This document shows, piece after piece, positions 1-64,000 of a stretch of 64,000 nucleotides of DNA; positions within the stretch are counted from its first letter, which is position 1, and the number at the start of each line of letters is the position of its first letter. The notes beneath the pieces were generated by a model that saw nothing but the letters and a program-made list of their open reading frames with translations, was not told the DNA's origin and made no database searches. The translations under genes were made by a program, and so were the position numbers. Source of the DNA: Octopus vulgaris (lineage: Eukaryota); the NCBI GenBank assembly GCA_951406725.2, contig OX597821.1:80848001-80912000 (forward strand). The letters are read 5' to 3'.

Positions 1-1008
1 TCTCATTCACCTAGCAGCTATATCCTGAGTACAGATAAGTTGAAAATGTATTTTCACTTCTCGAAGTCCTCGCTCTCTCGTCTATCAACCTTTTTCACTT
101 CTCGAAGTCCTCGCTCTCTCGTCTATCAACCTTTTTCACTTCTCGAAGCCCTCGCTCTCTCGTCTATCAACCTTTTTCACTTCTCGAAGTCCTCGCTCTC
201 TCGTCTATCAACCTTTTTCACTTCTCGAAGCCCTCGCTCTCTCGTCTATCAACCTTTTTCACTTCTCGAAGCCCTCGCTCTCTCGTCTATCAACATTCGC
301 CATCTTGAAGTCTGTTTCTTTAGTACACTTCCGCCCTGTCCAAAAATTCCCCTTCCGGTCAACTTATACTTAAAAGGCCACCCCACACGTGCTCTCTCAT
401 TCACCTAGCAGCTATATCCTGAGTACAGATAAGTTGAAAATGTATTTTCACTTCTCGAAGTCCTCGCTCTCTCGTCTATCAACCTTTTTCACTTCTCGAA
501 GTCCTCGCTCTCTCGTCTATCAACCTTTTTTCACTTCTCGAAGCCCTCGCTCTCTCGTCTATCAACCTTTTTCACTTCTCGAAGCCCTCGCTCTTCGTCT
601 ATCAACCTTTTCACTTCTCAAGCCCTCGCTCTCTCGTCTATCAACCTTCGCCATCTTGAAGTCTGTTTCTTTAGTACACTTCCGCCTTGTCCAAAAATTC
701 CCCTTCCGGTCAACTTATACTTAAAAGGCCACCCCACACGTGCTCTCTCATTCACCTAGCAGCTATATCCTGAGTACAGATAAGTTGAAAATGTATTTTC
801 ACTTCTCGAAGTCCTCGCTCGAAGTCTCGTCTATCAACCTTTTTCACTTCTCGAAGTCCTCGCTCTCTCGTCTATCAACCTTTTTCACTTCTCGAAGCCC
901 TCGCTCTCTCGTCTATCAACCTTTTTCACTTCTCGAAGCCCTCGCTCTCTCGTCTATCAACCTTTTTCACTTCTCGAAGCCCTCGCTCTCTCGTCTATCA
1001 ACCTTCGC
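1..1008. repeat. Higher-order tandem repeat: 394- and 351-bp units plus a partial third, each ~145 bp spacer plus 5-6 copies of a 41-bp subrepeat
   Basis: Unit starts at 1, 395 and 746; subrepeat TTTTCACTTCTCGAAG(T/C)CCTCGCTCTCTCGTCTATCAACCT. Confidence 0.95.
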
Positions 1009-1274
1009 GTATTCACGGTGCACCCGCCCTTGCCCACCCCCACCACCAATACCGGATATCTCTATATTTTTGCTCCATCTATACCGGATGTCGCTTCTCC
1101 CACCACCATTATAGGTGTCTACTCTTCGAACCCCCTCTTCAATACGCTATTTCTACACATGCATTACCCCTCTCGTGATATCCTACGTTCTACTTGTCTA
1201 GAACCTGTCATCATCGTTTCTCCGAACACCCCTCCCCACTGGTGCTCCCCTATATTTCTGCGCACCCCCTCCCC

Positions 1275-1586
1275 ACATAAAAAGCACCATCCGAACGTGG
1301 CCGATGCCAGCACCGCCCCGACTGGCTTCTGTGCAGGTGGCACATAAAAAGCACCAACCGACCGCTGCCGATGCCAGACCCCTCTGGCACCTGTGCAGGT
1401 GGCACGTAAAAAGCACCCACTACACTCGCGGAGTGGTTGGCGTTAGGAAGGGCATCCAGCTGTAGAAACACTGCCAGACTAGACTGGAGCCTGGGGCAGC
1501 CCCTGGCTCCCCAGACCCCGGTCGAAACCGTCCAACCCGTGCTAGCGCGGAAAACGGACGTTAAACGATGATGATGATGATGATGA
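1275..1586 (+). mobile_element. SINE-like family C, 3' part with (GAT)n tail
   Basis: Ends CGGACGTTAAACGATGATGAT; internal subrepeats GGTGGCAC(A/G)TAAAAAGCACC; homologous to 3256-3640 and 12945-13381. Confidence 0.8.
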
Positions 1587-1610
1587 TACACACACACAAA
1601 TATACATGTT

Positions 1611-1716
1611 CAGGAGAGACTGTGTGGTAAGTAGCTTGCTTCCCAATCACAGGGTTCCAGGTTTAGTCCAACTTGTGAGTGGATTTGGTAGATGGAAACT
1701 GAAAAAAGCCTGTTGT

Positions 1717-1770
<54 letters not shown>

Positions 1771-1985
1771 ATGTATTTATGTATTTGTGTGTCTGTGTTT
1801 GTCCCCCCCGCCATCACTTGACAACTGATGTTGGTGTGTTTATGTCCCCGTAACTTAGCAGTTCGGCAAAAGAGACCTATAGAATAAGTACTAGGCTTAC
1901 AAAGAATAAGTCTTGGGTTCGATTTGTTTGACGAAAAGCGATGCTCCAATGTGGCTGCAGTCAAATGACTGGAACAAGAAAAAGA
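1611..1985 (+). mobile_element. tRNA-derived SINE family A, internally deleted, CpG-decayed
   Basis: Homologous to the full copy at 43902-44376. Confidence 0.85.
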
Positions 1986-3255
1986 AATAAAACAGAAAAA
2001 AAGAGAAATGCACATAATACCGTTTTTGGAATGCTGGATATCAAAGGAAAGCTGTAAATACCAGTCTGCAAGACTTTGAATAGAAAAGTCAAACCATGTG
2101 AGACTCAAATACACATATCCTGTAAAACTGATGTTGACAATATATATATGTGTGTGTGTGTGTGTGTCAGTGTGTCTCTATCTGTGTGTATTATTCATTT
2201 ATTTGTTTCTGCCATTTGACTGTGGCCATTCTGGAGCAGCACCGTCTTTAGTCAAACAAATTGACCTCAGGACTTATTCTTTGTACTTATTCTTGTGGGA
2301 ACGTAAACACACCACAATCGGTTGTCAAGCGACAGTGGGGGGACAAACACTGACACAAGCATACACACACACGTCTATATATTTACGGTGGCACGCTCGT
2401 GCCGGTGTCACGTAAAAGAACCCACTACACTCTTGGAGTGGTTGGCGTTAGGAAGGGCATCCAGCTACTTACCACACAGCCACTCCTATACACACACACA
2501 CATGAAGGCGATATAAATGCTTACATATAAACATACGCAATGTGTTTTGAGTTATAAAACTAATGAAGGATACTCAATGAATGTTGTATTTTCAGCACAA
2601 GTTATAAGATTTAGTAAAACTGTTAATAGAAAATATTTGCTTCTATTAGCTGTTTGATGTTTAATCCTAAATCTTAAAGTGATATTGTTTCGGTTTTAAT
2701 TTGACGCATTTTGATTTCACCGATCAGAATGTCTGTTTGAATTGTTTGGAAAATATAGTAATTTGTCTCTCACTTTCTTATTGTGTATCAATCCCTTCCA
2801 CTTTGTACTTCATTCTCCTCTGTAACTTCTAAATTTAGTGATGGGAGTCCTTCTTATGCACATGGGAGCCCTTACGGGTTGGATGGAGAAACAGTGGCTC
2901 TCATGCCTTTTGTTATGTTTACAGTTGCTGGTAATTAATTTGTCTGTGTACGTCTTGTACATGTGTATGTTTGCTCATGATTAGAAACATGTCAGTGTGT
3001 GTATATATTTATGAGCATGCATTTGTGTGTTTATTTCCTTTGAGCATTGGCATATGTGTAGAGAAAGCTGTATGTGTTTGAAAGAGAGAAGGGATTCTTT
3101 TTTGATGAAAGTCAATGAATATCTTACTTTTTCAGTAGATCTTTATATGATGTTTTGGTTTCCCTGTCTCTTCCATTGCTGTCAACCAAAGTCATTGAAC
3201 ATCCTGTCAAAGCAACCTAAAACAATAAAAAAAAACATTGGTGAATTACAAATGG

Positions 3256-3640
3256 ATCATCATCATCATCATCATCGTTTAACGTCCGCTTTCCATGCTG
3301 GCATAGGCTGAACGGTTTGACTGAAGACTGGCAAGCCAGGAGGCTGCACCAGGCTCCAATCTGATCTGGCAAAGTTTCAATAGCTGGATGCCCTTCATAG
3401 CACCAACCACTCCAAGAGTGTAGTGGGTGCTTTTTATGTGCCACCGGTACGGAAGCCAGTCAGGCGGCACTGGCATCAACCACGTTCAGATGGCGCTTTT
3501 TTTGTGCCACCGACACAGGGAGCCAGTCAGGCAGCACTGGCATCGACCCATGCTTGAATGGTGCTTATTAAGTGCCACCAGCAAGGGTGCCAGTCAAATG
3601 GCACTGGCATTGGTCACGACTATGATTTCACTTGTTTCAA
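3256..3640 (-). mobile_element. SINE-like family C
   Basis: (CAT)n-CGTTTAACGTCCGC tail at left; same internal subrepeats. Confidence 0.8.
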
Positions 3641-4149
3641 CAGGTCTTCTCAAGCACAGCATGTCACCCAGGGATTCAAGAGTACTTTTAAATGGGTTGG
3701 TTATGAAACACTAGTATCATCCACAGCTGCGATACTCCCAGTCACAGCAAATCTCCAAAGGTCTTGGTTTCTTGTCATTGCCTCTTTGAAATCCAATGTA
3801 CGAAGGTCATGCTTAAACCACCTCATCCCATGTCTTCCTGAGTATACCACTTCCACAGATTAGGATTAATTTTCATATGGATGAGACATGGCTGAGCAGA
3901 CAAGAAACCTGCCTGCCAACCACATCTTTTCAGTTTTAGTTTTACCATGTTGCACCTAGGGCAAGTATCTTATGAGTATCACCATCACACATGCAGTAGC
4001 CTTCATTTGCAGTCTTGTGCAAAAACAAGTCTGGCCAATTGGGCGAAGGGAATTATTACCTTGCCTAGAAAATCTGCTCAAAGAAATCTACTCCAACAAA
4101 TTGCATCCAACCTATGCAAGCATGGAAAAATGGACATTAAATGATGATG

Positions 4150-4181
<32 letters not shown>

Positions 4182-4704
4182 GGTGATGATTTCTTAAAGT
4201 TACTAACCATCTATTGTCGAAGACACTTGCTCAGCATGTCATGAGGCAGGACTAGAACCTAAACTGCATGATTCCCAAACAGACTTATTGACTGCAAGAT
4301 TACGTTTGTCCTTTTTATTAATTTTTCTTCACACACACACACATGCAGTTATACATACACACACATATGCATGCATACACTCACACACACACTCATGCAT
4401 GCACACACACACAAACACACATCACACACTCATGCACATACATATGCACAAATACACATCTGTGATATTTCATCCATGAATGCAAGGCATGTCATTTCAT
4501 GCTTAAGATATAGAAATGAATTCAAATAACAAATTTTATCATAGAATAAATTTTGTTTTCTGTAGAATCAGTTTGAAAAAGCATACATTATAGAGTCAAC
4601 CTTTATTATATGGTTTTAATAACTAAAATTGTATGTTCTGGTTTAAATACCAGGAAACATCACTAATGCTCATGTGTGTGTGTGTGTGTGTATTTAAAGT
4701 AATT

Positions 4705-5690
4705 AAGGAGGATAGTCAAAGCAATTAAGCAATTAAGAATATGAAGGCAGGGAAAGACCATGGTCCATTTGAAATAACTTCTGAGATGTTTGAAATATTC
4801 GGCAGGGTGTGACTTATTAATTCCTTTAGTTAATCAGGTTGAACAGGCAACGGTCATATATTTAAAAACTGGTGTAGCAGCATTATAGACAAAGAGAAAA
4901 CCTTAAATAGAAATAATTAGAGAGGTAATTACAGAGGTAATCAGAGAGGTATTAAATTGCTGGGTTAGGTCATGAAAGTTATGGAAAGAGTTACAGCCCA
5001 AAATAATTGAGAAGAGAATTAATCAAGATGGGATTCAGTTTGGCTTTGTAACACTTTGTTACTTGGGAGACAACTACAGGAGAAGCTTTTAGCTAAAAGC
5101 AAGCTATTTTACAAGGCTTTCATTAACCTGGTGAAAGTTCACTCTTTCTGGGATCTTGTGATCTCTGAAGAAGCTAGGGGCAGACCCATACAAATTCTCA
5201 CTTAACAGTCAGTAAAGTGAGAGTCAGTAATGAGTATGACAATGAACTTAGTGCAAAAGCAGGAGTTCACCAGGACAGGATTCTCAGCCCCACCACATTT
5301 ATCATAGTACTCCCAGCCATAACAAAGGAGTTTTTAAGACCAGTTGCCTTAGTAACTTACTATATTCTGATAACCTTGTTCTTATTGCAGAATCTGTAGA
5401 AGAACTAGAAAAGAATCTAGAGGTGTAGAAGCAAAGGGTCTTAATGTTAACTTAGCAGAAATCAAAGTTTTGGTAAGCAGGAAAACAGCCAGGGCAGACA
5501 AAAATTCCATAGGGTGCACCCTGTGCAAGTTATGGACATGAATGGTACAGTGAAATCATTGGGAAGGTTAATGGAAAAAATAAATTTTGTATGTAGCAAA
5601 TATTCCAGTTTAATAAACACTATGTAAACATGGGAAATAGATTCTCTCAAATGCCAAGAAGGTTCCTTAAAGTTAACTGATCTCAAGATG
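4705..5690 (+). pseudogene. Highly degenerate RTE-clade LINE reverse transcriptase fragment
   Basis: Remnant peptides AIKNMKAGKDHGP, RGIKLL..MKVMERV, GVHQDRILSPTTFIIV; many stops and frameshifts. Confidence 0.7.
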
Positions 5691-6279
5691 TTGAATCTTA
5701 CTTTGGAGATGACAATGGACAAGATAATTGTCATTTCACTATGCTCAATAAGACCTGCCCATCATGGTGAAATTGAGCTCCTAGAAGCATTATGTTTAGT
5801 CTATACACTCACCAAGCTCAGTCCCTACTGTTGCACCTGTCCCATCAAGCTTTCCTCACCTTTCATCTTCCTAACATCTATCCCTCCATCAACCTTATCA
5901 CAATGAGACTCTCAGCTGCTGCAATGATTTGACAGCAGAATCTGTACATAATTCTTTCCCTTGAGCTATTAGTTACTTCCCACTCTCTCTGGAATCACTT
6001 CTTTTAACATCCATCCTTTATTCTCAATATCATCCTTTCCTACTCACTTTTCTCCTGTCTACCCTTTTCTTTTCCTCAGGTATCTCTCCCTCCTCTCTGA
6101 GCTGCATCCCAGAACTGCAACACCTCATCTTTAATACCCTGTCATATCTGCTATCACTCAAGGCCCTTTCATGTCTGCAATCAACAGCCCCACAACTTTT
6201 GGTGAACCTGTGGTGCTATTTGAGACCAAAAATCTGAATTACTATCACCTGAACATTTCAGGGTAGTGTATTCAGTGCT

Positions 6280-6705
6280 AAAAAGAAAACCACCAGGAAG
6301 ACTTCAGAGCATTTGAAATCCAGAAAATGCCCAGGATCTGAGACAATCTGTTCTACCATTTATCAAATGCTTACCATAAACCTGCTTCTCCTTTGGGATT
6401 GCCTGAATGAACTGTCGGGAGAATTTTATATACTGATTGCAAATTCCATCCACACAAAATGATGGTTGTTCAGGAAGTTTATGAATGTGATTGAGAAAAC
6501 TGCATAGTATGCTGTGATGTTATCCTTTTCAATGTTCCTGCAGATGCTGTTCTTTTCACAAGTGACAAAGCCTACTTTCACCCATCTGGCAAAATTTTTA
6601 CTACTGGGCAGAAAATATTCGTAATCATCATCACCACCACCACCACCACCACCGTCGTCGTCGTCGTCGTCGTCGTCTTCGTCGTCGTCTTCGTCGTCGT
6701 CGTCT

Positions 6706-6737
<32 letters not shown>

Positions 6738-6774
6738 TTCGTCGTCGTCGTCGTCTTCGTCGTCGTCGTCATCG

Positions 6775-6818
<44 letters not shown>

Positions 6819-7370
6819 GTCATCATCGTCATCATCATCATTTAATGCTTGCCTTCCATGCTAGCATGGGTGAGACACAGCTTCATGAAAAACCTTTAAC
6901 AGCAAACAGTTTACTGTGCTGTGTGCTACTCCAGATTTTGGTATTTGTGGCCCATATTTTCTTTTTCTGTTTTTTTGAGAAGAGAAGCCAAGTGGTTGTA
7001 GTAACATCAAATTGGAATGGAGCTGCTATGAAACTTTCTGAAACCAAAACTCACAGAACTTGGAAATTCAAATATATGGTTTGAAACAGGATGGAACTAC
7101 CACTTACATAAGATCAATGGAAATTTTGGAAGAACTGTTTCTAGGACACTTGATGACCCTACATAGGGATTCTGAATGGCCTGCAAATTCACCTAATCTC
7201 AATCTTCATAATTATTTTCTCCAGACTTACCAGAAACTTGATGCCTACAAACCTTGATCAACAACTATTGGCAAATTGAAGGCTGGTAAAGGCCAAACAG
7301 TTGCAGGAATATCACCAGAAATGACTTAGTGAGTGATGGAAATTACCATTTGGAGGATATTATTTCCAAA
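6280..7370 (+). pseudogene. Degenerate Tc1/mariner-superfamily transposase split by a trinucleotide array
   Basis: WPANSPNLNLHNYFL (cf. WPxxSPDLNPxDxFLW) and HPHKMMVVQE remnants. Confidence 0.55.
6624..6841. repeat. Compound trinucleotide microsatellite (ATC/ACC/GTC/ATC)
   Basis: Read directly from the sequence. Confidence 0.95.
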
Positions 7371-7691
7371 ACCAAATTAAACAAACCGTATTTCTTCATG
7401 TTAACATTATAAAAATATTTTTCGAATAACATTTATTTTAGCCCTTTTGTCAACCTTCCATATTTTGCAGGTAAACAAAAAGTCTGGACACGTTAAAAGC
7501 ATCCAGTACACTTTGTAAACTGTTTGGTATGAGGAAGGGAATCCTGCTGTATATATATATATATGCTAAAGCAGACAATAGAGCTTGGTACAGTCCTCTG
7601 GTTTGCCAGCTCCGGCCAAACTGTCCAGCCAATGCCAATGTGGAAAACATGTTCAACGATGGTCTCTCTCTCTCTCACACACACACACGCA

Positions 7692-7728
<37 letters not shown>

Positions 7729-7731
7729 GAT

Positions 7732-7890
7732 ACAGGAGTGGCTGTGTGGTAAGTAGCTTGCTTACCAGCCACAGGGTTCTGGGTTCAGTCCCACTGCATG
7801 GCACCTTGGTCAAGTGTCTTCTGCTATAGCCTCAGGCTGACCAAGCCTTGTGAGTGGATTTGGTAGATGGAAACTGAAAGCAGCCCATCG
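7732..7890 (+). mobile_element. SINE family A, 5' half
   Basis: GGAGTGGCTGTGTGGTAAG ... GGGTTCAGTCCC (A/B-box-like). Confidence 0.85.
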
Positions 7891-7924
7891 CATGTGTGTA
7901 CGTGTGTGTGTATACATGTGTATA

Positions 7925-7959
<35 letters not shown>

Positions 7960-8678
7960 ATTTTGCATGTGTGTATATATATTTACAATGCTGGATACTC
8001 AGGAGGTGACTTTTAACATGATTATATAATGTTTCAATAACAATTATGTAATCCTGACAGTAAGTTGCTGAAATGCTTATAAATTATATAAAGCATAAAA
8101 TGCCTTGTTTTCTATATTTTATTGACTAAATATGTTTATATATATATATATATGTATATATGCGTGCATGTATGTATGTATGTATGTATGTATGTCTATA
8201 TATAATCATCATCGTCAACATTCAACAACCATTTTCCATGCTGGTATAGGTCGGACAGTTTGAGAGGAGCTAGGGAAATCCTGAAAGCTTCTAATGGACT
8301 GTTTTGCCATAGTTTTTTGCTGCTGAATACCTTTCCTAATTCCATATCCTTCACCCTAATTATACAAGTCATCTAGATAACAACAAAATAAAGGTAGTGT
8401 ATCTTCAATGAAACAAGTCTGTCAGAAGCTTTCACGTTAATCTTTTGTTTACTTTAGAGAATATTCAGATGCTTTTACATCATCTGTAATCTGACATTTA
8501 AAGGCTTTCATATAAGTTATACAAGTTATACATTATACATACTTCTAGCATTAAATACATAAATATTTATATTCACATAATTTTATATGACATGATCACA
8601 TATAATATTTATATATCAATGTATATTGAAGTAAATAAGGAAATAGATTAATTATCAAGTGATATTTCATAATAATAC

Positions 8679-8827
8679 CTTAATATTTTCATGGCATTTA
8701 CATGGTGTAAAGACAAGGACATTACAGGTTAACTGTCCTCCTGCCGGAACTGCTTCTATTCCAATAAAATTTGCAGATGCCTCAGTAGTGTACTCATATA
8801 TATATTTTGAATTCGGCTTAAACCAAC
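8679..8827 (-). CDS. Coding exon 3: (S)WFKPNSKYIYEYTTEASANFIGIEAVPAGGQLTCNVLVFTPCKCHENIK, start of a Vitellogenin_N/LPD_N-type domain
   Basis: Strong polypyrimidine acceptor (ttttttaattctag|), donor AAG|gtatta, phase 1-0, open for 49 codons; F-x-P-x-x-x-Y-x-Y-x-Y pattern with later C-x-V and C...K resembles apoB/apolipophorin/vitellogenin N-termini. Confidence 0.8.
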
Positions 8828-8902
8828 CTAGAATTAAAAAAGAAAAATAAAGATGGTGTTAAGAGCAACAACCACAACATTAGCAAAGACAACAACAACA
8901 AT

Positions 8903-9117
8903 AATCCTTTGTAATAAAGGCACAAGGCCTGAAATTCGGGGGAGGGGACAAATCGATTACATTGACCCAGTATGCAACTGGTACTTGATTTATCAACTCC
9001 AAAAGGATGAAAGCCAAAGTCAACCTCAGCAGATTTGAACTCAGAATGTAGTGAAGGGTGAAATACTGCTAAGCATTTTGTTCAGCATTCTAGCAATTCT
9101 GCCAGCTCCTTGCCTTA
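8903..9117 (-). mobile_element. tRNA-derived SINE family B, CpG-decayed
   Basis: Homologous to 28722-29288. Confidence 0.8.
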
Positions 9118-9159
9118 ATAATAATGATGATGACAATAATAATAAAAATGATAAATGCT

Positions 9160-9563
9160 TGACCTTAACCAGTTGAGCATGTCCCTTAGTGGCTGACGAT
9201 ATGTGCATCTCTGATCACAAGCAGAAGTAGTGGGGGAGCATCATAGCCATATGTTGAGAGGAATTCTTTGGGGTTTGAATAATTCGCCTTTGGAAACATG
9301 TGTGCTTGTTCATCATCCTTAAACAATCCTTATTCAGGGACCTTTTGAGCAGGATGGGCTACTCAACCAGAAGAAAATTCTAACTGGGCCCCACCTGCAA
9401 GGTCATGTGCTGTTTATCTTGTTATGAGATCACCATGTCACGCACTTATGGTTGTGATGCATGTGCCTAGTGTACCCTTATCAGATGAGTAGTCATGATG
9501 GGTATACTGGGCTTCATATATTTTACCCCAGTGTCACTTTGATGGCATGCAAAGCTCTCTCAC

Positions 9564-9600
<37 letters not shown>
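9160..9600 (+). mobile_element. Probable retroposon/SINE remnant ending in (AAT)n
   Basis: GC-richer non-coding block with a simple-repeat tail; single copy in this window. Confidence 0.4.
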
Positions 9601-9602
<2 letters not shown>

Positions 9603-12387
9603 CAGCAAACAATCAGCAAACAATCAACGCTACTGAGCAACAAAAAGAGAACGAAAATACTCCGCAAATATAACATCACAGAGAAAGATTTGCCTGAAAT
9701 AAAAGAAAAGCTGAAGCAAGATATCCTTGCCAAAGCACAAAGGATCCGCTGGTACAAGAAACGCCAACGCTTCTTTGAAGAAAATAAAAAGTTCAACTCC
9801 AACCCCAAAAAGTTCTACCAAGAACTGGGCAAAAATAAAATAGAAGTCACTGCAGCACCAACGGCAGAAGAATTGGAAGAATTCTGGAGAGAAATATGGT
9901 CGGCGAACGAACCACCAAAAAAAGGAGTATCAAAATAACAAATTCGGCATCTGAACAACTTTGGACCCCCATAACAACTGAAGAGGTCACCCAGGCACTG
10001 CAAAGACTAAGCAACTGGAAGGCACCTGGGCATGACAAGATCCCCAACTTCTGGTTGAAATATCTAACAGGAATGCACAAAAAGCTGGCTGAAAACTTTA
10101 ACAACGTACTAGCAGAGCCAGAGACAATGCCTGAATGGCTCACGAAGGGGAAAACCATCTTAATTCCCAAATCAAATGAAACAGAAAAACCAGAAAACTA
10201 CAGACCAATAACCTGCCTCCCTACTATGTTCAAGGCATTTACTGCAGTGATATCACAAAGGCTGAACAAGCACCTGGACGAAAACAGACTGTTCCCAGAA
10301 GAGCAGAAAGGATGCCGCAAAGGCTCATATGGCTGTAAAGATCAACTAATGATTAATAAAGCCATAACTGAAGACAGCCACAGAAAGAAGAAAAGCCTCA
10401 GTATGGCCTGGATTGACTACAAAAAGGCGTTTGATAGCATCCCCCACACATGGATCCTCGAAACACTAGCCATTAACAAAGTAGCACCAACAATCATAAA
10501 ATTCATAGAGCACTCTATGAATAAATGGCAAACAGTCCTACACCTCCAAACAAAAGAGGGACTCATGAAAACCAAAGACATCCCCATTAGAAGAGGAATA
10601 TTCCAGGGAGACACGCTCTCTCCACTCCTTTTCTGCTTGGCACTGTCACCTCTATCTGATATGCTAAATAGAACTGGATGCGGATATAAATGTTACGGCA
10701 AAACGATCAGCCACCTTTTATATATGGATGACCTAAAACTATACGCTGCAAATGACAAACAGCTGGAAACACTATTAAAGACAGTTCATGGATTTACCAA
10801 AGAAATAGATATGAAATTTGGATTAGAAAAATGCGCCAAAGTAACCATGAAAAGAGGAAAACTAGTTAAGAGTAACAACATCACACTAGATAAAACCAAT
10901 GAAATAAAAGAATTAGACCAAAGCCAAACTTACAAATACTTAGGAATCCATGAACTAGATAAGACACAACACACACAAATGAAAGAGAAAATAAAAAAAG
11001 AATATTATAGACGAGTTAGATCAATACTAAACACAGAGCTCAATGCTAAAAACAAGATAATAGGTATCAACACTTTAGCTGTCCCAGTTATAAGTTACAG
11101 CTACAATATCCTTAACTGGACACGAAATGAACTAACCAAAATAGATAGGAAAACAAGAAAAATAATGACAGGATCTAGGATGCATCACCCAAAATCTGAC
11201 ATAGAAAGACTATATATACAACGTATAGAAGGTGGTAGAAGCCTTATACAGCTGGAAAACTACTATAAAATAACCACCATAGGACTGCAAAAATATCTAC
11301 TTCAGAAGGAAGGAAAACTGATCCAGATAGCGGCAAAACACGAGCAAAACAAAAAACTGTTCTCAGTATTTAAGGAAGCTGACAAATACAAACAAGAAAT
11401 CATACCACCTAATAAATATGAAGAAGAAGAAGATGAAGAAACAACAAAAGCTATAAAACAAATGAAATCCAAACTAAAAATAGAACAGCAACGAACCATG
11501 ATAAAACGATGGCAAGAAAAGCCCCTTCATGGTAAATACTGGACTAAACTAAACGCAAAAGAAATAGACAAAGAAAAATCCCAGCAATGGTTGAGAAGCT
11601 CAGGACTCAAAGCAGAAACAGAGGGATTTAATTGCAGCACAAGACCAAAGCCTCCCCACCAGAAATTACCAAAAACATGTAATGAAAAGAAATATAACAA
11701 GTAACTGCAGAATATGTGGAGATGGACAAGAAACAATAAATCATATCTCTAGCTGCCCAGTCCTGGCTAAGAAGGAATATATTCACAGACATGACAGAGC
11801 TGGAACCTACATACATTGGAAGCTATGCCAACATTATGGAATAACAACAGAAAAAAGATGGTATAGGCACACACCAGAAAAGGTCACAGAAAACGAGAAA
11901 GCAACCATACTCTGGGATATGCCGATACACACAGACAGAGAAATTAAGGCCAACAGACCAGATATAGCTGTCAGAGACCATGAAGAAAAAAAATGCTTTC
12001 TAATTGATGTATCAATACCGGCTAATGACAACGTGTCTCTAAAAGAAATGGAGAAACTCTCAAAATACAAAGACCTGGAAATAGAGGTAACTAGAATGTG
12101 GAATCTGAAAACAGAAACAATTCCTATCATAGTAGGTGCATTAGGCATGATAAAAAAATATTCAGACAAATACATAACAAAAACACCAGGACTTACAAAC
12201 ACATATAACATACAGAAAATTGCACTACTAGGCACTGCACACATCCTACGCAGAACACTTTCCATACAATAACCATCAGAGCATCACAACAAATCACAGC
12301 ACATACCCAAGGCACACAGAGCTGCGCTCGGTAGTGAAGTGAAAGCACGCTATAAAAATAAAACTACTGAATAATAATAATAATAAT
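9601..12387 (+). mobile_element. 5'-truncated R4/Dong-type non-LTR retrotransposon (RT + CCHC + RLE endonuclease) inserted in (TAA)n
   Basis: KAPGHD, YRPITCLP, IDYKKAFDSI, GIFQGDTLSPLLF, YMDD; CRIC..ETINHISSC..RHD; RPDI..IDVSIP..KLSKY; (AAT)n on both flanks. Confidence 0.95.
9613..12272 (+). pseudogene. Frameshifted RT-RLE polyprotein of the R4/Dong-type element (ORF pieces 9690-9938, 9896-11704, 11682-12272)
   Basis: Domains are collinear across three frames; frameshifts near 9920 and 11630. Confidence 0.9.
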
Positions 12388-12590
12388 GGTTTCAGATTTT
12401 GGCACATGGCCAGCAGTTTTGGGAGAGGGGCTAAATCGATTACATTGACCCCATTCCTGAACTGGTACTTATTGATCCCAGAAGGATGAAAGGCAAAGTT
12501 GATCCTGGTAGAATTTGAACTCAGATTGTAAAGGTGAACAAAAAGTCATTTTCTCCAGTGTTCTAACAATTCTATCAGCTCACCATCTTT
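12388..12590 (-). mobile_element. SINE family B, CpG-decayed
   Basis: GAAGGATGAAAGGCAAAGTTGA core. Confidence 0.8.
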
Positions 12591-12944
12591 ACAATAATAA
12601 TAATAATAATAAATGTTTGTTGGTTAAGACTGCAGCCATGCTGAAGCATTGCCTAGAAGGGTCTAGCTGAACAAATTGACCCCTGTGCTTATTTTATTTA
12701 TTCATCTATCTAATTTTTTAAAGCATAGTTCTTATTCTATCACTGTCTTTTACCAAGCTGCTAAGTTATGAGGATGTAAACAAACCAAGCCCAATTGTCA
12801 AGTGGAAAGAGTGACAAACGCAAACACCAAGACATATATACTCTCATATATATAAATTGAACTGAATCACAAATCACATGGTTGTAAAGAGAGCTTCTTA
12901 ACCACACAATGATGCCTAAGCCAATAGAATTTATTTAAGGTCTG

Positions 12945-13381
12945 GTCACACGTAAAATGCACCATTTCAGTATGGTTGATGTCAATGACGCCTGACTGAT
13001 TCCCATGTCGGTGGCACATAAAAAGCACCATCCAAGTATGGTCAATGCTAGTGCTGTCTGACTGGCTCCCGTGCTGGTGGTATGGTCGTTGCCAGTCCCA
13101 CCTGACTGGCTCCTGTGCCAGTGACATGTAAAGAGCACCATTCGAGCGTGGTTGTTGCCAGTGCCACCTGACTGGCACCCGTTCCGGTGGCACTTAAAAA
13201 GCACCCACTACATTCTGAGAGTGGTTGGCACTAAGAAGGGCATCCAACTGTAGAAACCTTGCCAGAACAGATTGGAGGCTGATACAACCTCCTGGCTTGC
13301 CACTCCTCAGACAAACCGTCCAACCCATGCCAGTATGGAAAGCGGACGTACGATGATGATGATGATGATGATGATGATGAT
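12945..13381 (+). mobile_element. SINE-like family C with (GAT)n tail
   Basis: Homologous to 1275-1586. Confidence 0.8.
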
Positions 13382-14032
13382 CAGCACACAATTTAAAAGT
13401 TATTTTGTAAGCATATAATAACATTCGATTATATTGAAAATCGTTTCATACAAAACTTTTGAAAGTTTTACTCAATCTCACTGGACAGAATTGAAAATTC
13501 TATTAAGTACTTCGCAAAAACACACAACACTCACATTTTAAAAATACGAAATACTGATTAGAATACCAAGACCACAACTGCTAAGTTAATATCTACAGTG
13601 AAATTTCAGTGTCACAATCTAAAAATGGTATGAGAGTAAACAGAATGAAATAAAAACTAAACAAAATCATTGGTCAAACCAAAAGAACAAACAGAATACC
13701 ATTCATATTCGTTTGCTTTTCTTTCCCACATTTTTTTCCCTTTCTTTCCTACTTTTCATTTTAGGTCATTCTACTTTATTTTGTATCTTTTATCTCTTAC
13801 TTGTTTCAATCATTGGACTGCAGCCATTCTAGGGACATCACCTTGAAGGGTTTTAGTCTTTTTAATTCAAAGATTTCTGTTCACCGCCAATGATTTTGAT
13901 TTGGCCTTATCCTTTCCCTTAAAGTTGTGAAAATGGTAATGAAATCTAGATTTCAAATTTATTGCAGTAGCACCTATTACACTCCTCAGTAACTATGTAT
14001 TACTTAACATAAATATATATATATATATATAA

Positions 14033-14556
14033 ATATTATATAGAGGGTACTATAATTCATAGGTACTGCATGCTAGGAGGGACTTTTGCAGTCAAAACTA
14101 CTAAAATAAACAAGTTGGTACCGAAATGCATTGCGAATAAGCCCGCCATTTTCATAGATATGTAAAGATAAACACTCGTACATACTGCGGCGAATTCTAC
14201 GGTTGGCTGTCGGGTTTGTAATGTTGTGTTTTTTCTTATATGTCTTGAGTTCGTTGCACTGAAGAGCATAGAATGCATATTCTGCATTGATTGCGAAATC
14301 ACAGGTGATATGTAACTAAATTCTGTTTCTAAATGACTTGCTTTGAAGTTTTGCATTCGGTACAATTTGTTTATTTTAGTAGTTTTGACTGCAAAAGTCC
14401 CTCCTAGCGTGCGGTACCTATGAATAATAGTACCTTCTATATAATATAAATAAATATTTTCAAAGTGGAAAAATTTACAGATTTTTTCTCTTACGAGGTT
14501 TTTTACACTAACTACTGATAATTTCTTATAAAGATTTTATCCTTAATTTTAAATTT
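14033..14556 (+). mobile_element. (TA)n-flanked Penelope-like/retrozyme-type insertion with an inverted left arm
   Basis: Inverted repeat 14033-14130 / 14352-14447; hammerhead motif in the spacer. Confidence 0.75.
14247..14323 (+). ncRNA. Type I hammerhead ribozyme motif (C3-G8)
   Basis: GTTGCA-CTGAAGA-GCA...TGC-GAAA-TCAC-ag-GTGA-TA^-TGTAAC; all three stems pair; predicted cleavage after 14310. Confidence 0.85.
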
Positions 14557-14936
14557 ATATATATATATATATACTCGGACATATATTTATATGTATGCAT
14601 GTGTGTGTGCGTGTGTGTGTTAAATTTTATCATTTAATTCTGTTTGTTATAAAAATTATCTTTTCTCATAGACTCATTGTATTTTCGCCAAAATATTTGG
14701 CAGAACACCGCCAGAAGAAATGAAATGAATAACTAACAATATGAATTTATGGAATGTTATCTAATATTTTATGTAATATTCTCGTATTTGGAATAAACCA
14801 CGCTGTTGAAACTCGTGTTGTGATGGTTTGAGCTAGCCATTTGTTCTTATTTACTACACACATGCACATGCTCGCACGCACATACACACATGCATATATA
14901 CACACACATATGCATTATATATATATATATATATAA

Positions 14937-15232
14937 TGCCTTGTGAGTGGATTTGGTAGACGGAAACTGATAGAAGCCTGTCGTATATATGTATATATAT
15001 ATATGTATGTGTGTGTTTGTGTGTCTGTGTTTGTCCCCCTAGCATTGCTTGACAACCGATGCTGGTGTGTTTACGTCCCCGTCACTTAGCGGTTCGGCAA
15101 AAGAGACTGATAGAATAAGTACTGGGCTTACAAAGAATAAGTCCCGGGGTCGATTTTGCTCGACTAAAAGCGGTGCTCCAGCATGGCCGCAGTCAAATGA
15201 CTGAAACAAGTAAAAGAGAAAAGAGTAAAGAG
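14937..15232 (+). mobile_element. SINE family A, 3' part
   Basis: Ends TGACTGAAACAAGTAAAAGAG. Confidence 0.85.
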
Positions 15233-15242
15233 TATATATATA

Positions 15243-15490
15243 TGTTGTTGTTGTATTTAGGAATGGTCATTTTGCCAGTTTAACCAATAAAAACACACGC
15301 ACTATATATTTGGTGTTAATTTGCTTCAGCGTTATTTATTTTTTACATTAATCTTAATCTTATTTCGGCCACAGTTCTTTCGTCACACTTCTGTGACCTC
15401 ATCAGTGGTTCTTTGCTTTCTTCTTTCTTATTTGTGTGTCTCTCCTTACTAACGGTCAATGGCTGATCGTTAGTAAGGAGAGACATTTAT
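15243..15490 (-). mobile_element. (TA)-flanked pLTR-like fragment with a degenerate hammerhead core and a terminal hairpin
   Basis: Minus strand CTGATGA-GGTCACAG...CTGTGGCC-GAAA (15405-15363); 22-bp hairpin 15437-15485. Confidence 0.55.
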
Positions 15491-15638
15491 ATATATGTAA
15501 AATATGCTTGATTCATTTTATTTGTATCACAATGGAAAAGTAATGTGAATTAAAAGATAAAAAGATATGCCTATAAGAACAAGTGTAAAAGAAACCGCAT
15601 CAACCGCATCTTCTCCATTTTGTTTTATTGACTTTTTG

Positions 15639-15669
<31 letters not shown>

Positions 15670-16012
15670 AACATAAAAGACTTTCTCACCTTCCCAAGAA
15701 TCAAACTAACTATGACTTAACTTTCCTCTTACACAGTCTCCAAGGAAGGGATATTATTAATAAATATCCTAGAAACAGCTGTAAGACCTTCTATCAATAA
15801 ATGCTCTAATATCTATACAGCCTTGGTTTTTTATATCTTATTACGCAAAAAATTCTTATATACACACGCTGACATAGAACCAACGTTGAACCCTTTATTC
15901 GCAATATTACCGAATCTGGAACTTAACTATGGTCTGTCTATAGCACTTATTCAGCATTACCTGACACCTTTGGGTCTCAATGATACCATTATCTCCAATA
16001 TATATATATATA

Positions 16013-17235
16013 TTGGGTCATCCCATAAATAATGCAGTTTTTTCAATACTTCCTTTATTTTTCAGAATAAAGATAAACAAAGTTCATTTTGAATCTAAAA
16101 TATACTCTTTTTCATTATCTACAATGCTCTTCCATCTATCTGGTTGACTTGCAAGGCTCCGCTTCCAAAATTTGCTTATCTGTGATGAAAAATACTTCTT
16201 CAGTACTGTTCTGACCTCGTCTACAGAATTCATATATTTTCCCGTCCAAATGACTTTGAAGACTGCGGAATAAATGACAATCAGACGGGGCAACGTCCGG
16301 TGAATATGGTGAGTGACGCATCATTTCCCATTCAACTGCTCCTGCCCTTGGAATGTCATTTTTGCTGTATGTGATCGATAATTATCTTGATGAAAGAACA
16401 TCTTTCGTCTTCAAACCAAACATGGTCGTTTTTCTAGCGCTCGCAGTAGATCTCCTTTGCTATCGTTTAGTTTGGATTTACAAAATTCAAAGTATACTAA
16501 ACCTTTCATATCCTATCAAACAGATAACAACACCTTACGTGGGTGAAAACCTTCTTTAGCCTGGAGTGCCGGTGTTTTTCTTTTCCCTATCATCTGTGTT
16601 CGGCGTTTCGCATTATTATAGGGAACCCATTTCTCGTCACCAATCACTATTCGATCCAAAAAAGGTTCATTCGTGAGACACGACAGCAAGAAGAGCACAC
16701 ATTCGCTCTTTGCGCGCGATTAGACTCGGAAAGTTTGTGAGGAACCCATTGACCTAATATGCTGACTTTTCCGACAGCACGCAGGTGTCGTTGAATGGCT
16801 GAATGACCAAATCCAAGTTTCTCTGCTAGTTCCTCAACAGTTACGATGGGATTTTGTTTCCCCAGGGTTTGCAGGACGTCCTTGTCGAGCTCTGCAGATC
16901 TTCCAGGACGAAGCTCATCTTCTTGGCTGCAGTTTCCGGCTCGGAATATCTGGAAATATCGTTGACACTGGCTTACGTTTATATTCCTTGCACTTTCCGT
17001 TGCCTTTATTGAACTCATAAAGCAAAATATGCCAAATATGCTCCTTTGTCATTTCCATCATTGCTTTGAAAAAATAACTGTTAAAATCGACTGCACTCTT
17101 CAAAACTTGCACTAAGAATAAGGTAAAATTACTACCTGCTTTTATAGCAAGTTGATGCAAGCAGTTTATGCCACCCCACTCCAACTTTTAGTTCATGAAA
17201 TTGAAAAAAACCGCATTATTTATGGAATGACCCAA
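16013..17235 (-). mobile_element. Full-length but degenerate mariner transposon
   Basis: TIRs TTGGGTCATCCCATAAATAATGC / GCATTATTTATGGAATGACCCAA in (TA)n; WVPHKL, GDEKWV, YSPDVAPSD motifs in broken frames. Confidence 0.92.
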
Positions 17236-17377
17236 AATATATATATATATATAGATGTATATTGTTTTATTTTGTTGGATTTAGATGTTCCTATTTAAGT
17301 AGTTAATAAATAATATGAATTGGTAATATCTGTAAGTCTATGATTGAAATGAATCTGTTCCTCCATTTTCTTATTTG

Positions 17378-18178
17378 TGTAAGCAATATGAACGCACGTG
17401 GTCGCATTGTGTAGGGAATACGATCGCACGTGGTTCTATTCTTAACGAATTATTACAAGCCATAAATACATGCAGTAACAACAGAACATAAGTGAATCGA
17501 CGACAAGTCTTGCTGTGGAGAGATAAATATTATTTATTTTACAACCGTGTCAATGTTAGGAGTTCGTAAACGTTAACACGTGTGTGCACATGCAACACGT
17601 GTTTGTGTCTGTGTGTTCGTTTGTGTGACAGAACAATCAGAGTGAATGCGTTTGGCATAGAAGGGTACAGAACATAGAATATATAATGGAAATTGGTTTA
17701 CTGTTCGTATGGCGAAGACGTTGGAAACGACTTGAAGTTGATACATGACGGTGGAGACGGCGAAGATAGTAGGCTTTCTGTGATTGTGTACATTAGCGTC
17801 GTAGCTAGTGGTAGCAGGAACAATCGTATATCGCTTGGTTGAGTAGCGCTGTGGCCTAAAGTTAGTTCTTAGAAGAACTGGAACCAAAGACAAAAAGTGT
17901 CTGAAAACACTCCTTTATATACCGGTTGGGTGGCTCAAACGAGCCTCAGAAATGGAATCTTAACCAAAGGCCGTGATTGGTTGTTTTGGGGACAGTGGAG
18001 CGAAAATAAGTAGAGACAAATCGCGTCACGTGTCAACCAATCAGGTTAGTGTTTACAACAGGAACAAGTTGGCCAAAGATGGCTGTAACCTCAAACGAGA
18101 TCATTTCTGCTTTGCCTAGTGAAGATATTAGAAATCGCTATAGTCATATTTCAAAATGGCTGAAACTGCCACGCTACA
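17378..18178 (-). mobile_element. Solo LTR, copy 1 (Gypsy-like)
   Basis: TGTA...TACA termini; TTTG on both sides (4-bp TSD); minus-strand TATATAAA (17921-17914) followed by AATAAA (17538-17533). Confidence 0.88.
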
Positions 18179-18180
18179 TT

Positions 18181-18231
<51 letters not shown>

Positions 18232-18233
<2 letters not shown>

Positions 18234-19363
18234 CTGAATAGTTCAGTTCACGGTACTTCTTGACCTACTTTGCTTGGCTTAGAGACGGGAAGTCTGCAGT
18301 GTAAAGTTAAAGTCCTTTGTTTACTGGAAGAGTAATGGGTTTTTGGAGGGACCTTTGGCTTTGCCGGTCGATTGGCGGTCAGAGAGATGTGAAGTAGGAG
18401 AAAGATAGAGTAAGGAATCTGAGAGCAGATAGAGAGGATGACAGCAGCAGCGCAATAAAGATAGAGTAGGGAATCTGAGAGCAGATAGAGAGGGTATAAG
18501 CAGTAGAGACAGATGGAGATTAGGATAGTGGGAAGGAGAGAGCAAGTGAGGTTTTGAGGCAGTTGGTATTCGGTCGTCAAAGAGGACAGACGGATTTTGG
18601 AAGTCAGGGCAAGCAAGTTGGGATGCGAGAGCTTGGCAGGTTGGAGCTAGTAGCGACAGAAGGGTATATATACAGAGGAATGAGCGGTACAGAGAGAGAT
18701 GAAGTGCAGGATGGGACACTGGCTATTCAATTAGGAATTAAGGTATTTGATTATGTATTGATACGTGTCACGATGTAAAGAGACAGTGAAAAGAAATGAG
18801 ACAGTGAAATGAACAATGTGAATTGAGTCAAGGACTTGTCGATGTGTCGATTATCGAGTTGTGGTATTTATGTTCAGAATTGTGTTGATATGTGTAGAAA
18901 AAGACTTTAAAGAACTGTGAATGTTATCTGCTGAGGTGATTTGGAAAAGAACTGTGTTTTCGGACGTGTACCTTTGAAATGCTGATATATATGACTTGTT
19001 GTGTCGTTACCGGACTGTTATATTGTTACTTGCATGTTTAAATGCTTTGATCTGTGGTATGCCCGTATGATGTATTGATTTGTTGTTTCCTTTAAATGCT
19101 TTGATGTTGTAACAATTGATTGTCATATAAACTAGTTGTTGAAGGTAAGCCAGTTGTTGCCGTTTTGCCTCTTTGTGTCTCTCTCGGTTGCCCCTCGGTA
19201 TCTCTCTATGCTGCTGCGGTTGTTCTTGTTGTGTTGTATCTCTCCTCTCTCCTCTTTGGGATCCGTGGCGAACTTGCGCCGTTCGGGCGAGCGGCGAGGA
19301 CGGGTGATTCCGTAACAATATTAAGAACAATCTTACTTAGAAATGGATGCGTGCGTTCCGTCA
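18232..19363 (-). mobile_element. Degenerate retroelement fragment abutting (TA)n, possibly a Penelope-like 5' region
   Basis: Strong strand asymmetry, CpG-rich end next to the 19364 palindrome; no diagnostic motif recognised. Confidence 0.3.
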
Positions 19364-19735
19364 TATAATAAATTAATAAATAAATAAAACATATGCATAT
19401 ATACATACATATATGTACATACCTACCTCTACATGTATATATACATGCATATATGGGTACAGGACACCAAAAAAACGTCGAACACAATGAGAAACGAAAA
19501 CATAAACACAAAACCAAGGAAATGGACATTTTTCTTAAACAACGAAAAAATAGAGTACAGGACATACAGTTTAAGAAAAATGTCCATTTCCTTGGTTTTG
19601 TGTTTATGTTTTCGTTTCTCATTGTGTTCGACGTTTTTTTGGTGTCCTGTACCCATATATACATGTATATATATACATGTAGAGGTAGGTACGTACATAT
19701 ATGTATGTATATATGCATATGTTTTATTTATTTAT

Positions 19736-19745
<10 letters not shown>
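19364..19745. repeat. Near-perfect ~175-bp inverted repeat with a 28-nt spacer
   Basis: Arms 19364-19540 and 19569-19745; explains the mirrored ORFs in the track. Confidence 0.95.
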
Positions 19746-19783
<38 letters not shown>

Positions 19784-19785
19784 AT

Positions 19786-19842
<57 letters not shown>

Positions 19843-19999
19843 ATATATATATATACACACATACATACATACACACACGCACACACACACATACATACAC
19901 ACATGCACATACATACATACATACATACATACATACATACATACATACATACATACATACATACATACATACATGCATGCATGCATGCATGCATATGTG

Positions 20000-21020
20000 T
20001 ATTATTTTCCTTTGTAGGTGGAATAAACATCAGAGATATTTTTCCTCAACCAGAAACTGCAGAAACTACTCAGAGGTTTGTCACAATATCTTCCGTATTT
20101 TGATGTTGACTTTCTGCTTGTAGAAAACTCGTTAAGTCTCGGATAGAGTCTGGCCGTATATTTTTTCCAAGCACCATTCAAATTTGAGGGTTTCATTTCA
20201 CCCTATGAATCAACAGCATTATCCATAACATCCATTATGTTGAACTTCTCTCACTGTACGTTTAACTTTCCTGACAATAACTTTCATAAATTGTTTGAAA
20301 GTTCTTTTCAAATAGTATACCTTGAAGTTAGTTATCATACCTTGATCCAAAAACGTTGTATCCTTGGGGATGTACCTTATTTTCTCATTATCAGAAAACC
20401 CATTTAAGTTTGCTAGATTACTTGGTGCAGTGTTTGAAAGGAGCAATGTTTTGTAGGAAATATCACGTCTGAAGCTAACCTTTCTGGACCTTGACAAAAA
20501 TTATTTGTAAACCACTCTTTGAAAAGGCTTTTAGTCATCTATGCCTTCTTATTTGAATGTCAAATCAGAGCTAAATCAAACTTTGTATAACTCTTGAAAG
20601 CCCTTGAATTTTCGGGGCGATACACGAATATTAAAAGCTTTAATTTCATATCACCAGCAGCATTGTTTGGGAGTTTTCATATCACCAGGCAATGTTTGGA
20701 AGCTTTAAATATTGGTGTTGATTTTTCTTCTAGCAAAATAAAAGTACATGTAGACGTTTTCTTCCAGAAAAGTGTAGTTTTATGTACAGTGTGTAGCCAC
20801 CCCCTCAGCAATCATTGTTTTTTTCTCTACTGTCTATGATAATTAATTGCAGTCTTTATTTCAATATTGGCAGTTTTAGCTGTTATTTTTATGCTGTGCA
20901 GGTTAAAGCGCTTCTCAAACTTTTCGGACTATTCTTTACCAACCAAGAAAGGTTTTTCATCAGAAATTTCCTCTTCCTTTTTCTGAAAATCCTTGAACAA
21001 ACTTTTGGCATCTTTTAATT
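20000..21020 (-). pseudogene. Degenerate Tigger/pogo DDE transposase
   Basis: GDMKLKLL..Y..ENSRAFK, SNKKA.MT..LFKEWF, KTLLLSNTAPS, IPKDTT..DQGMITNFKVYY remnants. Confidence 0.8.
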
Positions 21021-21282
21021 ACCATCTTGCTTTCTAGCATATTCCTTTGACTAAGATATTTGAGCCATAAACTGTCTTATTCTAATTACCCTATTAGATC
21101 TATGAAAGTCAAATTAAGTGCGAACAGTCAACACAGGAACGTCTTGAGTATATAACTTGTCTCTTTGTTGTACTAAATAAAGTTTTTTTTTCTCCAAACT
21201 TAGTAAATATTAGGTCTAACATTTTCTTTTAATTCAACTTATTAAAATAATCACCACTACTAGTCAATTATGATTATATATA

Positions 21283-22091
21283 TGTAATCAATATGAACGC
21301 ACGTGGTCGCATTGTGTAGGGAATACGATCGCACGTGTTCATATTCTTAACGAATTATTACAAGCCATAAATACATGCAGTAACAACAGAACATAAGTGA
21401 ATCGACGACAAGTCTTGCTGTGGAGAGATAAATATTATTTATTTTACAACCGTGTCAATGTTAGGAGTTCGTAAGTGTTAACACGTGTGTGCACATGCAA
21501 CACGTGTTTGTGTCTGTGTGTTCGTGTGTGTGACAGATACAATCAGGGTGAATGCGTGTGGCATAGAAGGGTACAGAACATAGAATATATAATGGAAATT
21601 GGTTTACTGTTCGTATGGCGAAGACGTTGGAAGCGACTGGAAGTTGATACATGACGGTGGAGACGGCGAAGATAGTAGGCTATCTGTGATTGTGTACATT
21701 AGCGTCGTAGCTAGTTGTAGCAGGAACAATCGTATATCGCTTGGTTGAGTAGCGCTGTGGTCTAAAGTTAGTTCTTAGAAGAACTGGAACCAAAGACAAA
21801 AAGTGTCTAAAAACACTCCTTTATATACCGGTTGGGTGGCTCAAACGAGCCTCAGAAATGGAATCTTAACCAAAGGCCGTGATTGGTTGTTTTGGGGACA
21901 GTGGCGCGAAAATAAGTGGAGACAAATCGCGTCACGTGTCAACCAATCAGGTTAGTGTTTACAACAGGAACAAGTTGGCCAAAGATGGCTGTAACCTCAA
22001 ACGAGATCATTTCTGCCTTGCCTTTCAAATAGTGAAGATATTAGAAATCGCTATAGTCATATTTCAAAATGGCTGAAACTGCCTCGCTACA
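21283..22091 (-). mobile_element. Solo LTR, copy 2 (same family as 17378-18178)
   Basis: TGTA...TACA termini; TATA on both sides; nearly identical to copy 1. Confidence 0.88.
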
Positions 22092-22583
22092 TATATTAAT
22101 GGAAATGGATATATATATATTTATGTAAATGTAAAATGATTTCTATATTTTCTATTACTATATAAGATACAAATGTTTATTGAAATCATTTAGTTAATTG
22201 TGTAAAGAATATTTGCTTAGTTTTCTTGATGTAAAATCAGGATGCCAAGTAGTAGTAGGCATTGAAAACTCTAAGACATTAATAGCCTATAATTCCCCTA
22301 CCACTTAAACTTCAACAGGAATGACTTTTGACATTTATTTTACCCCTTCCTATATCTATAAATAGAAAAAAATTTTGTCTCCATCCAACCGAAAATCCCT
22401 CCATCCCCATTAACAGATCTAAATAACTAAAGGAAAAAAATCTATAGCCAGAAGGTAAATTTTAATACTATCATGTTCTCAACAATCAAATCAACCTCTG
22501 TCTGTATATCTACCCTCTTTATAATGTTGGCAAACGAAGTGGAAATTAGTATATGTATTGTCCGTTTGATGGAAGACTTCTAT

Positions 22584-22674
22584 AAATGGCTGAAGATTGC
22601 TCAACATTTTAAAACTGATGTAATACTTACAGTGTTTAATAAAATGAAATAGCATGAAACGATCGTACCAAATT
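22584..22674 (+). ncRNA. Type I hammerhead ribozyme motif with long stem II and palindromic stem III
   Basis: TGG-CTGAAGA-t-TGCT..CATTTTA...TAAAATG..AGCA-t-GAAA-CGATCG-TA^-CCA; element runs to (TA)n at 22803. Confidence 0.7.
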
Positions 22675-22800
22675 ACCGAAGATATACTTGTTGCTTATTT
22701 TGATTATAATTACCCCATGGATTTATATGGATAATACCATACAAAATCCTGGTGCCTCTGACTTAAGTACCATATTCATTTGAATCTAAATTTTGCTGAA

Positions 22801-22861
<61 letters not shown>

Positions 22862-22867
<6 letters not shown>

Positions 22868-23200
22868 TTATATGGCGGTTATTTTGAGTATTTGAGATCT
22901 CAATATGTGCTTCCAGATGGCGACAAGGATTTCTTACAATCACAGAAATGGTATAATGTTGAACCGCTGTTCTTGTTTGCAATATAAGACCCATGCTTCA
23001 CTATCATACAACCCAATTTTAAGAATATAAGTCATTTTGTCCTTGATCTTATGTTGATAGGCAGTTTCTGGGTGTCCTACTGTCTGTATATATGCTATAA
23101 CATGCTTACGTAAACTGCAACCTATTGTCAAAACTACTACCATATATGGTAATTTGATGGACTCGAACAAAACTGAAAGTTATCTTGATATTAAAATAAC
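22862..23200 (-). pseudogene. Degenerate Penelope-like GIY-YIG endonuclease 3' remnant
   Basis: SIKLPYMV..TIGCSLRKHV....GHPE....FNIIPF resembles the PLE GIY-YIG layout; ends at (TA)n. Confidence 0.45.
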
Positions 23201-23339
23201 GTAATTACTTTGCCAATGAAGGTAATTATAAAAAGCAGTGACATGTTCCAAACATCACGTGTAACACATATACGCATATTTTCACGAGAAAGTTAGGTTA
23301 AACCAAACATGGACATAGAAATAAAGATGAATTACTTAC

Positions 23340-23375
23340 TGTTTTTACAGGGTGCACAAGAGGCTGAGACTTGTC
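23340..23375 (-). CDS. Coding exon 2 (36 nt) of the same gene: (G)QVSASCAPCKN
   Basis: Acceptor ttatcttgcag|, donor |gtaagt, phase 1-1; completes a V-S-A signal-peptidase site. Confidence 0.75.
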
Positions 23376-24929
23376 CTGCAAGATAAACAACGTTAAAGTT
23401 AAGTTAGATATATATATTTGTGTGTGTATACAATGAACGAAACGTTAATATATGAGATCTGCAATAAATGCAACATATTTCTGATATATTTTGGGTGGAA
23501 TTTTAGTTAGCGATCGTTGAAATTTCCCTTTGGTGTTTTTCAGTTAAAATGGATTTGAATATGTTTAGAAAGAAACTATTTGAACAAAACATAAGTAGCG
23601 GTTGGATTCGATCCAGGTCTTGCCGCTTTGAAATCACAGTTCGACCATGTGCGCAAACTCAGTTGTTATCCAATCAACGGCTGCTGTTCACGTCATAGTT
23701 TGGTAGCTTGTCTAGATTTTCCGTGAACACAGAAATTTCGCAGAGTGTTGAGACCTCCAAGCTGCCATGACGTTCTCCACTCCCGCACTTTCAGAATGAG
23801 CCAGTTTCCCATTGGCGTTCACTCTCTTCATATCTGTTTGCACAGCTACATATTCAACCTAGGCCAATCGAAGAAGACACACCACAGTACAGTGACCAAA
23901 TGTTGAAAATTTCAAACAAAGACTTCCTGCGTCGCATACGTTGTTTCATCTGAATATTTCTTTGCTTGTATTGCATGAACACCTCTATATGAATGTAACA
24001 ATAGATTACGTTCTAAAACATATATAAAAAACATTTCTAACGTTTTACACGTGTATTACGGGAACCTATAAGCGGTTGGATTGCAGGGATTTATTGAAGT
24101 CACAGCTTAAACCTAGGTGACATGGAATACGGTGGAGCATTACAAATAAAGTTGAGCTGTTCGGAATCTAAATCATTTGATGTCTTCTGCTACAGATCTT
24201 TGTGTGAAATCATACATTAAACCATACTGGGTTGATTTTATCTACATAGCTTTGGATACACACTTAAACTGACGAATATTTATGAGGCCGCCCCAGATAA
24301 AATTATATAAAATATGCATAAAGTTGAAAGAATAAACGAAATAAAAAATAAAACAAAGGATGTGTTGTAGAAATAAGAATCTTGGAGAGACGCCAGGATC
24401 CCCGAGGTTTATACCAAATTAAATATCAATATGTACAACAATAATGGCAATCACAAATTAGTATTTCACAAAAAACTGTCGTCTAGTACAATTTATTTGT
24501 TGAGGTTTAAAAAACCCTGCACATCGTAATGTGATATATAGACTCTGTGAGTGCTTTTGCCCCTCTCAAAAATATACCTATTGCTATTCTGGACATACTG
24601 ACGAAAAAACGAGGACGTCTCAATATTTGTGAATGTAGTGACCTTCAAGAAAAACTAACTGGATTTCAAGTTGGTTTTCAACTTGGTTTTCAAGTTTAGT
24701 TCTTCTGCTCACGGACCAAAGTAGAAGATCTTAGTTGGGAGCAGTCCATTATCATCTTTTGTGCGTGTGCTTCCTTTGTTTCTGTTTTCTTTTGCTGGCA
24801 CTTAATAAAGCTCTTTTGGCCTTCCTAAAAACATATTCGGTATAATATCATTTGGAAGTTTTATAATGCATTGAAATAAGATATATTTCTTTTTATATTA
24901 TATTTTATAACATACTATTTCATATTATT

Positions 24930-25130
24930 AAGGCTGTGAGCTGGCCGGGAAAATGTTTAGTGCACGCCAGGGAAAATTTTTAATAGCATTTCGTCCGTCT
25001 TTACATTCTGAGATCAAATTCCGCCGAGGTCGACTTTGCCTTTCATCCTTTTGGGGTTCGATGGAATAAGATGTAATCGACTTTACTCCTTACACGAAAT
25101 TACTGGCCTTTTGACAAATTTTAGAACCAA
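24930..25130 (+). mobile_element. SINE family B
   Basis: GAGGTCGACTTTGCCTTTCATCC core. Confidence 0.8.
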
Positions 25131-26268
25131 TATTTCATACTAATTGATAATGACAATTTTTATTATTTTATAACTCAGTATAATATTCTATATTATCTTT
25201 TTTTTTTCATTTGATTGCAGTTAATCAATCAATTTACTTTCATAAATTATTTCAATAACTGACACAGTAAAAGTATAATGGTGAAAAAATGCCCACAGGA
25301 CGAGAAACGTGACCTTCGACTCTGAGAACCACACACATAGATTATATTGTAGTCAAATGTTTTGGCCAGGACTGCATATGTAATCGAATACAATGTAACA
25401 AAAGTAATAAAAAATGTTGCAAACAAATTGTTAGGCATTTCGTATGATTTGTCTGGTATATTGGATTACACTTGCAGTACTGATTGAAATAGGCCCTTCT
25501 GTACTATATAATGTGTTATATAATGTACTGAAGCATTATATGAAGCACTTTCTACGTACACATAGGGGAAGGATTCTATTCCAAGTGGAAATTTACTACA
25601 AAACAATTACACAAGAGATTTTTTTAAAGCAGAAATAAATTCTATTTGTATGTTCTTAACAAGAAGAATCAACACATTTCCTACAGATATGAAAGATACA
25701 ATAAATAATCACCGATGAGATGTTTGAAGAGAAAAACAGTGCAGCAATTGATGAATGTCTCCACATCCTCCTGGTTATAATGATAACTTTTAATCAATTT
25801 TTCATCAACGATAGTTAAAATACTGTAATATTTGAATACATATTCTATTATATACGCACAGGCAAGGTTGTATGGTTAAGAAGATCACATTGCAACGGAC
25901 GGTTTGGACTCAGTCTTATTTCACAGCACCTTGGACAAGCGTTTTATGCAATGGCCCAGGACCAACTAATGTCTTGTGAATTAATTTGGTTGACGATCCC
26001 TGTGTGAAAACCGGTTGTGTGTGTGTGAGAGAGAGTTCTTATTCTTTTATTATTTTACCTGTTTCAGTCATTTGGCTGCAGCCATGCTGGAGCCCCGCCT
26101 TGAAGGAGATTTGGTCGAACAAATCTACTCCAGGGCTTATTTCTTATGCCTAGTATTTATTTGATCGGTCTTTTTGCCGAACCGCTGAGTTGCAGGGACG
26201 TAGACACACCAACACCTATTGTCAGTGATGGGATGACAGACATAGACACAAAGACACACACGTATAAA

Positions 26269-26329
<61 letters not shown>

Positions 26330-26459
26330 TCCTTTGCACTCACAGGTCAATCTTTGACACCCATCCCTTCTACCCTCTCTAATTCCTTCTTTCTCTCTAT
26401 TCTCCCCCCCCCCTTGTTGCTTTCGTCCCTCTTCTCTCTCTCTTCCTTCTTTTCTCTCT

Positions 26460-26972
26460 TCTCTGTCACGTGACTGCTGGCCAAAATCCGCCTTTCGGCC
26501 TCTGACCAGCGCCGTGACAACATCGTTGTCCTCGTTCGCCGCTAAGGCAATTCGCCGCTAAGGCAATTTTTCCAAAATACGCCAGCCAGACCTGTTTGCA
26601 CTGTTATTAGTCGTAAGACACTTGCTGTTTTTACCATTATTGCTTTTGTATTTCACGTTTTTGTATTTCATTATTGTTTTTTGTTTTTTATATTCGTGTG
26701 GCACCGTCCGTTTTGCTGTCCTTGTGTTCGTATGCATTCGATCCTTCTTCCAGGAAATCTACGCTCCTAGCTTAGTTTTTCTAATGCTCGTTGCTTAGTT
26801 TTTCCTGGAGGGCTGGCCGGTTCTAGTAATCTCAAGATTAATCAGCCGAAATTACTACGATGATCCGGTTCTTGACTGAAGACTGAGGGCTTCGAATGTC
26901 CTGTCTGTGTTTGTTGTATCGTCTTCTAAGTTTTTATGCGTTCTTGTCTCAGTTTGTATTTTTCTACATATC

Positions 26973-26975
<3 letters not shown>
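26460..26975. mobile_element. CpG-rich interspersed repeat ending in (TA)n, probably pLTR-like
   Basis: Composition and (TA)n terminus match the other pLTR-like inserts; no convincing ribozyme core. Confidence 0.35.
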
Positions 26976-27022
<47 letters not shown>

Positions 27023-27137
27023 CGACAGGCTTCTTTCAGTTTCCGTCTACCAAATCCACTCACAAGGCTTTGGTCGGCTATAGCAGAAGACGAAGCAAGC
27101 TTCTTACCACACAGCCAAGCCTGCGTCTATAAATAGA

Positions 27138-27592
27138 CAGGTCGCCGTCGACTTACGACCTATCCGACTTACGACCGATCGACTTTACGACGATTGGCGC
27201 GCCAGCTCACGGCAGCAATAATTTATGGTCCAGGTGAAATCTAATGGGTTTAATTTCTTAGAAATTCATATACCGATGATGCCAGCTAACATACGCTTAC
27301 TGTAGGTTTGGTTTTCGATCGCCACTGTGATTATCCCAAGTGTTGGATGAATATCCTGTCGCAGAGACATTGAGACAACCTCGCATTTGTTTATTTGACG
27401 GCTGCTTGAGACTCCGAACAAATAACACTGTTGTAGTATGATACAAAATGCTGTGTGTGACTTTTACCTAAGAATGTACCTTAAAAATGTAATAATATAA
27501 AACAAAGCCATGTAGGTCTATAGGCCGACTTACAACCAAATCGACTTACTACAAGTCAGTCGGAAACAATTGTGGTCGTAAGTCGACGACGA

Positions 27593-27596
<4 letters not shown>
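27138..27596. mobile_element. pogo/Tigger-type MITE
   Basis: 23-bp TIR CAG(G/A)TCG(C/T)CGTCGACTTACGACC, subterminal CGACTTAC repeats, TA on the right. Confidence 0.85.
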
Positions 27597-27672
<76 letters not shown>

Positions 27673-27986
27673 GATGTGCCTTTGTGTGTGTCCTTTACCA
27701 CCGTCTGACAACTGAATGCGTTGGTTTATTTGTGTTCTTGTTACCGGAAGAGTTTTAGTTGAGCAAATTGACTCCAGTATTAATGCTTTTCTTTTTTCAA
27801 GCCTGGTAGTTATTCTATCAGGTGTCTTTTGCCGAACTGCTAATTTACGGGAACGTAAACAAACCAGCACCAGTTGTCAGACGGTGGAAAGGACAATGGT
27901 GAAACACAGACACACCGATATAGATACACACACATACACACAACACAAACACACATATACATACATACGTGTGTGTGTGTGTTCGT

Positions 27987-28054
<68 letters not shown>

Positions 28055-28059
28055 TTTAT

Positions 28060-28247
28060 ATCAAAATAAGCAACAAGTATATCCGAGGTAATGTGGTACG
28101 ATCGTTTCATGCTACTACATTACCTCGGATATACTTGTTGCTTATTTTGATTATAATCACTCCATGGATTTATATGGATAATACCATACAAAATTCTGGT
28201 GCCTTTGGCTTAAGAACCATATTCATCTGAATCTAAATTTTGCTGAA

Positions 28248-28250
<3 letters not shown>
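28060..28250 (+). mobile_element. Short (TA)n-flanked inverted copy of the 22.6-kb hammerhead element
   Basis: 28115-28250 matches 22668-22803; 39-bp inverted arms 28060-28098 / 28113-28151. Confidence 0.85.
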
Positions 28251-28284
<34 letters not shown>

Positions 28285-28721
28285 GACGAGCTTTTACAAG
28301 TTTTCTTTCTATCGAATTCACTCATATTGCATTAGTCGGCTCGGGGTTTTAGTAGAAGACACTAGCTTAAGGTGCTGTTCAGTGGGACTGTACCCGAAAA
28401 TCCGTGGTTGCATCGCTTAACTACACGACTTGCACCTAGTCTATCACAAGTAAAATTCTCAGGCAAACTGCTAGACATAACGATCAGATATCCTTGAATC
28501 ACACTACCGTTTTGAAATGAGAAGGTTGTTACATATAATAACATGACATATATGGTAACATATAATAACATAATCTTAGATCAAAGCTTACCTGGGGCTA
28601 AATAATAATAACATCAATAACTAAAATGATTTTTCGTTTGCACAGAATAATTTTTTACGCAAAGAGTGTAACTGATGTTTATTTTATCGATTTCCACATA
28701 TACGAACGGTAACAATCAATA

Positions 28722-29288
28722 TCCTTTTCTACTCTGGGTACAAGGCCCGAAATTTTGGGGAATGAGGCAAGTCGATAAGATCGACCCTAGTACGCAGCTG
28801 GTACTTAATTTATCGACCCCGAAAGGATGAAAGGCAAAGTCGACCTCGGCGGAATTTGAGCTCAGAAGGTAACGGCAGACGAAATACCTATTTCTTTACT
28901 ACCCACAAGGGGCTAAACACAGAGAAGACAAACAAGGACAGACAAACGGATTAAGTCGATTATTTCGACCCCAGTGCGTAACTGGTACTTATTTAATCGA
29001 CCCCGAAAGGATGAAAGGCAAAGTCGACCTCGGCGGAATTTGAACTCAGAACGTAGCGGCAGACGAAATACCTATTTCTTTACTACCCACAAGGGGCTAA
29101 ACACAGAGAGGACAAACAAGGACAGACAAATGGATTAAGTCAATTATTTCGACCCCAGTGCGTAACTGGTACTTAATTTATCGACCCCGAAAGCATGAAA
29201 CGCAAAGTCGACCTCGGTGGAATTTGAACTTAGAACGTAGCAGCAGACGATATACGGCTACACATTTCACCCGGCGTGCTAACGTTTC
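28722..29288 (-). mobile_element. SINE family B tandem trimer (184-bp period)
   Basis: GAAAG(G/C)ATGAAA core at 28821, 29005 and 29189. Confidence 0.9.
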
Positions 29289-29353
29289 CATATCAGTATA
29301 ATTTGAACTTTGTACGATGAAAGACTGAAACGATATAATATTCCACTGCACTA

Positions 29354-29560
29354 AGGTGGCGAGCTGGCAGAATCGCTAGCATACCGGACAAAATGCTTAG
29401 CGGCATTTCGTCCACTTTTAGGTTCTGAGCTCAAATTCCACTGAGGTCGACTTTGTTTTTCTTCTTTCTGAGTCGATAAACAAGTACCAGTTGCGTACTG
29501 GTCAGCGTAATCGTCTTAATCTCTGAAATTGCTGACCTTGTGCCAAAATTTGAAATCAAT
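29354..29560 (+). mobile_element. SINE family B monomer
   Basis: Head GGTGGCGAGCTGGCAGAA, B-box-like GAGCTCAAATTCC. Confidence 0.85.
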
Positions 29561-29979
29561 ATTTCACTGCACTTTTATCAACAAATTTCTTTGTAGCTAG
29601 AGTGCGTGCTGCCCGGAACAGTCCTTGAGTTCGCCGCCCTCCTACGGAGCCCCAGCAAGCCCCTCCTAAAAGTATTGTGGGACGGAGTGGACCGCCTCAC
29701 TCGCCTTCCCAAACCACTGGCTACGCTACTTTTATAGAGTTGCCTCATTTCAATATTCCTTCTTTTAAAACAAGCACTCGGGTGTCAGAATCATTTCGGT
29801 ATCGCAAGAACCTTGTTGTAACTATTCCGGATCTTCTCTGAATTTTGTGTTCAAATTCCGTCGAGGTCAAATTCACCTTACATCCTTCATGGGTAATAAA
29901 TAAATTACCAGTTAAGTACTGCGGTCAAGTCTGTTTGTCCCTCATTCTTTCTATTTCTTTCTATCTTTCTTTTTCTCTC

Positions 29980-30046
<67 letters not shown>

Positions 30047-30098
30047 GTCTGTCAGTCTATCTATCTGTCAATCTCTCATTCTCTGTCTGTCTGTCTGA

Positions 30099-30136
<38 letters not shown>

Positions 30137-30696
30137 TTCACGCACACATAATCGGAAACACTGAACCGTGAAAGTGTTGCAGAGAACCAGAGAACCACTC
30201 ATCGTGCCCCTTTCGTCCAAGATATGGACACTGGATGAGCAAGGACTAGCAACCTATTCTTATCTAGCGTTCTATAAAAATCACCGTAACTTACTGCAGA
30301 GTCCGTGGACAGACTGATGTATGTAACACCACGGAACAGTCAAAATAGTGAAGAAACATTTAAGTACCATGAAAAAAATTACAAGAAAAATGAATTAATG
30401 AATTTTACAAATCCATAGAAATGCAACTTATAAAAAATTAGGTATCGATTTTAAGATTTAAAAGGTTTTGAACTTCAGAGAGTTCACCAACGAAACAGTT
30501 TTGAATGGTCAGACCTGAATATGGACGAGGTTCTCCACTCCAGTTTTAAAATATAACACCTTTGTTTTCAGTCGATATTTTGATTTCTAACAAAAGCAAA
30601 ACGCCATAATTTTATCTTATTTTATTGGAGGGTACTTTATTTTATCGGCCTCATTATGTTAATCATGAAGCTGTACACAGAAAATAAGGGTCGTAT

Positions 30697-31125
30697 CAGG
30701 GCCGGATTTAGACCCACCGAGACCCTAAGCACTTAAAAGATGTTGGTGTCCCCATAAAAGATTATGTAATTCAAAATATGAACAATAGCAAACCATACAA
30801 TAAATGTTCATTTTTCAAAACGAAACAAAATAGTAAGAAGGAAAATAATTTTTGCATATTTCCACTTATTTCCATTTATATTTGAAAAGTTTCCTCCTAC
30901 TTTTTTGAATTGCAAAGTCTTTGATCAGATCCTCAAAATTAATCTTAGGTAACACATCTGCTTCTATACTTAGTAGAGATAAAGGCATCCTGAATATTAT
31001 TTTAGCAAGTTTAAAGTGATTTCTTTTGTGTCGTCAACCATTTACCATTTCTGTGGTTCCCCCTCCTCCTTCCCTTGGTGCCCTAAGCATGTTGCTTATT
31101 TTGCTTAATAGTTAATCCAGCGCTG
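30697..31125 (-). mobile_element. Non-autonomous hAT element
   Basis: TIR CAGGGCCGGATT / AATCCAGCGCTG, 8-bp TSD GGTCGTA(T/G); minus-strand remnant LSLLSIEAD..INFEDLIKDFAIQKSRRK (hAT C-terminus). Confidence 0.85.
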
Positions 31126-31193
31126 GGTCGTAGCTAAACACCGCTGGGCATTTTGTCCGCCTCTGTATTGCTACCGTTCCAACCGTATATTAG

Positions 31194-31436
31194 CAGAGAG
31201 TCTCAACCAATTTTTATCCATGGATCCTTTTGATTCCCATTTTACTCAGTAAGGTGGGACCAGCCATTCGATGTCAAACAACAAATATTTATGAGTAAAT
31301 ATTATTAGGAAGTGTACAAAAAATGTTTAGATATTCTGTGCATTGTAGAAAAATAAATAATTTATTGAACATGGATTTTAACAACAAAATCTTATATGGA
31401 CCCTAAAGGTCTTACGGACCCCGTTGAGAACCAGTG
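31194..31436. mobile_element. hAT (Charlie-like) MITE
   Basis: CAGAGAGTCTCAACC ... GTTGAGAACCAGTG; related element at 33329-34165. Confidence 0.6.
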
Positions 31437-31545
31437 GCAGAGACGTTTGTCAATGAATCCTTCCTTCTCTCTCTTTCTCTCCTCCTCCTCCACTCTTTCT
31501 CTCATAAATATAGCAAATATTTAAAAGTGGTAAAGTGATACTCAC

Positions 31546-31600
31546 CAATGTTATAAAGCAGGACTGATAAAGCCAAACACAGCAACAGTTTAGAATCCAT
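31546..31600 (-). CDS. Coding exon 1 of a secreted large lipid transfer protein (vitellogenin/apolipophorin-like); signal peptide MDSKLLLCLALSVLLYNI(G)
   Basis: ATG with A at -3 and G at +4, hydrophobic core, ends in phase 1 at a consensus G|GTGAGT donor. Confidence 0.8.
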
Positions 31601-32078
31601 TATGAAAGTGGAATAGAAATTTTTCAAAGCATAAGAAAAAATAAAATGAAAGACCGAGTCTTAAAGTCTTCTCTTTGATTCTCCTTCTGTTTGTTTACAC
31701 ATATGTTTGTGTGTTGGCGTATTGTGTTGCAAAAGAGACAAAAATATCTTAAGACTTCCGTCTGATCATTTAGAAAGAAGAGAGGCCAGTTCTTGAGACC
31801 AGTCCAAAATCGAATGGCTTAATCCAACCTTTGGCGAGAATGACTCTCGTCAAATGGAATAAAGCAGACGACACTCGCCGTTTTGCTTTTAAAGTCGAAA
31901 GTAGGGGAAAAAGTGATTGAGAGAAGTATGAGGAGTGAAAGAGTAGAAGCGACGAGAGAGGGGGACATTTGGGGTGAGGGTCGGAGTGAGAAAAAAAAAG
32001 AAGATGAGTGAAGACGATAGGACTGAGTTAGGGAAAGAGTTAGAGTCAATAGGATAGAAAGGGAGGAATATGGGGAGT

Positions 32079-32120
<42 letters not shown>

Positions 32121-32420
32121 AGGGGTTGAGGTGGGTGAAGAGTAATAAATGAGAAGAGGGAGAAGAGAAAAAAGTAAAGAAAATGGGTTGTGATAGAGAG
32201 AGAAAGAAAACGAAAGTAAGTGATGAATATATAGAGGAGAGGAGAGGAGAGGAGAAGGAGGAGACGGAGTAGAAAAGAGATGAAGATGGCGAAGGGAAGA
32301 AGAAGAGAAAGAAATATACTGTTAGGCTTTAGCTGCGAAAAATAATGGGCGTGGCGTTGTGATGAGAGTAAAAATAGAGGTGGAGACTAAAGGGCGTAGG
32401 GTGTTACTAGTGATGGGGTG
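31601..32420 (-). promoter_or_regulatory. Putative 5' UTR and promoter of the lipid-transport gene
   Basis: Transposon-free stretch upstream of the ATG with a long (GA)n tract, GGGCGTGGC (Sp/KLF-like, ~32346) and AAGATGGCG (YY1-like, ~32283); TSS cannot be located. Confidence 0.4.
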
Positions 32421-32454
32421 TTACTGGTGATAAGGAGAGAGGTCGGGTAGATGG

Positions 32455-33150
32455 TATTCTTTTAACTTGTTTCAGTCATTTGACTGCGACCATGCTGGAG
32501 CACCGCCTTTAGTCGAACAAATCGACCCCAGGACTTATTCTTTGTAAGCTCAGTACTTAATCTAGTACTTTTTGGTTATCTCACCCCATTAAAAAAAGAT
32601 TGCCATTAAAAAATTGGGTTACCTCCCCACTAAAAAGTTGAGCTTATGTGGCGACATGAGATTGAATTAAAAGGGTTCGATCCTTTTGATTCAATACTCT
32701 AATGTGTTGTTGCCTTTTGGCCAGGGTATGATTAGTTATAAAAATGTTATCAGGTTCAATAAGATGTTTATTAATTTTTCATTTTTGTTTTATTGAGGGT
32801 TAAACAATTTTTTTAGTTGGAGGAGATAACCCAATTTTTTAATGGGGGTGAGATAACCAAAAAGTACCCTTATTCTATCGGTCTGTTTTGCCGAACCGCT
32901 AAGTTACGGGGGCGTAAACACACCAACATCGGTTATCAAGTGATGGTGGGAGGACAAACATACACACACACACACACACAATACATATATATATGACGAG
33001 CTTCTTTCAGTTTCCGTCCACCAAATCCACTCACAAGGCTTCGGTCGACCAGAGGCCATAGTAAAAGGCACTTGCCCAAAGTGCCACGCAGTGAGACTGA
33101 ACCCAGAACCATGTGGTTGGGAAGCAAGCTTCTTACCACACAGCCACGCA
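32455..33150 (-). mobile_element. SINE family A interrupted by a MITE
   Basis: SINE halves are collinear on either side of 32564-32868. Confidence 0.85.
32564..32868. mobile_element. Merlin-like MITE
   Basis: TIR (G/A)GTACTTTTTGGTTATCTCACCCC; 8-bp TSD CTTA(A/T)TCT. Confidence 0.7.
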
Positions 33151-33328
33151 TGTGGAACTTGCAGTGACTGTCGTGGTTGTGGCAGTGCTGGTGGTGACAG
33201 TTGTAGTAGAAGAGGTAGTGTGAGTGGTAGAGGTCGTGTTAATGAAGTTGGTTGTTGTCACTATTATTGTTTAACCCCAGGTCAACGTTGACCGAGTAGA
33301 CCTTTGATCAAAGTAGTGGTATAGCTAG

Positions 33329-33702
33329 CAGGGATTCTCAACCATTTCTATCTATGGACCCCTTTCATTACTGTTCCATTCTGGTGAATTCCCATCGCCA
33401 TTCTGTGTTTAAAAACTAGTTTGTAGATATTTCTTTCAAATTTCCTATTTTGTTTTTCACGCATTAATTCATGTAGGCCCAGGAGTGGCTGTGTGGTTAG
33501 TAGCAGGCTTACCAACCACATGGTTCCGGGTTCAGTCCCACTGCGTGGCACCTTGGGCAAGTGTCTTCTACTGTAGCCTCGGGCCGACCAAAGCCTTGTG
33601 AGTGGATTTGGTAGACGGGAACTCAAAGAAACCCGTCACTGTATTTGTTCCACGTCCTCGCGTCGTTGTGTTTTCTCTTGGTGTTTTCATGTTTGGATTA
33701 AC

Positions 33703-33766
<64 letters not shown>

Positions 33767-34165
33767 TGTGTGTGTGTGTGTGTGTTTGTGTGTCTGTGTT
33801 TGTCCCCCTAGCATTGCTTGACAACCGATGCTTGTGTGTTTATGTCTCCGTCACTTAGCGGTTCGCTAGAAGAGACCGATAGAATAAGTACTAGGCTTAC
33901 AAAGAATAAGTCCCGGGGTCGATTTGCCCGACTAAAGGCGGTGCTCCAGCATGGCCACAGTCAAATGACTGAAACAAGTAAAGAGAGAGTAGGCTGAACT
34001 ATGCAAGGTGTTAGAGAAAGAAATTGAGCTGTTTTTTGCAATGCATATAATTAAAGCAAAATTTTTCATAGGCCCTTAAAATACTATTGTGAATCCCCAA
34101 TTTACTATGTTGTTGTGTGAACCCCTCAAAATATTATATGGACCCTCAGGGTCCATAACCGCTGA
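33329..34165. mobile_element. hAT-like MITE containing a nested SINE A (33475-33985, +)
   Basis: CAGGGATTCTCAACC left end, GGACCC subterminal repeats; full SINE inside. Confidence 0.6.
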
Positions 34166-35331
34166 ACTAAAGTGTGTGCTGCCGGGACAGTCTTTGTATT
34201 CGTAGCCCCATCCGGGTTCAAATACGCATGATTATACAGCAAACCTCAAAATTGCTGTCCCCTTCAAAAGCATCGCCCAAGATGGACCGCCGCCTCGGCC
34301 TTCCTAGCAAGGCTACAGGCTCGAAGGCTTTCCAACCGTGACCATCCTATCTTTTTCCCATGTGCAGAAAATCCCCGGACCGCATAATGAAACCATACTT
34401 TTTTTTTTAGGCAATGAAAGTGTGATTTGAGACAGGTTTGGCTGCTATTTCTAGCATGTAGAAACTCCCGGTAATGGCCCATGATGTCGAGAGATGATAA
34501 AAGCCACAGAGGGCGACTATAATGGCGGTGACACTGGTGTAGGTGGAGGATAACCGAGGTGGGCGTTGATGGTGCGGTGATAATCGTGGTGGTGGTGGTG
34601 GTGGTGGTTAGGGCGAGGTAACAGTTATATAATAATGACATTTTTTACTCCCTTCCAAGCACATCAACCAGCCACCCCATTTACAATTACCACCATCACA
34701 CCATCACAGTATTCCCAAAGTCATTATTGCTGGCACCCCGCATCCGTCAATGTGAAAGTTCTCCCTTCGCTTCGAGTCAGGTCATCACTCGGATCTTTTT
34801 TTTTATATCAAATATCTATTTAAGAGCTTCTCTGTATCTTACCTCCCTCCTGTCCCCCCCCCATCTCTGTCTGTCTGTCTCTCTCTCTTTCTCATTGACT
34901 GTCAGACACACACACACACATACACACACACTCTCTCTCTGTGTCTCTCAGTCTGTCAGTCTCTCTCTCCCCCTCTCTCTCTCCTTTTCTTATAATTTTT
35001 TTGTTCTTTTTTCACTGCTACTTTTTAACTTAGTCTTATAAAACTTTCGTCTCTTGCATTATATACTTACGTACATACATACGTACATACATACTGCATA
35101 CATACATACATATACATACATACATACATACATACATACATACATACATACATACATACATACATACATACATTCATACGTACATACACATACATACACA
35201 TACATACATACATACATACATACATACATACATACATACATACATACATACATGCATGCATGCATGCATGCATACATACATACATACATACATACATACA
35301 GACATACAGACAGACAGACAGACAGACAGAC

Positions 35332-35743
35332 ATTGCAGTTACTCTGTCCAGATTACAAGTTCAGGTTGATACCTGTAATTATTGGGGCCCCGGGATATAT
35401 AGCACACTGTCTAAATACCAATCTTGAGAAATTAGGCTACTTAAAACCAGAAAGGAGAAAGCTACAGATCCAATCCATCACTGGAACTGTAAAAATCTGT
35501 AAAACTCTCCAGAATTTTATCATTTAGATATATATGAGCATGTCTAGATATGCAACTGTATGCATAAAAATACATACATAAAGCGAAACATACAAATCTG
35601 CACACATACATACATACATACATACAAACATACAAAAATACTCTGTTGCTGATATTGAAATTCCAATGAAGGAACCTTGGATCTAGGTTAGAAACCGGCT
35701 CTTTCTCTATTGGCAAGAAACCTTGAAATATAACTGGACAATG
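35332..35743 (+). mobile_element. 3' end of an RLE-type LINE embedded in (CATA)n/(CAGA)n
   Basis: YKFRLIPVIIGAPG...ITGTVKICK* plus 3' UTR; tetranucleotide repeats on both sides. Confidence 0.75.
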
Positions 35744-35861
35744 ACATACATACATACACACATACATACCTACCTACCTACCTACCTACCTACCTACCTA
35801 CCTACCTACCTACATACATACATACATACATACATACATACATACATACATACATACATTC

Positions 35862-37300
35862 ACAGATATGTTAGTAGAAAGCTCCAGGATGATTGTAACA
35901 TTGATCAGCAAAGCAGTCTATCATGGACCAACAACCCGATTACTAACTCTCACTTTGAAGGGTATGTGTTTGCAATACAGGAACAGGAAATATCAATCAA
36001 ATACTTGACCGAACGAGGCTTTGTGGAGTTAACACCGAAGCTATCACCCATTATAAGCAGTTGTCCAAAAATGTCATTGCGGTATTATCTATTGATGGGA
36101 CGTGATGTTGTAACCAAGATACTATAATGAGATTCGTCGAAAGGATAACCCCGATACCAAACAAATAAGACCCCATAGTAAGGTAGAGGCCATAACCACT
36201 TGCACTAAGAAGTACAAGTGGATTGTTCCTGTGAAAACCCCTATAAAATGTAAACATTATATACTTGACATAGTGATTTTGGAAAGAGAAAAGAAATTGG
36301 GTACAGTAGAGGAAATTAGCTGCTCAGCGAAAAGAAAACACCAGCGCTGAACTATTGAGAAATCTACAGTTGCTCTACACAGATTACAAGTTCATATTTA
36401 TACCTGTAATTATTGGGGCACAGGGATATGTATCACATGGCCTAGTTACCTATCTTGAGAAATTAGTCTTCCCAAAACCAGAAAGGAGAAAGCTGATTCG
36501 AAAATTACAGACCCAAGCCATCACTGGAACTGTAAAGATTTGTAAAACTTTCCAGTTTATCAGTTAAGTATTAGGTTGTCCGGAAAGTTCGTGCCGATTT
36601 ATAGTAGCTTACCTTTCGACTTATTCAAGAACATGGCTGAGTCCATAAAATTTGGATTTGACTACACCTCCATTTACAGCACAGTTTAAGCTATCTTTTC
36701 GTAGAAGAAGGTTTATGTTCCTATAACCTGTGTTAATTCTGTAACCCTTTAAAATGGGAGATAAGAAAGTTCATTTTCGGCACTTGATGCTTTGGGAACC
36801 AGACAAAAATTGCCACAGCTCGGCTGGGATGTGTTACCCCACACTCCATATTCACCAGATATTGCTCCTTCGGATTTCCACTTATTCAGGTCTCTGCAGA
36901 ATAGTCTGAATGGTAAAAATTTCAATTCCTTGGATGATGTAAAAAGATACCTTGATGAATTCTTTGCCATGAAACCACCTCAATTCTGGGAGGAGGGTAT
37001 TTTCAAGTTAAAGGAAAGATGGAGACACATTGTGCAACAAAATGGTTCATATTTGGTAGATTAAAAATGTAATGGCAAGTATTTATTGACCTTTTTCTTT
37101 CCTTAAAAAATCGGCACAAACTTCGGACAACCCAATATATATGTGCACTAGACATGCATAAATATACAAACATACAAACAAAACATACGAATTTGCACTG
37201 ACTCCAAACACTGCACACATACACACATATAAGCAAAAATAGGGCTGTTGATGTTGCAATTCAGTAAAAGAGCCTTGGAGCTAGGTTAGAAATCGACTCC
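35862..37300 (+). mobile_element. Degenerate RLE-type LINE fragment (same family) with a mariner inserted just after its stop codon
   Basis: SHFEGYVFAIQEQEI, IISSCPKM, IPVIIGAQG...TGTVKICK; 3' UTR resumes at 37136; (CATA)n flanks. Confidence 0.75.
36571..37135 (+). mobile_element. Internally deleted mariner, copy 1
   Basis: TIR TTAGGTTGTCCGGAAAG / CGGACAACCCAA, TA TSD; GWDVLPHTPYSPDIAPSDFHLF. Confidence 0.92.
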
Positions 37301-37308
37301 TGTATGCA

Positions 37309-37340
<32 letters not shown>

Positions 37341-37616
37341 CACATACATACATGCATACATACATACATACATACATACACACATACATACATACATACA
37401 TACATGCATACATACATACATGCATACATACATGCATACATGCATGCATACATACATACATACATACATGCATGCATACATACATACATACACACATACA
37501 TACATACATACATACATGCATGCATGCATGCATGCATACATACATACATGCATACATACATACATACATACATACATGCATACATACATACATACATGCA
37601 TACATACATACATAGA

Positions 37617-37960
37617 GTAAAGGCTAAAGACCCCTTTCGGTCATGAATGACAATGGGATTGAACTTAGAAAGTTCCCCTCTGAGACACAAGTCCAGGCAA
37701 GGTTGTTTATGGAAGACCAGCTGTCACCCATGCATACTAGCATCCCCCTCTCCATGTCACCGGTGCTATCCAAGGGAAAGGCGAAGGCCGATACAGTTTG
37801 GCACCAGTAACGTTGCAACTCATTTCTACAGCAGGGTGAACTGGCGCAACGTGAAATAAAGTGTCTCGCTTAAGAACACAACAGACAATCCGGCCCGTGA
37901 ATCGAACTCACTGCCTCATGAATGTGAGCCCGACGCTCGCACCACTGAGCCATGTGCTTT
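37617..37960 (-). mobile_element. tRNA-derived SINE family E
   Basis: Minus-strand head TGGCTCAGTGG...GAGTTCGATTC; related copy at 46232-46487. Confidence 0.75.
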
Positions 37961-38721
37961 CACACACACACATATATATATACATACATACACCAAAGAG
38001 CCAGAATTGGACCTAAGTGACGGGTCATTGATAGAGTTTACAATTCTTATTTCTTTACTGCCCACAAGGGGCTACACACAAAGGGGACAAACAAGAACAG
38101 ACAAACGGATTAAGTCGATTATATCGACCCCCAGTGTGTAACTGGTACTTATCTCGGACAATAAAAATCTGTAAAACCTCCTTAAGATTTAAAGGATGAT
38201 GGTTAAATCAAGATTCTTTCCTTCACAACCTTGCTACCAAGTCGGTGATCGGTCAAAGTATCTAATTTAGAAAGAGAAAGAGAGCACATACATACATACA
38301 TACATACATACATACATACATACATACATACATACATACATACATACATACATAAATGTATGCATATATATACACATACGCATGTACAGTCAATATTTCC
38401 CTTAAATTCCTTTACTTTTTCTTCCTCCTATTTCCGCCGTCTCTTATACCAACCTTTCTGTCTGTCTGCCCTCTCTCCCCCTCTCCCCCCTCTCACTTCC
38501 ATTCTTTATTTGATAAATTATTCCAAAACGAAACATGAAACATTAACGACACAGATGGAAAAAAATAAAGAACGAAATATAAAACTTAACAACCAAACAG
38601 GAGCATAAATCTTATCCGCATTTGCATTCAAGATGGAAAATAATGGTGCAACCAAGACAGACTTGGAGGAGCATTTTGACCAGCATCCGATGGCCCGGCC
38701 GATACACTGATACTGTGATTC

Positions 38722-38929
38722 ATCATTTAATATACACAGAATTAAAAAAAAAAAAGAGCAACTAATGGTTTCATGCCGGAGAGATAGAATAATTTGGCAG
38801 ATTTATATAATATGCCCATGGGATTGCTTGGAGACACATGGTATGTTATAAAAATCTGCAAAATTATTCTCTCTCTGCGGTATGCAACCATTAGAAGCTT
38901 TTTCTTAAATTCTGTGTATATTAAATGAT
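38722..38929. repeat. Imperfect ~95-bp-arm foldback (palindromic MITE-like)
   Basis: ATCATTTAATATACACAGAATT... / ...AATTCTGTGTATATTAAATGAT. Confidence 0.85.
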
Positions 38930-38992
38930 ATTTATCTCCTATTGAATGGAGTACTTTTTTTTGTTAATACTACGTATAACGTAATAGTAAAG

Positions 38993-40290
38993 TACGAATG
39001 GGTGGCCCAAACTAACCGGAAACGTTCTCTGTAGGACAAGTACGTTGTGGTTCTGGCCTCTGCCTCTAAAAGCTGCCTCATGCGACCCTCACGCATCAGT
39101 CTGTCGACCGGCGTCGTCGAGTGAAGTCGTACTGCAACGTGGTGCGCATGTGCTTTGAAGTGCTTCTCCCCTATTCGTCAATTTTTGCAATTGCTGAAAT
39201 GAAGAAACAGCGTGATTCTGTGAAATTTTGTTCTCTGCTAGAGAAAATGGCGGTCGAAATAGTTATCATGCTTCAAACAGCTCACAAGGACGCTGTCATG
39301 AGCAAAACACAAGTTTACGAGTGGTTTCCACACTTTAGGAATGGTCACTTGTCGCATAAAGACCAATCTCGTTCAAGGTGACTGTCGAACTCCCGAACAA
39401 ATGAAAACATCACGAAAATTCATGAACCGATCTTGAAGGACCGTCGCCGAACAATTGACGAACTTGTTTGTATGACTGGTGAGTCCTGGAGCAGCTCCCA
39501 ATGAACGAAGAATTGCGAACGAAAAAAAGTTGCAGCAAAATGTGTGCCTCGCTTGCTCACGGAAGATTAAAAGCAGTCACGACTGAATTCATGTCGGGAA
39601 CTGAAACAGCAGTTGGAAGTTAATTCGGAGCTTTTTTCCGAAGGTCATCACTGGTGAGGAAAGCTGGTAATACGGCTACACCCCAGAAACGAAGCAGCAA
39701 TCAAGTCAATGGAAGCATTCAATATCACCAAGTCTTGCAAAAGCGCGTCAAGAGAAGTTCAATGTGAAGATGACTCTGATTTGTTTCATCGATGCGAAAG
39801 GAATTCTCTACGGAGAATCTGTTCTTTCTGCTCAAACAGTTAACCAGACATTTTACTTGGCATTTCTGAAGGTTTTATCAAAATGTGGTGAGACGAAAAT
39901 GCCTGTGGCAAAGTGGAGAGAGGTGGTTTCATCATAACAATGCGCCTGTGCACACCGCCTTGAGTGTGAGACAGTTTTTGACCAAACATAGCATGACCCC
40001 GCTTACTCACCTTGCTCCCTGCGCCTTCTTTTTAAATTCCCCCGAATAAAAAAAGTCCTTGATGGAAAAAGTTTAAGATGTGGAAGAGGCGGGAAAAAAA
40101 ACAATAAATGACGGAAGCGTTAAAAGGCAGCACTTGGCAAGAGTTCCAGGATTGTTTCGATCAGTGGAAAACGCATCAGGACCGATTCATTGTTTCAAAT
40201 GGGGAACACTTTGAAAGCAAAAACAGTGAAAACTTGTAAAACTAAGGGAATAAAATAATATTGCAAAATACCGGTTTCTTTCATAAATAT
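38993..40290 (+). mobile_element. Degenerate mariner transposon
   Basis: QRDSVKFC..KTQVYEWF..F..G HTH, AAKCVPRLLT, VITGEESW, WFHHNNAPVHTA remnants. Confidence 0.85.
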
Positions 40291-40344
40291 ATACGAGTGA
40301 GTAGACAAAAGAGAGAAGGGCAGTCAACACATTATAAGGGGTTT

Positions 40345-41125
40345 CATGTATGTATGTATGTGTGTATGTATGTATGTATGTGTGTGTGTATGTATGTGTG
40401 TGTGTATGCATGCATGTATGTATGTATGTATGTATGTATGTGTGTATGTATGCATGCATGCATGTATGTATGTATGTATGTATGTATGTATGTATGTATG
40501 TATGTATGTATGTATATATGTATGTATGTGTGTATGTATGTATGTATGCATGTATGTATGTATGCATGTATGTATGTATGTATGTATGTATGTATGCATG
40601 CATGTATGTATGTATGTATGTATGTATGTATGTATGTATGTATGTATGTATGTATGTATGTATGTATGTATGTATGCATGTATGCATGTATGTATGTATG
40701 CATGTATGTATGTATGTATGCATGTATGTATGTATGTATGTATGTATGCATGTATGTATGCATGTATGTATGCATGTATGTATGTATGTATGTATGCATG
40801 CATGCATGTATGTTTGTATGTATGTATGTATGTATGTATGCATGTATGTATGTATGTATGTATGTATGTATGCATGTATGTATGTATGTATGTATGCATG
40901 CATGTATGTATGTATGTATGTATGCATGTATGTATGTATGCGTGTGTGTATGTATGTATGTATGTATGTGTATGTGTGTGTATGTATGTATGTATGTATG
41001 TATGTATGTATGTATGTATGTGTGTGTGTGTGTGTATGTGTGTGTATGTATGTATGTATGTATGTGTATGTGTGTGTATGTATGTATGTATGTATGTATG
41101 TATGTATGTATGTATGTGTATATAT
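40345..41125. repeat. Long (TATG)n/(CATG) microsatellite; similar arrays at 35065-35330, 37303-37613, 46500-46653, 49400-50060 and 60938-61018
   Basis: Read directly from the sequence. Confidence 0.98.
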
Positions 41126-41789
41126 GAAACGATATTAGCTGAGAGAAATAAGTGAGAGTTGTCAGTGCTATACAGTCGAGCAACAATGACGAATAAGTGT
41201 ATATTAAAACCCATAGAAAAATTATTGATTTATTAAAGCTATCTTCACTGGGTTGGCGATTGGATGGGATTGGGGAGATAGTCTATGATTTAACCCGCAC
41301 CTCACCACCACCACGCGCACACAAACCACACACATACACACACACACACACACACAATCTTTCCATTGTCTTAGCGATTCAGTAGAAACTTCACTGGAAA
41401 TTTTTCATTCATGAATATTGGTGCGATTGTGATGCTACTCTGATTGTCCGATTGTTGTATTACTTTTGCCCATTGGTCAGGTTCTGGTTCCCAACCATGG
41501 ACATGGAAGAGGGTGGTGGCTGTCGAAATAGAAACTTTAAGCTGTCCTGTCCGATTCTTCGACATGCTTTCCATTCAATGTCTCTTGAATAGTACTTTGT
41601 TTTATCGATCCCGAAAAGACGAAAGGCAAGGTTAACCTCGGCGGTGCATAAATCTAAACTCATCAGCCCTTAGCAGCATTGAAACCACTTTAGATGTTGG
41701 TTTGGCATATCTTGAACACTTATTTTGAAATAGCCATAAAAATATAATAAATATTAGCACAATAAATATTAAAGTTCTGATGCTTTTCA

Positions 41790-42188
41790 ACTCTTTTACT
41801 TGTTTCAGTAATGTGACGGCGGCCATGCCGGAGCACCGCCTTTAGTCGAGCAAATCGACCTCATGACTTATTCTTTGTAAGCCTAGTACTTATTCTATCG
41901 GTCTCTTTTGCCGAACCGCTAAGTTACGGGGACGTAAACACACCAGCATCGGTTGTTAAGCGATGTTGGGGGAGACAAAGACAGACACACAAACATATAC
42001 ACACATACATATACACATATATACGACGGGCTTCTTTCAGTTTCCGTCTACCAAATCCACTCACTTAAGCTTTGATCGGCCAGAGGCTATAGTAGAAGAC
42101 ACTTGCCCAAGGTGCCACGCAGTGGGAATGAACCCGGAACCATGTGGTTCGTAAGCAAGCTACTTACCACACAGCCACTCCTACGCCA
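41790..42188 (-). mobile_element. SINE family A, full length
   Basis: Head and tail both present. Confidence 0.9.
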
Positions 42189-42853
42189 ATACTTTATAAT
42201 AATTATTGTAGGAGGCAATTAACTATGTCTAGGGAAAAAGATGCGCGTGCCGTTAGCAGTACAGCAGGTTGGGGCACACTTTCGTTTATCAACTGTTGAA
42301 TGTCTTCAGGTCGCACTTTGAAGCGTGTAAAAGAGGGAGGTGGAAATGAAGAAAAGGAAGCATTGATAGATAAATAAGTAAAGAGGAGGAGGAGGAAGAA
42401 TAGAGATGTAGAGAGATGAAAAGAAAACGGTGAGAATGCATTCATTGACAATTCCATGTTATTATGCTAAGGTCTTGGCTCTTTCCCATTTCGACACAAT
42501 TATGTCATTTCAAAGGACGCTCTTTCAGATATATAATTTCTTTATAATGATAGCAGTGATCTTTATATGACAAAGAACAGTCGAGAAAGATTTGGAAAAG
42601 ATAAATAAATAAAACGGATGCCTCTTTTAAACACTTAGATGTAGCAACTTCCGCTAAATGTCGAAAAAGCAGAGCAATAAATTACTAAAATATGGAATTT
42701 AATGAAATGTTCTTTGATTAACCTTTGCGAAATTTTACCCAATTTTATCAAATTTAGACATTTCTAGACAAGTCCCACTTCGTTCGTCTGAATTCGAAAC
42801 AATATCTAGTTTTTGTTCGAGACAGTTGTCGTGCATGCGTTTGTATATATATG

Positions 42854-42947
<94 letters not shown>

Positions 42948-42952
<5 letters not shown>

Positions 42953-43544
42953 GTAAATATAAGAGAGTTACCGTTAAGTGGTTAACTCTAGTGCTAGAAA
43001 TAGCTCCTTATTCTGGAAATTAATATCTAATTTTTCCCCCTCATTTATGAATTTATAAATTTAATATACTGCAGTAAATATTATATGCAGTATTCGTTTC
43101 CACTAAGTCTTACCATGCTTTTGGCGGGGAAGCTAAATCACAACTATGTATGCAATCGATTGGACCGCATGGGTATTTATCGCCCGTGAGGGTCTAATAA
43201 ATTGTATCGAAGACAAATGCTGCTGATGACTTATAGATAAATATGTGAGTATAATTGCATATTATATTGATAAAGAAACAATTGTTCAGCATTAATCTAT
43301 CTTTCCGTTGTATTTAACTTTCCTTACGTTGAAGGTAATTTTATTTCTTTTGTGGAAACAACTTCGGTGGCTATACCAGAATAAGGAGCTATTTCTAGCA
43401 CTAGAGTTAACCACTTAACGGTAACTCTCTTATATTTACGTATAAATTTGTATTGTCTCCCTGGTTTTTATGTGCTAGGCCAATTGGTGTTAAACTGATG
43501 GTATTATTAAATTAATATCTAATTTTTCACCCTCATTTATGAAT
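42948..43544 (+). mobile_element. (TA)n-flanked hammerhead element with a 69-bp inverted arm and 36-bp terminal redundancy
   Basis: Inverted 42948-43016 / 43376-43444; direct 43017-43052 / 43509-43544. Confidence 0.85.
43216..43293 (+). ncRNA. Type I hammerhead ribozyme motif (C3-G8)
   Basis: AATGCTG-CTGATGA-c-TTAT...ATAA-a-GAAA-CAATTG-TT^-CAGCATT; 7-bp stem I, palindromic stem III. Confidence 0.82.
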
Positions 43545-43569
43545 GTGTGTGTATATATATATATATATC

Positions 43570-43832
43570 ACGTGTTCACGGGACCGACCAGGCTGTCAGA
43601 TGTTGCTACACATCGCTGGTCACAATGCGCTTCGCATTGTTTTAGCATTTAAGTGACGCCACCCCGCTTGCTAAGCGAGCAGGCCAACAGAAGAAAGAGT
43701 GAGAGAAAGTCGAAGCCTCGTGGAGCTTTAGGTGTTTTCGCTCAATAAACACTCACAACGCCCGGTCTGGGAATCGAAACCGCGATCCTACGACCGCGAG
43801 TCCGCTGCCCTAACCACTGGGCCAAAGCGCCT
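43570..43832 (-). mobile_element. tRNA-derived SINE
   Basis: Minus-strand head TGGCCCAGTGGTTAGGGCAGCGGACTCGCGGTCG...GGTTTCGATTCCC. Confidence 0.8.
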
Positions 43833-43901
43833 CCACACACACATACACACACACACACATATATATAAATTATATGTATATGTATGTTTATATATACATA
43901 T

Positions 43902-44376
<475 letters not shown>

Positions 44377-44623
44377 GCGTAATATATATTTATACATACA
44401 GCCGACTGAAACTGCGCTTGCGCGGTGAATTTGAAAACTTATTTTGCATAACGATGAGACACGTGTTATTCGTCTCTTAATTATATGTCAGTGTTATGGT
44501 GCGGTCACTGATGAGAAATTTCGCCTAGCAAATTATTTTATTTGCTAAAAAATTTTGAAACATAAGTCTGACCGGATCAAAATAACAAGGTAAAAGTTTT
44601 TACTTTTCATTCCTTTTGAATAT

Positions 44624-44662
<39 letters not shown>

Positions 44663-44789
44663 TAACTTGTTTCAGTCACTTGACTGTGGTCATGCAGAAG
44701 TACAGCGTTGAAAGGTTTATTCGAACAAATCGATCCGGGTACATTTTTCTTAAGTGTGATACTTTTTCTGTCGGTTCCTTTTGCCGAAA

Positions 44790-46080
44790 CTGGCTCTATG
44801 TAGACGACGGTGAACAGGTGTGGTCGTCGTTTGTGAGGCACGCTTTCCCGCAGCTCGTCTCCATGACCGAACTGCAGTCGTGGATCAAAAAGAGGCCGAG
44901 GAAGGGCGAATGGCACCGCGAGTGTCGCGTTACTCTCAAGCAAATCTGCCGTCCTGGGTCGACCTTGAGTGACTTCAACACAACCAAAGCATTCTATAGG
45001 GGATTAGTGGAGGGGAGGTACGACGACGAGCTCGGGGCGAACCTGGACGTCGACGAGGAGTACCTGACCCGCCTGTTCAGGACGACTTTCGGGCCAGGGC
45101 CCATGGACAACTTCCAGAGATCCCTGGCCTGGCAGTGTTACCGAGAAGCGCTACCCGTTCGGGATAAGCTCTACAGACACGGCTCGAGAAACACGGGGCC
45201 GACCTGCCCGAGATGCGGTCAGAGCGACGAAACCGTTCTGCACGCACTCGTGCAGTGTCCAACAATTTCCGACCTGTGGGCTTGTGTCGAACAACTGCTG
45301 TTACGTGTGGGACGAGTCGGTTTATCAGCTGAGTCTATCGTCAATATTGTCACGCCTCCTTCCTTCAAACGGGAAGGAAGAGCTATTTTCAGCATCCTTG
45401 TGGCTATGGCGAAAGAATGTATCTGGTGGACACGTCTGAAAGGATTGGAGACAAACACTTTCCTCTCTGGTCAATCTCTCATCAACTTCTTCAAGTACCA
45501 CTTGAAAAGGAAAGTGAGAGTAGAGAGGCAAGTTTTGTCTAGCGAATGTTTTAAAAAAAGATGGGTGAATGTAGCAAGGATGGCACGTATGAATGACGAA
45601 GCCACCTTGAGCATAGTCCTATGAACCCAGAAATTGAAAACAGAGGGTTACCCACTGGCAAACAAATGTGGTAACATATAACAATATTGACCAAGGTTAC
45701 CGTGGTCTTTTTCGTAGGCTTTTCTTCCCACGGATAAACCTTACTTGCTTTCCCCTTTACACCATATATCATAACACTGTGATACACGATCCCTATTGAT
45801 AGTTCCTTTTTTTTCTTTTTTTTTTCCTCTTCCCCCTTTTTTCCCCTTTTTCTTCTTTATTCATTTCTCTTTTCTTTTGTTCCTTTCCCTTTCTTTTTTT
45901 TTCTTTTATTCTTTTTATTTTTTATTCTATTTTTTTTCTTTTTTTTGTTCTTTTCTTCCCTTTTACGATCCCTCTTGATCGAAAACCTACGCCACCCCCT
46001 TTTTTTCATCCCCCCAAAGAAAAGCTCTACCTTGTAACTTGTCCCATCTGTGTGCAGCCCTGTGTGGCCAATAAAGAAAC
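44790..46080 (+). mobile_element. 5'-truncated L1/Tx1-clade LINE: ORF2 C-terminus (zf-RVT-type) plus 3' UTR
   Basis: LAWQ..REALPVRDKL...CPRCGQSDETVLHALVQCP..W; stop at 45624; T-rich UTR, AATAAA 46070-46075, (TATC)n tail. Confidence 0.88.
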
Positions 46081-46211
<131 letters not shown>

Positions 46212-46231
46212 TATACATATATGTATATATA

Positions 46232-46487
46232 TTAGTCCGGGCAAGGTTATTTGAGGAAGACCGGCTGTTGCCCATGCAAACCATTGTCCCTTCTTCACAC
46301 CATCGATGTTGTTCAAGGGTCAGGCTTCGAACCAGAGACCTCACAACTCGTTTCTACAGCTGAGTGAATGGAACAGCGTGAAAGAAAGTGACTTGCTCAA
46401 GAACACAACTTACAGTCTAGTTCGGTAATCGAACTCAGCGTCACGATTGTGATTCTGACGCCCTTACCACTGAGTCATGCGCCTTCA
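46232..46487 (-). mobile_element. SINE family E
   Basis: Homologous to 37617-37960. Confidence 0.7.
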
Positions 46488-46818
46488 GTTTAGATATGTA
46501 TACATACATACATACATACATACATACATACATACATACATACATACATACATACATACATACATACACACATACCCACATACATACATACATACATACA
46601 TACATACATACATACATACATACATACATACATACATACATACATACATACATAAATGGTGCAAAAAGGAAAAATAAAACACAAAGATGAGATAAAAAGA
46701 AAAACAGTGTATTAGGTTTACGCTCAGAGAAAATGAAAGGAAAAGTCTTTTTTGTTTCCAACATACGTTCTGTAGAAAGAAAAGGCAAGGAGGACAAAAA
46801 AGATGGAGCGAGAAAAGA

Positions 46819-46873
<55 letters not shown>

Positions 46874-46882
46874 TGAGTGAGT

Positions 46883-46917
<35 letters not shown>

Positions 46918-46922
46918 CGTGC

Positions 46923-46972
<50 letters not shown>

Positions 46973-47219
46973 GTGTGTGCGTGTGTGTGTTTAATTGAAG
47001 ATGGTTACAGTCATAGATGTCGACATACTTTGCAAAAAGAGAAACATTCAAAATTCCCGTACTTGCATAACACCCAACATAAAAACTCCGGATACTGCAT
47101 TGCCTAAGATTGTCAAACCAGTCTTTAAAAACAGAGATAGCAACAGAAGCCTTTCTCACTTTTCTCGGCAATATGACAAAATGCGCTGACACTATTTGAT
47201 TGATACCAATATTTCAGAT

Positions 47220-48050
47220 ACTCTTTTACTCTTTTACTTTTTTCAGTCATTTGACTGCGGCCATGCTGGAGCACCGCCTTTAGTCGAGCAAATCGAACCC
47301 ATGACTTATTCTTTGTAAGCTTAGTACTTATTCTATCGGTCTCTTTTGCCGAACCGCTAAGTTACGGAGACATAAGCGATGATGGGGGGGGGGGGGGCGG
47401 ACAAACACAAACACACAAACACACACACATATATATATATACATATACATATATACATGTATGCGACGAGCTTCTTTCAGTTTCCGTCTACCAAATCCAC
47501 TCACAAGGCTTTGGTTGGCCCGAGACTATAGTAGAAGACACTTGCCCAAGGTGCCACGCAGTGGGACTGAACCCGGAACCATGTGGTTGGTAAGCAAGCT
47601 TCTCACCACACAGCCACTCCTGCGCCTATATTTAACTGGACCACAAAGAAAATTGGTTGCGATGTCATGGCTGTGAAGTTAAGAAGCTCGCCTTGCGACC
47701 TGGTGGTTCAGGTTCAATATTACTGCGTAGCACTATTGGCAAATATCTCCTACTTTAGTACCGGGCTGATAAATGCCGTGTGAGTGAATTTGGTAGACGG
47801 AAACTGTGAGGAAGTCTGTCGTGTGTGTGTGTACCTTTGGGTTTGTGTTTGTCCTACTACCTTCGCTTGACAACGGGTGCTGGTCTGTTTATGTCACCGT
47901 AATATAGTGGTTCAGCAAAAGAGACCGATGAAATAAATACTAGATTTGAAAGAAAAAGAAAACAGAAAAACTGGGGTCAATTTGTTCGACTAAACCCTTC
48001 AATGTGGTGTTCCAGCATGACCGCAACCCAATGACAGAAATAAGTAAAAG
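47220..48050. mobile_element. Two SINE A copies head-to-head (47220-47627 minus; 47667-48050 plus, more diverged)
   Basis: Homology to the other family A copies. Confidence 0.85.
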
Positions 48051-48104
48051 TTAAAGACGGAAGGTAAGAAAAAATATGATCGGAGACCAGGTTCGAATGT
48101 TTGC

Positions 48105-48761
48105 TATTTCTTTATTGCTCACAAGGGGCTGAATATAGAGGGGACAAACAAGGACAGACAAACGAATTAAGTCGATTATATCGACCCCAGTGCGTAACTG
48201 TTACTTAATTTATTGACCCCCGAAAGGATGAAAAGCAAAATCGACCTCGGCGGAATTTGAACTCAGAACATAAAAACAGACGAAATACCTATTTCTTTAA
48301 TACCCACCAGGGGCTAAACACAGAGAAGACAAACAAGGACAGACAAACAAGGACAGACAAACAAGGACAGACAAACAAGGACAGACAAACAAGGACAGAC
48401 AAACGGATTAAGTCGATTATATTGACCCCAGTGCGTAACTGGTACTTATTTAATCGACCCCGAAAGGATGAAAGGCAAAGTAGACCTCGGAGGAATTTAA
48501 ACTCAGAACGTTGCAGCAGACGAAATACCTATTTCATTACTACCCACAAGGGGCTAAACACAGAGAGGACAAACAAGGACAGACAAAGGGATTAAGTCGA
48601 TTACATCGACCCCAGTGCGTAACTGGTACTTAATTTATCGACCTTGAAAGGATGAAAGGCAAAGTCGACCTCGGCGAAATTTGAACTCAGAACGTAACGG
48701 CAGACGAAATACGGCTACGCATTTCGTCCGGCGTGCTAACCACTCTGCCAGCTCCCCGAAC
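48105..48761 (-). mobile_element. SINE family B tandem multimer with an 18-bp TSD
   Basis: CCAGGTTCGAATGTTTGC at 48087-48104 and 48762-48779. Confidence 0.9.
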
Positions 48762-49584
48762 CCAGGTTCGAATGTTTGCAACAGAGTGGACCAGTTAAAG
48801 GCGCAACGAAGAGCCAGGCAGTGATGTCGTAAACGAGGCAAACAACTGAGTCTGTTTCCAAGGAAAGTTTCACTAACTCTGCTTGTCGCAGGCATCAACT
48901 TATTTCTTGTTAAACTCTTTATGTACGATACAATCGCCCTCAGTTGTACATGATTCTCACCACTTTAGATATTGGTTTGGCACATTTTCGGTGTCTTCTG
49001 CGGAGGAAGGCTAACGAACCAGAAACGCGTCTTGGAGTCTGAAGGAGGGCACCATTGATCAGATAAGGGTATTTTTACACCTTTTACCAAAAGCGGGAAT
49101 TTTTGCTGTGCGATACACTGCAGCAGTTAGAAGTGAAATATGTCGCATGTTTGTACTAACTTACATTTCGTACAGTTTAAACAGTTATTTTCTTGATTTA
49201 TTCAACTAAACCTTTCAGAACGGTGCCCCAGCATGACCGCAATCCGATAACTGAAAAAATACAAAAAAATTAAAATCAATGTTTTCTAGTAGAACACTAA
49301 GATTTTTTCTAAAATTTAGCATCAAATTCTACAGAGTTATTTAAATACTAAATACTTCTAGGTAAGGAATCAGATACAGTGAATTAGAATAATATGCTTC
49401 CATACATACACATACATACATACATACATACATACATGCATTCATACATACATACATACATACATACATACATACATACATACATACATACATACATACA
49501 GACAGACAGACAGACATACATGCATTCATACATACATACATACAAACATACATACATGCATGCATGCATACATACATACATTCA

Positions 49585-49743
<159 letters not shown>

Positions 49744-51228
49744 TCATACATACATACATGCATTCATACATACATACATGCATACATGCATTCATACATA
49801 CATACATACATACATACATACATTCATACATACATACATACATTCATACATACATACATACATACATACATACATACATACATACATACATACATACATA
49901 CGTACGTACATACATACATACATACATACATACATACATACATACATACATACATACATACATACCTACATACATATATACATACATACATAAATGCATG
50001 CATACATACATACTTAGGTGCGTACGTATGTACATACATACATACGTACGTTCGTACGTACACACACATCCATCCATTAGCCATTCTCTCGATAGGTCGC
50101 TTGTTGCTCTTAACATTGTGTGTTCGTTCTAGGAATGATGCTGCTATATCGGTACCAAAACGACGAAATAATGCCAGATCAAATTACCGAAGTGGAACAA
50201 TGGAAAAATAAAAAAAAAAATTTTAAATAAAGAAATGAAAGTGTGATAATGATGATGATGATGATGATGATGATGGCGGTGGTGGTGGTGGTCCAATACT
50301 GTATAAAAAATATTTGAAACAAAATACAAGCGCAAAAATGTTGTCGAGTTATTGCTATGACGAACAAATGTTCTAAATGTGACAGCTGTATGGCAAGTCA
50401 ATAATTTTGTTGCGTCGCTCCGCTTAAAATAATCCCTTGCCTCCCCATTTTTTTTTTATGAGTATGTTAAAGGATGGAAGGTTCGGGTGGAAGGTTCGGG
50501 TGGTAGATGAGGGAATGGAGTGGAGTTTCAGTCAAAGTAAATTCTGACTATTGCAACAAATAAATGGGTATTAATAAAAATAAAAAAATACCGAAATTGC
50601 TCCGCAACTGCATTCCATATGGCGCCAAATGTCTCTTCAACTTCTTGTGGTTGGTATTTATTTATTTATTTATTTATTCATATTAGGGGTTATATAAGAA
50701 AAGAGAGTGAAAGAGAGAAAGACAGAAAGAAGGAAAGAGAGAAAGAGAGAGAGAGAGCTTCATACTTGAGTTAAGTACGGTTGTGTATTGTTTTTAAGTT
50801 GTTGAATATAAGAAGATATAGGCGAACTTGAAATGCGATCCCTTTTATTTATTACCGAATGAATTCAAAGTTTCATTGAATAGTGGATGGAACCTCTACG
50901 TGGTCATTCAACTCAACTGTACAGAAATAACAGCCGAATTACTCTAAAATCACAACTTACCATTTTTAAAATGCGGTGATTGTCACAAGACCGCTTTTGA
51001 TCACAGATTTTCTTAATCAGAATTGATCTGGTGCTAAATAATAATAAAGATAACGAAGGCAACGATTTCACAGCGATTATATAGAATGGCTTTTACACAC
51101 ATGGGGCATTCATAACAGTGTCAAGTAGAGATCAAATGATTTTACTTTATCTTTCGTTATTTTTGTCCTCTTCCTAAGTTGTCCATAAGGCGACGATATG
51201 GATCTTTCTTCTGTGCTATCCTTTTTAT

Positions 51229-51460
51229 TTGTTAAATAAAAATGGATCAAGGTCTGAATACTTCGCAAGAACCTTGCAGGCAATGGCTGCACTAATTAAA
51301 CACAAATCAACATTGGAAAATAAAGACATCACTATGAACAATAAAGTCAGACTCCTACGCTCACTGGTATTTTCCAGCTTCTCGTACGGATTCTCACAGC
51401 AGAGATTCAAAGGAAGATACAGGAATTGGAAATGGAGATAAAAGTATTAACCATCTCCTA
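51229..51460 (+). pseudogene. RTE-clade LINE fragment
   Basis: GSRSE..AR..QAMAAL....KDITMNNKVRLLRSLVFS.FSYG. Confidence 0.65.
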
Positions 51461-51599
51461 AATGAATGCAGTAAGCTAGCACAAAAAGAGTATAAGTGCA
51501 GGCATGAATGGGCTGATAAACGAGTACATTGAACTGTTAGCCAAGTTTGTGAATTCAAAGAGAAAGAAAAGTGGTATGATCACAAACCAACGGATGTGA

Positions 51600-51920
51600 T
51601 GATGCATGATAATTACAAACTAATAAGAAATTCCTCCATAAAAAATGGTCATAATAAGAGACCAGATATGATCGAAGTGGACAAAAAATAATGCAAGATC
51701 ATAAACTTTGCAATACGATATATGGCGGCCAGAAATGAGGAGACCGTGAAACATAAAGATGACATTCGTTGCTATGGTTGTTGGTACACTTGGCACAACA
51801 CCCAAACTACTACCTAAGAGACTGGAGGATATAGGAATTGAGACACGCATTTTCTACCTGCAGAAAAGTGCCATCTTGTATTTTGAAAGAATCCTATGGA
51901 AAATTCTTGAGATTTGAGAT
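51600..51920 (+). pseudogene. RLE-type LINE C-terminal fragment
   Basis: VAMVVGTLGTTPK.L.KRL..IGI....LQKSAIL...RIL.KIL. Confidence 0.65.
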
Positions 51921-52699
51921 TGTCACTAAATCTCAGGATAATATCTCTGCGCAAGGCCAGTGATTTTAGGGAGACAGAGTAAGTGCTCAACTGGTAGTTG
52001 TTTTATTGACCCTGAAAGGATGAAAGCAAAATTGTCTTCAGCGGAATTTGAAATTAAAACGTAAAGAGCCGGGATATACACTTGTAAACATTTTGTGCGA
52101 CGCACTGACGTTTCTCTCAGCTCGCAACCTTAATGACGGTTTCAGATTGTGGCATGAAGTCTACAATTTTCAAGGGAGGGTTTAGTTGATTACACCGACA
52201 CAGAACTTGACGAGGACTTTATTTCAAGAAAGCCGAAAGGATGAAAGGTAAAATTGACCCCTGGCGGAATTGAGCTCAAAGTGTATAGAAGCAGAAATGC
52301 CGCTTAGCGTTTTGTCCGACGCACTGTCGAGTCTGCCAGCTCGCTGCCTTAGAAAAATAACAGTAACGGTTTCAAATTTTGGTTCAAAACCAACAATTTT
52401 AGGGAGAGGAGGTCAGTTGAAACAAATGCATTTAAGAAAGCTGAGAAACTAAAGGAAAACTGAGAAATCCCTACACGGAGACAGTGAATGCCCCTGTAAG
52501 ATGTCAGTGGTAATATCACTCATCAAAAGAGTATTTATATTCACGTCATTGAACAATGCACGAGAGAAAGATATAGTTAGAATAAAACAAACATTAATTA
52601 ACGAATGATATTCCAACAGACAAGTGGCCCAAAGCTATAAAAGAATAAAGACACAAATATAATACAATAGACAAATGAATCGCCGCCGCCGCCGCCGCC

Positions 52700-53580
52700 G
52701 TCGAGGATGACGGCCTTTGGCATTTTGTATTTTTGTTTTATAGACATTTATGGATCCTGAGGTCACTGATGAGTCCAATTCTAAATCGAAATTTCCTTAC
52801 ACATGTGGGACAGGTGGTTCCAGATGGAGGGACCCTTCTTGGTTGTCCTGGTCTATCTTTTCTGCACCACCTTTCTCTTTCTTGCACGCTAGTGTCCCTC
52901 TTTGATGATGGATCTCCAGTGTTCTCGACCCCGAGCATTTCTCTCCCAGTTCTCGGTGTCAATATTCTTTTCTACTCTAGGCACAAGGCCCGAAATTTTG
53001 GAGAGAGGGCAGTCGATAAGATCGACCCCAGTACGCAAATGGTACTTAATTTATCGACCCCGAATGGATGAAAGGTAAAGTCGACCTCGGCGGAATTTGA
53101 GCTCAGAACGCAAAGACAGACGAAATACCTATTTCTTTACTACCAACAAGGGGCTAAACACAGAGAAGACAAATAAGGACAGACAAACGGATTAAGTCGA
53201 TTATATCGACCCCAGTGCATAACTGGTACTTATTTAATCGACCCCGAAAGGATGAAAGGCAAAGTCGAATTCGGCGGAATTTGAACTCAGAACGTAACAG
53301 CAGACGAAATACGGCTACGCATTTCGCCCGGCGTGCTAACGTTTCTGCCAGCTCGCCGCCTTTCTCAGTGTCAATACTACATTTCTTGAAGTTGGTCCCT
53401 TTGGATCTTTTCTTTGGTCCTCCTCATCTTCGTTTCCCTTCTGTTAGTTGCGAGGTGGGAAGCTGCTTCGGTAGGCGGTTGTTTTTCCATCCGGACAACA
53501 TGACCAGTCCATCTCTGCTGTTTCTGGGTGATGATAGCTTCAATTGAGGCCATGTTGGTTTCTTTCAAAACACTGATGTT
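52700..53580 (-). mobile_element. RTE-clade LINE 3' end split by a SINE B dimer (52965-53361)
   Basis: SIEAII..QQRWTGHVVRM and terminal CPTC..KF...IGLISDLRIH; SINE TSD TTCTC(G/A)GTGTCAATA at 52950-52964 / 53362-53376. Confidence 0.82.
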
Positions 53581-54104
53581 TTGTTCTTTTTTCTTTGCTG
53601 GACTAAACTCATTGAGGCATGACTGCTCTCTAATGACTGAAACAAGTAAAACATAAAAAGATAAATACGTCAGCAACAGAGCCTCTACGTGGTCGCTCGA
53701 TATTCTAGAAATAGATCCTAAATACTCCTGAAATCAAAGTACACCGTATTGAACAAGAAAGGACGCCTTGAGTAAATGAGTAAACCGCTGTGAGATCGTT
53801 CTTGGTCATAAGTTTGCTGCATCAGAATCGATCTGGGGCCAAACAACAAGAATAACAGCAGCAACGAAAACACCAACATTAAAAGAATTCGCAAACCTGC
53901 TGCTTCCTCAATTTTTAGACCTTTGAGTTGGATATTAATATTACCATTTTGACAGCCAAAATAATTTGATAAGTCTATGCACAGAAGGTTAAAGGTTGGT
54001 TTCTGAGATTTTGTACTTATAGTAAATGTTGTTTGAACCGTAGTAATCCTTGATCAATTCTATAATCACGGCTCAGTAGCAGTAGTTGTATTATTATTAT
54101 TATT

Positions 54105-54560
54105 ACTTTTTTTTTCTTCTTCTTTCAAATTTGCTTCCATTTCTTGCCGAGTGTCTTCCCGACTCCTAGGGCAAAGAAACTCATACATTGGTAGGCCATT
54201 AAACCAAACTCAGTAGTTTGTTCATTTTTTTTAATTTTTTTTTTTTTAAGTTAAATTAAAATACATGAGCAGCAACAGTTCTCACATCGACAATGCTCTT
54301 CTCAATACGTGTGATGTACCAGTTAAGACAATCTTTTGCACTTCTTGCAGGGATGGTAAGCCAGGGATCATTCTCATATAATTTTCGGTTCCCTTCTTGA
54401 TCATTCCTAGTGCTCCTACGATCACTGGTATTGTAACCGCCTTGAGATGCCACATTTTCTCAATTTCAATGAGTAGGTCTTTATATTTTCTGAGCTTGTC
54501 AAACTCTTTCGCTGAGATATTATGATCACAGGGGATGCTCATGTCGATCAATAAGCAAAC

Positions 54561-54562
<2 letters not shown>
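54105..54562 (-). mobile_element. R4/Dong-type LINE 3' fragment in (TAA)n
   Basis: IDMSIPCDHNI..KEFDKLRKYKDL.IEI.KMW....IPVIVGALG, homologous to 11682-12272; (ATT)n on both flanks. Confidence 0.88.
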
Positions 54563-54915
<353 letters not shown>

Positions 54916-55094
54916 AGCGCCGTTGATGATTGTAATGGCTGATAGTAGTGCTTTTTTGTTGACTGCGACTGAGGCTATTGCTTCTGGTAAGTATTATGGT
55001 GAACTGGTGGTGAGATGCAGTACCTTCTTAAAGCATAGACACACCTGCAGTTACCCGGGAGCCTCACAGGTCCAGGATCCCTATTCTGATCTAT

Positions 55095-55295
55095 GTATGC
55101 AGTGGCCTCGTGGGTAGATCACGAATGAGGTGGCCGGATAATATCCATAGTCTAGATTAGTCACGCTTGGGAATTCAGCAGAAAAGCTTAATGGCGGTTG
55201 CTTCAGATAGGAGCCCATGGGGAAGGTGCCTAAGGATTCTACCCCATCACTCTCCCAGAAATAGTGAGCGACGAAATTGAATGGTTGGATGGGTA
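55095..55295 (+). pseudogene. RTE-clade LINE extreme 3' fragment
   Basis: PRGRSRMRWPDNI...L..VASDRSPW. Confidence 0.55.
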
Positions 55296-55500
55296 TGCTG
55301 TGGTTTACTGTCAATAATGATGAATTTATTGTATACAGTGTTCAGGTGCTCTACAGACTCATCAGAAAACGTTGTCAAAAGTGCTTGAACAGTGCATAGA
55401 ATAATGTACACGAAGTAAACGGTGAATAAGTCGTTAAAAACATTCGGTGCTACTTTAGCGTGCGGTCTAAATTGTTTTGTTTTTTATATGTATACAAATT

Positions 55501-55567
<67 letters not shown>

Positions 55568-56291
55568 AATAAGTTTTAATAAATAGAATGGTGTAATATT
55601 TTAGTGAACTTTTAAATCTGTGTTAAACAACAATCAAGTTTGTATTTGTAGCATTTTCAATTTTAAAATTATCGCTCTGAAACTTGCTCTATGTACTTCA
55701 CAGGATGCAACGGACGTCACGAATAAGGTTGTTTGCAATGCGATGAAAAATTATACTACCATCATTATTATCATCACAACCATCATTATCAACAGCATTA
55801 TATTTTCTACCGAAATCGTTGCCGCCTACGCAGGGCCGTTGTAGCTGCATTATAAGTCCCCGGGCAAATCATTGGACTGACCCCTATAGAATTTTTGGTG
55901 CTACTTTAGCATGCGGTCTACCTGGAAATTTTCTTGAGATGTATAATATATTTGTTGTAATCTTTTGTGCCCATTATTTCAATGAGCTTGTTAAACTTTT
56001 TTATATGTCACCAAAGAATGTATATTTATATGGATTATAGTACTCTGTGTCAACCAATATTCTGTGCATGTTTGAATATACAGATATAATACCAATATCA
56101 ATTCCTTCTGGAAACTATCTTAAGCATGTCCTTGAGAACGATTATTTATGTGGTAATCTTTTATGCCCAATATTTTAAGGATGTTGTTGAACTTTTTTAT
56201 GTCCTTAACATGTCCCTGTTACCAAAGACTGTATATATGTAATGTAGCAATTTGCAACAACCAATAATTAACGCAACCAAACTTCTACGTG

Positions 56292-56336
56292 TTACTTTTG
56301 ACAATCTTTTTCCAAAGAGTGAAACCGGTAAAGTAA
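56292..56336 (+). ncRNA. Minimal type I hammerhead motif with U3-A8 covariation
   Basis: TTACTT-TTGACAA-TCTTT-ttcc-AAAGA-gt-GAAA-CCGG-TA^-AAGTAA; (TA)n follows at ~56416. Confidence 0.65.
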
Positions 56337-56415
56337 ATAAACATCTTTTAAATTGCATTTTCAAACCTTACGTATATAATTCCACTCGTGCGGTACCCCA
56401 CAACTCCACTTTGTT

Positions 56416-56451
<36 letters not shown>

Positions 56452-56533
56452 ATATATCATCATCATCATCATCATCGTTTAAAGCGGACGTTAAACGATG
56501 ATGATGATGATGATGATATATATATATATATAT

Positions 56534-56893
56534 ACAATTGCAGCGTGGAAGGTGTTTGTAAGCCATTTAAGAAACACACAAAAGCCGTTCGATTCACTTC
56601 AACATTTAAGTTTAATTTGTCAAAGTATTTTCGTCGCTAAAATCCGCGACCTGTTCACTGACAAAAATCCGTGCTGCAGCACAAAAATCCGAGATGCAGC
56701 ACGGATTTTTGTCAGTGAACAGGTCACGGATTTTAGCGACGAAAATATTTTGACAAATTAAACTTAAATGTTGAAGTGAATCGAACGGCTTTTGTGTTTC
56801 TTAAATGGCTTACAAACACCTTCCACGCTGCAATTGTTTTCGTTCCAGCACACGATCTCAGATCAAATCACTTGCTACGCAAGTCCATCTCCG
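56534..56893 (+). mobile_element. (TA)n-flanked palindromic pLTR-like insertion (145-bp arms)
   Basis: Arms 56534-56678 / 56695-56837 with a 16-nt spacer, then a ~55-nt tail to (TA)n. Confidence 0.9.
56708..56757 (+). ncRNA. Minimal type I hammerhead motif with G3-C8 covariation (second copy on minus, 56616-56665)
   Basis: TTTGTCA-GTGAACA-g-GTC(A/G)C-ggatttta-GCGAC-GAAA-ATAT-TT^-TGACAAA. Confidence 0.72.
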
Positions 56894-56914
56894 TATATAT
56901 GTATATATATATAC

Positions 56915-56959
<45 letters not shown>

Positions 56960-56961
<2 letters not shown>

Positions 56962-57360
56962 CTTTTACTTGTTTCAGTCAGTTGACTGCGGCCATGCTGG
57001 AGCACCGCCTTTGGTTGAGCAAATCGACCCCAGGTCTTATTCTTTGGAAGCCTAGTACTTAATCTATCGGTCTCTTTTGCCGAACCGCTAAGTTACGGGG
57101 ATGTAAACACCCCACCATCGGTTGTCAAGTGATGTTGGGAGGTGGGGACAAACAGACTCACAAACATACACGCACACATATATATATACATATAAACGAC
57201 GGGCTTCTTTCAGTTTCCGTCTACCAAATCCACTCACAAGGCTTTGGTCGGCCCGAGGCTATAGTAGAAGGCACTTGCCCAAGGTGCCACGGAGTGGGAC
57301 TGAAGCCGGAACCATGTGGATGGTAAGCAAGCTACTTACCACACAGCCACTCCTACGCCT
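56960..57360 (-). mobile_element. SINE family A, full length
   Basis: Head and tail present. Confidence 0.9.
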
Positions 57361-57362
57361 AG

Positions 57363-57409
<47 letters not shown>

Positions 57410-57661
57410 ATAGATAGAGAGAGCGAGAGAAAGAGATGTATGTATAATTCACATGCATGCATGCATACATACATATATTCGAAATCAAAAAGGATGCAAA
57501 GCACACCGTGAAAAGGGATGTATAACAACATCGGATAGTCTAGTCAATCACATTATATCAAATGGTAAATATAGATTCTCGTGAATTCCATTTTCTGTTT
57601 CTCTCCTTTGTTTTATGTATGTGTGTGTGTGTGTGTGTGTGTAAGTGTATGCGTGTTTATA

Positions 57662-57712
<51 letters not shown>

Positions 57713-57812
57713 GAACAGTTATAAGCACACAAACATACACATATAGATATGCTGTGTGTTGTTTATCTGTGTGTGTATGTGTGTATGTGCGCGCATGCGA
57801 ACATGTATGTAA

Positions 57813-57892
<80 letters not shown>

Positions 57893-58178
57893 ACGTGTGC
57901 CCTACTTTCCATTGCAATAAAATCTCATATTCAAGCTACCCCCGTCCTCTCGCAGACGACTTTTAAGCTTTCCAGCCAACACTAGCGTCACAACCCTTCT
58001 CACATTCCGGGCCGAATGATATATTAGCACCGTCGCCCCATATCTTTTTAACCCTAAATTTGTCTCAGCTTTTATTATAATTCCTTTATAAGCTGTGTTC
58101 AAATCTTACCCAGTCAGCTGCCTCTCTTCGTTCCGAGTTCAATTACGTAAGTACCAAACAAGTACAGAGATCAAGATA

Positions 58179-59864
58179 CAGGCATACCTCACCCTACGTC
58201 ATTAATTGGTTCCAGGAGACGCGACGTACGCCGAAAAACGACTTAAGCCGAATTAACTTGTCTCTAGGCTAAAACAATAATAACCATTCCCAGTTCTGTA
58301 CTTTATGAATACACTTTCAATAATACTTGGTTGATAAAAACCTATTTTAAGCTTACAAAGAAATAATTTTTATTTTTTAATACAGTACAATAAAATATAA
58401 AAAAAAGTAATCTAAATTTACGAATACAATTTGGCGGTGTTTACCGTGCGTCGCGGACGCTTTATTTATGAATGCGGTTTATAATAAGACATGGTAAAAT
58501 AAAAACCCTTTTTAAGCTTAAAAAACAAATTCAGTAATTATTATTATTTTGCAATACGTACATACAATTTGGTGGTTTACATCGCGGATGTAGATGGCTG
58601 TGGATCGTCAACATCAACAGTTGACTCTGGCAGTTCTTGTTGTTCGATGCGCTCAAAAAACCTGTTGAAAGTTCCTTGAACTGTCTTCTTTTCCTTAAGG
58701 ATTACATTATAAGGAGCAAAAGCTTCATGACAAGCCTTAATCTTGGAAAAGTGTTGAGCATTTGGATCCATATCTTCAAACATAGAAATACCTTTTTCGC
58801 TATATGCAAATGCTTTCTGCATTTTCTTAATGGTAAAGTGACGTGGCTCAGGTTCGATCCCTCTTCTTTATTTGACTGTTCGTGAAGCTCTACCAAATCC
58901 TCGTTCGTCAAGGGCTGCTTGTCTTTTTCAAATAAATCTGTGAAATCCTCCTCCAAGTGATAACTTCTTCGCTCCTTAAATCTCATGAACCATCCTTGAC
59001 TTACCTTGAACTCTATATTTTTCTCATCTGGGTATTTTTTCTTCAGGTCCTCAAACAAAGACACCGCTTTCTCTTGAATGATTTCTTGACTAATAGTAGC
59101 ATCCTCATGAGTCAACCTAACAATCCAATGAGAAAGAAGACTTTCCATTTCTTCAAAGATTTTGCCCTTTTTCTTATTGATGATAGTGTTCTTCATCCCC
59201 AGGGCTTCAGATTTAAAATGTGCTAAAATTTTGTCCTTATTATGTTCAATCGTCGATAGAGTTGTCCGACTCATCCCAAAAGATTGTGCAATTGCTACCA
59301 CTTTTTCACCTTTTCCATGGCCAGTTTATCTTTCAGCTTTATAGCATGACGCTTAGCACTTTCACTATGAATATCCATAGAAGCCATGGGGGCGAAACAT
59401 AAAGTCACAAATGAATGAGAATGGGAAAGTAGCCGATAAACAGACGTAAACAAATCTGAATTCAAAACAATCGCGGGAATCACGAGTGACAACGACGCCT
59501 AACGGTAGATATTGGAACTACAGTGCAATATGAGCTCCGAAAGACCGATAAATAAGACAACACAACTGATTTCATGACTTCATTCACTGAGCTACACTAC
59601 TTTATGGTGTGTGTCTTAACGTTTACTGTACGTATTTTAATATGATTTCATATGTTTTTATTCTTATTTATTGTAAACTAACATGATTTTATGTGCTTTT
59701 AACGGTTTTCTAGTGATTTTACGATTCTAATATTCGCGTTGTATAGACGTAAAGTCGAGTAAAATGTCTTAACTTGATTTTTATTTTTCCATATATTGTT
59801 TTTGAAAACCGACGTATACTCGAGAACAACTTAAATCGAGACGATCTAAGCCGAGGTATGCCTA
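58179..59864 (-). mobile_element. Internally deleted Tigger/pogo transposon
   Basis: TIR CAGGCATACCTC / GAGGTATGCCT(A), TA TSD; CENP-B-type HTH (IAQSFGMSRTTLSTI; MESLLSHWI; FKVSQGWFMRFK); DDE region absent. Confidence 0.92.
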
Positions 59865-61415
59865 TATACATATACATACACACAAACAGACACACACGTG
59901 TTTGTGTGTGTGTACGTGTGTTTGTGTGCACGCGCGTTTGTGTGTATGTGTGTGTGAAAAATGTTTTTCTCTTATTAAAAACTATTAATTACATAGAAAA
60001 TCTTTAAAAAAAACAAGCAGGTTAACACAGACCTGATGGAAGGAAGTTTTGTGTAAGCGCTTTTTGGTGTTCTTAGCTTTTCAAATACATGTGTTATACA
60101 CATAAAATTATATACAAGTTACCTATCGCTGTGTTGTGTATGAAACACACATTGTATTTCAAATAACAACTTTGTGAAATTAGATTTATTTTGTGAGGAG
60201 TGGTGAGTCCCGGCCAATGATGGAAACAGAGTATACGCTGTGCGACAGCTTTTCACCGGTTATCAATTTATGAGTGTGATAAGGAGCCTAAAAGTTTTAA
60301 GCCCTTCCTCCATTTCCAATTTTAGCGTCATGGATCTCAAAGTACCTTTAATGCTTAAAACCAATTTCCATCACTGATCCCAGCATTTCTGCAAAGTTCA
60401 GTTCACAAGTAATTTTTTTCTTCATTTAGCTGTATTAATAAATTTAATAAAATAATTGTTGGAGTTGTTGTACATGCCCCTTACAATATATCTTTGTTGC
60501 CTTACTGGATAATTTACTGAACATCTAAAAAAAAGGCAAAGGGAATGAACCCCTACAGAAAATCTGATGGGAGGGACCCTGTACTTAACCAACATCCGGT
60601 ATCCTTTGCGGCTTCATGAATGCTGCGAACATATTGACTTCTTTTTCTTTCGTGCTATATCCTTGAGAGGAGAAGTGGTAAGTCTACTTGGGGTTAGGCA
60701 CTTGCAACCCAGGATAGCAGAGGTGATTCAGTTACTGTCTCTGTAATACCATCGACCAACGACGAAAAAGACCAACCACACTGTCGCATATTGAGAGAAA
60801 TGTAGACCAGGAAAATTACGAATGAATAATGCAATGAAAACCTAACTACAAGTATCCTGATCTTTTAGAATTTAAATTTAGGCACAAAAAAGAATCCAGA
60901 AAACAGTGACTAAGGACGTATTTAGAAACGATCATCTGTATGTATGTATGTATGTATGTATGTATGTATGTATGTATGTATGTATGTATGTATGTATGTA
61001 TGTATGTATGTATGTATGCCACGTCACTCTTGGGCGCTACTGGTAACATGTAGCCCAGTACAACGTGTTGCATGGTCCGGTCGTCGGCGACTACGCAGGA
61101 ATGTGGAAACACCTGGGTTGATGCCCAGGCGCTTGGTTGGCCCACTGAAAGTTGTCACAACATCTGTCTGGGAGAGGAAAACTCTGAGAGAAAACCTGCG
61201 ACACAAACAATATTCGATGATGTAGACTAGTTCTTCTTTTCGAGATTATATTGTCCATGTTCAGAGAGCGGGATTGGATTTGTGCAAATCCTCTCCCCAC
61301 TTAAAAAAAAAAGACCTATCACAAAAATGGCTGGTCGTAACCTTCGCATGTGTTGGTCTTATGAACAGGCGATGGCAATACTCGAATACGAGTTTGCAGC
61401 CATCATGTGTGTGTA

Positions 61416-61446
<31 letters not shown>

Positions 61447-61672
61447 GAATCATATGGCAGTGTGATTTGATGTCAGTTTATCGTCATCTGCTAAAAGATG
61501 ATAGAGGTTCGCTTCCCTGCTTGCAATACATATATGGGGTGTAGATTGCATCGATAACCAGCCGGAGGAGGCTCCTCCTGGGGTTAAAAACGGTAAACAC
61601 GTCGATTCTTATGGAACAGCCACATTCTCAGTGTAGTTACTACTTTTATTCCTCACAGAGATTTTCTAAATA

Positions 61673-62238
61673 TTGGGTTGTCCAGAAAGTTTGTGCTGAT
61701 TTATAGTAGCTTACCTTTCGACTTATTCAAGAACATGGCTGAGTCCATAAAATAGGATTTGACTACACCTCCATTTACTGCACAGTTTAAGCTATCTTTT
61801 CGTGGAAGAAGGTTTATGTTCCTATAACCTGTGTTAATTCTGTAACCCTTTAAAATGGAAGATGAGATAGTTCATTTTCAGCACTTGATGCTTTGGGAAC
61901 CAGACAAAAATTGTTGCAGCTTGGCTGGGATGTGTTACCCCACACTCCATATTCACCAGATATTGCTCCTTCGGATTTCCACTTATTCAGGTCTCTGCAG
62001 AATAGTCTTAATGGTAAAAATTTCAATTCCTTGGATGACGGAAAAAGATACCTAGATGAATTATTTGCCATGAAACCACCTCAGTTCTGGGAAGAGGGCA
62101 TTTTCAAGTTAAAGGAAAGATGGAGACGCGTTGTGCAACAAAATGGTTCATATTTGGTTGATTAAAAACGTAATGGCAAGTATTTATTGACCTTTTCCTT
62201 TCCTTAAAAAATCGGCACGAACTTTCTGGACAACCCAA
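61673..62238 (+). mobile_element. Internally deleted mariner, copy 2
   Basis: Same TIRs, TA TSD and deletion junction as 36571-37135. Confidence 0.92.
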
Positions 62239-62577
62239 TAGCTACTTTGCTAATTGAAAAACTATTGATCGAAAACAGTTGATAAAAGAGAATATTTTTT
62301 GCGAAGAATTCGTTTCCCACCAATAGGGGACTGGTGATGATAAGGGTCGAAGTTTGAACTCACTAAGCAAAGAGCCAAAACAGACGCTACAAGATTCTAA
62401 CACTTCCGCAAATCCATCACCACTATGGGCTAGTATGTCATTTACCGATCCTTGGAAAGGATAAAAGACCGAATTCTTCAGAATGCAGACAGCCGGAATA
62501 GATACTGCAACACATTCTAGCAACACTAACAATTCTTCCACCCCGCCACATTTGAAAAGACAATTTAATAGAATATC

Positions 62578-63450
62578 GGTCTCAATTCTAGCACAAGGCT
62601 AGCAGCTTTGGGGAGGGGGATTAGTCGATTACATCGTCCCCAGTGCTCTAAGAATGAAAAACAAAGTCGACTCCTGTGGCATCAGAACTCAGAACATAAA
62701 GACAGACGAAATGCCGCCAAGTATTTTGCCCGGTGCGGTAACAACTCTGCCAGTTCGCCGCCTTGGAATTTAATAGAATGTTCTTTTCTACTTTAGGCAC
62801 AAGGCTCGAAATTTTGGGGGAGGGGATTAGATCGACCCCAGTCGATTAGATCGACCCCAGTACGCAACTGGTACTTAATTTATTGACCCCAAATGGATGA
62901 AAAGCAAAGTCGACCTCGGCGGAATTTGAACTCATACTGTAAAGACAGACGAAATATTTCTAAGCATTTCACCCGGCGTGCTAACGATTCTTATTTCTTT
63001 ATTGCCCACAAGGGGCTAAACACAGAGGGGACAAACAAGGACAGACAAAGGGATTAAGTCAATTACATCGACCCCAGTGCATAACTGGTACTTAATTTAT
63101 CGACCCCGAAAGGATGAAAGGTAAAGTCGACCTCGGCTGGATTTGAACTCAGAACGCAGCAGCGGACGAAATATCACAAAGCATTTCGCCCGGCGTGCTA
63201 ACGTTTCTGCCAGCACACCGCCCTTGATAAGAATATTCTTTTCTACTCTAGGCGCAAGGCCCGAAATTTTGCAGGAGGAGCCAATCGATTAGATCGATCC
63301 AGTACGCAACTGGCACTTAATTTATTGACTTCGAAAGGATGAAAGGCAAAGTCGACCTCGGCGGAATTTGAACTCGGAACGTAACGGCAGACGAAATGCC
63401 GCAAAGCATTTCGCCCGGCGCGGCAATGACTCTGCCAGCTCGTTGCCTTA
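62578..63450 (-). mobile_element. Cluster of tandem/nested SINE family B units
   Basis: Four cores; flank motif AATTTAATAG(A/G)AT recurs near 62562, 62767 and 63452. Confidence 0.88.
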
Positions 63451-63479
63451 GAATTTAATAGGATATTAAAATGTCATTT

Positions 63480-64000
63480 CTCATTTTTTAGGTTTCTCTT
63501 TCTATGTTTCTCTTTATCAAAGAACATTGATACCCAAACACTTCTTCCATACCTCTCCCTATATATTGCTACATCTCTCTCTATAGAACTCCTAACCTTA
63601 TATTTATATATTTCCCCCTTTCATTCCTTCTTACCATTTTTTTCTTTCCTTTCTTTTCATTCCATCATTTCTGCTCTGATTTCCAATTCCTTTGACTTGT
63701 CACTCGTTTCACATTTCTTTTTCATATATATTCTTGCATATTTTTTCTCATATTTTTAGTTTCTTTTTCAAATTGCTTTTTTTTTTACCATTTTTATCCT
63801 GTTTCTTCCTTTTTTTATCATATTTTTAAAGCTATTTTCATTCCCACCCCACCCTTTTCGTTCTGTCTCACTTCTATATCTTTTTCATCTTTATTCTCTT
63901 CAGCCTTTCTCGTGTTTCTTCACCTCACTAAATAACTCCCCTCACCAAATAACTCTCGCTCTCCTTTAACTCTAACCCTTCTGTCCTCTTTTTCACACTT
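63480..64000. repeat. Pyrimidine-rich low-complexity tract
   Basis: Read directly from the sequence. Confidence 0.8.

What the first reader, a model, noticed from the sequence alone, without database searches (positions are those of the whole stretch)
56616..56757. Natural-looking G3-C8 hammerhead core variant, present twice back-to-back
Seen: a perfect 7-bp stem I (TTTGTCA/TGACAAA), a 5-bp stem II (GTCGC/GCGAC in the minus copy, one mismatch in the plus copy), GAAA, and a palindromic AATATT stem III in the plus copy surround the core GUGAACA in place of CUGANGA. The only two core changes are at positions 3 and 8, and they are mutually compensatory. Established: C3-G8 is a tertiary Watson-Crick pair in the active hammerhead, and compensatory swaps restore some activity. 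Inference: a double swap in an otherwise intact fold suggests selection for catalysis. CUGANGA-based searches would miss this family. I know of natural U-A variants, and G-C seems rare, but I cannot check novelty here.
Basis: partly seen in the sequence, partly recalled or inferred. Interest (0 to 1): 0.85.

Follow-up and report, generated by a model that had tools for sequence, protein, structure and literature searches.

The report
Swapped-core hammerhead in active Penelope retroelement
The stretch is a short, folded-back insertion of a very abundant Penelope-type jumping gene whose terminal repeat carries a hammerhead-ribozyme motif with two paired core letters swapped (G3-C8 instead of C3-G8); related elements keep the pair as C-G or U-A, so the pair is likely under selection and the motif is predicted, not shown, to cut RNA.

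Summary
Observation confirmed, with two corrections. Both arms carry a minimal type-I hammerhead with core GUGAACA. The arms point away from each other, so one transcript would form a ~150-bp hairpin, not a dimer. The locus is a 5'-truncated, inverted insertion of the pseudo-LTR of a recently active Penelope-like element (RT + GIY-YIG). G3-C8 is the family state: 7,291 of 8,030 exact genomic matches, and 64 of 70 copies sampled without regard to the core. Its two sister families in the same genome keep C3-G8 (support 99). Of four metagenome relatives with the motif, two have C3-G8 and two U3-A8. Across lineages the pair is always Watson-Crick. Cleavage is untested. Natural U3-A8 and engineered G3-C8 rescue are published; my searches found no natural G3-C8 report, but the most relevant paper was unavailable. 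This scan noted G3-C8 earlier on other DNA (two unchecked notes). New variant of a known kind.

The parts
56534..56678 (-). Inverted, 5'-truncated pLTR arm without the tail; ends at the first of the family's two preferred end points
   Evidence: end points bimodal
56616..56665 (-). Hammerhead copy, minus strand (G3 56658, C8 56653, extra G 56651, perfect stem II, private U16.2>C at 56625; predicted cut between 56623 and 56622)
56679..56694 (.). 16-nt junction between the arms, made of short re-copied pieces of the arm
   Evidence: junction origin is inference
56695..56895 (+). 5'-truncated pLTR arm with the ~58-nt tail; 11 substitutions and 2 small indels against the pLTR of near-full-length copy L090 over 200 nt
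56708..56757 (+). Hammerhead copy, plus strand: stem I 7 bp, core GUGAACA 56715-56721, extra G 56722, stem II with one mismatch, GAAA, palindrome AATATT 56744-56749, predicted cut after 56750
56805..56894 (+). First 30 codons of the element's RT-endonuclease ORF (ATG about 55 nt after the predicted cut); the tail is part of them
   Evidence: homologous to the family C N-terminus, 10/25 identical, E 8e-5 pairwise
56517..56533 (.). (TA)n target, left flank; a target-site duplication cannot be read in it
56896..56957 (.). (TA)n target, right flank

Best explanation
The two motifs are copies of the pseudo-LTR hammerhead of a recently active Penelope-like retrotransposon, in which the core pair is G3-C8 where its sister families have C3-G8, and the motif is predicted to self-cleave weakly after U17 in the full-length element's RNA. 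In a complete unit (pLTR-ORF-pLTR, hammerheads 4,261 nt apart in the same direction) two copies would pair through the AAUAUU palindrome, or be helped by the element's own protein, and would release a unit-length RNA from read-through transcripts (inferred from published PLE hammerheads). The double swap arose on the stem of this family and was kept through successive subfamilies, likely because the active fold needs the 3-8 pair. The window's own pair is a dead by-product: reverse transcription started at the two tail ends, aborted early and inverted, and a transcript across it would fold into one long hairpin.
For: Shown: family size (10,962 matches to a downstream anchor; 7,291 G3-C8 of 8,030 core-frame matches); the arm lies beside the endonuclease region in 27 of 30 loci found by protein; 1025-aa open frame with YVDD, CX3CxxC linker and GIY-YIG PF01541 E 1.8e-5; complete unit with two direct G3-C8 hammerheads, ORF frameshifted (L378); arm ends bimodal, 23 and 28 of 52 at two sites about 59 nt apart. 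Sister families B and C carry the homologous motif with C3-G8, the same extra G, A-U for G-C at stem II pair 4, and a homologous N-terminus; tree: A 100, B+C 100, A+(B,C) 99. Metagenome relatives: C3-G8 in L288 and L297, U3-A8 in L290 and L286. Within the family, variants shared by at least 12% of 70 copies fall on 11 of 83 loop/flank positions and 1 of 42 core/stem positions, that one keeping a U-G pair (Fisher p 0.015, or 0.059 if counted). Published: PLE minimal hammerheads have the extra nucleotide, G10.1-C11.1 and palindromic helix III and cleave weakly as dimers (PMC4209133); in a PLE hammerhead C3G and G8C each abolish cleavage, the double mutant partly restores it, and cleavage needs the PLE protein (PMC11167929).
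Against: No cleavage was measured. No raw RNA reads were available and no holder was on record as RNA. The engineered G3-C8 pair only partly rescues, cleavage was not needed for insertion in vitro, and no RNA-seq reads ended at the cut site in that PLE (PMC11167929). G3-G8 copies are more common than a symmetric mutation model predicts (29 of the first 100 of 468 non-C8 matches, against 14 C3-C8 in the first 100 of 271 non-G3 matches); no diagnostic allele unites them, but small pair-breaking lineages that still moved are not excluded. Only 7 lineages have a known 3-8 state, deep tree nodes are weak (30-47), L286 also has C at position 9, and 8 of 12 metagenome loci gave no motif. The within-family test is marginal and its 12% threshold was chosen after seeing the table. 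Rfam Hammerhead_1 does not match at E up to 10.
Confidence: 0.72

Rival explanations
1. Fold kept, cutting turned down or irrelevant: the 3-8 pair is selected because the folded motif is a binding or positioning element for the PLE protein (or for translation of the ORF that starts about 55 nt downstream), and the swap is tolerated or favoured because it weakens self-cleavage.
For: In the one PLE tested, uncut RNA was the main substrate and catalytic mutants inserted normally in vitro; the double swap only partly rescues (PMC11167929). Naiad PLEs thrive without canonical hammerheads (PMC8557442). This family is larger than the canonical-core family B by exact counts (7,291 against 343 with a pattern that catches only part of B).
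Against: The 3-8 pair is known as an active-site contact, and all other catalytic positions (U4, G5, A6, A9, G12-A14, A15.1-U16.1, H17) are also unchanged across subfamilies. The copy-number comparison is not like for like.
Confidence: 0.18
2. Neutral relic: the hammerhead no longer matters; two chance transversions were fixed in the family founder and happen to pair.
For: G3-G8 copies exist in excess; private changes hit structured and other positions at the same rate (65/2380 against 123/4318).
Against: Equal private rates are expected of dead copies. Two changes landing on 3 and 8 among 11 conserved positions and pairing has a chance near 1 in 165 (my arithmetic), with the rest of the core intact over a stem branch of 0.27 substitutions per residue; U3-A8 in two other lineages repeats the pattern.
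Confidence: 0.08
3. A foldback or MITE-like DNA element whose inverted arms mimic a hammerhead by chance.
For: Long near-perfect inverted repeat in (TA)n.
Against: The arm is the terminal repeat of an RT-GIY-YIG ORF, occurs as direct repeats around it, has variable inner ends and a one-sided tail; descriptor never hit in shuffles.
Confidence: 0.01

Closest known systems
Minimal type-I hammerheads of Penelope-like elements (min-HHR; PMC4209133, main text parts 1-2 of 4 and supplement file 2 parts 1-2 of 3 read)
   Same: Position in the pLTR, type-I topology, extra nucleotide between 9 and 10.1, G10.1-C11.1, palindromic helix III, thousands of solo copies, pairs on opposite strands in truncated elements.
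   Different: G3-C8 core. In the text layer of the 56-motif alignment all cores begin with C or U (two U3-A8, one U3-G8), none with G; the extra nucleotide is G, outside their H consensus though present in their Nasonia row; stem I is long (7 bp).
Natural U3-A8 core variants (PMC3088659 section 8 read; PMC4209133)
   Same: Compensatory change of the same tertiary pair in nature.
   Different: U3-A8 needs two transitions and can pass through a U-G wobble; G3-C8 needs two transversions through a G-G or C-C mismatch.
Engineered C3G/G8C double mutant, tested in the Anolis Poseidon PLE hammerhead (PMC11167929, passages) and mentioned in PMC3884650 (passages)
   Same: Same two letters; partial rescue of cleavage; ORF start and two reverse-transcription start sites near the hammerhead.
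   Different: Here it is the natural state of a family with more than 7,000 copies; activity not measured.
Neptune/Nematis-type EN+ Penelope-like elements (PMC8557442, passages)
   Same: RT with C-terminal GIY-YIG, CX2-5CxxC linker, CCHH residues, (TA)n targets, tandem and inverted 5'-truncated copies, one-sided tail.
   Different: Tail about 58-60 nt rather than 30-40; DKS at the DKG motif; clade not resolved between Neptune and Nematis.

Membership tests
Hammerhead ribozyme, minimal type I of PLEs | Stems I and II closing the junction, G10.1-C11.1 | tested here: met
   (monomer stem I probability 0.93-0.94 for plus and full-length copies, 0.6 for minus)
Hammerhead ribozyme, minimal type I of PLEs | Literal CUGANGA core | tested here: not met
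   GUGAACA; hence filed as a variant that works like a hammerhead, not as a canonical member
Hammerhead ribozyme, minimal type I of PLEs | Watson-Crick pair between 3 and 8 | tested here: met
   G-C possible; C-G or U-A in 6 of 6 other lineages with a readable motif; pairing itself is inferred from covariation
Hammerhead ribozyme, minimal type I of PLEs | U4 G5 A6, A9, G12 A13 A14, A15.1-U16.1, H17 | tested here: met
Hammerhead ribozyme, minimal type I of PLEs | Extra nucleotide after A9 and palindromic helix III | tested here: met
   G 56722; AATATT in plus copy and family; broken in the minus copy
Hammerhead ribozyme, minimal type I of PLEs | Located in the pLTR of an RT-EN element | tested here: met
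Hammerhead ribozyme, minimal type I of PLEs | Self-cleavage after H17 (dimer or protein-assisted) | not testable with these tools
   only assembled contigs, no raw RNA reads
Rfam RF00163 Hammerhead_1 | Match to the covariance model | tested here: not met
   no hit at gathering score or at E up to 10
EN+ Penelope-like element | Single ORF with RT and C-terminal GIY-YIG, CCHH residues | tested here: met
   P0001: YVDD 641, PF01541 915-1005 E 1.8e-5, two C between VY and YIG, HAVDCH 965; Pfam RVT_1 not hit, RT call rests on motifs and homologues
EN+ Penelope-like element | Direct pLTRs, inverted 5'-truncated copies, one-sided tail | tested here: met
Neptune or Nematis clade | CX2-5CxxC linker | tested here: met
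   CQSNCAVC at 896
Neptune or Nematis clade | Placement with named reference elements | not tested
   no named reference PLE proteins were in the tree

The most novel reading that the evidence does not exclude
First natural G3-C8 hammerhead fixed in a high-copy, still-amplifying retroelement family, in a clade that has tried all three of C-G, U-A and G-C at this tertiary pair: evolutionary proof that the catalytically active fold of PLE minimal hammerheads is selected in vivo even though cleavage was dispensable for insertion in vitro, and a sign that a whole class of G3-C8 ribozymes has been invisible to CUGANGA/UUGANAA searches.
Probability: 0.45. Interest if true: 0.68.

Novelty: new variant of a known kind. 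Interest (0 to 1): 0.5.

Why it matters
The in vivo role of PLE minimal hammerheads is called unknown in reviews (PMC7761336), and one biochemical study found cleavage unnecessary for insertion (PMC11167929). A two-transversion swap that restores an active-site pair, fixed in a family of thousands of copies and polarised by sister families in the same genome, argues that the active fold matters. It gives a matched natural set (families A, B, C) for a direct test, and says that search descriptors should allow any pair at 3-8. The window's own locus is an ordinary dead insertion.

Tried and rejected
Rfam: no hammerhead hit in the window; the genome-wide RF00163 search gave 6 hits from other families. 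Pfam on the decayed fragments of L031: 0 of 3. My first motif regex returned nothing through a fault of its own and was replaced. Relatives in prokaryote genome contigs and viral contigs: none. Expression and cut site: no RNA holder listed, only contigs, no places where many molecules begin or end; not evidence either way. Runs of four coded organisms hold the family; no difference at core positions was among those listed, but 51 rows were cut and cover is thin there. Idea that the window pair is a dimeric ribozyme: rejected, whole-locus hairpin -255 kcal/mol, stem I probability 6e-45. Thermodynamic co-folding of two monomers did not give the helix-III dimer as the lowest-energy form and gained only about 2 kcal/mol: uninformative. 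Idea that a C3-G8 ancestor survives inside family A: 4 of 4 C3-G8 hits checked belong to family B. Idea that G3-G8 copies form one intermediate lineage: no diagnostic allele among 24 G8 copies. MAFFT misaligned L290, so pair states were read from the descriptor instead. Papers not held: Lunse et al. on PLE hammerhead variants (PMC5785218), Przybilski and Hammann on 3-8 exchanges (PMC1986816), Martick and Scott (PMC4447102), PMC4008931; supplement file 1 of PMC4209133 and all figures were not seen; any of these may bear on novelty or on the size of the rescue.

Full report
Observation. On the plus strand: stem I 56708-56714 with 56751-56757, core GUGAACA 56715-56721, stem II with one mismatch, GAAA, the palindrome AATATT and U17 at 56750. 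The minus copy has a perfect stem II but a private change at 16.2. A descriptor that allows any Watson-Crick pair at 3-8 finds only these 2 sites in the window, and none in 5000 arm shuffles or 20 window shuffles. The two copies are the arms of one inverted duplication. A transcript across it folds into one hairpin of -255 kcal/mol in which hammerhead stem I has probability 6e-45, so the pair is not a dimeric ribozyme.

What it is. The arm is a large repeat family: 1,407 candidates by DNA search and 10,962 exact matches to a 19-nt anchor. Following a longer copy upstream led to a GIY-YIG-like region. Searching with it gave 6,063 candidates, many of the 150 scored with the same score and long open frames; 27 of the 30 loci returned hold the arm. 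One copy has a 1025-residue open frame, the first 25 or so residues of which come from an inversion, with YVDD, a CX3CxxC linker and a GIY-YIG domain (E 1.8e-5). L378 is a whole unit: two identical G3-C8 hammerheads in the same direction, 4,261 nt apart, around a frameshifted ORF. The ORF starts about 55 nt after the predicted cut, so window 56805-56894 is its first 30 codons. Arms end at two sites about 59 nt apart (23 and 28 of 52), the left arm of the window at the first and the right arm at the second. Truncation, inversion, a one-sided tail and (TA)n targets are the published marks of PLEs (PMC8557442, passages). The host is probably an octopus: the best database homologue is labelled Octopus vulgaris and is 85-90% identical to family C of this genome; this is inference.

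Is G3-C8 the family state? In a fixed 19-nt frame the genome has 7,291 G3-C8, 468 G3 with another letter at 8, and 271 with another letter at 3; reversed-pattern controls gave 0-2. In 96 copies picked by a downstream anchor (the first 96 of 10,962, all on contig 1), 70 cover the motif: 64 are G3-C8 and 6 carry six different single changes. Private changes hit core and stems as often as other positions (65/2380 against 123/4318), as expected of dead copies. Variants shared by at least 12% of copies, which mark successive source elements, fall on 11 of 83 loop and flank positions but on 1 of 42 core and stem positions, and that one keeps a U-G pair (p 0.015, or 0.059 if counted; threshold set after seeing the table).

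Is the swap compensatory? A pattern with C3-G8 found a second family, B (343 matches; 29 of 30 loci read are of it), and its endonuclease led to a third, C. Both have the motif at the same place, with the same extra G, an A-U pair for G-C in stem II, a homologous N-terminus and, read by eye, the same two end points. In a tree of 38 rows over the last 455 residues, family A is one clade (100), B and C are sisters (100) and the three group at 99; deeper nodes are weak. Of 12 metagenome loci with related ORFs, 4 show the motif behind the ORF: C3-G8 in L288 and L297, U3-A8 in L290 and L286, the last also with C at 9. So 7 of 7 lineages have a Watson-Crick pair, in three forms, and G3-C8 is most simply derived on the stem of family A. 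Against a clean story: G3-G8 copies are about 3-4 times more frequent than C3-C8 (estimated from the first 100 rows); they sit on all older backgrounds with no diagnostic allele, and I cannot say whether this is a mutation hot spot or small lineages that moved without the pair.

Mechanism. Shown: anatomy, location, family state, covariation. From literature: PLE minimal hammerheads cleave weakly and as dimers (PMC4209133, parts 1-2 of 4 read; PMC6765202, passages); in a PLE hammerhead C3G and G8C each kill cleavage, the double mutant partly restores it, cleavage needs the element's protein, and cleavage was not needed for insertion in vitro (PMC11167929, passages). Inferred: the family A motif cuts after U17 in transcripts of tandem units and releases unit-length RNA, and the pair is kept for the active fold (0.72). 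The main rival is a fold kept for protein binding with little cutting (0.18). No raw RNA reads were available to look for cut ends.

Comparison and novelty. It works like a PLE minimal hammerhead and meets every structural feature but the literal CUGANGA; Rfam Hammerhead_1 does not match. Natural U3-A8 is published (PMC3088659 section 8; PMC4209133). Searches for G3-C8 wordings and GUGANCA strings found only an engineered variant (PMC3884650, passages; PMC11167929); the text layer of the 56-motif PLE alignment has no G3 core; a search for cephalopod hammerheads found nothing relevant beyond PMC8557442. The paper most likely to list such variants (PMC5785218) was not held, so absence from print is not established. 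Also seen: part 1 of 5 of bioRxiv 10.64898/2026.07.22.740005 and passages of PMC6155905 and PMC7761336. Two earlier, unchecked notes of this scan describe a G3-C8 core with an extra nucleotide behind Penelope-like RTs in other genomes; none concerns this sequence or genome. If they hold, the swap is recurrent rather than unique.

Verdict. Real feature; new variant of a known kind; well supported by comparison, untested at the bench. Interest 0.5.

Noticed in passing
L103:1760-3024 (G000:C28, near 4,996,600-4,997,900): Eight direct tandem copies of the hammerhead-bearing arm, 166-192 nt apart and separated by (TA)n: a retrozyme-like array and the best natural substrate for a dimer test.
   Followed up: partly
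L102:1890-2061, L143-L167, L274-L285: G3-G8 copies in excess over C3-C8; none on the youngest loop-II background; no diagnostic allele. Unexplained.
   Followed up: partly
L122, L267, L269: Three family A copies with U3-G8, all three also with the stem I A1.3>G variant (10 of 70 in the plain sample): possibly a small wobble-pair lineage.
   Followed up: partly
window 56837-56895 and family copies: The tail is about 58-60 nt, longer than the 30-40 nt usually given for PLEs, and its two ends appear to sit at the same codons in families A, B and C.
   Followed up: partly
L082-L087: Six canonical-core type-I hammerheads of other families in this genome pass the Rfam cut-off; their elements were not traced.
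   Followed up: no
window 56455-56516: Small palindrome beside the insertion: (CAT)n and (ATG)n arms around a 20-nt core, inside (TA)n.
   Followed up: no
window about 56960-57360: Piece of an abundant SINE-like repeat that also flanks many other loci; label from appearance, not tested.
   Followed up: no
window 9839-11704 (+), 44650-45624 (+), 58702-59325 (-): Other mobile-element fragments: RVT_1 reverse transcriptase, zf-RVT, and Tc5/CENP-B transposase DNA-binding domains.
   Followed up: partly
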